DNA of 64,000 nucleotides from an uncultured delta proteobacterium (GCA_963782055.1 CAWAIF010000003.1:2304001-2368000); one strand, 5' to 3'. Shown: positions 1 through 64,000, numbered from the stretch's first letter. Notes: generated by a model not told the origin, from the letters alone. Translations and numbers: made by a program.

Positions 1-107
1 GTGCGCTCGATCACGCGCGACGACATCGCCACTCGGCTCGTCGCCCGCGGGGTGCGTGCAATCGTTCGTCCTGCGGGGCTACTATTTCCCGGGTGCGGTC
101 GGGCAGG

Positions 108-566
108 ATGGATCAACCTGACGAGGTGATGGTCCGCGTCGGTCGGGCGATGGAGCTGGCGCACACGGGTGAGCGCGGCGCGGCTCGCGCCCTGTTCGTC
201 GAGCTCTGGGCCGAGCTCGAACCCGACGGAGATCCCTTTCACCGGTGCGCCGTCGCCCATGCCATGGCGGACCTGCAAGAGGACCCGAACGACGCGTTGA
301 CCTGGGACCTGCGAGCGCTTCGGGCCGCCGACCTCCTCACCGACGAGCGCGTCGCGGCCGGAGGCGTCGCAGGTTCCGTCCGGGGCTTCTACCCATCGCT
401 TCATCTCAACCTGGCCGACCTGTACCTGAGACTCGGCGATCGTCTCCGGGCGCGACACCACGTCGCCGCCGGGAGGGAGGCGCTCGGCGCGCTCGGCGAC
501 GACGGCTACAAACAGATGATCGTCGACGCGCTCGAGCGCATCGACAGGGAGCTCGGCCACGCTTGA
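108..566 (+). CDS. TPR-like helical hypothetical protein
   Basis: Ala/Leu-rich helical pattern (AHAMADLQ, SLHLNLADLYLRLGD..ARHH); ATG at 108 chosen over GTG at 93. Confidence 0.65.
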   Translation: MDQPDEVMVRVGRAMELAHTGERGAARALFVELWAELEPDGDPFHRCAVAHAMADLQEDPNDALTWDLRALRAADLLTDERVAAGGVAGSVRGFYPSLHLNLADLYLRLGDRLRARHHVAAGREALGALGDDGYKQMIVDALERIDRELGHA

Positions 567-752
567 TGCCGGGACCTGCCGCACGCACGGCTCCGCGTCC
601 ACCGGCACAGTGACCGGCCAGACCGTCGGCGGCGTGGCCGCGCGGCATGGTCGTGCGAGCGAGCTCGCCCGTACGGCGTCCCGTCGATTGGCCTGCGTCC
701 GGCACGGCAGCCCGGCCTGGCGCGGGTCGTGGTGGAGCGCAAGGACAGCGGG

Positions 753-1562
753 TTACGAGCAGCCGATGCGCGACGTGGCGACGGCGATGTCGTCGAACCA
801 CACGTCGTACGCCGCAGGCCCTTTGTCGGTGCCGAAGAGCGAGATGCCGAAGTCGTGCGACTGGAACGAGTCCTTTCCCCAGCTTCCCTCGTGCAGGTCC
901 GCCAACGGCGTGCCGTCGAGCCAGTAGTCGGCGGTGCCTGCGGCCGGGTTGAAATTCCACTCCATGCACGCCCAGTGGCCGATCGGAACGCCGGTCGTGG
1001 AGTGACTCGCCGTCTCGTTCGACGAGAAGTACGCGAGCGACATGAGCGTGCCGTCCTGCGACGCGAAGGTGTAGGTCGCCTTCGGGCCGCTCGCCCAGAA
1101 GTAGGCGACGTGAGCGATCGGCGCCGATGGTTCGAAGTAGATCCACGCGCGCCCGAAGAGGTTCGCCCCGGTTTGCGGGAACGTCCTCGTCTCGGTGACG
1201 TGCGCGTCGGCGCCGGCGTTCGGGGGTACGTGCGCGTGCAGGGACTGGGCTCCGCTGTGGGCGTGCGTCGTGGAGAGGTCGAGTTGCCCACCGTTGTTGG
1301 TGAAGCTCGTCCATGTCGACGTGTCGATGCCGCTCGCTTCGAAGTCGTCGCACAGCAGCAGGCCTGGCGCGTCGCAGCCCGAGGTGGATGCGGGCGCGTC
1401 CGGAGCTTCCGCGTCGGCTGGGCTGGAGTCCTGCGAGGCATCGAGCTCCTGGGAGGCGTCGAAGGTCGGGGCGGCCTCGGGGGCGGTGGCGTCGCGCGCC
1501 TCGCTGCTCGGGGGTGTCGCGGAGCAGGCGGTCAGGAGGACGATGGCGATGCGCGGGATCAT
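753..1562 (-). CDS. Lipoprotein with Cip1/polysaccharide-lyase-like beta-sandwich domain
   Basis: Signal MIPRIAIVLLTA-C, Asp/Ala linker, then LLCDDFE...AHSGAQSL...WACMEW...VWFDDIAV. Confidence 0.7.
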   Translation of the reverse strand: MIPRIAIVLLTACSATPPSSEARDATAPEAAPTFDASQELDASQDSSPADAEAPDAPASTSGCDAPGLLLCDDFEASGIDTSTWTSFTNNGGQLDLSTTHAHSGAQSLHAHVPPNAGADAHVTETRTFPQTGANLFGRAWIYFEPSAPIAHVAYFWASGPKATYTFASQDGTLMSLAYFSSNETASHSTTGVPIGHWACMEWNFNPAAGTADYWLDGTPLADLHEGSWGKDSFQSHDFGISLFGTDKGPAAYDVWFDDIAVATSRIGCS

Positions 1563-1793
1563 GCACCGGCAGGCATGCAGGAACCGAACCACCTCCACGG
1601 AGCAGGTCTCCGCGCCGGCCTGGGCCGTGCTTCGAGGGCGAGCGGACGAAGCGTCTCTGCGCGAGGGGGACGATGTCCCCTGTCCCGTCCGGCCGCGCTA
1701 CTATCCGGCGACGCGCCACCGCCGGTCCGCGGCGACGCTACCTCGACGGCGAGAACTTGAACGTGGTCGACCCGCTGGCGTTCGCGCGAAACG

Positions 1794-3704
1794 ATGGGCA
1801 CTGACAAGAAGGTCGTCGCAGCATGGTCGCGCATCGAGGCGTGGCTCTCGGACCATGCTCGCGTGGTCCGCGACGCGCTCGCGAAGCCCGCCACCGAGAA
1901 GAAGCTCCGTGGTGCCGAGAAGGCGATGGGCCTCGCGTTGCCCCAGGAGCTGCGACAGCTCTACCTGCTTCACGACGGCACCGCGCGTGGCACCCTCGGC
2001 CTGTTCGACGGGTGGAGGTGGATCGCCATCGACGAGGTCGTGGCGGAGTGGCGGGATTGGAAGGCTCTCCTCGAGGAGCACGGCGACGCCTGGGCGGCCG
2101 AGCCCCCCGACGCCGACCGTGGAGTACGTGCCGAGAACTGGAACGCGAAGTGGATTCCGATCACCAGCAGCGGGTCGGGCGATCATCACTGCGTCGACCT
2201 GGCTCCGGCGAGGGGCGGCGTGCCGGGCCAGGTCATTCGCATGTGGCACGACGAGCCGCTGCGCCAGTTGAAGGCGAGGAGCGTGTCCGAATGGCTCGAG
2301 CACCTCGCCGACGGTCTCGAATCTGGCCGGCTCACCTGGTCCGCCGAGGACGAGCGCATCGACGAAGGAGGCAGTGCTCCCGTGACGCCGACGCCGCCAC
2401 GGCGCTTCACGATGACCGGGGGCGGCTCGAACAAGTTCTGGGAGATCCGGGTCGAGGGCGCGAGCACCACGGTGCGTCACGGCCGTGTGGGCCAAGCAGG
2501 GCGGGAGCAGACCAAGTCCCATGCGAGCGCTGCGGCGGCCTCGAGGGCGGCGGGAGAGCTGATCGCCCAGAAGACGAGGAAGGGGTACGTCGAGGCGCGC
2601 GCCCCCGAGCGGGCGAGCCGCACCCCGGGACGAGAGTCCTCTTCGGAGCACGGGGTCCCGACGTGGGCGATGCCAGGCCACGACGCCCAGCGCACCGGTT
2701 TCAGTGGCTACCGCGGGCCACAGTCGGCGACATGCAGGGTGCTCTTCACCGCCAGCGAAGATGCGGAGCTCACGGCGCCTGCGGTGGCCACCGACGGCAC
2801 CATCCACTTTGCCTGCGACAACAAGGTGTATGCGGTCACGCCGCAAGGCAAGAAGAAGTGGGTCTTCTCCACCCGTAGCCCCAATGTGGTGTGTGGCCCG
2901 GTCGTCGGCGGCGACGGCACCATCTACGTCGGCCACGACGACTACCTGGTCGCCGTCAGCCCTGACGGCAAGAAGAAGTGGGCCTTCCGGAGCGAGTATT
3001 TCGTCAACGACGTGGCGATCGATCGCGACGGCACGGTCTACCTCGTGACCGAGTCCAGCATGGTCTACGCGGTGACCGCCGGGGGAAAGCAGTGGGTGTT
3101 CCGTCCCGAGGGAATTGGCTCCCTCGCCCCGCCCGCGATCGGCCACGACAAGACCGTCTATCTTGGCTCCAGAAGATCGACGCTGGAGCGAGGGAAGTGG
3201 TCGCACCGCGACGCGCTGGTCGCCCTCGGCCCCGAAGGTACCCAGAAGTGGGCGTTCTCCACGGGTGACGCGATCGTCTGCTCGCCCGTCGTCGGCAACG
3301 ACGGGACGATCTACGTGGGGTCGAACGACCAGCACCTGTACGCGATCACGCCTCAGGGCACGAAGAAGTGGGCCTTTCGAGCGCCGGCCGAACCCTCGTC
3401 GCCGGCCCTCGCCAAGGACGGCACCATCTACCTCGGTTGCGCAGGTAAGCTGCTCGCGATCGGCGCCGAGGGCCGGAAGAAGTGGGCGCTTCCAGTCGCC
3501 GTGAGCTCGCCGCCCATCGTCGGCAATGACGGGCTGGTCTATCTCGGGACGCGGGAAGGCCTCTGCGCCGTCACCCCGGCAGGAAAGAGGATGTGGGTCT
3601 CGCCGGTGGAGGACGGAGTGAGCACGCCGCTCGCCATGACCCAGCGGGGCACGTTGTATTTCTCGAGCGGCGTTCCGGGGAAACTGTACGCGATCGGGCC
3701 TTGA
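1794..3704 (+). CDS. SMI1/KNR4 (SUKH) + WGR + PQQ-like beta-propeller fusion protein
   Basis: N-term W.RIEAWL...LPQELRQLY..HDG...WIPI...GDHHCVDLAP...GQVI; middle SNKFWEI...VRHGRVG..G...KTRKGY; C-term repeated P..G.DGTIY.G...LYA..P.G.KKW blades. Confidence 0.85.
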   Translation: MGTDKKVVAAWSRIEAWLSDHARVVRDALAKPATEKKLRGAEKAMGLALPQELRQLYLLHDGTARGTLGLFDGWRWIAIDEVVAEWRDWKALLEEHGDAWAAEPPDADRGVRAENWNAKWIPITSSGSGDHHCVDLAPARGGVPGQVIRMWHDEPLRQLKARSVSEWLEHLADGLESGRLTWSAEDERIDEGGSAPVTPTPPRRFTMTGGGSNKFWEIRVEGASTTVRHGRVGQAGREQTKSHASAAAASRAAGELIAQKTRKGYVEARAPERASRTPGRESSSEHGVPTWAMPGHDAQRTGFSGYRGPQSATCRVLFTASEDAELTAPAVATDGTIHFACDNKVYAVTPQGKKKWVFSTRSPNVVCGPVVGGDGTIYVGHDDYLVAVSPDGKKKWAFRSEYFVNDVAIDRDGTVYLVTESSMVYAVTAGGKQWVFRPEGIGSLAPPAIGHDKTVYLGSRRSTLERGKWSHRDALVALGPEGTQKWAFSTGDAIVCSPVVGNDGTIYVGSNDQHLYAITPQGTKKWAFRAPAEPSSPALAKDGTIYLGCAGKLLAIGAEGRKKWALPVAVSSPPIVGNDGLVYLGTREGLCAVTPAGKRMWVSPVEDGVSTPLAMTQRGTLYFSSGVPGKLYAIGP

Positions 3705-3742
3705 CGGTCTCGGAGCCGGCCACGGAGTCACCGGTTCGGATC

Positions 3743-4126
3743 TCAGAAGAGAACACGCCAGCGGACGTCCGGCCCACCGGCGAAGCCGCTGTAATGGTGG
3801 GCGGACACCTGGGATCTCGACTGCGCCTCGGTCGCGGTGCCGTCGCAGCTGGCCGTGCCCCCGCTCGGCAGGTCGCCGTAGACGTGCGCGCGCCCCTCGC
3901 CGTTCGCCTGGAAGTACCAGCCGGCGAACGGCTGGGTCGTCGTGTACGCCTGGCACGTGCCCTGGTCGGCGTCGCTCAAGGTGATCATGTCCCCCACGTA
4001 CGACGGATCGCAGTGCTCGGTGATCTCCCACACGCCGCGGGTGTCGAAGCACCCCGGCCCGCTGCAGCCGAGCACCGTCACCGCGGTCGCCGCCGCGACC
4101 GTACACGCGAACACCGTCTTCTTCAC
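3743..4126 (-). CDS. Small Cys-containing lipoprotein, hypothetical
   Basis: GTG start giving MKKTVFACTVAAATAVTVLG-C, preceded by GAGGA; several Cys. Confidence 0.6.
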   Translation of the reverse strand: MKKTVFACTVAAATAVTVLGCSGPGCFDTRGVWEITEHCDPSYVGDMITLSDADQGTCQAYTTTQPFAGWYFQANGEGRAHVYGDLPSGGTASCDGTATEAQSRSQVSAHHYSGFAGGPDVRWRVLF

Positions 4127-4194
4127 GTCGCCGTCTTCCTCGCCCCAGGTGTTTGAGTTCGCGCCGAGCAGGGGCGCGGGTCGTCGGGTGGCCC

Positions 4195-4530
4195 TCAGTA
4201 GCAGCCGCTGCCCACGCAGGAGCCGAAGTCGCAGTAGCAGTTGGCGCCGTCGCAGAAGTGCGACGAGGTCCACGTGCCGTTGGCGCAGATCGCCGTGTGG
4301 TAGACGTCTTGCAGCCCTTCTCGCCGTCGGAGTACGTGATCTGATCCACGCTGCTGTGGCAGGTCCCTCCTCCCCCCGCACCATCGTTGCCCGCGTCGGC
4401 GCCGGCGCCGGACGGGCAAGTGACAGGATGATCGGCGCAGTTTTGGTACTGGCCGTCCGGGTTCGCGAGGCTGTCGTACCGCTTCGCGTCGCTCAGGCTC
4501 CGGAACTGGTAGTTGTCGAGGTCGCGCTCG
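4195..4530 (-). pseudogene. C-terminal fragment of a Cys-rich secreted protein with a frameshift near 4305
   Basis: NYQFRSLSDAKRY...NCADHPVTCPSGAGADAG...CKTS in one frame continues as YHTAICANGTWTSSHFCDGANCYCDFGSCVGSGCY* in another; no convincing start. Confidence 0.5.
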
Positions 4531-4958
4531 TGGCCAAGCCGCGACGGACGTCGTGCTTCGAGGGTCGACGGGCGCCTCCGCGCCACCATGACGGGTATCC
4601 GATGTTGCGCGCTTCATCGTCGACGGGGACGGTAGCGTCGGGCCGCGCGGCGCCTCCATGGTCATTTTGCTGGACGTGATCGAGCGCGGCTCGCGTGATA
4701 GAAGAGAGGTCGGGCGGGTGAGTGCCATGCGGGCGTGGCGGCCCCAGCCCTCCGGGGATCATGGGACGACAAGGGAGACTCAGGCGGCAGCTCGCGCTGT
4801 GCGATCTCGCTCGACGCTCCTAGGCTCTGGAGCGTGACCCGATCGAGACGGTCCCGTGGACGGCCAGTCTGCCGTTTGGCGATCCGAATCATGAGTACGA
4901 AGAAGCTATCCGCCATCTTCGTCCCCGCGCCACGACGGCGAGACGGTAGAATCAGCCC

Positions 4959-5711
4959 ATGACCTGCCAGTACTGCGGTGCGCCGATCGAGCGGTCCACC
5001 ACCGGCCCCACGACCTGTAACTTCTGTCAGCGCGTCAACGATCCGCTTCCGAAACAGGTGGAGGTGCCCGTCCCGGTGCAGATCGTCCAGAACGTGGTGC
5101 AGGTGGTGGGCGAGGCCCCCGCCGAGACGCGCGAGCTCCGCTGCCCGCAGTGCCGCAAGCGGCTCGTCACCGCGAAGGTCAAGGACGTGGAGCTGAGCGG
5201 CTGTGTCGGGTGCGGCGGCATCTGGATCGAGAACGCGAGCGCGCGCCGCGTGCTCTCCGATCCCGAGCCCCTCTTCGCGGAGATGGCCACGCGCGCCGGC
5301 AACAACGCGCGCAATCGCGCGACGCATGCCGATCAGCGCACCTGCCCCGCGTGCCCGGCCATCCTGGATCGCGTCCGCTCGCACGGCATCGAGCTCGACG
5401 TGTGCACCGATCACGGCACCTGGTTCGATGCCTTCGAGCTGGCGACGCTCATGCGCATCCTTCGTGGCGAGCAGCCCGCTGCCGGCGGCCGAACCATCCT
5501 CTGCTCTGGCTGCCAACGCCCGATCCTCGCCGACCACGCCAACATCACCGATCGCGGCTTGCAATGCGACGCGTGCTGGCGCGGCGAGCAGCAAGAGGAG
5601 ATCGCGCGGTTCGAGCAGAGCGTGCAGGGTGGCGGGAGCGCGGCGGGCGTCGCCGTGGGCGGAGTGATGCTCGGCGTCGCGGCGGCGATGCTCGGCGCCT
5701 CCAGCAGGTGA
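4959..5711 (+). CDS. Multi zinc-ribbon (zf-TFIIB-type) protein with hydrophobic C-terminus
   Basis: CQYC..CNFC; CPQC...CVGCGGIWI; CPAC...ELDVCTDHGTWFDAFEL; CSGC...CDAC; C-terminal hydrophobic helix. Confidence 0.8.
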   Translation: MTCQYCGAPIERSTTGPTTCNFCQRVNDPLPKQVEVPVPVQIVQNVVQVVGEAPAETRELRCPQCRKRLVTAKVKDVELSGCVGCGGIWIENASARRVLSDPEPLFAEMATRAGNNARNRATHADQRTCPACPAILDRVRSHGIELDVCTDHGTWFDAFELATLMRILRGEQPAAGGRTILCSGCQRPILADHANITDRGLQCDACWRGEQQEEIARFEQSVQGGGSAAGVAVGGVMLGVAAAMLGASSR

Positions 5712-5926
5712 CGCGCCTCGCGCGCTCTCGGACTCGGGGAAGCGGCGGGCACATCCCGCCCCGCCTATGGTTGCGCTCGCAAGGGGGCTGAAGAACGAGC
5801 GCATCAGGATGCGGGGGTGTTCTCCAACCCGGACCGCGACTTCGATTGGTCTCGGTCGTCCGGCGCGGGTCAGCGTGCGCTTTTCTGGTTTCCACGCCCC
5901 CGCAGCGAGGCTAATTTACGGCTGTC

Positions 5927-6394
5927 ATGAAGAAAACCGCCCTCCTCCTGCTGGTGCTCCTCTTCGTCACCGCGTGCAAGTTCGGCCTCAACACCAAGAA
6001 GCTGGAAGGCCTCATCACGAGCTCCTGCAAGGCGAAGGGGCTCGAGCTCACGTCGGTGCAGTGCCCCAAGCGCTCCGAGAAGAAGGGGGACACCTTCGAC
6101 TGCACGGGCACGACGGCCGACGGGCAGGCGCTCGTCTTTCACGTCACGCAGACAGACAGCAAGGGCAACGTGGACTGGAAGCTCGATGGGGCCATCGTGG
6201 ACGCCAAGAAGGTGGGCGACAGCATCAAGGGGAAGATCGGCGCGCAGGCGGACGTGAAGTGCCCCTCCAAGGTGACGGTGCTCACCAAGGGCAAGGTCCT
6301 CAACTGCGCGGCCACGATCAACAACAAGGATCACATGGTCCAGGTCACCGCCAATGAAGACGCCAGCGACGTGAACTGGAAGATCATGAACTGA
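5927..6394 (+). CDS. DUF4333-like lipoprotein (two repeats)
   Basis: MKKTALLLLVLLFVTA-C; two V.CP......G..F/L.C repeats. Confidence 0.75.
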   Translation: MKKTALLLLVLLFVTACKFGLNTKKLEGLITSSCKAKGLELTSVQCPKRSEKKGDTFDCTGTTADGQALVFHVTQTDSKGNVDWKLDGAIVDAKKVGDSIKGKIGAQADVKCPSKVTVLTKGKVLNCAATINNKDHMVQVTANEDASDVNWKIMN

Positions 6395-6425
6395 CCGGCG
6401 ACGGCCGCGCGACGGCCTCCAGCGG

Positions 6426-6453
6426 CGCGAGGCGGACGTTGACCTCCGCCTCG
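6426..6453 (+). terminator. Stem-loop downstream of the DUF4333-like gene
   Basis: GCGAGGCGGA-(8 nt)-TCCGCCTCGC perfect 10-bp inverted repeat; no U-tract. Confidence 0.35.
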
Positions 6454-6567
6454 CGGCCGAGGATCCGCAGCGAGTCGCCCAGGCACGACCACGCAACCGC
6501 GTGACGAGGTCGCCAGACGTCCCTTCACCTGGGGACGCGCCGCGCTCTCCGACACGCAAGCGGCGCC

Positions 6568-6969
6568 GTGCTACGGTGTCGCGTACTTCTCATGCGCCAA
6601 GTGCACTGGACCTTCATCGAGGAGTTCCCGCCAGAACACCGGCGGCGCGGTTGCCCGAGCTCCAGGATATGGGAGGCCGACTTCGTCGCCATGCGGCTGA
6701 CGATCCGGCTGGGGGACCAAGAGTCAGAGAGCGAGCTGCGCCGCATCGATAGCGCGAGGTGGGAGCACCGGTTGCCTCCGGCGTCTCGACAGGCGGAGGT
6801 GGATCGCTCTCGCACAGGGGTTTTGGGGACGCTGCCGACCTCGCTCGAGGAGCACCCCGAGCCTCTCGCCAACGCGGAGCGTCTCCTTGACGATTCCGTG
6901 GAGTGGAGGCCGCTCTCCCCAGGGCTCGCACTCTCCATCGAGGTGGCCCATCAACGGTTCGCCGGCTGA
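6568..6969 (+). CDS. Hypothetical protein
   Basis: 133-aa ORF with ordinary composition and no recognisable motif; start uncertain. Confidence 0.35.
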   Translation: MLRCRVLLMRQVHWTFIEEFPPEHRRRGCPSSRIWEADFVAMRLTIRLGDQESESELRRIDSARWEHRLPPASRQAEVDRSRTGVLGTLPTSLEEHPEPLANAERLLDDSVEWRPLSPGLALSIEVAHQRFAG

Positions 6970-7216
6970 TGGTCGAGCGAGGCGGGGTGGATGTGAGTCT
7001 TCCAGGGTCCCCCGGGTGGGGCGCATCGCGTTGATGGGGGTTGGCCAGCTTCGCGCCGCGAACGGGATGGCAGCTGGCGCGCGCGGGTCGCCCCCTGGGT
7101 GCCGTGGTCGGGACGTTCGCATTGGCAGCCGCGTGGTGTGGACGCACGTCTCGACGATGTTCTCGATCTTGGGAGCCGTGTGAAGCCACCCCTCGTCCGC
7201 GCGGGCTCGAGGCGCT

Positions 7217-7437
7217 TCACAGCAAGGTCGCCAGCGCGCGCTCCAGGGACTCCGAGGGGCCCTGCCACGCCTGCCGCACGAGCGCGGCGCGCTGCTGCAC
7301 GGTGCGGCGGAGATCCTCGAACCATCAGCGTCCTCACGAAGCGGCTCGAGGAGCGAGCGCCGGTTCATCCAGCCGAGGTCCAGGAGGCCCGCGCCGACGG
7401 CACTCTCCGCTGCAAACGGGATGGCGTTGTTCGTCAC
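7217..7437 (-). pseudogene. Remnant resembling the C-terminal tail of myxobacterial Ser/Thr kinase-TPR proteins
   Basis: AVGAGLLDLGWMNRRSLLEPLRED, then after a frameshift FEDLRRTVQQRAALVRQAW...*; no upstream kinase body. Confidence 0.45.
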
Positions 7438-7453
7438 CCGTCGATGGACCAGG

Positions 7454-7771
7454 TCATGGGCTGTGTTCGATCGTCACCTTGGTTTTGGGCGAGCGCTTCG
7501 CGAACACGAGCACCCCGTACACCGCCAGCATGCCCAGCGCGAGGCGCAGCGCGAGCGCGTGGCGGTCGACGTGAACGTCGTACGCGGGCGCGCAGAACCC
7601 GTCGGTGTGGGTCGGTCCGCGCGCCGAGGGCCTCAACGTGCGTGTCTCGACCTGCGTGAACAAGAACGACGCGACCAGGGGCAGGACGAGGAACAACCCC
7701 CACACGCGACGCCTCGCGCGAACCACGGTCCGTGTCGTGACCTGCGGCTCGCGGTCTCGGTATGGCAGCAT
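7454..7771 (-). CDS. Small two-TM membrane protein
   Basis: MLPYRD start; hydrophobic VWGLFLVLPLVASFLF and LALRLALGMLAVYGVLVF. Confidence 0.55.
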   Translation of the reverse strand: MLPYRDREPQVTTRTVVRARRRVWGLFLVLPLVASFLFTQVETRTLRPSARGPTHTDGFCAPAYDVHVDRHALALRLALGMLAVYGVLVFAKRSPKTKVTIEHSP

Positions 7772-7932
7772 CGGCCGATGGTAACGTAAAGGACATGCGA
7801 GCGAGCGTCCGTACCGCCTTCGTGCAGGACACCTCCGCCGCGATCGGCCTGGAGGCCCCTCCAGACTCCGCCCGCCGGGAAGATGGCTGATCGAGCGCGG
7901 TCGGGCGCCGTGCTTTGCTGTAGATTTCCTGC

Positions 7933-9162
7933 ATGCGCAAGAGTCCCCGGGAGCCCGCACGCACGCGTCGGTCCGCGACGCGCGGTCTCGTCGCCGCCGT
8001 GACCGTGGGCGCCGCGGCCGTCCTCCTGTACGCGGTGGGTTGCGGCGGCGACGACGTCGAGCAGGCGGTCGACGCGGGTCCGGAGGGCTCCTTCGACGCG
8101 CAGGGTTTGGACGTCGCGGTCGACGCGCCGGTGGACGGCGAGGACGCCGGCGCGGTGGACGCCGGTCCGGGGGACGCCTCGGACGCCTCGGACGGCGCGG
8201 CCTCGCCGCCTGCGAGCTGCACGCCTGGCGGCCCCGGAATGACCAACTGCGGCGCGGGCGGCGACGGCGGCGGCAACGAGAGCTGCTGCGCGAGCCTGCC
8301 GGTGACGGGCGGCACGTTCGACCGCACGTACACGAACGACGGCAGCGGCGCGACGGGCAAGGGTGACCCGGCGACGGTGTCGAGCTTCCGGCTGGACAAG
8401 TACGACGTGACCGTCGGCCGCTTCCGCCAGTTCGTGGCGGCGTGGGACGGCGGAAGTGGCTGGCTGCCGCCGGCCGGCTCGGGCAAGCACACACACCTGA
8501 ACGGCGGGAAGGGTCTCGAGAACGGCGCCGTGTCCGGCACCTACGAGGCTGGCTGGGACGTCGCCGACGACGCCAAGGTGCAACCCACGACGAACAACCT
8601 CTCGTGCGACTCGAAGTACCCGGTGTGGACCGACACGCCCGGTGCCAACGAGAACCTCCCGATGACGTGCATGAACTGGTACGAGGCGTACGCCTTCTGC
8701 ATCTGGGACGGCGGCTTCTTGCCGAGCGCGACGGAGTGGGAGTACGCCGCCGCCGGCGGCAGCGATCTCCGGCAGTACCCGTGGGGAAACGCCGCGCTCG
8801 GCACGACGTGTCCGGGCGCGGGCTGCTCGTACGCCATCTACGGTTGCTACTACCCGAACGGGTCGGGCGCGTGCACGAGCGCGGCCAACATCGCGAACGT
8901 CGGCACGGCCGCGCAGGGCGCGGGAGCCTGGGGGCAGCTCGACCTCGCCGGCAACGTGTGGGAGTGGAACCTGGACTGGTACGCCACCTCGTACCAGAAC
9001 CCTTGCACGGACTGCGCGGACCTCACCCCCGACATCTACCGCGCCGCCCGCGGCGGCTACTTCGGCGGCGGCGTGTCCTACCTGTTGCCGACCAATCTCA
9101 GCGGCGATGACCCGACCGGGCGCGGCGACGGGGTCGGCCTGCGTTGCGCGAGGGCGCCGTAA
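7933..9162 (+). CDS. FGE-sulfatase (SUMF1/EgtB/PvdO family) domain lipoprotein
   Basis: AVG-C lipobox; FRLDKYDVTVGRFRQF, LPSATEWEYAAAGG, YPWG, DLAGNVWEW, GLRCAR. Confidence 0.9.
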   Translation: MRKSPREPARTRRSATRGLVAAVTVGAAAVLLYAVGCGGDDVEQAVDAGPEGSFDAQGLDVAVDAPVDGEDAGAVDAGPGDASDASDGAASPPASCTPGGPGMTNCGAGGDGGGNESCCASLPVTGGTFDRTYTNDGSGATGKGDPATVSSFRLDKYDVTVGRFRQFVAAWDGGSGWLPPAGSGKHTHLNGGKGLENGAVSGTYEAGWDVADDAKVQPTTNNLSCDSKYPVWTDTPGANENLPMTCMNWYEAYAFCIWDGGFLPSATEWEYAAAGGSDLRQYPWGNAALGTTCPGAGCSYAIYGCYYPNGSGACTSAANIANVGTAAQGAGAWGQLDLAGNVWEWNLDWYATSYQNPCTDCADLTPDIYRAARGGYFGGGVSYLLPTNLSGDDPTGRGDGVGLRCARAP

Positions 9163-9189
9163 AAGGAACCGAATCCCCCCGTCCTCCAC

Positions 9190-9519
9190 GTGAAAGACCA
9201 AGCCGCGGCGGCGAAGTTCTACGGCGGTCTCTTCGGGTGGACCGGCAAGGTCGGCGAAGGCGACCCGATGAAGTACTGGCACTGGATGAACGCCGGCAAG
9301 GACATCGGCGGAATGCTCACCCTCGAGCAGCCAAACGTGCCGTCGTACTGGCTCGGTTACGTCGGCGCGTCGGACGTCGAAGGCTCGACGAAGAAGACGG
9401 TGGAGCTCGGCGGCAAGGTCCTCATGGACACGATGGACATTCCGAAGGTCGGCAAGTTCTCGATCGTCCAGGACCCGACCGGGGCCGTGTTCGCGCTGTT
9501 CCGCTCGGCGAATCTCTGA
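9190..9519 (+). pseudogene. VOC/glyoxalase family protein, apparently 5'-truncated (single domain)
   Basis: LHVKDQAAAAKFYGGLFGW...WLGYV...GGKVL...IPKVGKFSIVQDPTGAVFAL; expected W.EL strand and start missing just after the upstream stop. Confidence 0.65.
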
Positions 9520-9751
9520 CGCGAAGAGCCCGCCGGCACTCGCCGCTGGACCAACGCACCAGGCCGACGGAAGTGTCCTCGCCACCGCCTGGTTCGGCTG
9601 CCTGCTGGCGCGACCATGGCGGCTCAGGCGCGGTCACGCCGCCAGCGGCGCCCCGGGGGCAGGCGTCGCGTGGAAGGCCGCGCTCGAGTGACGTACGCTC
9701 TCGTCGCAGGGGTAGGAGCCGAGACGCTTCCTCCCCAGGGTGGAGAGTGAC

Positions 9752-10480
9752 ATGGCATGGGCAGTCAACGAGGTGCTGGAGTCATTCGACCGAGCAACTC
9801 GCAACCTCGGAGCGGACTTCTCTGCCGACCTCGCCCCAGCGCGCGAGAAGCTGGCCAGGCTGCTCCGCTCCTCGTCCCTCGGACCGGCCGAGCTGCTGGG
9901 ACACTTCGTGGAAGAGGATCCCAATTCGCTGCTGCTCGCGTCGTTGACGCTCGCCGATTGCCTTCCCCACGACGGAAAGGTGTGGCGGAGCGAGCTCATC
10001 GAGCTGCTCGCGGGCGATCTCGTCACGCGAGAGGACGTGGATTGCACCTCTCGACATCTCTGTGTTCTCGGGGACCTGCACACCTCGGGAAAGATCGAGG
10101 TGGGAGGCATGGATCCCCTGGGTTCTCTGGCCGTCGCCGGATCGGTCCGTGCCTCGTCTCTCTTCAGCGATGGCGTGATCGTCGTGAGAGGAGACGTGTC
10201 GGCCAAGTTCATCCAGCTCGAACACAACGATGGGACGCTTCGAACGCTCCGGGTGCTCGACGCCGATCTCCTGATCGCGACGCATGAACACTACTTCTAT
10301 GCCTCGGAGGAGAGCGTTCGTCACAGCTTCGACTCCGACGCCATGCAGGAAGAGGCGGCGCGCGGCTATCCAGCCCTGACCGCCCTTCTCGTGGACGAAT
10401 GTCAATCGGCCAAAGGCCCGGACCTGCAGGCCATCCATCGTCATTGCCGGGCGAACCTGCCGTTTCTGCGGGACACCTGA
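9752..10480 (+). CDS. Hypothetical protein with short beta-solenoid-like (V.GD/L) repeats
   Basis: LLAGDLV, VLGDLHTSG, LAVAGSVRA, IVVRGDVSA; more A/T-ending codons than neighbours. Confidence 0.6.
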   Translation: MAWAVNEVLESFDRATRNLGADFSADLAPAREKLARLLRSSSLGPAELLGHFVEEDPNSLLLASLTLADCLPHDGKVWRSELIELLAGDLVTREDVDCTSRHLCVLGDLHTSGKIEVGGMDPLGSLAVAGSVRASSLFSDGVIVVRGDVSAKFIQLEHNDGTLRTLRVLDADLLIATHEHYFYASEESVRHSFDSDAMQEEAARGYPALTALLVDECQSAKGPDLQAIHRHCRANLPFLRDT

Positions 10481-10565
10481 GCGCGCCGGTCAGGCGTCGG
10501 GAGGTCAGCACCCGCGGCGTCGCGAGCGAGCTCACCAGGTCCGCGCGAGCGTCGGCTGTCGCGAC

Positions 10566-11057
10566 TCAGCGCGGGGGGACGGCGGTTCCGGCGCGACCCG
10601 GCGCGAGCACCCGGATCGTGACGCGTAGCTGCCCGTCGACGACCGAGCAATTCGTCCCGAACGCGAAGCATGCGCAGCTCGGGTGGGCGCAGGCAGGGAG
10701 CTTCCTGCAGGAGTGCCGGGCGAACCCCGAGGGCCCTGTCGCGCGCTGCACGCCGCCGCTGTGTTCGACAATCTCGCAGTACTCGTCGGCGCGACACCGC
10801 CCGCACGGCCCCTTGCGCGCGACGGCGGCGTCCGCGACGGCGCCCGCGTCGGCATCGCCCCCGGCGTCGGCGGCGGCGTCGGGGGCGACGTCGGCGGCGG
10901 ACGCGTCCATCTTCGCGTCAGCGGCGGCGTCGCTCGCCGTCTCGCTGGCGGTCGGTGCGGCGTCGGGGACCCCCGAAGCCCGATGGCACCCGCCGGCGAG
11001 AAGGAGCGCAGCCGCCACCGACCCTCGAAGCACGCGGCGTGAATGGCTCGTCTCCAT
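10566..11057 (-). CDS. Cys-rich lipoprotein, hypothetical
   Basis: LLLAGG-C lipobox, DAA/DAG linker, CGRC..EYC...CRKLPAC..PSCAC. Confidence 0.7.
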   Translation of the reverse strand: METSHSRRVLRGSVAAALLLAGGCHRASGVPDAAPTASETASDAAADAKMDASAADVAPDAAADAGGDADAGAVADAAVARKGPCGRCRADEYCEIVEHSGGVQRATGPSGFARHSCRKLPACAHPSCACFAFGTNCSVVDGQLRVTIRVLAPGRAGTAVPPR

Positions 11058-11165
11058 GGCGCCGGAGCGTACCCGAACGCCCCGCCGACGGAAACGCGCT
11101 CGCCGACGCGCCCCGCGCTGCGCGCGAGGTGTGCGGCCGCTCCTGCAGGGCGTCGGGCCTTGACG

Positions 11166-12566
11166 ATGTCATCACGCTCGTCGAGGCTGCGCAGCCCTCC
11201 CGTGGTTTCCCTGCTCACACGACGAGACGGCGTGGCGTGGGCCGCGCTGGGTGCGGCGCCGTGGCTGCTCGTGACACGCGGGCCGTACCAGTTCGACGAC
11301 CTCGTCACGCCAGTAAGCGATCCCGCGAGCCAGTCGCTCGGCGCGTGGGGGCACCACCTCGGGCACACGCTGCGTCCCCTGGCGAAGCTCACGTTCGCGA
11401 TCGAGGCGAGCGCAGGGCTCGGCGGGATGCCGTGGGCGCGCCGCGTCGTGTCCATCGCGCTGCTCGCGGTCGGCGCCTGGCTTCTGGCGCGGCTGCTCGC
11501 GCGGCTCGGTGCGCGACTGGACGTCGCGATCGTTCTCGCCTGGATCTGGGCGGCCCACCCGGTGCAAGCCGAGTGCGTGCTCGCCCTCGCGGGCCGGCCG
11601 CTGCTCCTCGCGAACGTGTTGGGGCTAGGCGCGCTCCTCGCAGCGGCGAACCGGCGCGCGCGGCGCGCAGGCGTCCTGCTCGCGCTCGCGACGCTCTCGC
11701 GCGAGACGTCGGTCGCGCTCGCGCTTCCCGTCGGCGCGCTCCTCCTCGACTCGCCGGCCCCGCTCGGCGGGCGCGTTCGTGCGGCGCTCCGGACGCTCGA
11801 GCCTGTCGCGAGCGTGGTCGTCGTGACGATCGCGTGGCTCCTGGTCCAGCCGCGCTACCGTGAGCTCGCCGATTACTCCTTTCACGGGCGCCCGTGGGGT
11901 ACGAGCGTGATCGCGCAGATCGCCGCGTTGCCGATCGGACAGACGCTCTACATCCGACCGTGGGCGCTCACGGTGGACCACGGTGAAGCCCTTCCGAGCG
12001 CGCCCGATGCGCTCTTTGCGTGCGGGCTCGGTCTCTACGTCGCGGCGGCGATCGTCTTCGTCGTCGCCTGGCGCGCGCGACGGCGCGCACTCGCCGCGGG
12101 CGCGGCGACGTGGCTCGCCGCGCTGGCTCCGACGCAGAGCATCGTGCCGAAGCTCGATGCCCTCACCGAGAGGCCGCTCTCACTCGCGCTCGCCGCGCTG
12201 CTCGTCGTCGCGGTCGGCGCGCGGCCCTTGCGGCGCGCGTGGGGCGTGTCTCGAGGGCGACGCGGGGGTAGCGCGCCTGTCTTCGCCATGGTCGTCGTCG
12301 CGCTGCTCGCGAGCGCCGCGACGTACGAGCGCGGCAGCCTCTACTCGTCCGAGGAGGCGCTCTGGCGCGACGCCGCCTCGAAGTCGGTCGCGAACGCGCG
12401 CCCGCACTACAATCTCGCAAAGGTGCTGGAGGAGCAGGGGCGCTACGCCGCGGCGCTCGTGGAGGCGCGCGCCGCGGCGCGCATCGACCCGTACGACGGC
12501 CACGCCGCCGCGCTCGCCGAAATCCTTCGCGCTCGCGAACATCCGGACCTACAGTCGCCGCGATGA
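11166..12566 (+). CDS. TMTC-like GT-C membrane glycosyltransferase with C-terminal TPR
   Basis: YQFDD in first loop, RPL, HPVQAECV...GR, ER motif, LWRDA..KS..NARPHYNLA TPR; many TM helices. Confidence 0.75.
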   Translation: MSSRSSRLRSPPVVSLLTRRDGVAWAALGAAPWLLVTRGPYQFDDLVTPVSDPASQSLGAWGHHLGHTLRPLAKLTFAIEASAGLGGMPWARRVVSIALLAVGAWLLARLLARLGARLDVAIVLAWIWAAHPVQAECVLALAGRPLLLANVLGLGALLAAANRRARRAGVLLALATLSRETSVALALPVGALLLDSPAPLGGRVRAALRTLEPVASVVVVTIAWLLVQPRYRELADYSFHGRPWGTSVIAQIAALPIGQTLYIRPWALTVDHGEALPSAPDALFACGLGLYVAAAIVFVVAWRARRRALAAGAATWLAALAPTQSIVPKLDALTERPLSLALAALLVVAVGARPLRRAWGVSRGRRGGSAPVFAMVVVALLASAATYERGSLYSSEEALWRDAASKSVANARPHYNLAKVLEEQGRYAAALVEARAAARIDPYDGHAAALAEILRAREHPDLQSPR

Positions 12567-13312
12567 CCTCATCGCTCGTTCAGCGGCTCGTGGTCGCGGT
12601 CGTTGCGGGCGCGTCGATCCTCACGGCACCGACCTTCGGGCGTACGACGCCGCAGGAGATCGCGAACGAGAAGCCCTGCCTTCCGCCGCCCAACTGCCAG
12701 ACCCCGAAGCAGTGCTGCGCCTTCAAGCACGACAGCCTCCTCCGCTTCGAGATGGCCAACGCGCGCGCGATGCGCGACTGGTTCGGCGATCAGTGCAACG
12801 GGGTGAAGTACCCGACCGGCCACGACCTCTCGGTGGCTGCGGACGCAGCCGCGAAGGCGACGACGGCGGCGATGGCGCTCGCGACGGGCGTGACAGCCGC
12901 CGATCAGGCGATGCACAACAAAGCCGTGAACGACTTGAAGCATCGAGACCCGACGACTGACCCGGAGTGGTGCGACACGAAATTCCCGCCCGGCTTCGAC
13001 CGTCTGGACGTCTGCAAGGAGATCCTCGACGCCGAGAGAGTGCACGAGAGCGAGCACCGAGACTTCTGCGAGGCGATGAGGACGCCTGCCATGAGGTCGG
13101 CGTATGGCTCGGTGTTCAGCACCCAGGCGCAGGCCGAGGACGAACGGCGCGGTCACGCCATCCAGTATCTGAACCTGGTCCAGAAGTACGAGAAGGCGCG
13201 GCGCCGCTGTCTGTCGAGCAAGCAGCTGCTCACGCCGGAGCTGGAGAGGAAATCGAAGCAGTCGGTCCGGCGGGCGTACCACTCGTATTTGCACGGGAGC
13301 CGCTGCGAGTGA
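12563..13312 (+). CDS. Secreted Cys-containing protein with HExxH motif
   Basis: Signal peptide; ERVHESEH with downstream EDE; ATGA overlap with upstream stop. Confidence 0.65.
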   Translation: MTSSLVQRLVVAVVAGASILTAPTFGRTTPQEIANEKPCLPPPNCQTPKQCCAFKHDSLLRFEMANARAMRDWFGDQCNGVKYPTGHDLSVAADAAAKATTAAMALATGVTAADQAMHNKAVNDLKHRDPTTDPEWCDTKFPPGFDRLDVCKEILDAERVHESEHRDFCEAMRTPAMRSAYGSVFSTQAQAEDERRGHAIQYLNLVQKYEKARRRCLSSKQLLTPELERKSKQSVRRAYHSYLHGSRCE

Positions 13313-14466
13313 GGCGCGCGCTCCTGCGCGTGGTGGCGCGGCCGTTCTCCTGGTCGCTCTTCGCGCTCGGCGCGGCGGTGATGCACGTCGCGTGCGGCGG
13401 GGGAGCCGGTGCGACGTCCAGCACCCCGAGAGTGCCGACGATGGCGCCCCCCGGCGCGACCGCTGTCACGCCCGGCGCGGACGCGAGCGCCGCCCCCGCG
13501 GCCCCGCGCGCGACGGACGACGACGCCGCATGGACGGCTGCCTTCGACCAGGTGTCGTGTCACGGGAGCGACCTCCAGCAGTGCGGGGCGCACGCCGTCG
13601 ATGTCGTCGACGCCTACGGCTCGCTCGTCACCGTCGAGGACACCCGCGATCGGCGCTCTGTCCCGATCGGGATCGAGGCGATCCACGGCGACGACGCCGA
13701 GCTCGTCGTCGAGGGCCTCCGCATCGTCGGGGCCTTTCCCCGCGAGCCCGGGGTGTACGAAGCCGTCCTCCCTCGCCTCGACGACCCGCGCCCGGTCGTG
13801 CAGCGCCTCGCGGCCAGCATCCTTTCGGACACCGAGCGGGGTGCGGAGCTCGCCAGGCAGTACCAGAAGGGCCACGAAGGGTCGCTCGATGGCGTGACCC
13901 CCGACACCCACGACCCGGTCCGTTCGCCGGCGACGTGGGGGTTTCCCGTGCTCACGCACGCGACGCCATACCCGCCGGGCGATGGTCCCACGTCGCTCGG
14001 CTACGCAACGACGGCGACCGTGGAGCAGGTCGCGTCGTTCTACGCGCAGCAGCCCGGCGCCAAGCGGATGACCCCGACGGATTACGAGCATCTGCGCTCG
14101 CAGGCCGTCAGCGCCGCGGCGCAACCGCCGGAGATGGCAGAGCTCAAGAAGCTCGAGAAGCAGCTCACCCAGACCGTTCAGGCCGGCCACCCCCCCGATC
14201 CGGCGGTTATCGAGAAGATGCGAGAGCTCTCCGCGAAGGCAACTCAGCGAGTGATGACGGAGAAGGACGTGACGCCCTACCCCGGCGACTCCGTCCTCGC
14301 GGCCGGGCAGTTCGTCGTCCTCACGATGGATCAGAACGTCCCCCGCCGCTGGGTGGCCGTGTACCAGGAGCCCGCGTACCATCGGACGATCGCGATCCTC
14401 GCGTGGTCGAGGGCGATCAGCCCCGCGCCGATGCCCGGACCGATCGTGCTCCACGGCTGGGACTGA
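13309..14466 (+). CDS. Lipoprotein, hypothetical
   Basis: GTGA overlap with upstream stop; HVA-C lipobox; Pro/Ala linker. Confidence 0.7.
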   Translation: MRRALLRVVARPFSWSLFALGAAVMHVACGGGAGATSSTPRVPTMAPPGATAVTPGADASAAPAAPRATDDDAAWTAAFDQVSCHGSDLQQCGAHAVDVVDAYGSLVTVEDTRDRRSVPIGIEAIHGDDAELVVEGLRIVGAFPREPGVYEAVLPRLDDPRPVVQRLAASILSDTERGAELARQYQKGHEGSLDGVTPDTHDPVRSPATWGFPVLTHATPYPPGDGPTSLGYATTATVEQVASFYAQQPGAKRMTPTDYEHLRSQAVSAAAQPPEMAELKKLEKQLTQTVQAGHPPDPAVIEKMRELSAKATQRVMTEKDVTPYPGDSVLAAGQFVVLTMDQNVPRRWVAVYQEPAYHRTIAILAWSRAISPAPMPGPIVLHGWD

Positions 14467-14560
14467 TGAGCGACACCGCCAGCCGCAGTGCACGGCCTCT
14501 CCGTGCGTCCGGGCGATCCTGACCCGGATGCCCCCCTCGAGGTTGGGTCTGGTGGGGCGC

Positions 14561-15106
14561 TCATGGGTCGAGCAGCGACTCGAACCGCCGGAACTCGTCG
14601 CGCATCGCCGCGCCCAGCTCGGAGATGCGCTTCCACCTGGGGCTCTCCCGCAGCTCGGCGCGGAGCTCCAGACACACGTAGCGGACGCAGATGTTCGGCC
14701 TCTGCTCGGGCGAGAGTGAGCACCCGGTCGCGCCTCGGAAGGCGCACCCCGCGTGGTCGTCACGCGGGGGTCGCAGATCGCGCGGGGCGACGCCCGCGAG
14801 CTTGAGCGACGCCACCTCGGTTTGCGTGAACAGATCGAGCGTGCGGCTCCCGCAGCACGCGCCGCCCTCCCAGTGGCCCTGCGGCTCCGGACGGCGCCGG
14901 CCACAGCCCCGGCACGCCTCGACGTCGGAGAACGCCTGCGACATCGCGACGCGCAGCTCACGGAGGCGCGCCGCGCTCGCCACGGCTTCGGCCCCCGCCG
15001 CGCGCGCGCCCGGCTGTCCGCGAAACCGCGCGCGGAGTGTCGAGAGCTCGGCAGCTCGCGAGCCCGGCGGGGCCCGGCGGAGGAGGCGCTCGATCGGCAG
15101 GAGCAT
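14561..15106 (-). CDS. Cys-cluster (YkgJ/CxxCxxCC-like) putative metal-binding protein
   Basis: CRGC...GACC...GCAF....GCSL...QRPNICVRYVC. Confidence 0.65.
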   Translation of the reverse strand: MLLPIERLLRRAPPGSRAAELSTLRARFRGQPGARAAGAEAVASAARLRELRVAMSQAFSDVEACRGCGRRRPEPQGHWEGGACCGSRTLDLFTQTEVASLKLAGVAPRDLRPPRDDHAGCAFRGATGCSLSPEQRPNICVRYVCLELRAELRESPRWKRISELGAAMRDEFRRFESLLDP

Positions 15107-15215
15107 GCCCGGATTGTCGCGCGAGGGGGCGCCGCACGCAATCGTCCACGCCCAGGCCAGACCGCTCCCGCCCCCGATGCGCACCGGCGTCGAGCTCCGC
15201 ATGAGCCGCCTCCGC

Positions 15216-16016
15216 TCAGGTCTCCTCGCGCAACAGGACGCCGCAGATCCGCGCCACGATCGCGAAGGCGAAGACGGACACGATCTGGCCGAGCGCCGCG
15301 GCGGCGACGCCGTCGCCCAGGATGCCGCGGGCGACGAAGGACGAACCGAGCCACAGCGCCGCCGCTGGCGTGAGACAGAGGACGGCCGTCAAGTATGGCA
15401 CCGGGATCGCGAGGATGACGCGGTAGGCGAGCAGCGGGTCGAGGATCGTCGCCCCCGACTGGGACGCGGCGATCAGCCCTGCGGGGAAGTAAAGGTATGC
15501 GAGCAGCAGCGCGCCCAGCGACACCTCCGCCGGCCAGCCGAGCGCCCACGCGACGACGGCCGGTGCGAGGCAGAACCCGACGAGGAAGAGGTACCGGACG
15601 ACGACCGCCGCCGCTTCCCCGCGATCGGCGATGGACGAGTCGACGCTGATCTCGTCCTCGCCCGCGGCGGTCGATCGCACGATGGCGAACATGATCGCGA
15701 AGAGCGTCCCGTACGACACGAGCACCGCCAGGACCGCATAGACGACGCCGAGAAACCCCGAGACCAGTGCCAGCACGACGGCGATCGGGAGGAGCAGCGC
15801 GAGCGACCGCGGGTGGAGCGGAAAGCCGTACGCGAGCAGCATCTCGAGGGCGAGCGGCCGCGACACGCGCGACTGCGCCATGCTCGTCTCCTTACGCACC
15901 GGATCGCCGCACGCGGCGCAGGTCTGCATGCCGCCCGTCGCGCCGACCTGGAGGCGCTTCGTCTCCGCCCAGGCCAAGGACCGGTTGCAGCGCGGGCAGT
16001 AGTAGGTGTCTTCCAC
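15216..16016 (-). CDS. Membrane protein with N-terminal zinc ribbon
   Basis: CPRC...CAAC followed by about six hydrophobic segments. Confidence 0.7.
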   Translation of the reverse strand: MEDTYYCPRCNRSLAWAETKRLQVGATGGMQTCAACGDPVRKETSMAQSRVSRPLALEMLLAYGFPLHPRSLALLLPIAVVLALVSGFLGVVYAVLAVLVSYGTLFAIMFAIVRSTAAGEDEISVDSSIADRGEAAAVVVRYLFLVGFCLAPAVVAWALGWPAEVSLGALLLAYLYFPAGLIAASQSGATILDPLLAYRVILAIPVPYLTAVLCLTPAAALWLGSSFVARGILGDGVAAAALGQIVSVFAFAIVARICGVLLREET

Positions 16017-16052
16017 GGCAGTCCGTCTCGATGGAACGGGGCCCCCAGGCGC

Positions 16053-16799
16053 CTATTCGCGGTGTGAGGCCACGAATCCGTACTTCTCGACGAGAAGGCG
16101 CGTGTAGCCCTGCACGTGCGCGCGCCCCATCACGACGACCGCGGCGCCTTCGCGTCGATGATCGGCGAGCATCTGCACGGTGCCGGCGGCCATGAGCTCG
16201 TCCCGAAGCGTGAGGATGCCCATCAGGGGGTGGATCATCCAGCTCCACGAGAACCGGCGAAGGAGGATCGCCGGCACGAGCAAGATCAGGTGCGCCTGAA
16301 GGGCGAGGACCGCCATCGTGATGATGGCGGCGAGAGCGGGTGACACCGGCGCGATCAGCGGCAAGAAGAGGCCGAGGAACGCGACGATGAAGAAGATGGT
16401 CATGTAGAGCGACGTCACGTGCAGGCCGAAGGGCACCTGCCGGGTTCGCTCCAGCTCCACCGTGTAGCCCGACGGGAGCTGCTTCGCCTCCGTGATCGTA
16501 CTGTCCTTGATCGCCCCGAGCGAGACGAAGCGCAGGAGGAGCCGTGGCGCGTGGACGAGGACGCCGAGCGTCCGGCCGAGGAAGATCTGCTTGCGCTGGA
16601 ACGTCTCGACGCCGCGCAGCTCGAAGGCCGCGACGACGGCGCGTCCGATCTCCGCCGCCTCCGCGAGCTTGAGGTGCGCCTCGCCGAGGATCGCGACGGT
16701 GCGTCCATCAGGGGCGCGCACGAGACGGACCGCGTAGCTGAGGTTCTTCTCGCGGGCGCGCTGGAGCGCCTCACGCGCGCGATCGGGCAGGTCGTCCAC
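16053..16799 (-). CDS. TraB/TIKI-like membrane protein
   Basis: ILGEAH, RDELMA, VVVMGRAHVQG motifs; two central TM helices. Confidence 0.6.
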   Translation of the reverse strand: MDDLPDRAREALQRAREKNLSYAVRLVRAPDGRTVAILGEAHLKLAEAAEIGRAVVAAFELRGVETFQRKQIFLGRTLGVLVHAPRLLLRFVSLGAIKDSTITEAKQLPSGYTVELERTRQVPFGLHVTSLYMTIFFIVAFLGLFLPLIAPVSPALAAIITMAVLALQAHLILLVPAILLRRFSWSWMIHPLMGILTLRDELMAAGTVQMLADHRREGAAVVVMGRAHVQGYTRLLVEKYGFVASHRE

Positions 16800-16902
16800 G
16801 CCGGGCAGCCTAGCAGTCGCGAGCCGGGGCGCTACAGCCCCCGTGTCCCTTCGGGCCGGAGCGGGACGGTCGGTGATCCCGCGGAGCGACGAGCACGCCG
16901 AC

Positions 16903-17532
16903 TCAGCCCCCGTCGCACATGGGGAAGACGAACTTCCAGAGACCGTCCTTGCACTGCTCCTCGATGTTGTTCACGCCCTTGCCGCACGACGCGTAGTCGC
17001 AGACCTGGCCGTCCTGCGCGCAGGGGACGCCGAGGTGAGGGCGCGGGGAGGGGCAGCCGGAGGGAGGGTCGTCGCAGGTCCAGACCGGGCCGCCGTCGGC
17101 GGTCGTACCGCCCTTGGTGTTGCACGAGCACGTGGCATCGGAGAAGAAGCAGTTCAGCGGCGACGAACAGGCGCCGCCGTGGGGGATGTCCGCGCTCGTC
17201 TGGGGGCACGACGTGTTGTTCGGCGCGCAGACATTGCTGACGGGTGGCGCGACGCTCCATCCCTGCGTGGTGCAGGTCGCCGTGCTGTTGCAATAGGTCC
17301 AGTCAAAGTCGCCGTACTCGCACTGAAGGGCCAAGGAAGTGCAGGGCGTCCCATCGCCGGGCATGGTGGTCGGACAGCCCGCGGACGCGTCCTGACCGGC
17401 TTCGGTCGGTCCACCGCCGTCGGAGTCGGCGTGGCCCGCGTCGGCGGAGGGCGAGGGGCCTTCGTCGCCGCAGCCCGCGGCGATGAAGGACGCGCACGAA
17501 AGCGCGACCAAGAGAAGGGGACGTGAGAGCAT
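16903..17532 (-). CDS. Cys-rich repeat lipoprotein
   Basis: IAAG-C lipobox; three CP...P..G..C....C.Y/F...C....W modules. Confidence 0.8.
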   Translation of the reverse strand: MLSRPLLLVALSCASFIAAGCGDEGPSPSADAGHADSDGGGPTEAGQDASAGCPTTMPGDGTPCTSLALQCEYGDFDWTYCNSTATCTTQGWSVAPPVSNVCAPNNTSCPQTSADIPHGGACSSPLNCFFSDATCSCNTKGGTTADGGPVWTCDDPPSGCPSPRPHLGVPCAQDGQVCDYASCGKGVNNIEEQCKDGLWKFVFPMCDGG

Positions 17533-17816
17533 CCCATGAGTCTATCCCATTCGGGATACGCCACAACCGGTGGCCGCCAGCCCCTTCGTGCGCTGGTGCG
17601 CGGTGAACGCGACTGTCCTTGCCAGGCAAAGGGAGCGCGCCGCAACCGATGGCCACGCAGCCCTTCGGGAGTACGGCAACGACCGCACGCAGCTCGCGTT
17701 CGCCCAGGGCGACGTCGTCGATCGCGACGCGGTGATCAAGCAACGATGCACCGGCGTCCGCGGCGCTCGCGCTCGACGCGGGCGCGGAACGCGAGCCCGA
17801 GCTCGTTCCCGGCCTC

Positions 17817-18740
17817 TCAATATCCGCGACCACGAGGGAGGAGGGTGGCCGGCGCCTCGCCGCGCTCCACCCGCGCCACGTTCTCGAGCGTGAGGCGCGC
17901 CAGACGCTCCGCGTAGTCGTGGGAGAAGCCGGCGACGTGCGGGGTGATCAGGAGACGCGGCGTCGTCCACAGCGGGCTGGAGTCGGGCAGCGGCTCCCGG
18001 GCGAAGACGTCCAGCGCCGCGCCGCGCAGGGCGTTCGACCGGAGCGCGGCGACAAGGGCCTCCTCGTCCACCACGCCCCCGCGCGACATGTGCACGAGCA
18101 CCGCGCCGGGCTTCATCGCGGCGAGCGCGCGCGCGTCGATCAGGCCCCGCGTACGGGGCGTCAGCGGCAAGGTGACGACCACGTAATCGGCCTCGGCGAG
18201 GAGCGCGTGGAGATCGTACGGCGCGCTCGCGCGGGCGGAGGTGACGCGCATGCCGAGCGCCGCGCACGCCTGCGCAACCGCACGGCCCGCTTCCCCGAGA
18301 CCCAGCACGCAGACCGTCTTGCCCTGCACCGATCCGACCGGCACATGGCGATAGACACGCGCGCGCTGGTCCTCGCCGAACTGCAGCAGCTCGCGCTCGA
18401 AGGCGAGGATCATGGCCAGGGCGTGATCGCGCATCTCCGGCACGTGGAGGCCGCGCGCGTTGGCGATCTGGACGCGATCGGGGAGGCCCTCCAGCGCGGC
18501 GAAGGACTCGCTGCCCGACCCGAGCACCTGCACGAGGACCAGCCGCGCGGCCCGCGCCCAGTCGACGCGCGGCGCGACGCCTGCGAGCAGCACCTCCACC
18601 CCTGCGATGCCCTCGCCGAGCTCGCGGTCGTCCACGAAGACGATGGATCGGCCCGCACGCTCGACGACGTCGCGCATGGTGTCGCGCGTCTCGCCGGGGC
18701 CGAGCCACGCGTGGATCGTGCCGAGGCGGTGTGACATCAT
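17817..18740 (-). CDS. D-2-hydroxyacid dehydrogenase family protein
   Basis: VLGLGEAG, LPLTPRTRGLI, MKPGAVLVHMSRGGVVDE, AALDVF..EPL, ITPHVAG. Confidence 0.9.
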   Translation of the reverse strand: MMSHRLGTIHAWLGPGETRDTMRDVVERAGRSIVFVDDRELGEGIAGVEVLLAGVAPRVDWARAARLVLVQVLGSGSESFAALEGLPDRVQIANARGLHVPEMRDHALAMILAFERELLQFGEDQRARVYRHVPVGSVQGKTVCVLGLGEAGRAVAQACAALGMRVTSARASAPYDLHALLAEADYVVVTLPLTPRTRGLIDARALAAMKPGAVLVHMSRGGVVDEEALVAALRSNALRGAALDVFAREPLPDSSPLWTTPRLLITPHVAGFSHDYAERLARLTLENVARVERGEAPATLLPRGRGY

Positions 18741-18747
18741 CGCCGCA

Positions 18748-19911
18748 ATGTACCAGGCAGACGCACTCCCGCGGCGCGCGCTGCTCGGTCTGCAGGTGGG
18801 CGCCGAGGCGCGCGTGGAGCGCGTGGTCGACGGCGGCGCGGCGCGCGCGGCGGGCGTGCTCCAGGGCGATCGCATCCTGACGGTCGACGGCGCGGCGGTG
18901 CACGACGCGCGGCAGCTCACCGCGGCAGCGCGCGGCGTCCGCGCCGGGGCTAGCGTCGCCTTTCGCGTGGAGCGGGACGGTGCGGCTCGCGCGCTCTCCG
19001 GGATCGCGCCTCCGTACCCGGTCGAGGAGGGCGTGCTCCTCGGCCACGTCACCTCACGCGGGGCCCGGCTGCGAACCTTCTACGCCATCCCGCGCGACGG
19101 GGAGAAGCTCCCGGCGGTGCTCTACCTGCAGGGCGTCCGGACGGAGTCGGTGGAGTCGCCGTTCGATCCGGCGAGCCCCACGCGCGCCCTGGTGTCTGCG
19201 CTGGTGGCGGCGGGCTTCGTCGTCATGCGCGTGGAGCGAAGCGGCGTGGGCGACAGCGAGGGACCGACCCCGCGCGAGACCGGCCTCGCCGCGGAGATGG
19301 ACGCCTACCGCGCCGCGCTCGCGGATCTGCGCGCCTTCGACGAGGTGGATCCCGACCGCATCCTGCTCTTCGGTCACAGCTTCGGTGGCATGGTCGCGCC
19401 GCTGCTGGCGCGCGAGACGGCCGTCGCCGGGATCGCCGTGTTCGGCACCTCCGCGCGGCGCTGGCACGACGCCATGCTGGGCACCACCCGTCGCCAGCGC
19501 GAGCGCGGCGAGGAGGAGATGGCGCGGTGGGAGGAGCTCTTCGACCGCGTGCATCGCGACGGGCTCACGCCAGCTCGCGCCTTCGAGCTTCACCCGCACC
19601 TGCGCGTCTTGCGCTCGCGCGACTGCGAGGGCGAGACCATGTACGGGCGGCACGTCTCCCTGTTCCAGGAGCTGGACGGCGCGGACCTGCAGGACGCGTG
19701 GCGCGGCGTGAAGACGCCTGTGGTCGCGATGCACGGCGAGCACGACTGGATCTGCACCGCGGAGGACGCCGGTGCGGTGGCCGCGCTCTCCGGCGGTCGC
19801 CACGTGGAGCTGGACGGCACCTCGCACGATCTCACGCGCGACGGCGCGTTCGACCCGCGGATCGCTCAGACGACGACGGCGCTGCAGCCACCGGGGAACA
19901 CGCAGCCGTAA
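18748..19911 (+). CDS. PDZ + alpha/beta-hydrolase protein
   Basis: PDZ-like AARAAGVLQGDRILTVDG; SGVGDSEG, GHSFGG nucleophile elbow, HGEHD, SH. Confidence 0.85.
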   Translation: MYQADALPRRALLGLQVGAEARVERVVDGGAARAAGVLQGDRILTVDGAAVHDARQLTAAARGVRAGASVAFRVERDGAARALSGIAPPYPVEEGVLLGHVTSRGARLRTFYAIPRDGEKLPAVLYLQGVRTESVESPFDPASPTRALVSALVAAGFVVMRVERSGVGDSEGPTPRETGLAAEMDAYRAALADLRAFDEVDPDRILLFGHSFGGMVAPLLARETAVAGIAVFGTSARRWHDAMLGTTRRQRERGEEEMARWEELFDRVHRDGLTPARAFELHPHLRVLRSRDCEGETMYGRHVSLFQELDGADLQDAWRGVKTPVVAMHGEHDWICTAEDAGAVAALSGGRHVELDGTSHDLTRDGAFDPRIAQTTTALQPPGNTQP

Positions 19912-20306
19912 GGCGGCGGCGGCGGACCCCAGCCGTCGTCCTCCACCACGTCGGCGGAGGCGTCGCTGCCTCCGGCGTCGGCGGTCGCGTCGCTCGCGGC
20001 GTCCGCCTGGGCCATGCCGTCATCGGCGGCGTCCTTGGCCGCGCCGTCCCTGGCGTTGCCGTCGGTGGAGCTGCCGTCGGTCGAGGCGTCGGTGCCGGTC
20101 GTCGTGTCGCCGCCGCAGGCGACGGCCACGCCCATCGTCGTGGCGAGGGCCGCGGCGTGGAGGGCATACAGCTTCGCGCGGGAGAGACCGCGGGGGGCAC
20201 GGGGGGCCGGCTTCGCGGCGGGCGCGGCGGCGGCGCAGAAGGGGCAGCGCGCTTCGCCCGGGCGGAAGTGACGCTCGCAGGCGGCACAAAGCAGGAGGTC
20301 AGTCAT
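19866..20306 (-). CDS. Zinc-ribbon/lipoprotein-like protein with C-terminal PPPPP-YG; candidate radical SAM substrate
   Basis: CAAC..HF.....CPFC, LSRA, hydrophobic stretch ending VAVA-C, Asp/Ala/Gly linker, GWGPPPPPYGC; start overlaps the rSAM stop. Confidence 0.8.
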   Translation of the reverse strand: MTDLLLCAACERHFRPGEARCPFCAAAAPAAKPAPRAPRGLSRAKLYALHAAALATTMGVAVACGGDTTTGTDASTDGSSTDGNARDGAAKDAADDGMAQADAASDATADAGGSDASADVVEDDGWGPPPPPYGCVFPGGCSAVVV

Positions 20307-21585
20307 CGGCAGAGTCTACCTCGACCACGAGCTCCCATCGAGCGCGATCGAAGGGCAAACCGGGCGCCTCCTCCACCCGCGCCACCCGCTCGCGCTTGCC
20401 CTCGCGCTTCATCTCCAGGGCGCGGTGGTGGCAGTACGGGTTGTTGCCCGGCTTGCCAAAGAGCGCGGTGGTCATCCAGGTGCACCCCGCGCGGCACTCC
20501 TCCGCGTAGTAGCACCCGGCGCAGAAGCCCCAGAGCTCGCGGGTGGTGCGATCGCGCATGTGGCGCAGGGGCGCGCTGCGCTCCCAGATCGCGCGCAGGG
20601 TGTGCTCGCGCACGTTGCCGCCCACCCACGAGTCGGTCGGGAGCGAGGGGCAGCCCTTGACGTCGCCGTTGGACTCGATGCCCAGCGTGGTGAGCCCCGC
20701 CGCGCACGAGCGCCGGTAGCCGCTGCGGCAGTAGCTGCGCAGCACGTGCTCGTACGGACCGAAGTAGCCCACGTTGTTGCCCGCGAGCATGGTGACGGAC
20801 CGCGCGTCGCAGCGCTTCTTCAGCTCGGCGAGCAGCGGAAAGAGGTCGAGCAGATCGTACGGCTGCAGGATGACGTCCGGCTCGTCCGCGGCGCGGCCGA
20901 CCGGCACGGTGAGCTGGATCTGCCAGCCGTGGCACCCCTCGCGCGAGAGCACGTCGAAGACGTGATTCAGGTGCGGCGCGCTCAGGCGGTTGACCTGCGT
21001 GTTGACCGCGATCGCGATGCCCGCCTCGCGGCAGTGCCGGAGCGCGGCCACGGCGGCGGCGTACGAGCCGGGCGAGGCGCGCAGCCTGTCGTGCGTCGCC
21101 TCGTCGCCGTCGATGGAGACCGCGACGCTCTGCACGCCTGCGGCCGCGGCGGCCTCCGCGCGCGCCCGCGTGAGGCCGCGCCCCCCGGTCACCATGGTGC
21201 TGGTCATCCCCAGCCTGCGGATCTCGGCGATGACGTCCAGCCACCCGTCGTGAAGGTAGGCCTCGCCGCCGATGAGGGTGATCTCCTGCACGCCCAGCTC
21301 GTGCATCTGCCGCACCAGGTCGACGGCCTCGTCGGTGGTGAGCTCGTCCGGCCGCGCGCGTCCGGCCCGCGATCCACAGTGCCGGCACGAGAGGTCGCAG
21401 GCGAGCGTCAGCTCCCACACCGCGTAGTTGGGCCGCGCCGCGCGATCGATCGCGCGTGTCTCGCCGGCGAGGGGCAACCGCACCTGCGTGCGCGCCTCCT
21501 CCAGCACCGGCAGGGCGCGCCGCGGACGCGGGGCGCGCATGAGCGCTTCGCGCGCGCGCTCGTCCAGGGGCTCTGCGCGCGGCAT
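20299..21585 (-). CDS. Radical SAM/SPASM maturase, PlpX/TIGR03913-like (putative splicease)
   Basis: VWELTLACDLSCRHCGSRAG (CxxxCxxC), GGE, SIDG, GNNVGYFGPYE, SPASM C-x-GIESNGDVKGCPSL...WGFCAGCYYAEECRAGC...GNNPYCHHRAL. Confidence 0.85.
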   Translation of the reverse strand: MPRAEPLDERAREALMRAPRPRRALPVLEEARTQVRLPLAGETRAIDRAARPNYAVWELTLACDLSCRHCGSRAGRARPDELTTDEAVDLVRQMHELGVQEITLIGGEAYLHDGWLDVIAEIRRLGMTSTMVTGGRGLTRARAEAAAAAGVQSVAVSIDGDEATHDRLRASPGSYAAAVAALRHCREAGIAIAVNTQVNRLSAPHLNHVFDVLSREGCHGWQIQLTVPVGRAADEPDVILQPYDLLDLFPLLAELKKRCDARSVTMLAGNNVGYFGPYEHVLRSYCRSGYRRSCAAGLTTLGIESNGDVKGCPSLPTDSWVGGNVREHTLRAIWERSAPLRHMRDRTTRELWGFCAGCYYAEECRAGCTWMTTALFGKPGNNPYCHHRALEMKREGKRERVARVEEAPGLPFDRARWELVVEVDSADD

Positions 21586-21701
21586 TCGCGGAGTATACCA
21601 GCGCCGGGCGGTGCGCGCGGGACTGCGACGTTCTGCCGCGGCGTCGCGCACCTGGAGTGCGAGGCGGCGATTGTCCCGCCGGATTGTCGTACTCTCCGCG
21701 C

Positions 21702-22238
21702 ATGAGACGAGGGTTTCTCTTCGGTGTCGGCGCCACCATCCTGGCTCTGATCGTCGGCGCGTGGGTCACGGTGGCGTTCGGGCTCATGCCGGCCAACGCC
21801 GACGCGAAGCCCCCCGGCCTGGAGGCGTGGGCGGCGAAGAAGTCGCTCCACGCCACCATCGCCCGCGAAGCACCGAAGGGGGACAACAAGGTCCCTCTCA
21901 CCGACGCGAACCTCATGGCCGGGGAGAAGCTGTACATGCAGAACTGCGCCGTCTGCCACGGCGGCTCCGACGGATCGCCCTCCGTCATCGCGCGCGGGCT
22001 CTACCAGGAGGCGCCGCAGCTCGCGAAGGACGGCGTGGAGGACGATCCGGCGGGCGTGACGTACTGGAAGATCGCCCACGGCATCCGCTTCACCGCGATG
22101 CCCAGCTTCGGCCGCGCGCTGACCGACGAGCAGGTGTGGCAGCTCACGCTCTTCGTCTCGCACATGGACAAGCTGCCGCCGGCGGTGGACACGGTGTGGC
22201 GGCAGGCGCCGGGCACGCCGGCCGCGCCCGCGCCCTGA
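21702..22238 (+). CDS. Monoheme c-type cytochrome
   Basis: N-terminal TM helix, NCAVCHG, GIRFTAMPSF (axial Met). Confidence 0.9.
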   Translation: MRRGFLFGVGATILALIVGAWVTVAFGLMPANADAKPPGLEAWAAKKSLHATIAREAPKGDNKVPLTDANLMAGEKLYMQNCAVCHGGSDGSPSVIARGLYQEAPQLAKDGVEDDPAGVTYWKIAHGIRFTAMPSFGRALTDEQVWQLTLFVSHMDKLPPAVDTVWRQAPGTPAAPAP

Positions 22239-22361
22239 CCGGTTGCGTGCGAAGGGCCAGAGCTGCGGCACGCCATCGCTTGTAACCCCATGTAATGCGC
22301 GTCCCGGCCGCGGCCGCGTACAATCGTGCTGGGTTCACCTTTCTTGCGCGAGGAGATCCGC

Positions 22362-23492
22362 ATGAAGCTGCGCTGGCTGGTCGGGATCGTCGGGCCGCTG
22401 CTGCCCCTCTTGTACGTGGCGTGCAGCACTCATGACGCCAGCTTCGACGGCGGGACGGCATCGCCGGATGCCGGTGACGACGTGGACTACCCCGACGTGT
22501 CGCAGGTGCTCCCGGACGCCGGCCCTCCCGACAGCTCGACGGACGACGGCCCCTACTGTCCTCCGGCACCGCAGGGCGACGGCGGGCTGGGCGTGCTCCT
22601 CGCGGCCCCCTTCCAGAAGGACTACGCGCTCTACGATCTCGGGGCGCCTCCGGGAGTTCCGGACCCGCTCGGGGGCTGCACCATCGACTGGAAGGACGAC
22701 AACACCCTCCTCATCGTCGGTCACTCCGAGGACCCTGCCACCGCCATCTACTCCATCAAGATCAAGCGGGACGCGTGCGGTCACATCATCGGCTGGGACG
22801 GCACGGCGACGCAGGTCGCCACCGCGCCCTACGCCGACGCCAACCTCGTCTATCTGGGGTCGGCGGTGGACGGCGGCTCGTCGGGCAACCTGCTGGTCTA
22901 CTCGGAGTGGCCCAACGCCGGGATGGGCCAGCTCCTGCCGGGTGGCACGTCACCGGCGCGTGAGACCGACCTCTCCGCGCTCGGCCTGATCGCGCAGGGA
23001 TCGCTGGGCGGCCTGGGCGTCGTGCCGGCGGGCTTCACGGGGGCGGGTCAGCTGCGCGGCCTCACTTATCCCGTCTACGGGAGCGTCAGCGAGTGGCACC
23101 ACATCCAGATCGGCGCCGACGGTCAGCTGGTGAAGGTGGGGACGGTCACGCCGACGCTGAAGCTCTGCGACGGGTGCGGGTCCGGCGGCTTCGCCTACGT
23201 GCCGGCGGGCTCGCCGGACTTCCCCAAGGAGAGCGTGCTCGTCGCGGAGTGGGACTACGCCAACCTGACGCGCGTCTCCGGCTACAATGTCGACACCAAC
23301 GGCGATCCCGTGGTCGCCACCCGCTTCGACTTCCTCACGCAGTTCAAGAGCCCCTACGGCGCGTACTTCGACCGGGTGAGCGGCGACTACGTCTTCGTCC
23401 AGTGGCAGTTCACCTCCGAGAACCTGGCCGACCACGTGCTCGTCGTGCGCGGGTTCAACAAGCCGCCGCCGCCTCCGCCGCCGCCGAACTGA
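22362..23492 (+). CDS. Beta-rich (possible propeller) lipoprotein with poly-Pro C-terminus
   Basis: GAGGAG upstream; YVA-C lipobox; ends KPPPPPPPPN. Confidence 0.75.
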   Translation: MKLRWLVGIVGPLLPLLYVACSTHDASFDGGTASPDAGDDVDYPDVSQVLPDAGPPDSSTDDGPYCPPAPQGDGGLGVLLAAPFQKDYALYDLGAPPGVPDPLGGCTIDWKDDNTLLIVGHSEDPATAIYSIKIKRDACGHIIGWDGTATQVATAPYADANLVYLGSAVDGGSSGNLLVYSEWPNAGMGQLLPGGTSPARETDLSALGLIAQGSLGGLGVVPAGFTGAGQLRGLTYPVYGSVSEWHHIQIGADGQLVKVGTVTPTLKLCDGCGSGGFAYVPAGSPDFPKESVLVAEWDYANLTRVSGYNVDTNGDPVVATRFDFLTQFKSPYGAYFDRVSGDYVFVQWQFTSENLADHVLVVRGFNKPPPPPPPPN

Positions 23493-23609
23493 ACACCGTC
23501 GCGCCGCCAGGGGCGCCCCGGAAGGCTCGCGGCTCGCGGAAAAGCGCGCTTGAATCGCGCACTCACCGTGCGTTGCTATTCACGCCTGCATATGTATCCT
23601 GGCTGCAGC

Positions 23610-24569
23610 ATGCTGCACGTTCTTCGGATCACGCTCGCGGCACTGCTCCTGGGGGGGTGCGTCGGGGATACGCCCAACGGCGACGACGCTTCGACCAATG
23701 GCAATGTCGCTGCCGAAGCGGCCGTGGACGCGTCGGACGACGTCGCGTTCGACGCCGCACCGGAGATCGGGGACGCGGCGTCGTGTACGCCGGACGCGAA
23801 TTTCTGCATCGGCGATCTGCTCCAGAAGTGCAACGCGCAGGGAACGGCGTCGTCCCTCGTGACCGATTGCACGACGCTCGGCGAGAAGTGCGTGAACGCC
23901 GAGTGCGAACTCGACGGCCTCGTGGCGCACTGGAAATTCGACGAAGGCACGGGCACCGTGGCGAAGGACTCGTCCTCGACGCACGCCGACGCGACGGTGA
24001 TCGGCGCGACCTGGACGGTCGGCAAGTACGGCGGCGCGCTCTCGTTCTCCGGCAGCGGTACCTACGTCGACGCGGGCGATGTGCTCAACAATCTGACCCT
24101 TCCCATCACAGCGATGATGTGGGTCAACATGCCCGACAACGGCAACGGCGGATTCGGGCTGTTTTCGTCGGACGACGGCAGCACCAACACTGCGGGGTGG
24201 TCCGTTCAGACCGCGTTCGGGCCCGCCGATGGAGGGCTGGCCAACGGGCTCGTGTTCGCCAGGTACGGCGACGACACGTGCAACTGTCTCGCGGGCCGCC
24301 GCGTGGGAGCCGGACCGATACTCGGCACGGGCAAGTGGCAGCACCTGGCGTTCGTCATCCAGGGCCCGAGCAACATGACCTTCTACCGCGACGGCGTTGG
24401 CCTCTCGGCCACCTCGTACAGCGGCACGGGCGGCACGATGAAGTCCAACGCCAGCCCCTTTCGGATCGGCGTCGACGGCGCCGGGTACTTCGTCGGCTCG
24501 ATCGACGACGTGCGCGTCTACAGCCGCGCCCTGTCGCAGACCGAGATCCAGACCGCGATGGCGAACTGA
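23610..24569 (+). CDS. LamG/concanavalin-like domain lipoprotein
   Basis: LLGG-CVGD; LVAHWKFDEG.G..A.DSS, GKYGGAL.F, WQHLAFV, F.GSIDDVRVYSRALS. Confidence 0.9.
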   Translation: MLHVLRITLAALLLGGCVGDTPNGDDASTNGNVAAEAAVDASDDVAFDAAPEIGDAASCTPDANFCIGDLLQKCNAQGTASSLVTDCTTLGEKCVNAECELDGLVAHWKFDEGTGTVAKDSSSTHADATVIGATWTVGKYGGALSFSGSGTYVDAGDVLNNLTLPITAMMWVNMPDNGNGGFGLFSSDDGSTNTAGWSVQTAFGPADGGLANGLVFARYGDDTCNCLAGRRVGAGPILGTGKWQHLAFVIQGPSNMTFYRDGVGLSATSYSGTGGTMKSNASPFRIGVDGAGYFVGSIDDVRVYSRALSQTEIQTAMAN

Positions 24570-24864
24570 CGCTCCTCGCACCTTCGCGGTGGACGCGCAG
24601 AAGTGCCGGTGTGCGAGGGACGCATGAAGCGCGCCGGGATGGTGCAGGAGCCGCGCGGCATCCAAGAGGGTTCTCGAGGGGCCCGGCGAGCCGCACGAGG
24701 TCCCGCCGCCCGGGGCCCGCGCTCCGCCCCACGATCGGCAAGCGCCGTCATCCGCCGCACACGAATCGGCGGAACGACGAGGCGAGACGCGCCCGGTGGG
24801 GGGGGTGCGTCTCTGGGCGCGCTGCTTGCAATCCCCGCCCGCGCCGACCACTCTCCCGCTCGCG

Positions 24865-25623
24865 ATGAAGTCGCCTACCCTCGCTCTCGCCGCCAGACAC
24901 GTCCGCGCGGGTTGCGGCGTGCTGCTCATGGTCGGGTGCGGTGGTGGGAGCGGCCCTCCACCTGCGTCGCCTGCGGCCACAGAGGTGCGCCTGCCCGTCG
25001 CGCCTGCACCTTCGGCCTCGTCCGCGAAGCCGGCCGTCGCCGCGTGCCCGGCCCCCGCCGGCGCCGTCTCCGGGACGGAGCCGGACGATGCCTGCGGCGA
25101 CGCGCAGGCGTGCGAGCGCGCCTGTGACGCGGGCGGCGCCCCGGCGTGCGTGACCGCAGGCAACATGGACGCGGTGACAGACCACCCGGACCGTGGCAAG
25201 GAGCTGCGGCTCTACGAGCGCGCGTGTCGTCTGGGCAACGTGCTCGGGTGCACCAACTATGGTGCGACGGTGCGCCTGCAGCGCCACGACCCGTCGAGCC
25301 TCGCGTGCGCCGCCAGGCTCTTCGGGCTCGCATGCGCCGCCAGCGAGGCGGAGGGTTGCGCCATGGCCGGTGCGGCGTATGCCCGGGGCGAAGGCGTCCC
25401 GCAAGATCGCTCCAGGGCGCTGGAGGCGCTCCTCAGAGGCTGCGACAGCGCGCTCGACCAACCCGACGGCGTGGCGACGGCGTGCGAGTACCTGGTGGGC
25501 GTCCTGCAGACCGTGCCGTCGAATCCGCTCGTGTCGCAGGCCATCGACCGAGCGACCCGCATCGGGTGCCGCGCCGGCTCCGCGAAGCTGTGCGCCGCGC
25601 CGGGAAGCAGCGCGCCGCCGTGA
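24865..25623 (+). CDS. Sel1-like repeat lipoprotein
   Basis: LMVG-C; repeats YERACRLG...GC.N.G and AC......GC..AG..Y..GEGVPQD..RA. Confidence 0.85.
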   Translation: MKSPTLALAARHVRAGCGVLLMVGCGGGSGPPPASPAATEVRLPVAPAPSASSAKPAVAACPAPAGAVSGTEPDDACGDAQACERACDAGGAPACVTAGNMDAVTDHPDRGKELRLYERACRLGNVLGCTNYGATVRLQRHDPSSLACAARLFGLACAASEAEGCAMAGAAYARGEGVPQDRSRALEALLRGCDSALDQPDGVATACEYLVGVLQTVPSNPLVSQAIDRATRIGCRAGSAKLCAAPGSSAPP

Positions 25624-25641
25624 CGTGTGGTCGTGGCCGTG

Positions 25642-27327
25642 TCAGAGGTTCATCCAGAAGGTGAATTGCTGCGCCTCGTCGCTCGACGAGCATGTCGCGA
25701 CGTCGAGCGCGGCGCCATCGCGGGAGAGACAGCGGCTCTGGTCGAAGTGCTGGACGCGACCGCGCAGGGCCCACATCTGCTCCACCGTGTCGTCGCAGTT
25801 GCCGACCACGACGCTCGCGCTGGCCCCCGCGTCGGCGCCGCCGTCGAGCGACAGACAGCGCGGCGTCGCCGTCGCCACCGCGCTCACGAAGCCCCCGCGC
25901 CCGTCGTCCCAGCGCTGGCCCGCGCTGCCGTCGCACACCTGGAGCGTCACCTTCGTGCCCTTCGCCGCGCTCCCGGCGTCGACGCACCAGCCGTCGACGC
26001 GGAGCTCGCCCGTCCGCGGCCTGTAGTCGAACCGCTGATTCGCCGCGCCGTGACATGGCCACTGGATCAGGTGCTTGCCCGCGCCGTAGTCCGCGGCGGG
26101 GACATCGAGGCAGTAGCCGGTGTTCCCGTTGACGACCTCCTCGTTGCGAAAGCGCCAGATCTGATCGCTGCCATCGCACGACTGCTGTCTCACCGCCGCC
26201 CCCGACTCCGTCGCGTCCGGTTGGACGCACTCGTCACTGCCGTAGTTCTCGAGGTAGCGGTCCTTCGTCATGAACCAGTTCTGTCTCGCGTTGGTCTTGC
26301 TGCAGGTCGCCATCTGCAGGGCGACGCCGTCGACGTTCGACGGGGGCTCGGCGCAGCGGCCGCCGTTCTGCAGCGTGCCGGTCCACCACCACTTCGCGTA
26401 CGGCCCCGACGCGGCACCCTTGCACGCGCCGGCGTCGCACGTCGCTCCGGCGCCGCAGCCACCGCAGCTCAGCGCCTTGCCGCAGTTGTCGCTCGCGCTC
26501 ACCGGGCCGCACGCGAGGCCGAGCTGCGCGCACGTCTTGGGGGAGCAGCTCTTCACCTGACACGTCGACCACTGATGGTTCGACTGGCACGTCTTCGTGG
26601 CCCCGCCGCCGCAGCCGGCCGTGGTCTTCTCTCCGATGTCGGAGCAGACGTTCTTGGCGCGAATCAAGCAGTGGAAACCGAGCCCGTAGCGGCCTTCGAT
26701 GGTCCCGTTCGCGTACCTGGTGTGGTCCTCGACGAGCAGCTCGGTGCGATCGGTCCAGATGGCGTTCTGCTGGTAGAACCACACCTTCGACGTGGCGCTG
26801 TCGTAGGAGGAGACCACGACCGTGTGACCGTGGAAGACGATCACGTCGCCCGACTCCGGCTCCGGGACGTGCGAGCCCTGCGTGTACACGTCGAAGTTGG
26901 GGTTGCCGCCGTACTGGTTCGCCCCGCACATCGTGCCCGTGTAGATGTGGTTGCCGATGTCGTACTTCGCGCCCATCGCGCGGAAGTGTCGCATCACCAG
27001 ATCGGTGCACTCGAAGGCGCGCCCGGTGGTGGCCTTGGCGCCGTTGCAGGTGTCGCCGTTCGAGCAGCAAGCGTGCCCGGTCGAGTTCTTCGGGCCGTTG
27101 GACAGCACCTCGGTGCCCCAGAACGCGTGACCGGTGTCGGTCCCGCACTTGCCGACGCCCTTGCAGACGACGGCCCCCTTGTACGTGCCGCTGGTGGGGG
27201 TGAAGCATCCGCTCGCCTTCAGGGGCGAGCCGGATTGCCCGGGACTCGGGTCGCTCTCCACGGCACACCCCGCCATGACGATGGCGAAACCCAGGACCAC
27301 GGAGGCGATCTTCTTCGAGGAGGACAT
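25642..27327 (-). CDS. Lipoprotein with CHAP-like domain, Cys-rich linker and two ricin-B lectin domains
   Basis: MAG-C; FECTDLVMRHF, P..GDVIVFHGHTVVV, FYQQN; CSPKTCAQLG..CG...DNCG..LSCGGC; many CLDV / Q.W motifs. Confidence 0.8.
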   Translation of the reverse strand: MSSSKKIASVVLGFAIVMAGCAVESDPSPGQSGSPLKASGCFTPTSGTYKGAVVCKGVGKCGTDTGHAFWGTEVLSNGPKNSTGHACCSNGDTCNGAKATTGRAFECTDLVMRHFRAMGAKYDIGNHIYTGTMCGANQYGGNPNFDVYTQGSHVPEPESGDVIVFHGHTVVVSSYDSATSKVWFYQQNAIWTDRTELLVEDHTRYANGTIEGRYGLGFHCLIRAKNVCSDIGEKTTAGCGGGATKTCQSNHQWSTCQVKSCSPKTCAQLGLACGPVSASDNCGKALSCGGCGAGATCDAGACKGAASGPYAKWWWTGTLQNGGRCAEPPSNVDGVALQMATCSKTNARQNWFMTKDRYLENYGSDECVQPDATESGAAVRQQSCDGSDQIWRFRNEEVVNGNTGYCLDVPAADYGAGKHLIQWPCHGAANQRFDYRPRTGELRVDGWCVDAGSAAKGTKVTLQVCDGSAGQRWDDGRGGFVSAVATATPRCLSLDGGADAGASASVVVGNCDDTVEQMWALRGRVQHFDQSRCLSRDGAALDVATCSSSDEAQQFTFWMNL

Positions 27328-27400
27328 GAGCGGACCCTACACGCCGCGGACCCGACGGTCCTTGCCCGGGGGCGCCAATCTCTTGCCCGTGGACGCGCGA

Positions 27401-28417
27401 TCACGTCTTTGGCGGGCGCGCGCGCCGGAACTCGGTCGGCGAGACTCCGCGCCAGCGCTTGAACGCCCGCGTGAACGCCGCCGGCCCGTTGAAGCCCACC
27501 GAGAAGGCGATCTCCTGCATCGAGAGCGCCCCCGCTTCGAGCTCGCGGACGGCGTGCTCCTCGCGCATCCGGTCGATGAGACGCTGGTAGGTCAGTCCTT
27601 GCTCGCCGAGCGCGCGCTGCAACGTCCGTTCACCGACGCCCAGTCGCGTCGCGAGCGTCGCGAGCGAGAGGCTGGAGTCGGAGAGGAGGTCCGGGATCAG
27701 CCGGCGCGCCCGGTCGAGCAAGTCGCGCTCCGACGGGACACGCGCGAGCAGATCGTCCGCGTGACGCCGCACAAGCCGGTGCAGCGCGAAGTTCGCCGAC
27801 ACGAGCGGGAGCGACAGCAGCTCCGCGCCGAAGACGAACTCGCCGACGGGTTGGGCGAACTCGACCGGGCACCCGAAGAGCGCCTCGTGCTCGCGCGCGT
27901 CGCTCGGCGCGCTCCGCATCAGGCGAACGACGCGAGGGTGGAAGTCCCCGGTCGTGGCGGCGCGGAAGCGCTTGAACGCTCCGGAGAAGAAGTAGTCCCA
28001 CGCGTGGACGAGCGGCTCGACCCAGCTCGGGGCGATCCAGTGCTGGAAGCGCGCGACGCCGCCGTCCACGACCAGCCCGATGCGCCAGATGTCGGTGATG
28101 ACGCGGTAGTACCGTTCGACGGCGCGACAGCCGTCACCCAGCGTCGGCGCGGTGAGAAAGAGGTAGTCGAGCACGTCGTAGCTCCCGAGCTCCGCGTGCT
28201 GCCCCGCGTGGAGGCCGAAGAAGGGATCGCCGCTCATCTCCGGCGCGAGGCCCCACGCCTGGGCGAGCACGACGGTGGGAATCGACGTGTCGATCTCGAG
28301 CTGGGCGGACGTCACCCCGACGCGTGAGCAGAGCTCGCCGGGGGCGACCCCCAGGGCCTTCGCGGAGCGCGTGAGCGCACGCAGCAGAACCATCGCGCTC
28401 GAGCCGGGTGCACGCAT
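27401..28417 (-). CDS. AraC family transcriptional regulator
   Basis: GDPFFGL..G, FGCPVEF; HTH LATRLGVGERTLQR...IAFSVGF...AFTRAFKRWRGVSP. Confidence 0.92.
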   Translation of the reverse strand: MRAPGSSAMVLLRALTRSAKALGVAPGELCSRVGVTSAQLEIDTSIPTVVLAQAWGLAPEMSGDPFFGLHAGQHAELGSYDVLDYLFLTAPTLGDGCRAVERYYRVITDIWRIGLVVDGGVARFQHWIAPSWVEPLVHAWDYFFSGAFKRFRAATTGDFHPRVVRLMRSAPSDAREHEALFGCPVEFAQPVGEFVFGAELLSLPLVSANFALHRLVRRHADDLLARVPSERDLLDRARRLIPDLLSDSSLSLATLATRLGVGERTLQRALGEQGLTYQRLIDRMREEHAVRELEAGALSMQEIAFSVGFNGPAAFTRAFKRWRGVSPTEFRRARPPKT

Positions 28418-28740
28418 GGGGCTACGTGGAGAATCCTACCGCCTTTGGCCCCCGGTGTGGACACACCTCTTCTTCCCCCGTACGCGCGCCGCCGCAACGC
28501 CCACGGACCGTCGCGGGGCGCGACTGGTCGAGGAGCGCGCGACCATTGTGCGGGTAGCTGGCGCCTGCCGCGCGAACGGGTCCGCGGTGGTGGGTCACGA
28601 GGTTTGTCGGTCTCCGCCTGCTCGGGAAAGCCGTGGAGGCTCAGGAGAGGTTGGGCCCGCGAAGCAGACCACCCGCTGGTCACGGTGGAACGCGTTCGAC
28701 CTCCGGTTCCCGCAGCGGCGCCGACGTCCACCACCAAAAA

Positions 28741-30143
28741 TCACGACCCGGGGGCGTCGAACCTCGGGTCCGACCGCGCGGACAGGGGCCGGCGCGACGA
28801 GGGCCCGCCGAGGACGCGCGAGCGCAGCGAGTCGTAGATCGGAGCGCTACCCATCCACTGCGCCACCGTCATCGCGGCGAAGCTGGCGGCCAGCATCGGC
28901 AGCAAGCTGGTGAAGGCGGCTGTCATCTCGATCACCAGAACGATGCCGGTGACCGGCGCACGCACCACGCCGACGAAGAACGCCGCCATGCCGACCACCG
29001 CGAACGCCGCCGGGTCGATGCCGAGCCCGGGGAGGGCAGCGCGGGCGACGACGCCACACAACAGTCCCATCTGCGCGCCCAGCAGCAACAGCGGCGCGAA
29101 CAGTCCCCCGGGGGTGAAGGCGGAATGCGAGGCCGCCCCGAGCGCGTAGCGCACCGCGAAGTACGCCGGGATCGCGGCCGCAGTGAGCGACCCCGCGAGC
29201 AGGCGCACCGTCATGTCGGAGCCGCTCCCCACGAGCGCAGGGGAGACCCATGCCACGACGCCGACGACGGCGCCCATCCACGCCGCGTGGCCCACACCGC
29301 GACGCGACCGAGCCGCTCCGACGCGTCGGCGATGGCGAGGATCAGGCGGTTGTAGAGCGCCGCCACCGCCCCCACGAACGCGCCGAGCGCGATGTCGATC
29401 GGCCAGGTGGCCGCCGCGGCGTAGGAGAGCGGACCTGCTCCAGACAACGCGTGCGGCGAGACGACCACGTGCAGCACCGGGGCCGTCGCCGAGCATCAGC
29501 CGCGAGACGATGATGGCGGCCGACGAGGCGCCGATCGCGGCGACCGCGGTGCGATGCTCGAAGCGTCGCTCCAGCTCCTCGAGCACGAACACCGCACCCG
29601 CGATCGGCGCGTTGAACGCCGCCGCCAGCCCGGCGCCCGCACCGGCGGCGATCAGCGCTCGAACGTCGCGCCACGGCCGGCGCATCCTGTCGCCGAGGAT
29701 GCGCGCACCCGCCGCGCCCATCTGGACGCTCGGTCCCTCCGGGCCCAGGGCTAGCCCCGAGCCGATCGCGAGGACGCCACCCACGAACTTCACCAGGATG
29801 AGGCGCGCCAGCGGCACGAGCCGCATCTCGCGGCGAAGCGCCGCTTCGACCTGGGGGATGCGCTACCGGACGCCAGCGGCGAGTAGCGACGCACCAGCCA
29901 CGCCGCCGCGCTCACGCAAGCGCATGCGCCCCCCGCGACAAGCAGCAGCCCGAGGGGGCCGGGCAGCGCGTGCGAGGCCGCGACGAGGCGTCCACGCCAG
30001 CGGTCGGCGAGGCGCAGCGCGAGTCGGAACAAGGCCACGACCAGGCCGGCCCACGCGCCGGCGAGGACGGCCGCCGCCGCGAGCGCAACCACACCGGTCC
30101 GCTCTTCGGCAGCGTCGCCTTCGGGGGCCTTCTCCTCCCCCAT
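28741..30143 (-). CDS. clcA: ClC family H+/Cl- transporter interrupted by three single-base indels (~29860, ~29480, ~29290)
   Basis: Restorable GSGIP, GPEGPSVQMG, GAGAGLAAAFNAPIAG..FVLEE, PGGLFAP, APVTGIVLVIEMT, PIY; start overlaps Usp stop (ATGA). Confidence 0.85.
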
Positions 30144-31156
30144 CACGACCTGCGGCGCATCGCCGGCCCTCGCGCGCCGCGCGCGGTGTCCCAGAAGTGG
30201 CTGCCCTCCCCGAGATCCTGCAGCATCAGCAGCGGCACCGTGCCGTGAGCCAGCAGGTACTCCGTGACGCCGCCGAAGGAGCGTGCGGTGTCGCACGTCG
30301 AGCCGTGCGCCGACAGGACGATCAGGTCGGCACGCGCGTCGCGGGCGGCGTCGAGGAGCCCGCGCCCGCCGCTCGAATGGCGCGACACGACGCATCGAAC
30401 CAATCGCGCGACCGGCGCCAGCCCGCCTCGAGCGCGTGCGAGATACCGCTCCGCGCCGCTCTCCATTCGCTCGGCGAGTCTTCGCGCGAGCGCGACGTCC
30501 TCGTCCGCGGGGAGCAGGCCGACCGGAAGGCGGACGACGTGCGCCAGGATGATCTCCGCGCCGTGCGCGTTCGCCATCCGCGCCGCGGCCGGCAGGGCGG
30601 CCTCGGCCCTCGGTGACCCATCCAGCGGGACGAGGATGCGCCGCGTCCCGGCCCTGGCCTCGGCTCCAGGGCACCCGCGTCCCACGAACACGGAGCAACG
30701 CGCGCGTGCCAGCACGTGGCGCGAGGTGCGGCCGAGCGCCGCGCCGTCGCCCCCGCTGCCCCGCCCGAGCACGGTGACATCTGCGTGGAGCTCCCTGGCC
30801 AGATCGGCGATCCGCTCCGCCGCGCATCCCTGCTCGACCCGGGTGCCGACCGGTTCCCCCAGGACGCGCTCCAGCTTTCCCTGCAGCCACCCGACGTAGG
30901 CGCGCGACTCGCGAGTCTTGACGTCCCATTGCGGCACGTCGCCCGCGTGCGGCGCCCGGCGCTCGGGCCGGCGCTCCAGCACGTGCAGCAGGGAGACGCG
31001 CGCCGCGAAGGCGCGGGCGAGACCCGCGGCCTGCTTCACACACCAGAGGGAGAACCGGGACCGGTCGACGCAGGCGAGAACGTGGCGCCGGCGAGCGGGC
31101 TCGGCGAATGACAGGGAACCAGGTGTCGCTGCCAACATGGACGCCCTCGTGAGCAA
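30143..31156 (-). CDS. Tandem-domain universal stress protein
   Basis: RHVLACVD, RILVPLDGS.RAE, ADLIVLSAHG, FGGV..YLL.H..VPLL; start uncertain. Confidence 0.85.
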   Translation of the reverse strand: MLTRASMLAATPGSLSFAEPARRRHVLACVDRSRFSLWCVKQAAGLARAFAARVSLLHVLERRPERRAPHAGDVPQWDVKTRESRAYVGWLQGKLERVLGEPVGTRVEQGCAAERIADLARELHADVTVLGRGSGGDGAALGRTSRHVLARARCSVFVGRGCPGAEARAGTRRILVPLDGSPRAEAALPAAARMANAHGAEIILAHVVRLPVGLLPADEDVALARRLAERMESGAERYLARARGGLAPVARLVRCVVSRHSSGGRGLLDAARDARADLIVLSAHGSTCDTARSFGGVTEYLLAHGTVPLLMLQDLGEGSHFWDTARGARGPAMRRRS

Positions 31157-31284
31157 GGGCCATGCCGCCCGCGAGCGTCGCGGTTGTCCCGCGTTCAGAG
31201 GAGCGCGGTGCTCGACTGGCAGACCGCCGGCTCACGCTGTGGCCGCGCTGGCTCACCGGCTTCCACTCCAATGGGCGCCTGCTG

Positions 31285-32574
31285 CTACAACGCCAGCGAC
31301 TCGAGCGACAGCGTCGCGATCACGTCGAGCAGCGCATCGCACAGCGAGTCGAGCCGCGCCACCAGCGCGTCGCTGCTCTCGCTGTCGTCCCGCATCGCCG
31401 CGTCCTCCAGCGCCGCGGCGACACCGGCCGTGACCGTCGAGAACGCACCCACCGTTCCCACGAGTTGATGCGCCGCTTCGCGCAGCTCCTCCAGATCGCC
31501 GCTCGCCAGCGCCGCGTGAACGCGCGCCATCTGCACCGGCAGGGTGCGCCGGAACACGCCGCGCAACTTCTCGAAGACCGACGCCTGCTTCCCACAGGCG
31601 CGGAGAATCGCCCTCGCGTCGAGCAGGCCCGGCTCGATCGTCCGTGGCGCTCTCGCGTCGATCGGCCAGTCGGCGACCAGTCGATCCATGACCGCCCACA
31701 GGGCCGCGGCCTCGATGGGCTTCGCCAGGAACTCGTCCATGCCGGCGGCGAGGCAGCGCTCGCGATCGCGCGCCGACGAACGCGCGGTCAGCGCGACGAT
31801 GCGTAGGTGCTCGTGCGTTCCGCGCTCGTGCTCGCGGATCGCTTCGACGACCTCGAATCCGTCGAGCTCCGGCATGTGAAGGTCGAGCAGCATCAGATCG
31901 AACTCACCCTGCAATGCGAGCTCGAGCGCTGCACGACCGTCGCTCGCGAACTGCGCGACGTGCCGGTGCTGCCTCAGGAGCTCCCTCAAGAGCGTGACGT
32001 TGAGCTCGTTGTCCTCGGCGACCAAAAGGCGCAGCGGCCGCGAGCTCTCGGGCTCGCCTCCCGCGGGTCCGGCCGCGTCCGGCACCGTGGGCTCCAGGTG
32101 CATCGCCGCCCAGATGGCCTCGAGCAGCTCCGACTGCTGAACGGGCCTCAACAGATACGCGAGCACGCCGTTCTCTCGCGCGAGCATGGAGAGCTCCGCG
32201 CTGTCCTCGGAGGACAGCAGGATCAGGCGCGGCGCGCCGGCCCCCCAGCGCCGGCGGATCTCACCGGCGAGCGCGATACCATCCGCGTCGGGCATGCGCG
32301 CGTCGAGCAGCACGAGGGAGACCGGTGCGCCGGCGGAGTGCGCAGTGGCCAGCGCGGCCAGCGCCTCCGCGGCGTTGCTCGCCGCAGTCGGTCGCATGCG
32401 CCAGCTCGTCAGCCACTCGACGAGGGTCCTCCGATTCGTCTCGTTGTCGTCGACCACGAGTACCCGCAGGTTTGCGAGTCGCTCCGGCGAGACGGTCGCG
32501 GCATCGGGATTCGCCGAACGCGCGAACCGCGCCGTGAACCGGAACGCGCTGCCGCATCCCGGCGCGCTCTGGAC
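31285..32574 (-). pseudogene. Hybrid sensor kinase C-terminal part (end of HATPase, two REC, Hpt), 5'-truncated
   Basis: VQSAPGCGSAFRFTARF, LVVDDNETN, LLDARMP, LVAEDNELN, LLDLHMP, AHQLVG (Hpt); kinase core absent. Confidence 0.8.
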
Positions 32575-32575
32575 C

Positions 32576-32701
32576 GGGGTCGACGTGATCCTGGAGCTCG
32601 GCGAAGGCCTGCCCCACGCCTACCCGATCATGCTCGGCACCCCCGAGGCTGCCCGGGCCACCGAGCAGATCGGGAAGTCTTTGCGGGAACGGGTCCGCTG
32701 A
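32576..32701 (+). pseudogene. C-terminal fragment of an alpha/beta-hydrolase (esterase-like)
   Basis: GVDVILELGEGLPHAY...PEAARATEQIG typical esterase C-terminus with catalytic His; no upstream body. Confidence 0.6.
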
Positions 32702-32730
32702 GGGCTCGCTGGACTCGCGACCCAGTGGCG

Positions 32731-33576
32731 TCAGCGGCCGCGACGCTTGGCGGGCGCCGCGCGTTTCGTCGCTGATCGCCTGAGGAAGACCGCGGCCTTC
32801 TCCTCGAGCACGCGGAAGGTGAACGACTCGGTGATGTAGAGCTCCACTTCGTCGCGCGTGTGTGCGGCGTAGCCGATGGACAGGTCCTGCCCGACGGTGA
32901 GCTCGAAGTCGCCGCCGCGGGTCGACAGCAGCACCGCTCCTCCCTCGAGCGCGGGTGCCCACACGAGCGGCCCGTCGATCAGGATGCCCTCGATTCGTCG
33001 GCGCGGCGGGTAGCCGTCCTCGCTGTCGGCGGTGAGCTCTGCGTAGGACTGCCTTCCGAGCGCGAGCGCGTACGGTCCCGTCGCGCCGGCTGCCCGCAAG
33101 ATCTCCTTCGCACGCACGATCGCGCGCGGCCACTCGAGCGCGGCCCCGACGTCGATGGGCGCGTGCGGGCTCGCCTGGACGATCCCCGCGATGCCGCCCG
33201 CGTCGAAGCCATGGAAGACGGCGCCGTCCTCGACACGCGCGACGCGCTCGGCCGCGGCGGTGACCGGGACCAGATCGAGGTCGCTCGCGCCACGCGCCGC
33301 GTAATCGAGCTCCTGGATCTTCAGCTTGAAGGGCGAGCGAAGCTCGACGAGCGCCTGCACCTCGCGCACGGCCGTCGGCACACCGGCTACCGGACCTTTG
33401 GCGATGAACTCCAGGCGCCCCGTGTTGACCGAGGCGAGCTTCCACCCGTGAGGGCCGGAGAAGTCGACGAGCTTGCGACCGGCCAGATGCTGCTCGAGAA
33501 CGCGGCGCGCCTCGAGATCGATCTGCTCCCAGGCCTCCGGGCAGATGGGGGCAAGGTCACGCTTGAGGAGATCCAT
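32731..33576 (-). CDS. Family 1 encapsulin shell protein (linocin M18-like)
   Basis: MDLLKRDLAPI..EAWEQID, GRKLVDFSGPHGW, EDGAVFHG, RGGDFELTVGQDLSIGY, ELYITESFTFRV. Confidence 0.95.
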   Translation of the reverse strand: MDLLKRDLAPICPEAWEQIDLEARRVLEQHLAGRKLVDFSGPHGWKLASVNTGRLEFIAKGPVAGVPTAVREVQALVELRSPFKLKIQELDYAARGASDLDLVPVTAAAERVARVEDGAVFHGFDAGGIAGIVQASPHAPIDVGAALEWPRAIVRAKEILRAAGATGPYALALGRQSYAELTADSEDGYPPRRRIEGILIDGPLVWAPALEGGAVLLSTRGGDFELTVGQDLSIGYAAHTRDEVELYITESFTFRVLEEKAAVFLRRSATKRAAPAKRRGR

Positions 33577-33932
33577 CACTTCGCTCCTTTGAGGCTGCCG
33601 ATGCCGAGCGAGGCCGCCGCCGCGCCTGCACCCGTGCCGTTCTTTTCGACGTCGACGATCGCGCCCGTGGAGTTCACGTAGGTCGCCAGGTTCGCATCGA
33701 ACGCGGTGTCGTGACGCCGGATCCACTCGAGCACCATCGCCGCGTGCTCGATCTCCTCATTTTTGTTGTGGAGCAGCACGGCGCGCAGCTCCTCGTCCGT
33801 GCACGCCTCGGCGCGTTGCTGGTACCAGTCGATCGCCTCGAGCTCCTCTTTGAGCGAGACGATGGCCCGATGCATGTTCTTCGTCTCTTCAGAGAGGAGC
33901 TCCTCCCTCTCGTGGAAATTCTCGCTGCTCAT
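33576..33932 (-). CDS. Encapsulin-associated ferritin-like cargo protein (EncFtn/Flp)
   Basis: HRAIVSLKEELEAIDWYQQRA, HNKNEEIEHAAM.LEWIRR; C-terminal cargo-loading peptide SLGIGSLK. Confidence 0.95.
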   Translation of the reverse strand: MSSENFHEREELLSEETKNMHRAIVSLKEELEAIDWYQQRAEACTDEELRAVLLHNKNEEIEHAAMVLEWIRRHDTAFDANLATYVNSTGAIVDVEKNGTGAGAAAASLGIGSLKGAK

Positions 33933-34060
33933 CGGCGACGGTCATACCACTCCATCGAGCCAGACCGGATCCGGAATCGCCGCCGACCGCGAGCTCCAGG
34001 CGATCCCTCGACGCGTCCACGTCCTGGCCACCGTGACCAGCGAGTAGGCACGCCGCCCCA

Positions 34061-34792
34061 GTGATCCTGCTCGACGAGATCGGCGACATGCCCTTGCCGC
34101 TGCAGGCCAAGCTCCTCCGCTTGCTGCAGGAGCAGACGTTCGAACGCGTCGGCGGAACCGAGACCCTGCGCACCAACGTGCGTGTCCTGGCGTCCACGCA
34201 TCGCGACCTCCGCGCGTGGTCGGCGGAGGAGAAGTTTCGCTCCGACCTCTACTACCGGATGAGCGTGTTCACGATCCATCTGCCACCGCTGCGCGAACGC
34301 GGGACGGATCTCGAGCATCTCGCGCGTCGCTTCGTGTCGCGGTTCGGGCGGGCGCTGCACCGCGACATCCGCGAGATCGCCCCCGAGACTCTCGGTCTGC
34401 TCCGCGCGTACTCGTGGCCAGGCAACATTCGCGAGCTGCAGAACGTGATCAAGCAGGCGCTGCTGCGGGCGAGCGGCACGGTGCTGCTACCGGCGTTTCT
34501 GCCGGAGCTCGAGATGGGGGCGTCGAGTGGAGCCGGGGAATCGACCGGCGCGCCGCCCGATCTGGACGCCTTCATCCGCGCGCAGATGGCGCGCCACAAC
34601 AACGACGTCTACGCGGAGACTCATCGATACGTCGACAGGTTCCTGCTGGTGCGCGCGCTCGAACGGACCGGTGGGAACCAGCGGGACGCGGCTCGCCTCC
34701 TCGGAATCTCGCGCCAGACGATGCGGACGAAGCTGCGCTCGCTCGGGCTGACGGTGAACCTGGCGCTCGAGATCGAGGACGAGAGCTCCTGA
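34061..34792 (+). pseudogene. Sigma-54-dependent Fis-family activator, 5'-truncated
   Basis: Begins at Walker B LLDEIGDMP; FRSDLYYR, WPGNIRELQN, Fis HTH; Walker A and GAFTGA absent. Confidence 0.8.
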
Positions 34793-34894
34793 CCAGATCA
34801 CCGCGCGCCTCGGCATCGCCAGAGGGCCCGGAAGGTCGGAGCTGACCGGGGTAGTCGATCCCGGCCTTCTCCGAGCTTCGAGGTGCCGGGCCCC

Positions 34895-35315
34895 TCAGGA
34901 CCGGGCGAGGACGAGGGGCGTGTCGACGAGATGCTCGCTCACGAACCAGACCTGACGCTCGTTGGTCCGCACGACGTCGCTCACGAGGACGTCGTTCGTC
35001 CCGTCGTCACCGAGCTCCGCGGCGCGACGCGCCAGAGCGCGCGCCTCGATGAGCACGTGCTCGTGCGCTTCGAGCAGCCGCGACAGCTGCACGGGCACCT
35101 CTTCGCGGCCGCGTAGCGGCGCTTCGACGTTGGCCAGCTCGGCGACGTCGCCGCTCATCGCGACCGAGATGCCGCCGAGCACCTGAACGCGCTCGGCGAG
35201 GGTGTCGACGAGCTCCGTCTGCTCCGCCGCGTGCTTGTCGAAGAGCAGGTGGAGCGCGTAGAAGCTCGGCCCGGACACCTGCCAGTGGTGCTTCTTGTAC
35301 AGGTCACGCAGCGCC
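34895..35315 (-). pseudogene. dps: Dps family protein, 5'-truncated
   Basis: LRDLYKKHHWQVSGPSFYALHLLFD, VDTLAERV, DDGTNDVLVSDV.RTNE.QVWF. Confidence 0.85.
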
Positions 35316-35319
35316 TCGA

Positions 35320-35750
35320 GCTGGGTGGGCGTCGTGCGTGAAGCGCTCGCGCTGTTCGACGACGGCGACGCCGCGATCGATCTCGACGCGCCCAAGGCCG
35401 TTTTCGTCACCTCGCACCGGCGATCCATCGAGCGCGTCGTCCTCAACTTGCTGCGCAACGCCGTCTACTACGGGCAGGGAAGGCGCATCGAGGTGCGTGT
35501 TCGTGCGGCCCGGAGTCGCGTGCAGCTCACCGTCCGCGATCGAGGTCGCGGTATCTCGCCGGAGTGTCTCGAGCGGCTCGGCGAGCCGTACCGCTCTGGC
35601 GACGGGGCGATGCAGTTCGAACGATTCGGCCTGGGGCTCTGGATCGTGCGCCGCCTCGCCGAATCGATCGGCGCGCCGGTCCGGGTGGCGAGCCAGGTCG
35701 GCGCCGGCACGGCCGTGACGATCGCCCTGCCGCGCGCGGCCGCGCGATGA
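35320..35750 (+). pseudogene. Histidine kinase HATPase_c fragment, 5'-truncated
   Basis: NLLRNAVYY, VRDRGRGI, GLGLWIV, GAGT; no HisKA domain or start. Confidence 0.75.
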
Positions 35751-35840
35751 TTCTTACGCCGACGACCCGAGGCTCACCGCGATCGCGCTGCTCGGGGTGC
35801 TCTTCTTCCGGACGCTGATGACGCCACGCGCCCCGAAGGC

Positions 35841-36635
35841 TCACCTGGGTACGCCGTAGAAGTAGGTGCCGGTGCCGAACGGGAGGTAGCGGAACGTGCC
35901 GTACTCCCACCGGAAGTCCTGGCCGAAGGGCGCCACCATCGCGCGCAGGTCCTCCTCTTCGTAGACGCGCAGGGTGCTCACGAGCCCGTCCCACACCGCC
36001 ATCCCGAGGGCGGCGGGCGTCAGCCAGGTCAGCACCGCCTTGGCGAACCGGTCGCGCTCGCTGAGGAGCGGGTTCGCGAGGAGCGCCGGCACGCCGGCCA
36101 TGGCGAAGTTCGCGAACTGCAATGGCTCGCGCGCGAAGCCCTCGGCCACGAATACGCCCTTGGCGCCCCTCACGGCGTCGCGAAGCACCGCGGTGGCGAG
36201 CTCGGGAGGGAAGTGGTGCAGCACGTTGATGATGGTCCGCGCGCGCCCCGTGGCGAGATCTTCCGGCACGTTCGTCGCGTCGACGGGCGCGGCGTGGAAG
36301 TCGATGGCCTCCGGCTGCGCGTCTCGCGCCGCGGACCACGCCTCCACGCGCGGGTGCAGGTCGGTCAGCACGAACCGAGGCACCGCGCGCCCGCGCCGGG
36401 ACAGAGCCTCGGCCAGGATCCGCGCCGGGCCGCCTGCCCCGGCCCCCAGATCGAGCAGCTCGGTCGAGCCCGACGCTTCCATGAAGCGCGCGAACGGATC
36501 CACGAGGCCGTCGAGCATCCGGCCCCAGTCGAGCGTGCGCGACAGGGACTCGACGATGGTGTCACGCACGGCCGGATGGACGCCGGCCAGATCGTTGAAC
36601 TCGAACAGCTGCAGGCGAGGCCACCAAGACGACAT
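35841..36635 (-). CDS. Class I SAM-dependent methyltransferase-like protein
   Basis: LLDLGAGAGG motif I, LTDLHP, VDAT, LHHF. Confidence 0.8.
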   Translation of the reverse strand: MSSWWPRLQLFEFNDLAGVHPAVRDTIVESLSRTLDWGRMLDGLVDPFARFMEASGSTELLDLGAGAGGPARILAEALSRRGRAVPRFVLTDLHPRVEAWSAARDAQPEAIDFHAAPVDATNVPEDLATGRARTIINVLHHFPPELATAVLRDAVRGAKGVFVAEGFAREPLQFANFAMAGVPALLANPLLSERDRFAKAVLTWLTPAALGMAVWDGLVSTLRVYEEEDLRAMVAPFGQDFRWEYGTFRYLPFGTGTYFYGVPR

Positions 36636-36872
36636 GCTCGCGAGCGTAGCGCGTGTCGCTCCCCACGGTGATCTCGCTCCAGTCGCCTGCACGCGCATCG
36701 GAGGCGGGGCGGCGCGTCGGTCGCCGGCGGAAGCCGATGACGACGCGGCCGCAACATGCGCGCGCCAGGCGAACTTCGCGCGCTCGTCCGGTTTCTGGTG
36801 GGCGCGATTCCTCGCGTGTGAGCCACTCGGGGGCGACCCGTGCCGCGGCACGGCGTTTGCGTGATCCGGAGG

Positions 36873-37835
36873 ATGGAGAAGGGAAAGGTGCACTCCTCGT
36901 CGTCGCGGCTCCGGAGGAGCGCCACGCCGCTCCTGGTCGCGGTCGTGGGCGCGGCGCTGTGGAGCTGCAGCGCCGGGTCGACACCGGGTTTGCAGCTCGA
37001 CGCGGGCGTCGACGCGCAAGGGGACGAGAGCGGCTCGGCGGACGCGGCCGATGGCAGCAGCGGCGGCATCGCCGATGCGGACGACGGCAGCGCGCTGCTC
37101 ACCGACTTCGATCGCCTTCGCGCCCTCTCCGGCAAGCGCGTCTACTTCCAGCATGCCTCCGTCGGCGGCGAAGCGATGGGCGTCTATCAGGGGATCAGCG
37201 CCTGGCCGGACCCGACCTGGGGCATCGTCAAGATCGTGGCCGACAACCCCGGGTCGGGGACCTCCGTCGCGACCGACGCGTACACGGCCGCGGCCATTCC
37301 AGCCGGGAGCATCGGGGAGTGGTCGCACGGTGCGGACAACGGCCAGCCCGCCACCAAGCTCTCGCTCTTCGATCAGCACGTCCGGGGAGGCCTCGGCGGC
37401 GCGATGGACATCGCGATGTTGAAGCTGGGGACGCCGGACATCGACCAGGGCACCGGCACGATGGCCGGAACGAACGGCCTCTCCCAGGCGACCTGGTTCG
37501 CCACGGTCTATCAGCCGACGATGGCGGCGCTCGAGGCGGCCTACCCGAAGACCACCTTCATCCACGCGACCATTCCCATTCACAACTGCGTGGCCTACTG
37601 GGGTAACGCCTACTACGAACAGTGGAACGAGCGGATTCGCAGCAGCTACCCGGGCAGGGTGTTCGACCTCGCCTACTGGGAGAGCGTCAACGTCGCGGCC
37701 GCGCGCGCTTACGGCCCGGACGGCGCGCCCTGCATCCACGCCGACTGGGCCATTCCCGGCGACGCGCACGTCAACGAGGCAGGGGCGAACTGGCTCGGAG
37801 AGCACCTGCTCGCCTTCCTCGCGAGCCTCCCGTGA
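36873..37835 (+). CDS. SGNH/GDSL-like hydrolase lipoprotein
   Basis: LWS-C lipobox; YFQHASVG, VFDLAYWES, GDAHVNEAG. Confidence 0.7.
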   Translation: MEKGKVHSSSSRLRRSATPLLVAVVGAALWSCSAGSTPGLQLDAGVDAQGDESGSADAADGSSGGIADADDGSALLTDFDRLRALSGKRVYFQHASVGGEAMGVYQGISAWPDPTWGIVKIVADNPGSGTSVATDAYTAAAIPAGSIGEWSHGADNGQPATKLSLFDQHVRGGLGGAMDIAMLKLGTPDIDQGTGTMAGTNGLSQATWFATVYQPTMAALEAAYPKTTFIHATIPIHNCVAYWGNAYYEQWNERIRSSYPGRVFDLAYWESVNVAAARAYGPDGAPCIHADWAIPGDAHVNEAGANWLGEHLLAFLASLP

Positions 37836-37882
37836 GCGCTCCACCCTGATGGGCGTGGTGTATGCTTCGCCGTGGAGGCGGC

Positions 37883-40471
37883 ATGAAGCAGGTGAAGCGC
37901 TCGGTCTTGGCGGTCGTTGCAGTCACGGCGCTCGCGCTGGCTTGCGGCGACCAGTCCCCCCCCAGCGGCGACCCGGATGCCGCGGTCGCCGACGGCGGCC
38001 AGCCGGACGGCGACGGCGCCTCGCCGGACGCGGGGCCGACCACGTGCGCTCCGAACGCGACGCTCCCGTGCGCGTGCGACACGGGCGTGGGCGTCCAGCG
38101 GTGCTTCCCGGACGGGAGCCGCTGGCTCGCGTGCGAATGCCACAGCTACGGCGCCGAGCTCGCCGTCAGCCCGACCGGTAGCGATGCAGCGACAGGCACG
38201 CTGAAGGACCCGTTCAAGACGCTCGGGCGCGCGCAGACGGCTGTGCGAGACCTCATCGCCTCCGGGCTCCCGGCGAACGGCGTGGTCGTCTGGCTGCGTG
38301 GCGGCAGCTACACCCTGACCAAGACGCTCGCGCTCGGCGCCGCCGACTCCGGCACGGCCAGCGCGATGGTCACCTGGAGCGGCTACCCTGGCGAGAGCGC
38401 GCACCTCGTGGGTGGCACCGCGATCGACCCCGGCGGCTTCGTTCCGGTGACGAGCGCGTCGCCGGTCTGGAGTCGACTGGACCCTTCGGTGCAGGGCAAG
38501 GTCGTCGTCGCCGATCTCAAGGCGCTCGGGATCACCGACTACGGCACCCTCGTGTCGAGCGGCAACGACTGCTCCACGGGCGCCAAGGCCTCGGCCCTCG
38601 AGCTCACCATCGACGGCGCCGAGATGCCGCTCGCGCGGTGGCCGGACCCGACCGAGAACACCGACGTCACGCCGGACAACAACGCCAGCTCGCTCCACGT
38701 CTACGGCACCGGGCTGACGCCGGACGTGAGCGGCGACTACACCAAGACCGGCGTCGTCGACGGCGTGTCGCAGTTCTCGCGAACGGGCCTCGTCGGCGGC
38801 AAGCAGTACAACCTGCATCGTCACACGTGGACGGACTCCAACGGTCCGCACACGGCGTGGTTTCTGACGACGACCGCGAGCGGCTATCCCACCAGCGCCG
38901 ACCCCTTCTTCTACGTCTACAGGCCGACGTTGCAGGACATGAGCGCCGCCAACGGCGCGGCCGGCTCGCCCTCCTTCCGCGATCCGGCGAGCATCCACCA
39001 GGGCTTCGCGCTGGTCGCGAAGGGCGTCTCCGGGACAGAGTTCCAGTACGCCGACCCGCGTCCGTCGCGCTGGGCGCAGGCGCCGGACGTCTGGCTGCAC
39101 GGCCTGTTCGAGTACGGGTGGGCCGAGTGCCACACGAAGGTCTCGTCCATCGACACCGGGAGCAAGACCATCACCGTCGCGACGGCGCCCGGCTACGGCA
39201 TCGCCGCCGCGCGGCCCTACTACGCGGAGAACCTCCTCGAGGAGATCACCGCGCCGGGGGAGTGGTACCTCGACCGCGCGTCCGGCAGCCTGTATCTGCT
39301 TCCGCCCTCGAGCCTGGCGGGCAAGTCGATCGTCGTCTCGATGCTGGGCACCCCGCTGGTGTCGCTCTCCTCCGCGTCCTACGTGACCCTGCGCGACATG
39401 ATCCTGGAGGACGGCCGCGCGAACCTGGTGGAGGCCTCCGGCGCCTCCCACATCCGCCTCGTCGGGCTCACGTTGCGCAACGGCGGCGCGTCGGGCGCCA
39501 GCGTGCAGGGGACCGACATCGGCGTCTCCTACGCGAACATCTACGGCATGGCGAACGGTGGCGTGATCATCTCGGGCGGCGACCGCCCGAGCCTCACGCC
39601 GGGCAAGGACTACGTCGAGAACTCGCACATCCACGACTACGCGCGCTGGGACTGGATGTACAAGGCCGGCGTCGTCATGTCCGGCGTGGGCAATCGCATC
39701 AGCCACAACAAGATCCACGGCGCGCCCCACAATGCCATCCTGTTCTCCGCGACGAACGACGCGCAGGTCGACTTCAACGACGTCTACGGCGTGTGCACCG
39801 CCACCGCCGACGCCGGCGCGATCTACTCCGGCCGCGACTGGGGCGCGCGGGGGGACGAGGTGAACGGCAACTACGTCCACGACATCGCGAGCTCGCTGAC
39901 GGACCTGATCCCGGCGTCGGTCGTCGGCATCTACCTGGACGACTGCCTCAGCGGCCTGCAGGTCAGGGGCAACATCATCGATCGCGTGCGCGGCCTCGGC
40001 ATCCTGCACGGCGGCGGGCGCGACGACGACATGGAGAGCAACCTCATCGCCAACTGCCAGCAGTCGGCGTTCAGCACCGACGCCCGCTGCGTGACGTGGG
40101 CGGCGGGCGGCAACGGAAACCTGCTCGCCATCCTGGAGGCGAACCACTACCAGCAGGATCCCTGGCTCACCCGCTACCCCGCGTGCGCGGCCATCCCGGA
40201 CAACCTGGCCACGATCCAGGCGAACGGGTGGGGCCTGCCGCAGGGCAGCGTCTTCTCGCGCAACGCGGGGTTCGGGAACGTCGCGTGGCAGACGGCGAGC
40301 GACAGCCAGGCGGTGCCCGCGTTCGCGGAGATCAAGGACAACGTGCCCGACGCCACGAACGTCTTCGTCGACGAGGCCGCGGGCGACATGAACGTGCCGT
40401 CGGGCTCGCCGGTCCGCGCGATCCCCGGGTTCGTGCCGACAGACTTCTCCCAGGTCGGCATCCAGCCCTGA
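37883..40471 (+). CDS. Right-handed beta-helix (GH141/pectate-lyase-like) lipoprotein
   Basis: ALA-C; VSPTGSD...GT..DPF.TL..A, LRGGSY, ENLLEEI..PGEWYLD, DAGAIY.GR, GIYLDD. Confidence 0.85.
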   Translation: MKQVKRSVLAVVAVTALALACGDQSPPSGDPDAAVADGGQPDGDGASPDAGPTTCAPNATLPCACDTGVGVQRCFPDGSRWLACECHSYGAELAVSPTGSDAATGTLKDPFKTLGRAQTAVRDLIASGLPANGVVVWLRGGSYTLTKTLALGAADSGTASAMVTWSGYPGESAHLVGGTAIDPGGFVPVTSASPVWSRLDPSVQGKVVVADLKALGITDYGTLVSSGNDCSTGAKASALELTIDGAEMPLARWPDPTENTDVTPDNNASSLHVYGTGLTPDVSGDYTKTGVVDGVSQFSRTGLVGGKQYNLHRHTWTDSNGPHTAWFLTTTASGYPTSADPFFYVYRPTLQDMSAANGAAGSPSFRDPASIHQGFALVAKGVSGTEFQYADPRPSRWAQAPDVWLHGLFEYGWAECHTKVSSIDTGSKTITVATAPGYGIAAARPYYAENLLEEITAPGEWYLDRASGSLYLLPPSSLAGKSIVVSMLGTPLVSLSSASYVTLRDMILEDGRANLVEASGASHIRLVGLTLRNGGASGASVQGTDIGVSYANIYGMANGGVIISGGDRPSLTPGKDYVENSHIHDYARWDWMYKAGVVMSGVGNRISHNKIHGAPHNAILFSATNDAQVDFNDVYGVCTATADAGAIYSGRDWGARGDEVNGNYVHDIASSLTDLIPASVVGIYLDDCLSGLQVRGNIIDRVRGLGILHGGGRDDDMESNLIANCQQSAFSTDARCVTWAAGGNGNLLAILEANHYQQDPWLTRYPACAAIPDNLATIQANGWGLPQGSVFSRNAGFGNVAWQTASDSQAVPAFAEIKDNVPDATNVFVDEAAGDMNVPSGSPVRAIPGFVPTDFSQVGIQP

Positions 40472-40634
40472 GCCCCCCAGGCGCGTCGGCGCACGTCCTT
40501 GCGCCCCCGTGGTCGCGGCGCATCACCAGTGAAGGCGTCGCGTCACCGACCGCAAACCGTGCATGCGCGCGAAATACCGGCCCGACGTCTCACGCGTATG
40601 ACCCCGCAAGTCTGCGGGCCCCGAGTGGGGGCGG

Positions 40635-41120
40635 ATGGGCACGCTCCTTGCGTCCAACGAGGAGGGAGTGTGCGCACCCCACCCCTGGAACGCCATGCTC
40701 GCAGACCTTCAAGCGGAGAGCGGAGTCAGCCCCGACGATCGCGAAGGACGACTTCGCGAGGCCCGGGCACGCATCGGAGCCACGCTCCGTGGGAAGTGGC
40801 ACCTCGAAACGCTCCTCGGGCTAGGTGGTATGGGCGCCGTCTACGAGGCAACCCATCGCAACGGGATGCGCGGGGCCCTGAAGATCCTCGACAGGCGGCT
40901 GGGCCACTCGGGTGCGGCCCGAGAGCGCTTCCTGCGCGAGGGGCTGCTGGCCAACGAGGTCGGGCATGCGGGCGCGGTCTCGGTGCTCGACGACGACGAG
41001 ACCGAGGACGGCTGCGCGTTTCTGGTGATGGAGCTGCTCGCCGGCGCGACCCTCGAAGAGGTCGCGGAGCGGAGCGGCGGGGCGCTGCCGATGGCACAGG
41101 TGACCCGTTGTGGGATGCAG
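40635..41120 (+). pseudogene. Ser/Thr protein kinase N-terminal fragment
   Basis: LLGLGGMGAVYEA, ALKIL, RFLRE, FLVMELL.G.TL; sequence diverges before HRD/DFG. Confidence 0.75.
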
Positions 41121-41325
41121 GTCCTCAAAGCCAGTCCATCATGGCCGGAGGCAGAACTGGATGTGCGGAACGGGCCCTGGTGCAGCTTCAGCCTGGGACA
41201 GCGCAGCCAGAGAGGGTGACGATTGGTCCGGGGAGGCCGCGTTGCGCTTCGCCGCGCGAGGCGACGCCCGGCCGGCGAAGGACCACCTCTCCCCTTCGGG
41301 GCGAGGTCTGGCTCCAGCGGGCGTC

Positions 41326-41340
41326 TTTCGCGCTTCTTTA
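41326..41340 (+). promoter_or_regulatory. Putative KdpE-binding site
   Basis: TTTC-GCGCTTC-TTTA, a TTT(A/C)-N7-TTTA direct repeat in GC-rich DNA just upstream of the kdp operon; resembles the E. coli KdpE box spacing. Confidence 0.5.
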
Positions 41341-41376
41341 GCGCGGAGCCACTAAAGGCTAGCGGCAGGAGATCGC

Positions 41377-41457
41377 ATGGACCTCGTCTACGTCGCCCTC
41401 ACGCTCGGAATGCTCGCGCTGACGCTGGGGCTCGTCCGCCTCTGCGATCGGCTCTGA
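41377..41457 (+). CDS. 26-aa hydrophobic peptide heading the kdp operon
   Basis: [34 protein letters not shown]; absent from the ORF track. Confidence 0.7.
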
Positions 41458-41468
41458 CGAGGTCCGCC

Positions 41469-41558
41469 ATGGTCACCTACTGCATCGCCGGCGCGATCGC
41501 GACGCTCCTGCTCGTGTACCTGTTCATCGCGCTGCTCGAGCCGGAGAAGTTCCAATGA
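41469..41558 (+). CDS. kdpF: K+-transporting ATPase subunit F
   Basis: [29 protein letters not shown] with YL..AL..PEKF signature; GAGG RBS; ATGA overlap with kdpA. Confidence 0.9.
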
Positions 41559-43276
41559 CCTGGCAAGGCTGGGCTCAGATCGCGCTCTACCTGGCGGTAC
41601 TCGTCGCGCTGGTGAAGCCGCTGGGCGCCTTCATGGCGCGCGTGTACGAAGGGCAGCCCATCTGGCTCGAGAAGGCGCTCGGCCCCGTGGAGCGTCTCAT
41701 CTATCGCGCCGCCGGAGTGAAGCGCGACGACGAGCAGGACTGGAAGGCGTACGCGGTCGCGATGCTCGTCTTCAACGTGGCGGGCCTGCTCGTGGTCTAC
41801 GCCCTGCAACGCCTCCAGGGCTCGCTGCCGCTGAATCCGGCGGGCATGGGCGCGGTGTCGCCCGACTCCGCGTGGAACACCGCCGTCAGCTTCGCCACCA
41901 ACACCAACTGGCAAGGGTACGGCGGCGAGTCGACCATGAGCTACCTCACGCAGATGCTCGGCCTCGCCGTGCAGAACTTCGTGTCCGCGGCGTCGGGCAT
42001 GGCGGTGCTGGTGGCGCTCATCCGCGGCATCACCCGGAAGACCACGAGCCAGATCGGCAGCTTCTGGGTCGACCTGGTCCGCACCGCCCTCTACATCCTT
42101 CTCCCGCTGTCGGTCGTCGTCGCGCTGCTCCTGGTCTCGCAGGGCGTCGTGCAGACCTTCGGCCCGTACCACGCCGTGCCTCTCCTGCAGGCGACGAAGG
42201 ACGCGGACGGCAAGACGGTCGCCGAGCAAGTGCTCGCGCTCGGGCCCGCGGCCTCCCAGATCGCCATCAAGCAGCTCGGCACCAACGGCGGCGGCTTCTT
42301 CAACGTCAACTCGGCGCACCCCTTCGAGAACCCGACGCCGCTCTCCAATTTCGTCGAGGTGCTGTCCATCCTGCTGATCCCCGCGGCGCTCTGTTACACC
42401 TTCGGCAAGATGGTGAAGGACACGCGGCAGGGCTGGGCCCTGCTGGCGGCCATGTTCGCCATCTTCCTGCCCCTGCTGGTGCTGTGCGTGGTGTCCGAGC
42501 AGGCCTCCAATCCGGCGCTCGCCCACCTCGGCGTCGTCGGCTCGAACATGGAGGGCAAGGAGGCGCGCTTCGGCGTCTCCGCCTCCGCGCTGTGGGCGAC
42601 GGCGACGACCGCGGCCTCCAACGGCTCGGTCAACGCGATGCACGACTCCTTCACGCCGCTGGGCGGGCTGGTGCCGCTGTGGATGATCCAGCTCGGCGAG
42701 ATCGTCTTCGGCGGCGTGGGCTCGGGGCTCTACGGGATGTTGATGTTCGCCGTGATCGCGGTCTTCGTGGCCGGGCTGATGGTCGGCCGGACGCCGGAGT
42801 ACCTCGGGAAGAAGATCGAGGCCTACGAGATGAAGATGGCGTCGCTGGTCGTCCTCGTCCCGGCCGCGACGGTCCTCGTGGGCACCGCGGTGGCCGTGAT
42901 GACCGAGGCCGGCCGCAAGGGCATCCTGAACCCGGGCGCGCACGGCTTCAGCGAGGTGCTGTACGCCTTCTCGTCGGCGGGCAACAACAACGGGAGCGCC
43001 TTCGCCGGCCTCTCCGCGAACACGCCCTTTTACGACGTCGCGCTGGGCATCGCGATGTTCGTCGGACGCTTCTTCGTCAAGGTGCCGGTGCTCGCGCTGG
43101 CCGGGGCGCTCGCCAAGAAGAAGATCGTACCCCGGACGTCCGGCACCCTCCCGACGCACACGCCGCTCTTCGTCGGAATGCTCGTCGGGGTCATCGTGGT
43201 CGTGGGCGCGCTCACCTTCATCCCCGCGCTCGCGCTCGGGCCGATCGTCGAGCAGCTGCTCGCGCGGGGATCGTGA
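41555..43276 (+). CDS. kdpA: K+-transporting ATPase subunit A
   Basis: [46 protein letters not shown]. Confidence 0.98.
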
Positions 43277-43283
43277 GGTCGTC

Positions 43284-45374
43284 ATGAGCAGTCATCGCGT
43301 CGCGCACGCCTCTCGTCCCCTCTTCGACGGACCCATCGTTCGCCGAGCCGTCATCGAGTCGCTCAAGAAGCTGGACCCGCGCCACCAGATCCGCAATCCG
43401 GTCATGTTCGTGGTGGAGGTCGGTAGCGCTCTCACCACCGCGCTCTTCTTCCAGTCGCTCGGGGGGCACGGCGAGGCGCGCCCGGGCTTCATCCTGGGCG
43501 TCAGCCTCTGGCTATGGTTCACCGTCCTCTTCGCCAACTTCGCCGAGGCGATGGCGGAGGGGCGCGGCAAGGCGCAGGCGGATACCCTGCGCAAGGCGCG
43601 CAAGGACATCCAGGCCAAGCAGCTCGCCGCCCCCGCCCGCGACGCGAAGGTCACCGTGGTCGCGGCTTCCACGCTGCGGAAGGGCGACGTGGTGCTCGTG
43701 GAGGCGGGCGACCTCGTCCCCATGGACGGCGAGATCGTGGAGGGCGTCGCCTCGGTGGACGAGAGCGCCATCACCGGAGAGAGCGCGCCGGTCATCCGGG
43801 AGAGCGGCGGCGACCGCAGCGCCGTCACCGGCGGCACGCGCGTGCTCTCCGACTGGATCGTCGTCCGCCTCTCCAGCAACCCGGGCGAGACGTTCCTCGA
43901 CCGCATGATCTCCATGGTGGAGGGCGCCAAGCGCCAGAAGACGCCGAACGAGATCGCGCTCGACATCCTGCTCGCCGCGCTGACCATCGTCTTTCTCCTC
44001 GCGACGGTCACGCTGCTGCCCTTCTCCATGTTCAGCGTGCGCGCGACCGGTCACGGCACGCCCATCGGCATCACCGTGCTCGTCGCCCTCCTGGTGTGTC
44101 TCATCCCGACCACCATCGGCGGGTTGCTCTCGGCCATCGGCATCGCCGGGATGGACCGGATGATCCAGGCGAACGTGATCGCCACGTCCGGTCGCGCGGT
44201 GGAGGCGGCCGGCGACGTCGACGTGCTCCTGCTGGACAAGACGGGGACCATCACCCTCGGCAACCGGCAGGCGTCGACGTTCTTGCCTGCGCCAGGAGTG
44301 TCCGCCCAGGAGCTCGCGGACGCCGCGCAGCTCGCGTCCCTCGCCGACGAGACGCCGGAGGGGCGCAGCATCGTGGCGCTCGCGAAGGAGAAGTACGGCA
44401 TCCGCGAGCGCGACATGGCGGCGCTCGGGGCGACGTTCGTTCCCTTCACCGCGCAGACGCGGATGAGCGGCGTGGATCTTCCAGGCGCGTCGCCCCGCGA
44501 GATCCGCAAGGGCGCGGCGGACGCGATCGAGGCGTACGTGCGCGCGGCTGGCGGCGAGGTGCCGGAGGAGGTGAAGCGCGTGGTGGAGACGGTCGCCAAG
44601 CGCGGGGCAACGCCGCTCGTGGTGGCGGAAGACAAGCGCGTGCTCGGCTGCCTGGAGCTCAAGGACATCGTCAAGGGCGGCATCAAGGAGCGCTTCGCCG
44701 AGCTGCGCGGCATGGGCATCAAGACGGTGATGATCACCGGTGACAACCCGACGACCGCCGCCGCCATCGCCGCGGAGGCGGGCGTCGACGACTACCTCGC
44801 CCAGGCGACGCCGGAGACCAAGCTGTCGCTCATCCGCGAGCACCAGGCGGGGGGGCGACTGGTGGCGATGACCGGCGACGGCACCAACGACGCGCCGGCC
44901 CTCGCGCAGGCGGACGTGGCGGTGGCGATGAACACCGGCACGCAGGCCGCGAAGGAGGCCGGCAACATGGTCGATCTGGACTCCAACCCGACCAAGCTCA
45001 TCGAGATCGTCGCGATCGGCAAGCAGCTCCTGGTCACGCGCGGCGCGCTCACCACCTTCAGCATCGCCAACGACATCGCGAAGTACTTCGCCATCATCCC
45101 CGCGGCGTTCGCGTCCACCTATCCGGCGCTCGGCACGCTGAACGTGATGCACCTGGCCACGCCCCAGAGCGCCATCCTCTCGGCCGTCATCTTCAACGCG
45201 CTCATCATCGTCTTCCTCATCCCGCTCGCGCTGCGCGGCATTCGCTACCGCGCGCTGGGCGCCTCGCTGCTCTTGCGCCGCAACCTGCTCGTCTACGGGC
45301 TGGGCGGCGTGGTGGTGCCCTTCGCCGGGATCAAGCTCATCGACGAGCTCCTGGTCGCCGTCCACATGGTGTGA
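43284..45374 (+). CDS. kdpB: K+-transporting P-type ATPase subunit B
   Basis: [28 protein letters not shown]. Confidence 0.98.
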
Positions 45375-45382
45375 GGTCCGTC

Positions 45383-45974
45383 ATGCTCGCGCAGATCCGT
45401 CCCGCCCTCGTCGTCCTCGCGCTGCTCTCGCTGCTCACCGGCGTGGTGTATCCGCTCGCGGTCACCGGCGTCGCGCGGCTCGCCTTTCGCGATCAGGCTC
45501 GGGGAAGCCTGATCGTGCGAGACGGCAGGCCCGTCGGCTCGTCCCTCATCGGTCAACCCTTCGACGACCCGCGATACTTCTGGGGGCGACCCTCGGCGAC
45601 CGGGGCCGTCCCGTACGACGCACGCGCCTCGTCGGGGTCCAACCTGGGCCCCACCAACCCGGCGCTCACCGCCGCGGCGCGGGCGCGCGTGGAAGCGCTG
45701 CGCGCGGCGGACCCGACCAACTCGGCGCCCATCCCAGTGGACCTGGTGACCGCGTCGGCGAGCGGGCTCGAATCCGCACCTCTCCCCGGCCGCGGCCGAC
45801 TGGCAGGTGCCCCGGGTGGCGGGGGCGCGGCACATGGATGCGCAAGCGGTCCGGCGCCTCGTCGCAGAGTACACGGAATCCCGGACCGCCGGCGTGCTGG
45901 GCGAGCCCCGGGTGAACGTGCTGCTCCTCAACCTGGCGCTGGACGCCGCCGCCCGGGCGCGTCCGGTGCGATAG
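45383..45974 (+). CDS. kdpC: K+-transporting ATPase subunit C with +1 frameshift at ~45771
   Basis: [28 protein letters not shown]; removing one A restores DPHLSP...[15 protein letters not shown] and a TAG at 45974. Confidence 0.93.
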
Positions 45975-45981
45975 TCCTCCC

Positions 45982-48684
45982 ATGAGCGACGGGCGCCGCG
46001 ATCCGGACGAGCTCCTTCGGGTGGTCACCGAAGAGGAGCGTCTCGCCCGGCGTGGCAAGCTCACCGTCTTCTTCGGGGCCGCTCCCGGCGTCGGCAAGAC
46101 CTACTCCATGCTGGAGGCGGCGCGCGCGGAGCACGACGCGGGGCGCGACGTGGTCATCGGGGTCGTGGAGACGCACGGGCGCTACGACACCGGCGCGCTG
46201 GTGATCGGCCTGGAGATGCTGCCGCGTCGCAAGGAGACGCACCGCGGGGTGGAGCTCGGGGAGCTGGACCTGGACGGCGCGCTGGCGCGCAAGCCGGCGC
46301 TGCTGCTCGTCGACGAGCTGGCGCACACCAACGCGCCGGGATCGCTGCACGCCAAGCGCTGGCAGGACGTGGAGGAGGTGCTCGACGCCGGCATCGACGT
46401 CTACACCACCCTCAACGTGCAACACGTGGAGAGCCTGAACGACGTGGTCGCCCAGGTGACCGGCGTGGTGGTGCGCGAGACGGTCCCCGATCGGGTGCTG
46501 GAGGAGGCGAGCGAGGTGCGCCTCATCGACCTGCCGCCGGACGAGCTGCTGGAGCGGCTGGGCGCCGGGAAGGTGTACCTCCCCGCGCAGGCGCAGCGCG
46601 CCGTCGACAACTTCTTCCGGAAGGGCAACCTGATCGCGCTGCGGGAGCTCGCGCTGCGCCGGACGGCGGAGCGCGTGGACGCGCAGATGCGGGTCTACAA
46701 GTCGACCCACGGCATCGAGGGGACCTGGGCGACCGGGGACCGCATCCTGGTGTGCGTGAGCCCGAGCCCGCTGTCGGCGCAGCTGGTCCGCGGGGCGTGC
46801 CGCATGGCGCGCAGCCTCCACGCGGAGTGGATCGCGGTGTACGTGGAGACGCCGGCGGCCCTCCGGTTGAACGACGCCGGCCGGCGGCGGGTCGCCGACA
46901 ACCTGCGGCTCGCCGAGCAGCTCGGGGCGGAGACGGCGACCCTCAGCGGAGAGAGCGCGGCGCAGGAGACGCTGCGCTACGCGCGCAAGCGCAACGTCAC
47001 CAGGATCGTGGTCGGCAAGCCGACGCACTCGCGCTGGCGCGATCTGGTGTCGCAGCCGTTTCTCGAGGAGATGGTGCGCGGGAGCGGCGACATCGACGTC
47101 CACGTCATCACGGGCGAGGCGGCGGCGGGGGAGGGAGCGCGCGCCGCGCCGCCGGCGGAGAGGCGTCGCGGGTCCCCCGCCGCGTACGCGTCCAGCGTCG
47201 CGATCGTGGCGGCCACCGGGGGCGTCGCCTGGTTCGTGTTCGGGCGCGGCCGGCTGGACGACGTGGTCATGGTGTTCCTGCTGGCGATCATCCTGATCGC
47301 CATGCGCTTCGGCTCGGGCCCGTCGCTGCTGGCCACGGTGCTGAGCGTGCTCGCCGTCGACTTCTTCTTCGTGACACCGTACTACAGCCTCTCCGTCGAC
47401 GAGTTTCGGCACGTGGTGACGTTCGGCGTGATGTTCGTGGTCGCTGTGCTGATCAGCGGCCTCACCAAGCGGATTCGCGACCAGGCGGACGCGGCCCGCC
47501 GCCGGGAGCAGCGCACCTCCAGCCTGTACGGGATGACGCGCGACCTGGCCGGCACGCGGGCGGTCGGCAACCTCGCGGCGATCGCGGTGGAGCACCTGCA
47601 CGACGTGTTCGACGCGCGCGCCGCCGTGCTCCTGCTCGACGCCGCGGGGGACCTGACGCTGGTGACGGCGGGGGGGCCGCACGCCTTCGTCCCCGACGCG
47701 AAGGAGCGAACGGCGGCCGAGTGGGCGCGCGCGCACGGCAAGCCGGCGGGGCTGGGCACCGACACGCTGCCGTCCGGCAGCGCGCTCTACCTGCCGCTGC
47801 CCGATTCCCGTGGGCGCGGCGGGGTCCTCGCGGTCGTGCCGGCCGACCCGCGCCGCTTCGTCGACCCGGCGCAGCGCGCGCTGCTGGACGTCTTCGCCGC
47901 GCAGGTGGCGTCTGCGCTGGAGCGCGCGCGCCTGGCGGAGGAGGCGCAGCGGGCGCAGCTCGAGATGGAGTCGGAGAAGCTGCGCAGCTCGCTGCTGAGC
48001 TCGGTCTCACACGATCTGCGCACACCACTCACCGTGATCTCGGCGGCGGCGAGCGCGTTGCTGGAGAGCAACCCGGCGGTCGGGGCGGAGGCGCGGCAGG
48101 ATCTGCTGCAGACGGTCCACGAGGAGGCGCAGCGTCTGAACCGGCTGGTGCGCAACCTGCTCGACATGACGCGCGTCGCCTCCGGCGCGATCAAGGTGAG
48201 CAAGGAGTGGCAACCGGTGGAGGAGGTGGTCGGCGCGGTGCTGAACCGGCTCGAGGAGCCGCTGGCCGGCCGGGAGGTGGTGGTGGATCTCGCGCCGGAT
48301 CTTCCGCTCGTCCCGATGGACGCGGTGCTGGTGGAGCAGGTCCTCATCAACCTGCTGGAGAACGCCGCGAAGTACTCGCCGCCCGCCTCCCCGCTTCGCA
48401 TCGCCGCGCGCGCGGAGGACGGCGCCATCGTGGTGGAGGTGGCGGACCGCGGGCCGGGCGTGCCGCCGGAGCAAGCTCGTCGTATCTTCGAGAAGTTCTA
48501 CCGCATGCCCGGGGAGCGGGTGGGCGGCGGCGCGGGCCTGGGCCTCGCCATCTGCCGAGGCGTCGTCGAGGCGCACGGCGGGCGCATCTGGGTGGACCAT
48601 CGAGACGGAGGAGGCGCCGTGTTCCGTTTCACCATCCCCATCGAGGGCACGCCGCCGGTCATCCAGGCGGAAGAGGCCCGGTGA
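45982..48684 (+). CDS. kdpD: Sensor histidine kinase KdpD
   Basis: GAAPGVGKTY, LVDELAHTN, Usp-like domain, TM bundle, SHDLRTPL, HATPase. Confidence 0.98.
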   Translation: MSDGRRDPDELLRVVTEEERLARRGKLTVFFGAAPGVGKTYSMLEAARAEHDAGRDVVIGVVETHGRYDTGALVIGLEMLPRRKETHRGVELGELDLDGALARKPALLLVDELAHTNAPGSLHAKRWQDVEEVLDAGIDVYTTLNVQHVESLNDVVAQVTGVVVRETVPDRVLEEASEVRLIDLPPDELLERLGAGKVYLPAQAQRAVDNFFRKGNLIALRELALRRTAERVDAQMRVYKSTHGIEGTWATGDRILVCVSPSPLSAQLVRGACRMARSLHAEWIAVYVETPAALRLNDAGRRRVADNLRLAEQLGAETATLSGESAAQETLRYARKRNVTRIVVGKPTHSRWRDLVSQPFLEEMVRGSGDIDVHVITGEAAAGEGARAAPPAERRRGSPAAYASSVAIVAATGGVAWFVFGRGRLDDVVMVFLLAIILIAMRFGSGPSLLATVLSVLAVDFFFVTPYYSLSVDEFRHVVTFGVMFVVAVLISGLTKRIRDQADAARRREQRTSSLYGMTRDLAGTRAVGNLAAIAVEHLHDVFDARAAVLLLDAAGDLTLVTAGGPHAFVPDAKERTAAEWARAHGKPAGLGTDTLPSGSALYLPLPDSRGRGGVLAVVPADPRRFVDPAQRALLDVFAAQVASALERARLAEEAQRAQLEMESEKLRSSLLSSVSHDLRTPLTVISAAASALLESNPAVGAEARQDLLQTVHEEAQRLNRLVRNLLDMTRVASGAIKVSKEWQPVEEVVGAVLNRLEEPLAGREVVVDLAPDLPLVPMDAVLVEQVLINLLENAAKYSPPASPLRIAARAEDGAIVVEVADRGPGVPPEQARRIFEKFYRMPGERVGGGAGLGLAICRGVVEAHGGRIWVDHRDGGGAVFRFTIPIEGTPPVIQAEEAR

Positions 48685-49367
48685 GCGTCCGGGTCCTGCT
48701 GATCGAAGACGAGCCGCAGATGCGGCGGCTCCTCCGGGGCGCCCTCCCCACGCCGGAGTACGATCTGTTCGAGGCGGCCACGGGCGAGCAGGGCCTCGCC
48801 GCCGCCGCGCAGTACGCGCCGGACGTCATCTTGCTGGACCTCGGTCTTCCGGACATGGACGGGCTGGAGGTGACGTGCCGGCTCCGGGAGTGGACGCAGA
48901 CGCCCATCATCGTTCTCTCGGCGCGCGGTCAGGAGCAGGACAAGGTCGCCGCGCTGGACGCCGGCGCCGACGACTACCTGACCAAGCCGTTCAGCCTGTC
49001 GGAGCTCACCGCGCGGCTGCGCGTGGCGCGCCGCCACGTGGCGCTGCGCGGCGAGGGCGTCCCTGCGGTCTTCACCGCCGGCGCGCTGACGGTGGACAGG
49101 GCGAAGCGTCGCGTGACACTCGGAGCGGAGGAGGTCCGTCTCACGCCCACCGAGTACAAGCTGCTCGCCACGCTGATCGCCAACGCGGGGCGCGTGATGA
49201 CCTACCAGCAGCTCCTCAAAGAGGTGTGGGGGCCGCGGTTCGCGAGCCAGAAGCAGTACGTTCACGTCTACATGGGCCACCTGAGGGCGAAGCTCGAGCC
49301 GGACCCTGCGCGCCCCCGGCTGCTGCTCACCGAGCCCGGAGTCGGCTACCGGCTCAGGCTGGATTGA
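48681..49367 (+). CDS. kdpE: Response regulator KdpE
   Basis: GTGA overlap; LLDLGLPDMDG, GADDYLTKPF, winged-helix LTPTEY...TEPGVGYR. Confidence 0.95.
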   Translation: MSVRVLLIEDEPQMRRLLRGALPTPEYDLFEAATGEQGLAAAAQYAPDVILLDLGLPDMDGLEVTCRLREWTQTPIIVLSARGQEQDKVAALDAGADDYLTKPFSLSELTARLRVARRHVALRGEGVPAVFTAGALTVDRAKRRVTLGAEEVRLTPTEYKLLATLIANAGRVMTYQQLLKEVWGPRFASQKQYVHVYMGHLRAKLEPDPARPRLLLTEPGVGYRLRLD

Positions 49368-49416
49368 GCCGCGGCGCGGGGCGCGTCTCGTCCCCTGGTT
49401 GAGATGCCCCGCCGTC

Positions 49417-49837
49417 TCAGGGGCAGCCGGCGTCGACCCAGCCGACCACCAGGGCGCGCTGCGCGTCGGTGGGCAGAGGGTTGCCGCCGTTCTCGACGGG
49501 GAACTTCTTCGCCGACACGGTGCAGTTCCAGCTCGGATCTCTGCGTCGTGGCGATGCCGCACCGGACCGTCTGGGAGAGGTTCACCACGACCTGCTTGTC
49601 GTGCATGTCGAACAGCGCCGGATCGCCCGCCGCGTGGCACCCGTTGCCCCCGCATGGCGCGCTCGGCTCGTGGCACTGCACGCAGTAGTCGCGGACGAAG
49701 GGGCCGACCCACGTGTCCCACGTCACGGCGCCGCCGTCGTCGGGGAAGGGCAAGAGCACGACCTCTTGCCCCTCCGGCGTGCTGGGCCCGCACGCGGCGG
49801 CGAGCAGAAGAAGGAGGGGGAGCGCGCGCCGCAGCAT
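49417..49837 (-). CDS. c-type cytochrome-like lipoprotein with frameshift at ~49540
   Basis: LAAA-C; YCVQCH and CGGNGCH; shifting frame gives DPSWNC...FP......LPTDAQRALVVGWVDAGCP* ending at 49417. Confidence 0.7.
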
Positions 49838-49854
49838 GCCGATCCGAGTCTACC

Positions 49855-50421
49855 TCAGTGGCTCGGGCTCGCGACGCAGCGGAAGAGCGGGGTGTGCACC
49901 GGTGCGCTGAACGACCGATCGAGCACACTGCCGTCGTCGAAGCGCAGGAGGAGATGGGCGGCGAGCGGCTCGCCGTCGGCGCTCGGCATGGAGTCGATGG
50001 CCACGACCACCGAAGCGAGCGCCGCCGGGTCGATCTCCCCCGCGTTCGATCCCACGGTGAAGGTGAACCGGATGGAGCCGTCGGTGGACTTCGCCGAGAC
50101 CGTCCCCGACGACCCCTGGCTCACCACGAGCGGTACGGCTTGTCCCTGGGTCGCGCTGCGCGTCACGTCCAGGTCGATCGCCGTGTACGGCGGGGCGACG
50201 TCGGTCGCGCCGACCACCTCGAGCGAGAGCACGTCGCCCGGCGCCGCGTCCGGGTCGACCGCGCCGCAAGCCTGCGGGGTGCGATAGGCCTCGACGCTGG
50301 AGGGCTGGAAGTCGAGCGGCGCGCGATACCCGTTGTTGCCGGGGTCGCAACCGCAGCCGGCGGCGAAGGCGGAGACGGAGACGACGAAGGCGAGGAAACC
50401 GGCGAGGGGAAGGGAGCGCAT
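49855..50421 (-). CDS. Lipoprotein, hypothetical
   Basis: FAAG-C lipobox; beta-rich mature part. Confidence 0.7.
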   Translation of the reverse strand: MRSLPLAGFLAFVVSVSAFAAGCGCDPGNNGYRAPLDFQPSSVEAYRTPQACGAVDPDAAPGDVLSLEVVGATDVAPPYTAIDLDVTRSATQGQAVPLVVSQGSSGTVSAKSTDGSIRFTFTVGSNAGEIDPAALASVVVAIDSMPSADGEPLAAHLLLRFDDGSVLDRSFSAPVHTPLFRCVASPSH

Positions 50422-50663
50422 GGCCGGTCCCCTCGCAAGGCGTGTGCCGTGGCAGATGGAGGCTGGTTTTGCCTGTCGCCGCCGTGAGCGACGTGGCCTC
50501 GCGACCCGCCGAGCAAGACACTCGCGTCATGGTTATGGATCGGACCGGGTGGGGGCGCAGTGACCGCCGGGGTCTCCCGGGCGGAGGACCGCCTCGTCTC
50601 GCCGGACCGGGCGCGCCCCCGAGGAGCCGCCTCCGACGCCGGCGGTCTGGTAACCTGTGCACC

Positions 50664-51065
50664 ATGAGAGGAGCGCGCTGGGGTGTGCGGGGCTGGCTCG
50701 CCGTGGCGGCCATGGGCTCTTTCGTGCTCGCGGCGTGCAGCTCGGGTGGGTCGGACGACGACGCGGGCGTCGAGGCCGGCGTCGACAGCGGCGCGGGTGA
50801 CAGCGGCGACGACGGGTCGTCCTGCGGCGTCACGCTGTGCATTCACGGTGACCAGCCGCCGCAGTGCCCTTCGTGCGCGCCGTCGGGCGGGGACATCTGC
50901 TCGCCGCCGGCGCCCGTCACCTGCAACTACACGAACGGGTGCACCGGGGGCCAGGAGGAATCCAGGCAGTGTACGTGCGTGCTCCCGGACGCCGGGGCCG
51001 ACGACGCCGGCGACGCGGGCTCGAGCGGTGGAAACGCGCACTGGAGCTGCAAGAACGGCGCGTGA
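50664..51065 (+). CDS. Cys-rich lipoprotein
   Basis: VLAA-C; DAG linkers; CP..AP..G..C.....C.Y...C.C...W.C module like 16903-17532. Confidence 0.75.
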   Translation: MRGARWGVRGWLAVAAMGSFVLAACSSGGSDDDAGVEAGVDSGAGDSGDDGSSCGVTLCIHGDQPPQCPSCAPSGGDICSPPAPVTCNYTNGCTGGQEESRQCTCVLPDAGADDAGDAGSSGGNAHWSCKNGA

Positions 51066-51297
51066 TCCGGGGCCAGAGCCGGTCGGGTGCGCGGCCGGCC
51101 CCGGCCACGGGCTCGACGGCCCGGAGGCGCCCCGCGCAGGCGCGCCCGACGGGCCCGGCCTCACCCGCCGCCAGCCGCCCCTCGAGGGCACCGGAGAAGT
51201 GCGCCTGAACCCGTGGACCCTTGCAGGGTGGAGGCCGCCGGCGCCCGAAGCAAAATGGCCATTGCGTCGACGCAGAAAGCACGTTTCACTTCGCCGC

Positions 51298-52194
51298 ATG
51301 CTTCCGAGAGCCCTGCTTGCGATCGTCGGTTCAGCGCTCGTGTTCTCCGGGTGTGTCGGTGACTCACCCGTCGGCCCCGCGGACGCCGCCGTCGACGCGG
51401 GCGGCGTCCAGGATGCGATGCCCTCGCAGGACACCGGCAGTCCCATGGACGCTGCCGTCGAGGCCGCCGGGCCAGACGCGGGCGACGCGGCGGCCGGGTT
51501 CAGCGTGAAGAATCTCCCCGGGATCGCGCTCTGGCTGGACGCTGCCAAGGGCGTGGTGAACGACGGCAACCAGAAGGTCAGCACGTGGAGCGACCAGTCG
51601 GGCAACAGCAACGACGCCACGCAGAGCCTGCCCGGCAACCAGCCGACCCTGGGAGCACAGACCATCAACGGCATGGCCGCCATCCATTTCGTGGGTGGGC
51701 AGGACCTCGAGATCGCCGACAGCGCGAGCCTTCAGTTGGGCACGGGCGACTTCTTCATCGCCGTAGTCGCCCGCTGGACAAATGTCAGCGGCTTCGCTCA
51801 GCTCTATGGAAAGAAGGAGCCTCTCAATCCGTACAATGGGGCAGGAATGTGGGGGAACTATCCCACGAATGGCCTCGTCGGCGGCGAGACGCAGACCGGT
51901 CTCTCCGTCGCCAGCACCACCAGCTCCCTCAACGACAACGTGGCGCGCCAGTACGCCGTGCGGCGCAGCGGCAGCACCCTGAGCCTGCGCGTCAACGGAA
52001 AGACCGAGGGCACGACGGCGAACGCGACATCCGACTGCAGCGCCGTCGGCACGAAGGCCTACATCGGTCAGAACGGCGGGTCCCAGTACCCGCTCGATGG
52101 TGACATCGCGGAGCTCGTCGTCATCAAGGGGTCCATCTCGGGGACCGACCTCACCGCTCTCGAGACGTATCTCGCGAACAAGTACAAGCTCTGA
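51298..52194 (+). CDS. LamG-like jellyroll lipoprotein
   Basis: FSG-CVGD; LWLDA..GV...VSTWSDQSGN.N.A.Q, GDIAELVV, LETYLANKY. Confidence 0.85.
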   Translation: MLPRALLAIVGSALVFSGCVGDSPVGPADAAVDAGGVQDAMPSQDTGSPMDAAVEAAGPDAGDAAAGFSVKNLPGIALWLDAAKGVVNDGNQKVSTWSDQSGNSNDATQSLPGNQPTLGAQTINGMAAIHFVGGQDLEIADSASLQLGTGDFFIAVVARWTNVSGFAQLYGKKEPLNPYNGAGMWGNYPTNGLVGGETQTGLSVASTTSSLNDNVARQYAVRRSGSTLSLRVNGKTEGTTANATSDCSAVGTKAYIGQNGGSQYPLDGDIAELVVIKGSISGTDLTALETYLANKYKL

Positions 52195-52224
52195 TCGGAC
52201 GCCACCCCAGGCGAGTTTCCGCCC

Positions 52225-52466
52225 GCGCCAGTACGAACGGCGGCAGGACCGTCATGCCCGTGAAGCCGAGGATGCCGCGATGGATCGGCATGAGGATGTC
52301 CAGGATGTCGCCGTTGAGCGAGCCCGGGCCGAACGCCGCCTCCGGACCGCCCGTCGTGACGGAGAGCAACGTCCGCTTGCCGCGGAGCTTGCCGCGCTCG
52401 AACAGGTACTGGCGGCCATACACCGCGCCGGAGACGAACACCCGGTCGAACCACCCCTTCAGGATC
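52225..52466 (-). pseudogene. Internal fragment of an NAD(P)H:quinone oxidoreductase (flavodoxin-2 family)
   Basis: ILKGWFDRVF, GKRTLLSVTTGG, LMPIHRGILGFTGMTVLPPF; both ends missing. Confidence 0.75.
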
Positions 52467-52593
52467 GATCTCCCCGCGACGGTGGCGCCCGCGAGCGCGT
52501 CCCAGTCCCGTCATCGCCAGGGCCGCAACCCTTCGCTTCAGGACGACACGCGGGCTGGCCTGGTCGCCTCCGGGTGGACCCGCCGGCGAGGCG

Positions 52594-53271
52594 TCACCGG
52601 CACGGCTTCACCGCCACGCACGAGCGCCGGACTTCCCGGCCGGACACCGCCACGGACGCGGTCAGCTTGGGCGACTCCGACTTCTCGACCTGCGTGTCCT
52701 GCATCGTGAAGGTCTGCATGTCGGGCGCGAAGTCGAACGCCTTGAACCACACCGGGTCGGGGCCGAGGTGCAGCTGGGTGCGCCCCGGCGGGGGGGCGCC
52801 CCCCTTCCCGCACAGCGAGCCCTTGCACACCGCCACGCCGTCGGTCCGGTACCCGAGGACGGGCGTCTGCCAGACGAGGGTGCGGCCCGTCAGCCGCCCT
52901 CGCGCGGCGACGGCGCAGGCGTCGGGGGTCGTCGAGGTGTCGGTGGTGCTGGTGAACTCGCTGCTCCAGAACAGCACCGAGGAGCGGATGACGAAGTGCT
53001 CGTGCATCCCGTAGGAGAGCATGTTGACCGTGCCGCCGGGGACGCCCCGCACGTTGTCGAAGCGGAGCACCGTCTTGCCGGGGCCCACCGGGTAGATGCC
53101 GTCGCCCTTGCCGAACGGCGTGTCGGTGAGCTTCAGGTTGGCGGCGAGCGTGTACTCGATCTGGAAGGCGTCGCACGGCGGTGGCTGCGCAGCGTCCGTC
53201 GGCGCGAGCGCGACGAGGAGGAGCGCGGCGACCGAGGCGGCGGCGAGGAGGCGGTGGCGCAGCGCGGACAT
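52594..53271 (-). CDS. Secreted hypothetical protein
   Basis: Signal [27 protein letters not shown]; paired Cys. Confidence 0.7.
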
Positions 53272-53515
53272 ACCCCGGGGCTTGCATCGCGGGTGCCAGC
53301 CGGACCGTGGCCCCCTCGCGGCTCGCCTCGCTCCGCTCGGTGCGCCAGCTCCTCGCTGGTGCTCGCGCCGAGTGAACGACCCTCCTGCGAGCGCGAGCGC
53401 AGCGAGTGCGCCAGCCGCGACCGGGCAAGCCGAGCGCAAACTCCGCGCCGCGCGCGACGCCCCGCGGCGACCGCCGCACCTGCCGGCCGGTACACGACAT
53501 GCATGCCGCCAGGCC

Positions 53516-54898
53516 ATGGTGAACGCCTCATCGGACGCCGTGGTCTTCTTCGGTGCGACCGGGGATCTCGCGCACAAGAAGGTCTTTCCCGCGCTGCACG
53601 CCATGGTGAAGCGTGGCCACCTGAACGTGCCGGTCATCGGAGTGGCCAAGGCGGGCTGGAACCTCGACCAGCTCAAGGCCCGCGCCAGAGACAGCGTGCA
53701 GAAGCACGGCGGCGGTGTCGATGGCGCCGCCTTCGACAAGCTCTGCTCGCTGCTCCGGTACGTGGACGGCGACTACGAAGATCCGGCGACGTTCGATCGC
53801 CTGCGCGGCGCGCTGGGCTCGGCGCAGCGGCCGCTGCACTATCTCGCCATCCCGACCAGCCTGTTCTCGACCGTGGTCGCGCAGCTCGGCCGCTCGGGCT
53901 GCGCGAGAGACGGACGCGTCGTGGCGGAGAAGCCCTTCGGCCGCGATCTCGCCTCCGCGCAGGCGCTCAACCGCTCGCTCCTCGCCGTGTTCCCGGAGGC
54001 GGCCGTCTTTCGCATCGACCACTACCTCGGCAAGGAGCCCGTGCAGAACCTGCTCTACTTCCGCTTCAGCAACGCGCTCTTCGAGCCGATCTGGAATCGC
54101 AACTACGTCGAGAGCGTGCAGATCACCATGGCCGAGAGCTTTGGAGTCGAGGGCCGCGGGAGCTTCTACGATCAGGTCGGGACGATCCGCGACGTCATCG
54201 AGAATCACATGCTGCAGGTGACCGCGTGTCTCGCGATGGAGGCGCCGCTGGGAGGTCACCCCGAGACGCTGCGCGACGCGAAGGCGCGGCTGCTCGAGGC
54301 CATCACCCCGCTCGACCCGCAGAGAGTGGTGCGCGGCCAGTTCCGCGGCTACCGTGACGAGCCAGGGGTGGCCGCCGATTCGCGGGTCGAGACCTTCGCC
54401 GCGGTGCGGCTCCACATCGACAACTGGCGCTGGGCGGGCGTGCCCTTCTACATCCGCGCCGGCAAGTGCCTCCCGGTCACCTGCACCGAGGTGCTCGTCT
54501 CGCTCAAGGCGCCGCCGACCTCGGCCTTCGGCGAGAGGTTCGAGCGCTCCAACTACGTGCGCTTCCGGCTCGGGCCCGACGTCGCCATCGCCCTCGGTGT
54601 GCGCTCGAAGACGCCGGGGGAGGCCATGGTGGGCCAGGACGTGGAGCTGCTCGCCGCGCGAGGCGCGCGCGACGAGATGGAGGCCTACGAGCGCCTCCTC
54701 GGCGACGCGATGAGGGGCGACGCCACCATGTTCGCGCGCGAGGACACCGTCGAGGCGGAGTGGCGGATCGTCGAGCCGATCCTGGGCAGCACGGACTCGC
54801 CACACGAGTACGAGGCCGGAACGTGGGGCCCCGCCGAAGCCACTGGCCTGATCGATCGCTCCGGTGGCTGGCACCAGCCGCAGGAGCCACCCTCGTGA
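53516..54898 (+). CDS. zwf: Glucose-6-phosphate 1-dehydrogenase
   Basis: [35 protein letters not shown]. Confidence 0.97.
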
Positions 54899-54966
54899 GA
54901 GGCGTCACGACACGCCGGAGGTGGCGCGATCCCACCTTCGGCGGCGGCGTGTGGGGTGTGCGGCCG

Positions 54967-57900
54967 TCACCCGGGTGGTGATGCTCGCCCGAGCCGCACG
55001 CGCACCTCGTGTACGCCGGAGGCGCTCGCGTCGATGGGGACGCGACCGGACTCCAGCCGGACGCGGTCGAGGGTCGTCCACGCGACGCCCGCGCTCACGG
55101 CGTCGGGGTTCTCGACGACCACGTGCAGCTCCTGGGAGCCGGCGCGGACCCAGGCCTCGAAGCCTCTCCAGGCGCGAGGGATGCACGGGTCCACGCGCAG
55201 CGCGCCGTCCTCCCTGCGGAGGCCGAGGATGCCCTCGACGCCGAGCCGCCAGGCCCACGCGGCCGCGCCGCTGTACCAGGTCCACCCGCCGCGCCCCACC
55301 CAGGGTGGCGCGCCGTAGACGTCGCCCGCGAGCACGTACGGCTCGACCCTGTAGCGCGCCACCTCCTCCGGTGTTCTCGTCCGCAGCACCGGGTTGAGCA
55401 GGCGGAAGATGTGCTCGGCGCCATCGCCGTCGCGGAGCGCGACGTGAGCCCAGCCCAGCCAGGTCGCCGCGTGCGTGTACTGCCCGCCGTTCTCCCGGAT
55501 CCCCGGGGGGTAGGCGCGGATGTAGCCGGGGTCGTGCGGCGTCGCGTCGAACGGCGGCCGGAGCAGGAGGATGAGCCGGTCGTCCTCGAGGACCAGCTTC
55601 TCGTCGGCCGCCTTCACGGCCACGCGCGCGCGCGCCGGGTCGGCGACGCCGGAGAGGGCGGCCCAGGACTGGGCGATGGAGTCGATCCGGCACTCGCGTG
55701 ACTTCGCCGAGCCGAGGAGGGAGCCGTCGTCGTGAAAGGCGCGCAGGTACCACCCTCCGTCCCATGCGCTGTCCTGCAGCTTCTGGCCCAGGGACGCCGC
55801 CCGTCCGCGCCACGTCGCGGCCTCGTCGTCCTTGCCGGCGCGCTCGCAGACGGCGGCGAACCGGTTCATCGTGAGGGAGAGAAACCACCCGAGCCAGACG
55901 CTCTCGCCGCGGCCCTTCGCGCCGACGCGATTCATCCCGTCGTTCCAGTCCCCGTCACCCATGAGCGGCAGACCGTGGCGCCCGTGGGTCGAGGCGCGCT
56001 CGAGGGCGCGGCGGCAGTGCTCGAACAGCGGCGAGGTCCGCGCCGCCGGCGCGTACTGGGCGTACCGGTCGTGCTCCTCGGCCGTCAGGGGATCGGCGGA
56101 CAGGAAAGGCGCCTCTTCGGAGAGAACTGCGACGTCGCCGGTCGCGAGGACGTACTCGGCGGTGACGAAGGGGAGCCACGCCATGTCGTCGGAGCAACGC
56201 GTGCGCACGCCGCGGTCCGACGGCGGGTGCCACCAGTGCAGCACGTCGCCTTCCTCGAACTGGTGCGCGGCCGAATCGAGGATGTGCGCGCGGGCGCGCT
56301 CCGGCGCCGCCTGCAGCAGCGCCAGGACGTCCTGAAGCTGGTCGCGGAAACCGAACGCGCCGCTCGACTGGTAGAAGGCCGTGCGACCGAACACCCGTGA
56401 CGCGAGCGACTGGTAGAGGAACCAGCGATTGAGCATCAGGTCCATCGCCGCGTCCGGGGTCTTCACGCGCACGCTGCCGAGGAGTCCGTCCCAGAACGCG
56501 CCCAGCTCCTTCCACGCCGCGTCCACGGTGCCGCGCTGCCGGAAGCGGGCGACGACCTCCAGCGCCTCCGCGCGACTGCCCGCCTGCCCGAGGACGAAGT
56601 GCGTCTCCACGGTCTCGCCCGGCGCGAGCTCGAGGTGGACCTGCAGCGCGGCGCAGGGGTCGACCCCCGCGTCGGCGCGCCCGGAGAGCCCCCAGCGCCC
56701 CAGCGCCTCCGGTCGTGCAGGGTCCCCCCGGCGCCCGAGAAACTCGGTGCGGTCGGTCGTGAAGCCGTGCAGCTCGCGCTCCGATGCGAGGAAGGCGACG
56801 CGATCTCCGAACTCGGCGTTCCAGTTGCATCGCGCGAGGAGGCAGGCGCCCGGCCGATCGACCTCCGGCGCCACATACGCCCGTTGCTCCTCCGGCAAGC
56901 TCCCGAGGACCCACTCGGCGTAGTACGTCGCGGTGAGCCGCCGGGGCCGGGGGAGGGTGTTCTCCAGCCGGAGGCGCACCACCTTGAGCGGCGCGCCGGA
57001 CGGCACGAAGACCGTCAGCTCCTGCTTCAGTCCGTGGCTGTGCTGCGTGTAGCGGGTGTAGCCCGCGCCGTGTCGCACCAGGGTCTCGGCATCCCGACCC
57101 GCCGGCAGCGGCGTCGTGGACCAGACCGCAGCCGTCTGCTCGTCGCGCAGGTAGAGCGCCTCCGAGGGCGTGTCGAACACGGGGTCGTTCCTCCACGGGG
57201 TGAGCCGGTTCTCGCCGGCGTTGAGCGACCACGTGCTGCCCAGCGAAGACTCGCTCACCAGGCAGCCCATCTCCGGATTGGCGAGGACGTTGCACCACGG
57301 CGCCGGGGTCGGGCTCGTCGGCCCGACCGAGAGCACGTACTCGCGCCCGTCCTCGGTGAACCCTCCCGTCCCGTTGTCCAGCAGGAGCGCGGGTCGCTGC
57401 GGGGCGCTGTCGCTCGCGTCGACCGGCAGGGCGGGCTCGAAGCGCGGGAGCTTGGACGGCGCCGGGGCGGGGCGCGACAGCCGTGCGCCGAGGGAGCCGT
57501 CGCGCGTGTCCAGCAGGACGTGCGCGCTCGCCTCGAGGTGCGCGCGCTCGTCGCCCCCGAGCTGGTCCATCGCCAGCACGAACACGCCGCCATGCTGGTT
57601 CAGCAGGTCGCCGGCCTGGTGCGTCGCGAGCACGGTCTGGAGCGTCCCGGAGCCCCCGTTTGCGTAGCCCGTCGCCTGTTCGTCCAGAAGGACCAGATCG
57701 AAGCGCACGCCGCACGCGCGGAGGTAGCGCTGGGCGGCGAGCGTCTCCCCGAGGAGCGCGGCCTCCGCGTCGTGGACGCGCACGAAGACGATGGGGTCGT
57801 CGCCGGAGATCCCGCGGCCCCACAGGCGACTCTTGCACGGACGCGCCGACGCGATGACCTCGGGCGGCGCACGCAGGGTGGGGTCGGCGTAGAGGAGCGC

Positions 57901-60900
57901 GGAGAAGAGGCGCTGCACCATCGGTACGAGGTAAGGCTCGACGCGGGCGCGCGTGAGGCGTCGCGGGCTCTCCTGCTCGGCGTCGAGGAAGGCCCACCGG
58001 GCCGCGTGCAGCGAGCCGTAGCGGCGCGCGATCTCCAGCACGGCGCCCCGCGAGCGGGCGACCGCGGTGACGAAGGCCAGCGTGACGCTCGCTCCGGGCT
58101 TGAGCTCGACGCTCGCCGTCAGGCTCATCACCGGATCGAGGACCGCGCCGACGCGCCCGTCGTATCCGGGTTTTCCCCCCGGGGGTGCGAGCGGAGTGCG
58201 CGTGCCTTGACCGCGCCCGTACAGCGCCGCGCGATCGGTCTCGTAGCCCACACGGTGCACGGAGGGCCCCTCGTGTACGAGGCGGTGGACGAGGACGGCG
58301 CGCTCCTCTTTGGGGGACCTGGGGCGTCGCGCGAAGAGCAGCGCGTCGAGGTCCGACACCAGCTCGCTCTCGATGAACATCCGCGAGAAGGCCGGGTGCC
58401 GCCCGGCCTCCTGCGGAGCTTGCAGCACGGGCTCGGCCGCGCTCGTCACGGTGAGGCGTCGCCCGCGACCGGACTCGTTGTGCAGCGTGATCCTCCGCAC
58501 CTCGACGTCGTCGGCGGCGGCCACGGTGACGTCGACGTGCGCCGAGATCCCCTCGCCGCGCCGGTGGAACTCCGCCTCGTGCATCGAGTAGGTCGTGCGG
58601 CCCTGGTCGGAGGTCGCGCGCCAGGCGCGTCCGGTCTCCTGATCGCGCAGGAAGATCCACACGCCGTCCTCGTCGCGGGTGGGGTCGGCGCGGTACCGGG
58701 TGAGGGCGAGCCCCTGCCAGGAGAGACCGCCGCCCCCGGCCTCGGTCAGCACGCTGCTCAGCCGGCCGTTGCTCACGACGAAGGCCTGCGGCCGGTCGTC
58801 CGCGCTCGGAGTCCACGGTGAGGGAGCGCTCGCCGGCGTCTGGGAGTTCTCTTGGGCGGGACGGCTCTCCGCGCCATCGGCGAACGGCCACTCCGCGGGC
58901 GCCACGGCGGGCGCGCGCTCGTTGAGCAGCACCTCCCCCGTCGCGACCGAAGGCTCCCCGTGGAACCGGGAGAGCATGACGCCATCGTTGAGGTAGTTGT
59001 CGAGCGCGACGAGCGCCATCCCCTGGTGGTGCGCCATGTACAATCGCACGACGGCGTAGGGCCGACCGTCCGGGGCGCGGTCCGGCTGGAGATCGACGGC
59101 CTCGAAGAAGCCGTAGGTGCCCATCATCCCCATGGACTCGAGCTTGGCCATGTTGTCGACGACGGCGCGCGGGTTCATCGAGAGCGCGAGCATCGACGCG
59201 TAGGGGGCGATCACCAGGTCCTCCTCCAGACCGCGCTTGAAGCCCAGTCCCGGGACGCCGAAGGAGCGGTACTGGTAGGTCTTCTGAGCGTCGAGTCGCG
59301 CGTAGGCCGACTCGGAGATCCCCCAGGGCGCGCCCCTCGCCTCGCCGTAGGCAATCTGCGCCGCGACGGCGAGCTCGCAGCTCTGCGCGAGCAAGGTGCC
59401 CTCCGCGCTCGTCATCAGGAGGCTCGGCATCAGGTACTCGAACATGGTGCCGCCCCAGGACAGGAGCGCCGGTGCGCCGGCCACGCGGGTCATCGGCCGG
59501 CCGAGCGCGACCCAGTGCGATTCGGGCACCTGGTGTCCCACGATGGCGAGGTAGCTCGCCAGCCGCGCCTCCGACGCCAGGAGGTCGTAGTGGTGCGGGT
59601 CCACCCGGTCGAGCGTCACGTTGTACCCGATGCGGAAGAGGTTTCGGTCGCGGTCGAACAGGAGCCGGAAGTCCATCCCCCGCGCCTCCGCCTCGGCGCG
59701 CGTCGCGACGCTTGCGAGCTCGTCGCAGAGGAAGGCCGCGCCGGTCTCCGCGGCGGTGAAGGCTTCTCTCAGCCGGCGTGCCGATTCCTCCACCGCCGCG
59801 CTCGGGCCAGGCCCGCCGTCCTCGCTCTGCGCGCGCAGCCACTCCTCCAGCTGGGCCCGCAGGCTCCGGCACGCTGCCGGGACCTCGTCGAGCCTGGGGG
59901 CCGAAGGCGGCTGCAGCCCGGCGGCGGCTGGCTCGTCTCGCAGCGCGAGCCAGGGGAGAAGGCAATCGTGCTCCCGGCGCATCTGCTGCAGCTGCTCGTG
60001 AACGCGATCCGCCCACGTCCGCAGCGCGTGCAGGAGCGCAGGCTCGTGGCGGTAGGCGCCCGTCTCGAGCAGCGCGAGGAGGTGCCGGTCCATCTCCGCG
60101 AGGCTGTCGTCGCAGAGGCCGCGGAGCGTGGCGTAGCCGTCCTCCGGACGATGGCATCCCTGCTCCGTCGCCGCCCGCATGGCCACGAGGGTCGCGCGGA
60201 GCGCGCCCGAGCCCGGCGCCGCGAGCGAGACGACGACCTCGTCGAGCAGGTCGAGGGTGTCGCAGAGACCCTCCCACGCGGCCGGGCGGCCAACCGGCGC
60301 GCGCGTCACGTCCGCGCACCCCTGCGCGAGGGCGATCAGGCAGCCGGCGAAGTTCCCGCTGTCCACGGTGGAGACGTACTGCGGGAGCAGCGGCTGGAGG
60401 TTCTTCGTCTCGTACCAGTTGAGGAGGTGTCCCTGGTAGTGGACGAGGCGCCCGATGCTGTCGAGCGAGCTGTGCAGCCGCAGCGACAGCTCGCCCGGAC
60501 CGAGATAGCCGAGGTCGTGCGCCGCGAGCGTCGAGAGGAGCATGAGCCCGATGTTGGTCGGCGAGGTGCGGCGCGCCGTCTGCTCGTGGGGCTCCTCCTG
60601 GTAGTTGTCCACGGGCAGCCACTGGTCGCTCGGCCCGACGAAGGTCTCGAAGAAGAGCCACGTCCGGCGCGCGAGGCGCCGCAGGTCGCGCCGATCGGAC
60701 GGGAGCAGCGGCGCGGAGCGCGACGGCTCCGCCCGGCTCACCCACCGCGCGATCTCCGGGCCCAGCAACCAGGCGAGCAGCAGCGGGGCCGCCACGACCA
60801 GCGCCGAAGGGCGGACGAGCGCGACGACCTCTGTGATCGCGACGGCGACGAGTGGCCCGGCGAGCATCTCTCGCCAGAGGAGCGGGCGCGACTGGCGTGC

Positions 60901-63372
60901 GCCGAACCGCCGCGCCGTCTGCTCGGCGGACACCCACTGCAGGAGGTGCTTGCGCGTGATCGTCATCCGCACCAGGGCGCGGACCACCGCGTCGACGACC
61001 ATCGCGGCCTCGTGGGCGAGGAATGCGACCGCCAGGAGATAGCGGCCGACCGTCTCGGTGCGCCGGCGGTTGCGCACCAGGGCGGGCAAGAGCGGCGCGA
61101 GCAAGACGCCGAGCACGCCGAGCGTCCACGCCAGCGGAGCCCCCGGCAGCACGGTCCAGCCTGCGATGAGGAGCAACAGGAGCGCCGGGCTCGCGAGGCT
61201 GCGCCGCAGGTTGTCGACGATCTTCCAGCGGTCGATCAGTCGCAGCCGGTTGACGACGCGGCCCTTCGCGGAGGGCACCCTGGGAAGGAGCCACGGCAAG
61301 AGCTGCCAGTCGCCGCGCACCCACCGGTGCATTCGCCGCGCGAAGACCGCGTAGTGCGACGGGTAGTCCTCGAACAGGACGATGTCGCTCGCCAGCGCGG
61401 TCCGCCCCTGGATCCCCTCGAACAGGTCGTGGCTGACGAGCGCGTTCTCCGGAACCCTGCCCTCCGTGCTGCGCCTGAACCCGTCGACGTCGTAGATCCC
61501 CTTGCCGACGTAGATGCCCGACCCGCAGAGGTCCTGGTATACGTCGGAGACGGCGTGCGTGTAGATGTCGAAGCCGACGTCCCCCGCGAAGATCCGCGAG
61601 AACCGCGTGGAGCGGGGCGAGGAGGGCGACGTGTCGATGCGCGGCTGAGCGATCGTGTACCCGGACATGACGCGGCCGGTGTCGTCGTCGAACACCGCGC
61701 GGTTGAGCGGGTGTGCGAGCAGCCCGATCAGCCGCGCGGCGCCCCCGATCGGGAGCTGCGTGTCGCTGTCCAGCGTGATGACGAAGCGGATCTGCTCCAG
61801 CCCGTGACGGGAGCCTTCGTGGTGCGTGTAGCTCGTGTGCTCGTCCCCCCGGAGCAGGCGGTTGAGCTCTTCCAGCTTGCCCCGCTTGCGCTCCCAGCCC
61901 AAAAAGCATCCCTCGGCCGGGTTGCTGCGGGGAGCGCGGTGCAGGAGGTGGAACGGCCCGGCGCCCCCCCCGCCATACCGGACGTTGAGCGAGGCGACGC
62001 CCCGCGCGGCCATCGCCACCAGCGGCCCGCTCTCCGGCATGGTTGGCGAGTCCACGTCGTCGGTCAGCAGCGCGAACCCGAGCGCCGGGTCGGGGTTGGA
62101 GAGATAGTGGAGCTCCAGCTGCCGGACCATGGGCTCCACGTCCTCGGGGCGCCCGAGCAGGGTGGGAATGACCACCAGGGTCCGCGCCTCCTCGGGCACG
62201 CCGCGAGAGAAGTCGAGCTTCGGCAGGACGCGCGGGGGCAAGAGGCGCGACAGGACCCACTGCACCGCGGTGACGGAGAGGACCGACGCGGGCACGGCGG
62301 CCAGGGCCAGGGCGAGCGCCATCGGGAGCAGGTGCCCTCCGCTGCGCATGGCGTAGACGCCCACCGGAACGAGCAACGCCGCCGTCGACAGCGCGACAGA
62401 ACCCAGGAGCGTGAGCGCCGGGCGCCGGCGGAGCGCACGACGGACGCGCCGGATCCCGCGCGGGCGGTACCGGAGGTCGGCCTCCAGCGCGGCGCGCCCC
62501 GCGTCGACGAGGTGGTAGCCGACGTGCCCGCGTCGGTCGTCGAGCACCTCCTCGCGCGCCAGGAGCACCGCGCGCCGCGCGACCTCCTCCTCGGCGATCC
62601 CGGTGACCCACGCGAGCTCCTCCACCGCCTTGCGGTAGGTGTCGCACGTCTCGAAGTCCATGTGCCGGTAGACGTCGGCCGGATCGCTGCGGAGCACGCT
62701 CTCGACGCGACTCGTCCGCCCGAAGAAGCGTTTCCAGTCGATGTCCGCGAACAGGCGCAGCGCGCGGACCGATCGCTCCACGCCGGACTCCGGGTCGATC
62801 TCCGCAAGCTCGTCCGGCGTCCCCTCCGGCAAAAAGCCGAGGTCGCTCTCCGCGTGGAGGAGGGCTCGGAGTGCGGACAGGCGCAGGACGGTCGGGAGCG
62901 CCCAGAGCTCGGCGATGGTGAGGGGGGCGACCTCCTGGTACGCCCGGACGAAGCGCAACAGGACGCTCTCGTCGAGCTCGACGAGTCTCTTCGCGAGGAG
63001 CGAGCGCGCCATGACGTACACGCGGGCCCGTCCCTTCGACGGACCGGACGCGAGCTCCGGGAGGCGGGCCGCGAAGCCGCGCGGGAGCTCCTGGGCGACC
63101 TGGCGTGCCACGCGGCGGATCAAGTAGTAGTTGTCGAGGAACCACTCCGCCGCCTTGCGAAGGGTGGAGGTGTCGGCTCCCTCGGCCGCGTGCGTCCGGG
63201 CTTCCGCGAGATCATCCTCGGTGTGCAGCTCGCGGAGGAGGCGCGTGACGTTTCGCGGGCGTCGGAGGTGGCGCTGCGTCCGTGCGAGCGCGCGAGCCTC
63301 CGCCGCGAGGGCGTCGCGCTCGGCGGCGTCATCCTCCGGAGGAGGTGCGGCGCTTCCCGCCGCGGCGGTCAA
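54967..63372 (-). CDS. ndvB: Cyclic beta-1,2-glucan synthase (GT84 + GH94-like C-terminus)
   Basis: WFLDNYY, GWERKRGKLEE, GKGIYDV, LVSHDLFEG, RWVRGDWQL, SWGGTMFEYLMP, YQSSGAFGFRDQLQD, GDWNDGMN, RENGGQYTH; TTG start inferred from overlap with Usp stop. Confidence 0.93.
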   Translation of the reverse strand: MTAAAGSAAPPPEDDAAERDALAAEARALARTQRHLRRPRNVTRLLRELHTEDDLAEARTHAAEGADTSTLRKAAEWFLDNYYLIRRVARQVAQELPRGFAARLPELASGPSKGRARVYVMARSLLAKRLVELDESVLLRFVRAYQEVAPLTIAELWALPTVLRLSALRALLHAESDLGFLPEGTPDELAEIDPESGVERSVRALRLFADIDWKRFFGRTSRVESVLRSDPADVYRHMDFETCDTYRKAVEELAWVTGIAEEEVARRAVLLAREEVLDDRRGHVGYHLVDAGRAALEADLRYRPRGIRRVRRALRRRPALTLLGSVALSTAALLVPVGVYAMRSGGHLLPMALALALAAVPASVLSVTAVQWVLSRLLPPRVLPKLDFSRGVPEEARTLVVIPTLLGRPEDVEPMVRQLELHYLSNPDPALGFALLTDDVDSPTMPESGPLVAMAARGVASLNVRYGGGGAGPFHLLHRAPRSNPAEGCFLGWERKRGKLEELNRLLRGDEHTSYTHHEGSRHGLEQIRFVITLDSDTQLPIGGAARLIGLLAHPLNRAVFDDDTGRVMSGYTIAQPRIDTSPSSPRSTRFSRIFAGDVGFDIYTHAVSDVYQDLCGSGIYVGKGIYDVDGFRRSTEGRVPENALVSHDLFEGIQGRTALASDIVLFEDYPSHYAVFARRMHRWVRGDWQLLPWLLPRVPSAKGRVVNRLRLIDRWKIVDNLRRSLASPALLLLLIAGWTVLPGAPLAWTLGVLGVLLAPLLPALVRNRRRTETVGRYLLAVAFLAHEAAMVVDAVVRALVRMTITRKHLLQWVSAEQTARRFGARQSRPLLWREMLAGPLVAVAITEVVALVRPSALVVAAPLLLAWLLGPEIARWVSRAEPSRSAPLLPSDRRDLRRLARRTWLFFETFVGPSDQWLPVDNYQEEPHEQTARRTSPTNIGLMLLSTLAAHDLGYLGPGELSLRLHSSLDSIGRLVHYQGHLLNWYETKNLQPLLPQYVSTVDSGNFAGCLIALAQGCADVTRAPVGRPAAWEGLCDTLDLLDEVVVSLAAPGSGALRATLVAMRAATEQGCHRPEDGYATLRGLCDDSLAEMDRHLLALLETGAYRHEPALLHALRTWADRVHEQLQQMRREHDCLLPWLALRDEPAAAGLQPPSAPRLDEVPAACRSLRAQLEEWLRAQSEDGGPGPSAAVEESARRLREAFTAAETGAAFLCDELASVATRAEAEARGMDFRLLFDRDRNLFRIGYNVTLDRVDPHHYDLLASEARLASYLAIVGHQVPESHWVALGRPMTRVAGAPALLSWGGTMFEYLMPSLLMTSAEGTLLAQSCELAVAAQIAYGEARGAPWGISESAYARLDAQKTYQYRSFGVPGLGFKRGLEEDLVIAPYASMLALSMNPRAVVDNMAKLESMGMMGTYGFFEAVDLQPDRAPDGRPYAVVRLYMAHHQGMALVALDNYLNDGVMLSRFHGEPSVATGEVLLNERAPAVAPAEWPFADGAESRPAQENSQTPASAPSPWTPSADDRPQAFVVSNGRLSSVLTEAGGGGLSWQGLALTRYRADPTRDEDGVWIFLRDQETGRAWRATSDQGRTTYSMHEAEFHRRGEGISAHVDVTVAAADDVEVRRITLHNESGRGRRLTVTSAAEPVLQAPQEAGRHPAFSRMFIESELVSDLDALLFARRPRSPKEERAVLVHRLVHEGPSVHRVGYETDRAALYGRGQGTRTPLAPPGGKPGYDGRVGAVLDPVMSLTASVELKPGASVTLAFVTAVARSRGAVLEIARRYGSLHAARWAFLDAEQESPRRLTRARVEPYLVPMVQRLFSALLYADPTLRAPPEVIASARPCKSRLWGRGISGDDPIVFVRVHDAEAALLGETLAAQRYLRACGVRFDLVLLDEQATGYANGGSGTLQTVLATHQAGDLLNQHGGVFVLAMDQLGGDERAHLEASAHVLLDTRDGSLGARLSRPAPAPSKLPRFEPALPVDASDSAPQRPALLLDNGTGGFTEDGREYVLSVGPTSPTPAPWCNVLANPEMGCLVSESSLGSTWSLNAGENRLTPWRNDPVFDTPSEALYLRDEQTAAVWSTTPLPAGRDAETLVRHGAGYTRYTQHSHGLKQELTVFVPSGAPLKVVRLRLENTLPRPRRLTATYYAEWVLGSLPEEQRAYVAPEVDRPGACLLARCNWNAEFGDRVAFLASERELHGFTTDRTEFLGRRGDPARPEALGRWGLSGRADAGVDPCAALQVHLELAPGETVETHFVLGQAGSRAEALEVVARFRQRGTVDAAWKELGAFWDGLLGSVRVKTPDAAMDLMLNRWFLYQSLASRVFGRTAFYQSSGAFGFRDQLQDVLALLQAAPERARAHILDSAAHQFEEGDVLHWWHPPSDRGVRTRCSDDMAWLPFVTAEYVLATGDVAVLSEEAPFLSADPLTAEEHDRYAQYAPAARTSPLFEHCRRALERASTHGRHGLPLMGDGDWNDGMNRVGAKGRGESVWLGWFLSLTMNRFAAVCERAGKDDEAATWRGRAASLGQKLQDSAWDGGWYLRAFHDDGSLLGSAKSRECRIDSIAQSWAALSGVADPARARVAVKAADEKLVLEDDRLILLLRPPFDATPHDPGYIRAYPPGIRENGGQYTHAATWLGWAHVALRDGDGAEHIFRLLNPVLRTRTPEEVARYRVEPYVLAGDVYGAPPWVGRGGWTWYSGAAAWAWRLGVEGILGLRREDGALRVDPCIPRAWRGFEAWVRAGSQELHVVVENPDAVSAGVAWTTLDRVRLESGRVPIDASASGVHEVRVRLGRASPPG

Positions 63373-64000
63373 GGGCCCTCCGGCGGGTAGCTCGCGCGGA
63401 GCGGCGGCGCCGGCTCCTGGCCGGCCTCGTCCGCCAGCTCCGCCTCCGGCAGGTCCTGCAGGACCAGCAGCGGAGTCTTCGAGTGCGTGAGCATGTACAG
63501 CGCCACGCTGCCGAACGAGCGCTCGCGGTTGCATATGGCCCCGTGAGCGGAGAGCACCACCAGATCACTCTGCTCCCGCCGCGAGAGCTCGAGCAGGGAC
63601 TGCCGCTGGTCCGGGTGACGGATCACCACCGTTCGTACCTTGATGTCGCGCGGGAGCTGCGCGCGCAGCTGCTCGAGGTACCGCTTGGCGCCGGCTTCGA
63701 GCCGCGAGGCGAGGTGCCGCGCGAGCTCCAGGTCCTCCACGGCGGTGAGCATCGCGCTGGGCAGCGGCTCGAGGACCACGTGCGCGAGCAGCAGCTCGGC
63801 CCCGTGCGTCTGCGCCACGCGCGCGGCGACGGGCAGCACGCTCTCGGTCCGGACGGAGCCGTCGAGGGGAACCAGGATCCGCTTCGGTGCCACCTCGACG
63901 AGGTCGGGCAACCCGGGGCGCACGACGAGCACCGAGGTCCGCGCCACGGCGAGCACCTGCTGCACCGTGCTGCCCAGGTGCCACGCCGTCGCGCCGCCGT
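63369..64000 (-). CDS. Universal stress protein (partial, runs off the window)
   Basis: RILVPLDGS.RTE, SDLVVLSAHG, FGSVA.Y.L.HS..PLLVLQDL. Confidence 0.88.
   Translation of the reverse strand, partial: GGATAWHLGSTVQQVLAVARTSVLVVRPGLPDLVEVAPKRILVPLDGSVRTESVLPVAARVAQTHGAELLLAHVVLEPLPSAMLTAVEDLELARHLASRLEAGAKRYLEQLRAQLPRDIKVRTVVIRHPDQRQSLLELSRREQSDLVVLSAHGAICNRERSFGSVALYMLTHSKTPLLVLQDLPEAELADEAGQEPAPPLRASYPPEGP

Follow-up and report, generated by a model that had tools for sequence, protein, structure and literature searches.

The window, a 64,000-nucleotide stretch of DNA from an uncultured delta proteobacterium, contains a radical SAM/SPASM gene that overlaps the gene for a 146-residue protein with a single Tyr-Gly (YG) motif near its C terminus. 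These genes probably form a two-gene 'binary' splicease system, with the chemistry assigned by analogy with PlpX-type enzymes. An X-Y-G precursor beside a PlpX-like radical SAM/SPASM enzyme, the combination by which splicease systems are recognized at the gene level, is found at this locus. Coupling of a splicease-clade enzyme to an anchored partner with a conserved Tyr-Gly would place a keto-amide beta-amino acid in a protein of the cell envelope.

The first-pass annotation had proposed an 8-bp overlap between the enzyme stop and the start of the small gene, and the sequence bears this out: the enzyme TGA occupies 20301-20299 and the ATG of the small ORF 20306-20304 (Table 1). The overlap suggests that the two genes are translationally coupled. 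When counted from the first GTG, at 21651, the enzyme ORF spans 20299..21651 on the minus strand and encodes 450 residues. The small ORF is not a chance reading frame, because its GC3 of 0.91 resembles that of neighbouring genes (0.86-0.93), it has 57 homologues in the protein collection, and near-invariant columns occur at both ends of its alignment. All 57 homologues are unnamed or 'hypothetical', and none carries a Pfam domain. Scanning 15 ORFs between 12967 and 28417 against Pfam and NCBIfam revealed no member of the PqqD/RRE family, in line with the absence of an adjacent gene of this type claimed earlier, and no match to a Nif11/NHLP-leader precursor or to a small PlpY/PqqD-like partner. 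According to PMC11414181, the Y/RRE protein is normally absent from non-cyanobacterial 'binary' spliceases. A promoter and terminator scan of 19600-21900 found none, as expected at such base composition. On the far side of the enzyme gene lies a divergent cytochrome c gene (21657-22238).

Table 1. Features of the two-gene locus in window coordinates. A1 and A2 are the alignments of the partner and of the enzyme, respectively.
Feature	Coordinates	Strand	Basis
Radical SAM/SPASM enzyme gene, splicease-clade maturase	20299..21585	-	Met at 21585, giving 428 aa
CxxxCxxC radical SAM cluster motif CDLSCRHC, C63/C67/C70 of the 428-aa protein	21376..21399	-	All three Cys invariant in A2
SPASM region with seven invariant Cys: C294, C312, C355, C358, C364, C368, C385	20431..20706	-	Pfam SPASM and A2
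8-bp overlap of enzyme stop and small-gene start, shared string ATGACTGA	20299..20306	-	Sequence
Partner/putative substrate gene, 146 aa	19866..20306	-	ORF, homologues and alignment A1
Zinc ribbon C7-A-A-C10 / C21-P-F-C24 with R12-H13, predicted docking module	20235..20288	-	A1, hhalign, complex model
L41-S-R43-A motif, hydrophobic segment (residues 47-63) and C64-G65, lipobox-like AVAC/G	20112..20186	-	A1
Asp/Ala/Gly/Thr-rich spacer, variable in length and sequence	19929..20111	-	A1
C-terminal core GWGPPPPP-Y133-G134-CVFPGGCSAVVV, proposed splice site P132-Y133-G134	19869..19928	-	A1 and complex model

The enzyme belongs to the tyramine-'splicease' clade, as a sister clade. It matches the Pfam models Radical_SAM (PF04055; 71.8 bits, cut-off 29.5) and SPASM (PF13186; 36.5 bits, cut-off 21.5), and it carries the motifs quoted for it in the first-pass annotation (AVWELTLACDLSCRHCGSRAG, GNNVGYFGPYE and GNNPYCHHRAL). 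In a 63-sequence alignment (A2), mean column identity is 61%. The best family match is TIGR04103 (nif11-class peptide radical SAM maturase 3), at 466 bits against a cut-off of 725 and over profile positions 3-379 of 412; TIGR03913 (GDL motif peptide-associated maturase) follows with 422 bits against a cut-off of 591.75, over positions 18-389 of 477. The next best family in the NCBIfam scan reaches 157 bits. The comparison of TIGR03913 with cofactor radical SAM models that had been suggested as a check favours the splicease-type models, as AhbD (151.6 bits, cut-off 500), NirJ (114.7, cut-off 515) and PqqE (90.2, cut-off 381) all score far lower. Given that the enzyme is under both curated cut-offs, we place it in a sister clade of the spliceases and not as an equivalog; its identity to a true TIGR03913 member, P0186 (771 bits), is 46%. 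Among 151 genomes of the phylum, no protein is over the TIGR03913 cut-off, and matches at E <= 1e-60 occur in 56. TIGR04103 is presumably the same family as IPR026482, and PlpX would thereby map to TIGR04103. PlpX-type enzymes had earlier been related to TIGR03913, a link that has to be corrected, as PMC11002830 puts PlpX in IPR026482. In a quick tree, which left out PlpX, RhaX and similar characterized spliceases, the window enzyme falls in a six-row clade with SH-aLRT 98, and the partners of all rows have YGxVFP; enzyme clade and substrate class thus appear to go together.

The partner protein is arranged, from the N terminus, as a zinc ribbon, a basic linker, a hydrophobic segment running to a Cys, an acidic spacer and a C-terminal YG core. 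Every feature that had been ascribed to it (CxxC...CPFC, hydrophobic segment, lipobox-like Cys, spacer and single YG) is present in its sequence. Conserved positions were taken from an alignment of the window subfamily (A1; 63 sequences). In the ribbon, conservation reaches 90% or more at C7, C10, R12, H13, C21, P22, F23 and C24. Around the hydrophobic stretch LYALHAAALATTMGVAVA, which leads into C64, R43 and C64 are invariant, and the 90% level is reached or passed at L41, S42, A44 and G65. The sequence that follows the spacer is DDGWGPPPPPYGCVFPGGCSAVVV, where the residues conserved to 90% or more are P131, P132, Y133, G134, C135, V136, F137, P138 and V146. Between G65 and P131, the only conserved columns are two near-invariant Asp residues, D73 and D119. 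The protein contains two Tyr residues in total and one YG (codons 19910-19905), and it lacks the GDL motif. Pfam zinc-ribbon models matched the partners only weakly, under their cut-offs. NCBIfam and Pfam scans of the partners returned nothing above cut-off apart from PF11617 MopE motifs of the disulfide type in one class (6 of 35 partners scanned; 31.5-40.2 bits, cut-off 27). The MopE-bearing partners go with another enzyme clade than that of the window.

The association of enzyme and partner is conserved. A neighbour with a zinc ribbon, a hydrophobic-Cys segment, an acidic tail and one or more YG motifs accompanies the enzyme in 84 of 94 homologous Myxococcota loci. A strict zinc-ribbon pattern retrieved 91 partner proteins, each with at least one YG, from 67 of 82 sources, and a looser pattern added 5 of the 15 remaining sources, giving 72; loci from other families of the phylum had such a partner in 12 of 12 cases. 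The survey for CxxC-CPFC...YG neighbours that had been proposed at the outset therefore yields them at most loci, with PPYGCVFP near-invariant in the window subfamily. In 10 of the 82 sources neither pattern detected a partner, in some of them because the contig stops close to the enzyme gene. The genome from which the window comes has two enzyme paralogues, and four of its five partner-family members adjoin one or other of them. Polyangium species, which include culturable relatives, carry a partner of the same class as that of the window. These counts were taken from direct pattern scans because the GC3-based gene caller is crude and missed many small ORFs. With that caller, no third gene family was found to be conserved across the loci; the sole recurring extra neighbour is a PDZ-hydrolase, in nine related loci. 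In the window, a PDZ-alpha/beta-hydrolase gene lies beside the pair at 18745-19911.

The YG behaves as a selected element of the partner tail, judging from residue statistics. In the window subfamily, PPYGCVFP and the final Val are the near-invariant positions besides those of the ribbon and of the LSRA/C64-G65 anchor. Across the partner family, tail Tyr residues are followed by Gly in 196 of 263 cases, compared with a Gly frequency of 14.7%, and the two positions after a tail YG are mostly G/A and then P; in most members the YG is repeated and lacks a neighbouring Cys. Excision of tyramine at XYG by PlpX has been shown by experiment, as described in PMC11414181 and PMC11626197, the latter of which also reports a DYG site in RcsA left unmodified, so that XYG is not always spliced. 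Table 1 of PMC10533398 gives the PlpA-derived splice tags GAVAAGYGVVFPG and GPIRPLYGLPI, which the partner motifs YGxVFPG and xYG[G/A/L]P resemble. A related signature was found beside TIGR03913-type enzymes: 17 of 20 GDL-peptide ORFs, which came from 16 of 80 such loci, have [P/L]-Y-G-V 9-11 residues before the GDL motif.

The partner ribbon is homologous, on profile comparison, to a ribbon fused to the C terminus of TIGR03913 enzymes (hhalign 95.2%, E 2.9e-8), and this homology provides Rosetta-stone evidence for the pairing. In TIGR03913 the ribbon occupies profile positions about 428-461, beyond position 389 where the match of the window enzyme stops; in the window, its homologue stands on the downstream protein. 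Other relatives of the enzyme are fused directly to a hydrophobic-Cys segment and YG-repeat tails. A structural model of the enzyme-partner complex scored 0.87, compared with 0.00 for the best control. Of 157 solved complexes, 116 attained this mark, as did 2 of 215 mismatched pairs; these counts apply only roughly to the present model because it used its own alignments and included small molecules. Three runs had at least 67% of contacts in common. The model indicates confident docking, though the partner pLDDT is only 54-56 (at least 53). The modelled ribbon rests on the GYFGPYE/SPASM face of the enzyme, where it touches residues 275-292 and 359-363; partner residues 32-54 also make contact with the enzyme. 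Partner residues 125-140 are predicted to lie inside the enzyme barrel, with the YG close to V56 and to the 101-105 region and with G134 next to residues 56 and 103 at an expected error of 2.2 A. Modelled docking and ribbon homology together favour the earlier suggestion that the zinc ribbon may act as the recognition element.

The segment around Cys64 resembles an export signal in some respects. The window partner reads A-V-A-C64, and of the 72 partner-family cases that could be parsed, 70 have Ala or Gly at -1; parsing failed for 19 of 91 members, and in several the Cys follows an Asp, as in NDCGG. The position of the Cys (median 60, range 44-82) differs from that in ordinary lipoprotein signals, and those relatives in which the enzyme is fused ahead of the hydrophobic segment cannot be classical prolipoproteins. 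The stretch after the Cys, CGGDTTTGTDAS, resembles the lipoprotein-like N termini of neighbouring window ORFs, such as FIAAGC-GDEGPSPSADAG. The disulfide-type MopE motifs in partners of another enzyme clade likewise speak for export. Cys64 may be a site of lipidation or cleavage, and a cytoplasmic enzyme acting on a tail that is predicted to be exported would have to modify it before export.

These elements can be assembled into a mechanism. The cytoplasmic enzyme would bind the nascent partner through its N-terminal zinc ribbon and LSRA/helix segment, which may act like a RiPP leader or the activating helix of PlpY. P132-Y133-G134 would then be threaded into the active site, where the enzyme, in the manner of PlpX-type enzymes, would cut out a tyramine equivalent (C8H9NO, 135.06 Da), leaving a Pro-derived alpha-keto-beta-amino amide followed by a C135...C141 loop. 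The hydrophobic segment with its invariant Cys64 would be either an N-in anchor or a signal peptide of the lipoprotein type whose n-region, holding the zinc ribbon, is unusually long. It would then bring the tail, which is acidic and disordered, through the inner membrane, and the electrophilic keto-amide would be displayed in the cell envelope, where a role such as protease inhibition is conceivable. A bolder extension, towards which we are more sceptical than confident, is that 'spliced envelope proteins' are encoded by about one in three Myxococcota genomes. Such proteins would be acidic and intrinsically disordered, anchored by a lipid or in the membrane, and studded with electrophilic alpha-keto-beta-amino residues. 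The ribbon, added to an ordinary export signal, would then serve as the RiPP leader and Sec/Lgt/LspA as exporter and leader peptidase, the ribbon having moved in evolution between enzyme (TIGR03913) and substrate (the window locus), with loss in enzyme-substrate fusions.

Other readings have to be weighed against tyramine excision. The enzyme might act on the YG but carry out a different radical reaction: a C-C or C-S cross-link, an epimerization or a hydroxylation. SPASM enzymes of other families (sactipeptide and ranthipeptide maturases) form thioether or carbon cross-links, and two conserved Cys residues, C135 and C141, flank the site; moreover, the enzyme is under both named-family cut-offs and only ~46% identical to a true TIGR03913 member. 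We nevertheless judge a different reaction unlikely in view of the large score gap to non-splicease families (466 versus 157 bits), the likeness of the core motifs to proven splice tags and the YG repeats that most family members carry without nearby Cys.

A slightly smaller chance attaches to the small protein being a split-off C-terminal module of the enzyme, comprising ribbon and anchor, that tethers or activates the enzyme at the membrane while the true substrate is encoded elsewhere. The homology of the ribbon to an enzyme domain of TIGR03913 and the 8-bp gene overlap would suit such a module, as would the encoding of YG-bearing GDL peptides by separate genes at TIGR03913 loci. It leaves unexplained, however, the 75% Tyr-Gly coupling in the tails, the near-invariant PPYGCVFP and the placement of the YG in the barrel by the complex model, and no other gene family was found to be conserved across the loci, the PDZ-hydrolase recurring in only nine related ones. 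We give hardly any credence to a cofactor-biosynthesis pair, in which a radical SAM enzyme of the heme d1, heme b or PQQ type would stand beside an unrelated membrane protein. It could draw on the weak AhbD, NirJ and PqqE matches (152, 115 and 90 bits) and on the adjacent cytochrome c gene, but these scores are far under both their cut-offs and the scores of the splicease models, and the cytochrome c gene is not in the neighbour families conserved across loci. A binary splicease with a membrane-directed substrate thus remains the reading we prefer.

Splicease systems are already known as a kind; the architecture of a precursor with a zinc ribbon and an anchor may be new. Later papers that describe Scott et al. 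2022 give 939 predicted systems (PMC10533398) and YG-rich ORFs beside PlpX-like enzymes in 189 genera, with 27 confirmed pairs (PMC10849128), and as of a 2022 review no native host was known to have yielded a final spliceotide natural product (PMC9811515). Our literature search found no passage on Myxococcota spliceases, although the text or supplements of Scott et al. 2022 may already cover them, in which case the present finding is one more member of a catalogued type. It also found nothing on a zinc ribbon combined with a tyramine radical SAM enzyme, no match to the TIGR03913 and TIGR04103 accessions or model names and, for the GDL motif with radical SAM, only a paper on Chromobacterium quorum sensing. 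Ribosomal access to beta-amino acids and keto-amide warheads is rare, and tyramine splicing provides it. A substrate with an export or anchor signal of its own would mark the cell envelope as the destination of the product, which might there trap or inhibit serine and cysteine hydrolases, whether these belong to prey, to competitors or to the producer itself. An engineered enzyme-leader fusion gave leader-independent splicing (PMC11414181), and a ribbon that one family has on its enzyme and another on its substrate would be the natural counterpart of that fusion; a ribbon that can be placed on either could be a compact docking tag for protein engineering.

Compared with known systems, the locus shares with PlpX/PlpY and PlpA (type I, Pleurocapsa; presumed TIGR04103) a radical SAM/SPASM enzyme, for which this is the best family match at 466 bits, and an X-Y-G site, with a core of the form YG-x-V-F-P-G like that of a PlpA-derived tag. 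It differs in an enzyme below the 725-bit TIGR04103 cut-off, in having neither a Y/RRE protein nor a Nif11/NHLP leader, and in a precursor with a zinc ribbon and a hydrophobic-Cys segment in which X is Pro and not Met or Leu. Like the type II binary systems of Rheinheimera (RhaX/RhaA, RcsX/RcsA and RasX/RasA), it has two components and no Y protein; two papers describe for the Rheinheimera systems an N-terminal precursor element predicted to dock on the enzyme (PMC11414181) and two Cys around the site that may form a disulfide (PMC11626197). The docking element in Rheinheimera is a leader alpha-helix on a soluble peptide, whereas in the window it is predicted to be a zinc ribbon and juxtamembrane helix on a protein with a signal or anchor segment. 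TIGR03913, the second-best family at 422 bits, offers a homologous ribbon and neighbouring GDL peptides with [P/L]YGV; there, the ribbon is fused to the enzyme C terminus (P0186) and the substrates are separate soluble GDL peptides, whereas the window ribbon heads the substrate. With bacterial prolipoproteins (Lgt/LspA) the partner has in common a basic stretch, an Ala/Val/Gly-rich hydrophobic run, an [A/G]-Cys and a Gly/Asp/Thr/Ser-rich linker; unlike them, it has its Cys at position 64, behind a folded zinc ribbon, and some of its relatives have Asp at -1.

Partner and enzyme genes overlap by 8 bp, the string ATGACTGA holding both the TGA of the enzyme and the ATG of the partner. The partner protein opens with a zinc ribbon (MTDLLLC-AA-C-ERHFRPGEAR-CPFC), continues through a basic linker (...KPAPRAPRGLSRAK) and a hydrophobic run (LYALHAAALATTMGVAVA) to C64 and, behind an Asp/Ala/Gly/Thr-rich spacer, reaches the C-terminal stretch DDGWGPPPPPYGCVFPGGCSAVVV; it contains two Tyr residues and a single YG. 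Reading the ORFs thus bears out the first-pass annotation as to the overlapping pair, the CxxC...CPFC ribbon, the hydrophobic run with C64 and the sole YG, and every enzyme motif quoted there is found in the enzyme ORF. G+C is ~70% throughout the window. The partner ORF is a real gene, as judged from its GC3 of 0.91 (similar in its neighbours), its 57 homologues in the protein collection, which lack Pfam domains and are either unnamed or called 'hypothetical', and near-invariant columns at both ends of the partner-subfamily alignment (A1, 63 sequences).

Positions of the enzyme-partner pair and its neighbours in the window
Feature	Position	Strand	Description
Enzyme ORF (radical SAM/SPASM)	20299..21651	-	450 aa from first GTG; 428 aa from Met at 21585
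Partner ORF	19866..20306	-	146 aa, downstream of enzyme ORF
PDZ + alpha/beta-hydrolase gene	18745-19911	+	Pfam PDZ_2, Hydrolase_4/S33, Peptidase_S15
Lipoprotein-like/secreted neighbour	25642-27327	-	561 aa, three ricin-type lectin repeats
Lipoprotein-like/secreted neighbour	23550-24569	+	Laminin_G_3 protein
Lipoprotein-like/secreted neighbour	16903-17532	-	Cys-rich, 209 aa

The enzyme has Radical_SAM and SPASM domains (Pfam), and its CxxxCxxC cysteines and seven SPASM cysteines are invariant in the enzyme alignment (A2, 63 sequences). Among NCBIfam models, it scores highest against TIGR04103 (nif11-class peptide radical SAM maturase 3, which we take to be IPR026482; 466 bits, cut-off 725) and TIGR03913 (GDL motif peptide-associated maturase; 422 bits, cut-off 591.75). 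The next-best family, TIGR04133, reaches 157 bits (cut-off 425), and the models for heme b synthase (AhbD), heme d1 biosynthesis (NirJ) and PQQ biosynthesis (PqqE) reach 152, 115 and 90 bits (cut-offs 500, 515 and 381), which favours the proposed splicease-type assignment over clustering with heme or PQQ enzymes. With these two models scoring best, though both below cut-off, the enzyme lies within the TIGR04103/TIGR03913 clade as an equivalog of neither. PlpX, the founding tyramine 'splicease', has been placed in IPR026482 (PMC11002830). Of 151 genomes sampled from the phylum, 56 have TIGR03913-like matches at E <= 1e-60, and no genome has one above cut-off.

Scanning one genome per species gave 80 loci, mostly from Myxococcota where a lineage is named; L001 (the window itself) and two distant radical SAM paralogues (L003 and L004, 27-30% identity) were set aside for the partner counts. 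These counts cover 82 sources, namely 80 loci, the paralogous locus and the window. A strict partner pattern, C..C.{6,20}C[PA]FC, retrieved 91 small proteins from 67 of the 82, each with at least one YG, and a looser pattern found partners in 5 of the other 15; in 10 sources, several of them contigs that end near the enzyme, neither pattern found one. Partners also occur at 12 of 12 further loci from other families of the phylum, so that the zinc-ribbon/YG neighbours anticipated at homologous loci do recur. Since we found no third gene family conserved across the surveyed loci, the locus is best read as a system of two components, as are the 'binary' spliceases described as lacking a Y protein (PMC11414181). 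The genome of the window contains a second enzyme copy with 57% identity to the window enzyme (L002, G000:C3:5943428-5947750); directly upstream on the same strand lie three tandem zinc-ribbon/anchor genes, each with two x-Y-G-G/A-P-P motifs. Of the five family members in this genome, four neighbour an enzyme copy and the fifth is an orphan with no enzyme nearby (G000:C3:119020, + strand). At four Polyangium loci (L006, L008, L010, L011), two enzyme genes enclose a single YGCVFP partner gene, and the upstream enzyme falls elsewhere in the enzyme tree, where its branch is very long at 1.3 changes per column; L011 has an additional partner on the opposite strand with a CPHC ribbon.

The PDZ-hydrolase gene is convergent with the partner gene, their 3' ends overlapping by 46 bp, and comparison with homologues places its start at MYQADALPRR, without a signal peptide. 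It recurs in nine loci (the window, L005, L006, L008, L010, L011, L029, L036 and L044), every one of which belongs to the enzyme clade with partners ending in ...YG[C/G]VFP...Val. Its PDZ domain could bind the C-terminal Val of the partner, and the poly-Pro/keto-amide end could serve a Pro-directed serine hydrolase as substrate or as inhibitor; the recurrence may reflect shared synteny only. The ricin-lectin, Laminin_G_3 and Cys-rich neighbours are conserved beside the enzyme in none of the other loci.

Gly accounts for 14.7% of residues in the tails C-terminal to the ribbon but follows 196 of their 263 Tyr. Ala (46), Leu (42), Pro (26), Cys (20), Val (16) and Met (11) precede the YG, and the two positions C-terminal to it are mostly Gly/Ala, then Pro (118/196). 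The YG is the element maintained by selection in these tails. In A1, which covers the subfamily of the window partner, columns with at least 90% identity comprise the four Cys, R12, H13, P22 and F23 of the ribbon; L41, S42, R43 (invariant) and A44 of the LSRA motif; A48, A52 and A53 within the hydrophobic run; C64 (invariant) and G65; D73 and D119 in a spacer otherwise free in length and sequence; and P131, P132, Y133, G134, C135, V136, F137, P138 and, at the C-terminus, V146. The YG-C-V-F-P-G of the window partner and the x-Y-G-[G/A/L]-P of other partners resemble the two PlpA-derived splice tags GAVAAGYGVVFPG and GPIRPLYGLPI (Table 1 of PMC10533398).

In a quick maximum-likelihood tree of the enzymes (94 rows, tblastn matches <330 residues removed), the window enzyme falls in a six-row clade (SH-aLRT 98) whose partners all contain YGxVFP, and in a separate 20-row clade 17 partners belong to the 'LAAC-YG plus MopE motif' type. 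Twenty-five rows are labelled 'none', 12 of which are loci scanned after labelling, with partners found. Enzyme clade and partner class agree, which, with labels shared by kin, indicates consistency rather than independent co-evolution. In the 'LAAC-YG' class (L047, L052, L055, L059, L064 and others), the partner is transcribed divergently, its sole YG directly follows the anchor Cys (LAACYG), and its tail consists of a Cys-rich metal-binding motif of MopE type (PF11617).

Median net charge of the basic linker is +2 across the loci set, compared with +4 in A1. Ala or Gly precedes the anchor Cys, at median position 60, in 70 of 72 parsed members; the lipobox parse failed for 19 of 91, and some members have Asp at -1. 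The stretch after C64 is like the lipoprotein-like N-termini of other window ORFs (FIAAGC-GDEGPSPSADAG, LLYVAC-STHDASFDGG). MopE-type Cys-rich tail motifs exceed the Pfam cut-off in 6 of 35 proteins scanned, within one enzyme clade; disulfide-rich motifs of this kind are typical of extracytoplasmic proteins. The basic linker, the Ala/Gly before the Cys, the post-Cys stretch and the MopE motifs make it likely that the tail is exported. For lipidation and cleavage at C64, the chances are about even: unlike in classical bacterial lipoproteins, the Cys lies ~60 residues in, with Asp at -1 in some members, and relatives fused to the enzyme have no way of using an N-terminal signal.

Four of 34 partners weakly match (E 0.01-0.08) TIGR03913 profile positions ~427-461 of 477, and two whole-genome TIGR03913 matches continue past the stop codon into these positions. 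A search of 1.84 billion representatives recovered enzyme relatives of ~475-503 aa with a C-terminal CxxC...C[PH][HF]C ribbon. One of these, P0186, qualifies as a genuine member of TIGR03913, scoring 771 bits across profile positions 3-473, and profile-profile comparison aligns the ribbon of the partner family with that of these enzymes (residues 437-471 in P0186; probability 95.2%, E 2.9e-8, 35 columns). From these comparisons, the zinc ribbon appears to be a mobile module of the splicease-type enzyme clade. Other representatives (P0231, P0247, P0267, P0271, P0227, P0250, P0285, P0289, P0323) are natural enzyme-substrate fusions, in which a splicease-like core is followed directly by a Cys-terminated hydrophobic segment and then an acidic tail; these tails have 4-10 YG within the stretch examined, and several end in CC-x-C-D-Y-G-x-P-P-P-x-CC. 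Through such natural fusions, ribbon, anchor and YG tail are functionally linked to the enzyme. Around P0186 relatives, 16 of 80 metagenome loci (L097-L176) contain 20 ORFs with the GDL pattern. In 17 of these, [P/L]-Y-G lies 9-11 residues ahead of GDL (for example, IPPYGVAIQEAVASGDLARMK; conserved form [P/L]-Y-G-V), and the remaining three show Y-A or Y-M at this place; some GDL motif peptides form the C-terminal part of ~200-aa proteins. Both families flanking the window enzyme therefore accompany XYG precursors, and TIGR03913 is likely a splicease family too.

Richter et al. state that they had no experimental spliceotide protein structure at their disposal, and they report AlphaFold2 models of PlpX, PcpX and RhaX in which XYG sites occupy the active centre (PMC11414181). 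Co-folding of the enzyme (A2) and partner (A1) with three 4Fe-4S clusters and SAM gave a complex score of 0.87 versus 0.00 for the best control; 116 of 157 solved complexes and 2 of 215 mismatched pairs reach this mark, counts that are rough given the custom alignments and small molecules. At least 67% of contacts are common to three runs, with partner pLDDT at least 53. In the confident contacts of the model, the ribbon (residues 3-14 and 22, chiefly R12/H13) packs against enzyme residues 275-292 and 359-363, partner residues 32-54 (linker, LSRA and start of the hydrophobic helix) take part with R43 adjoining enzyme residues 54 and 101, and partner residues 125-140 enter the barrel, where G134 adjoins enzyme residues 56 and 103. 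The model supports, rather than proves, binding of the partner to the enzyme.

Both computational tests proposed for the splicease-plus-substrate interpretation, the HMM comparison and the neighbour survey, come out in its favour, and the docking model and domain-fusion argument lend it further support. Taken together, splicing of the partner at P132-Y133-G134 is probable. Tyramine splicing at XYG by PlpX-like enzymes is already known (PMC11414181), and 939 splicease systems (PMC10533398) in 189 genera (PMC10849128) have been predicted. Relative to these systems, the precursor architecture may be new, in that a zinc ribbon as docking module is joined to an export or anchor segment whose Cys is invariant and to a YG-bearing acidic tail. 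Migration of the ribbon between enzyme and substrate may be new as well.
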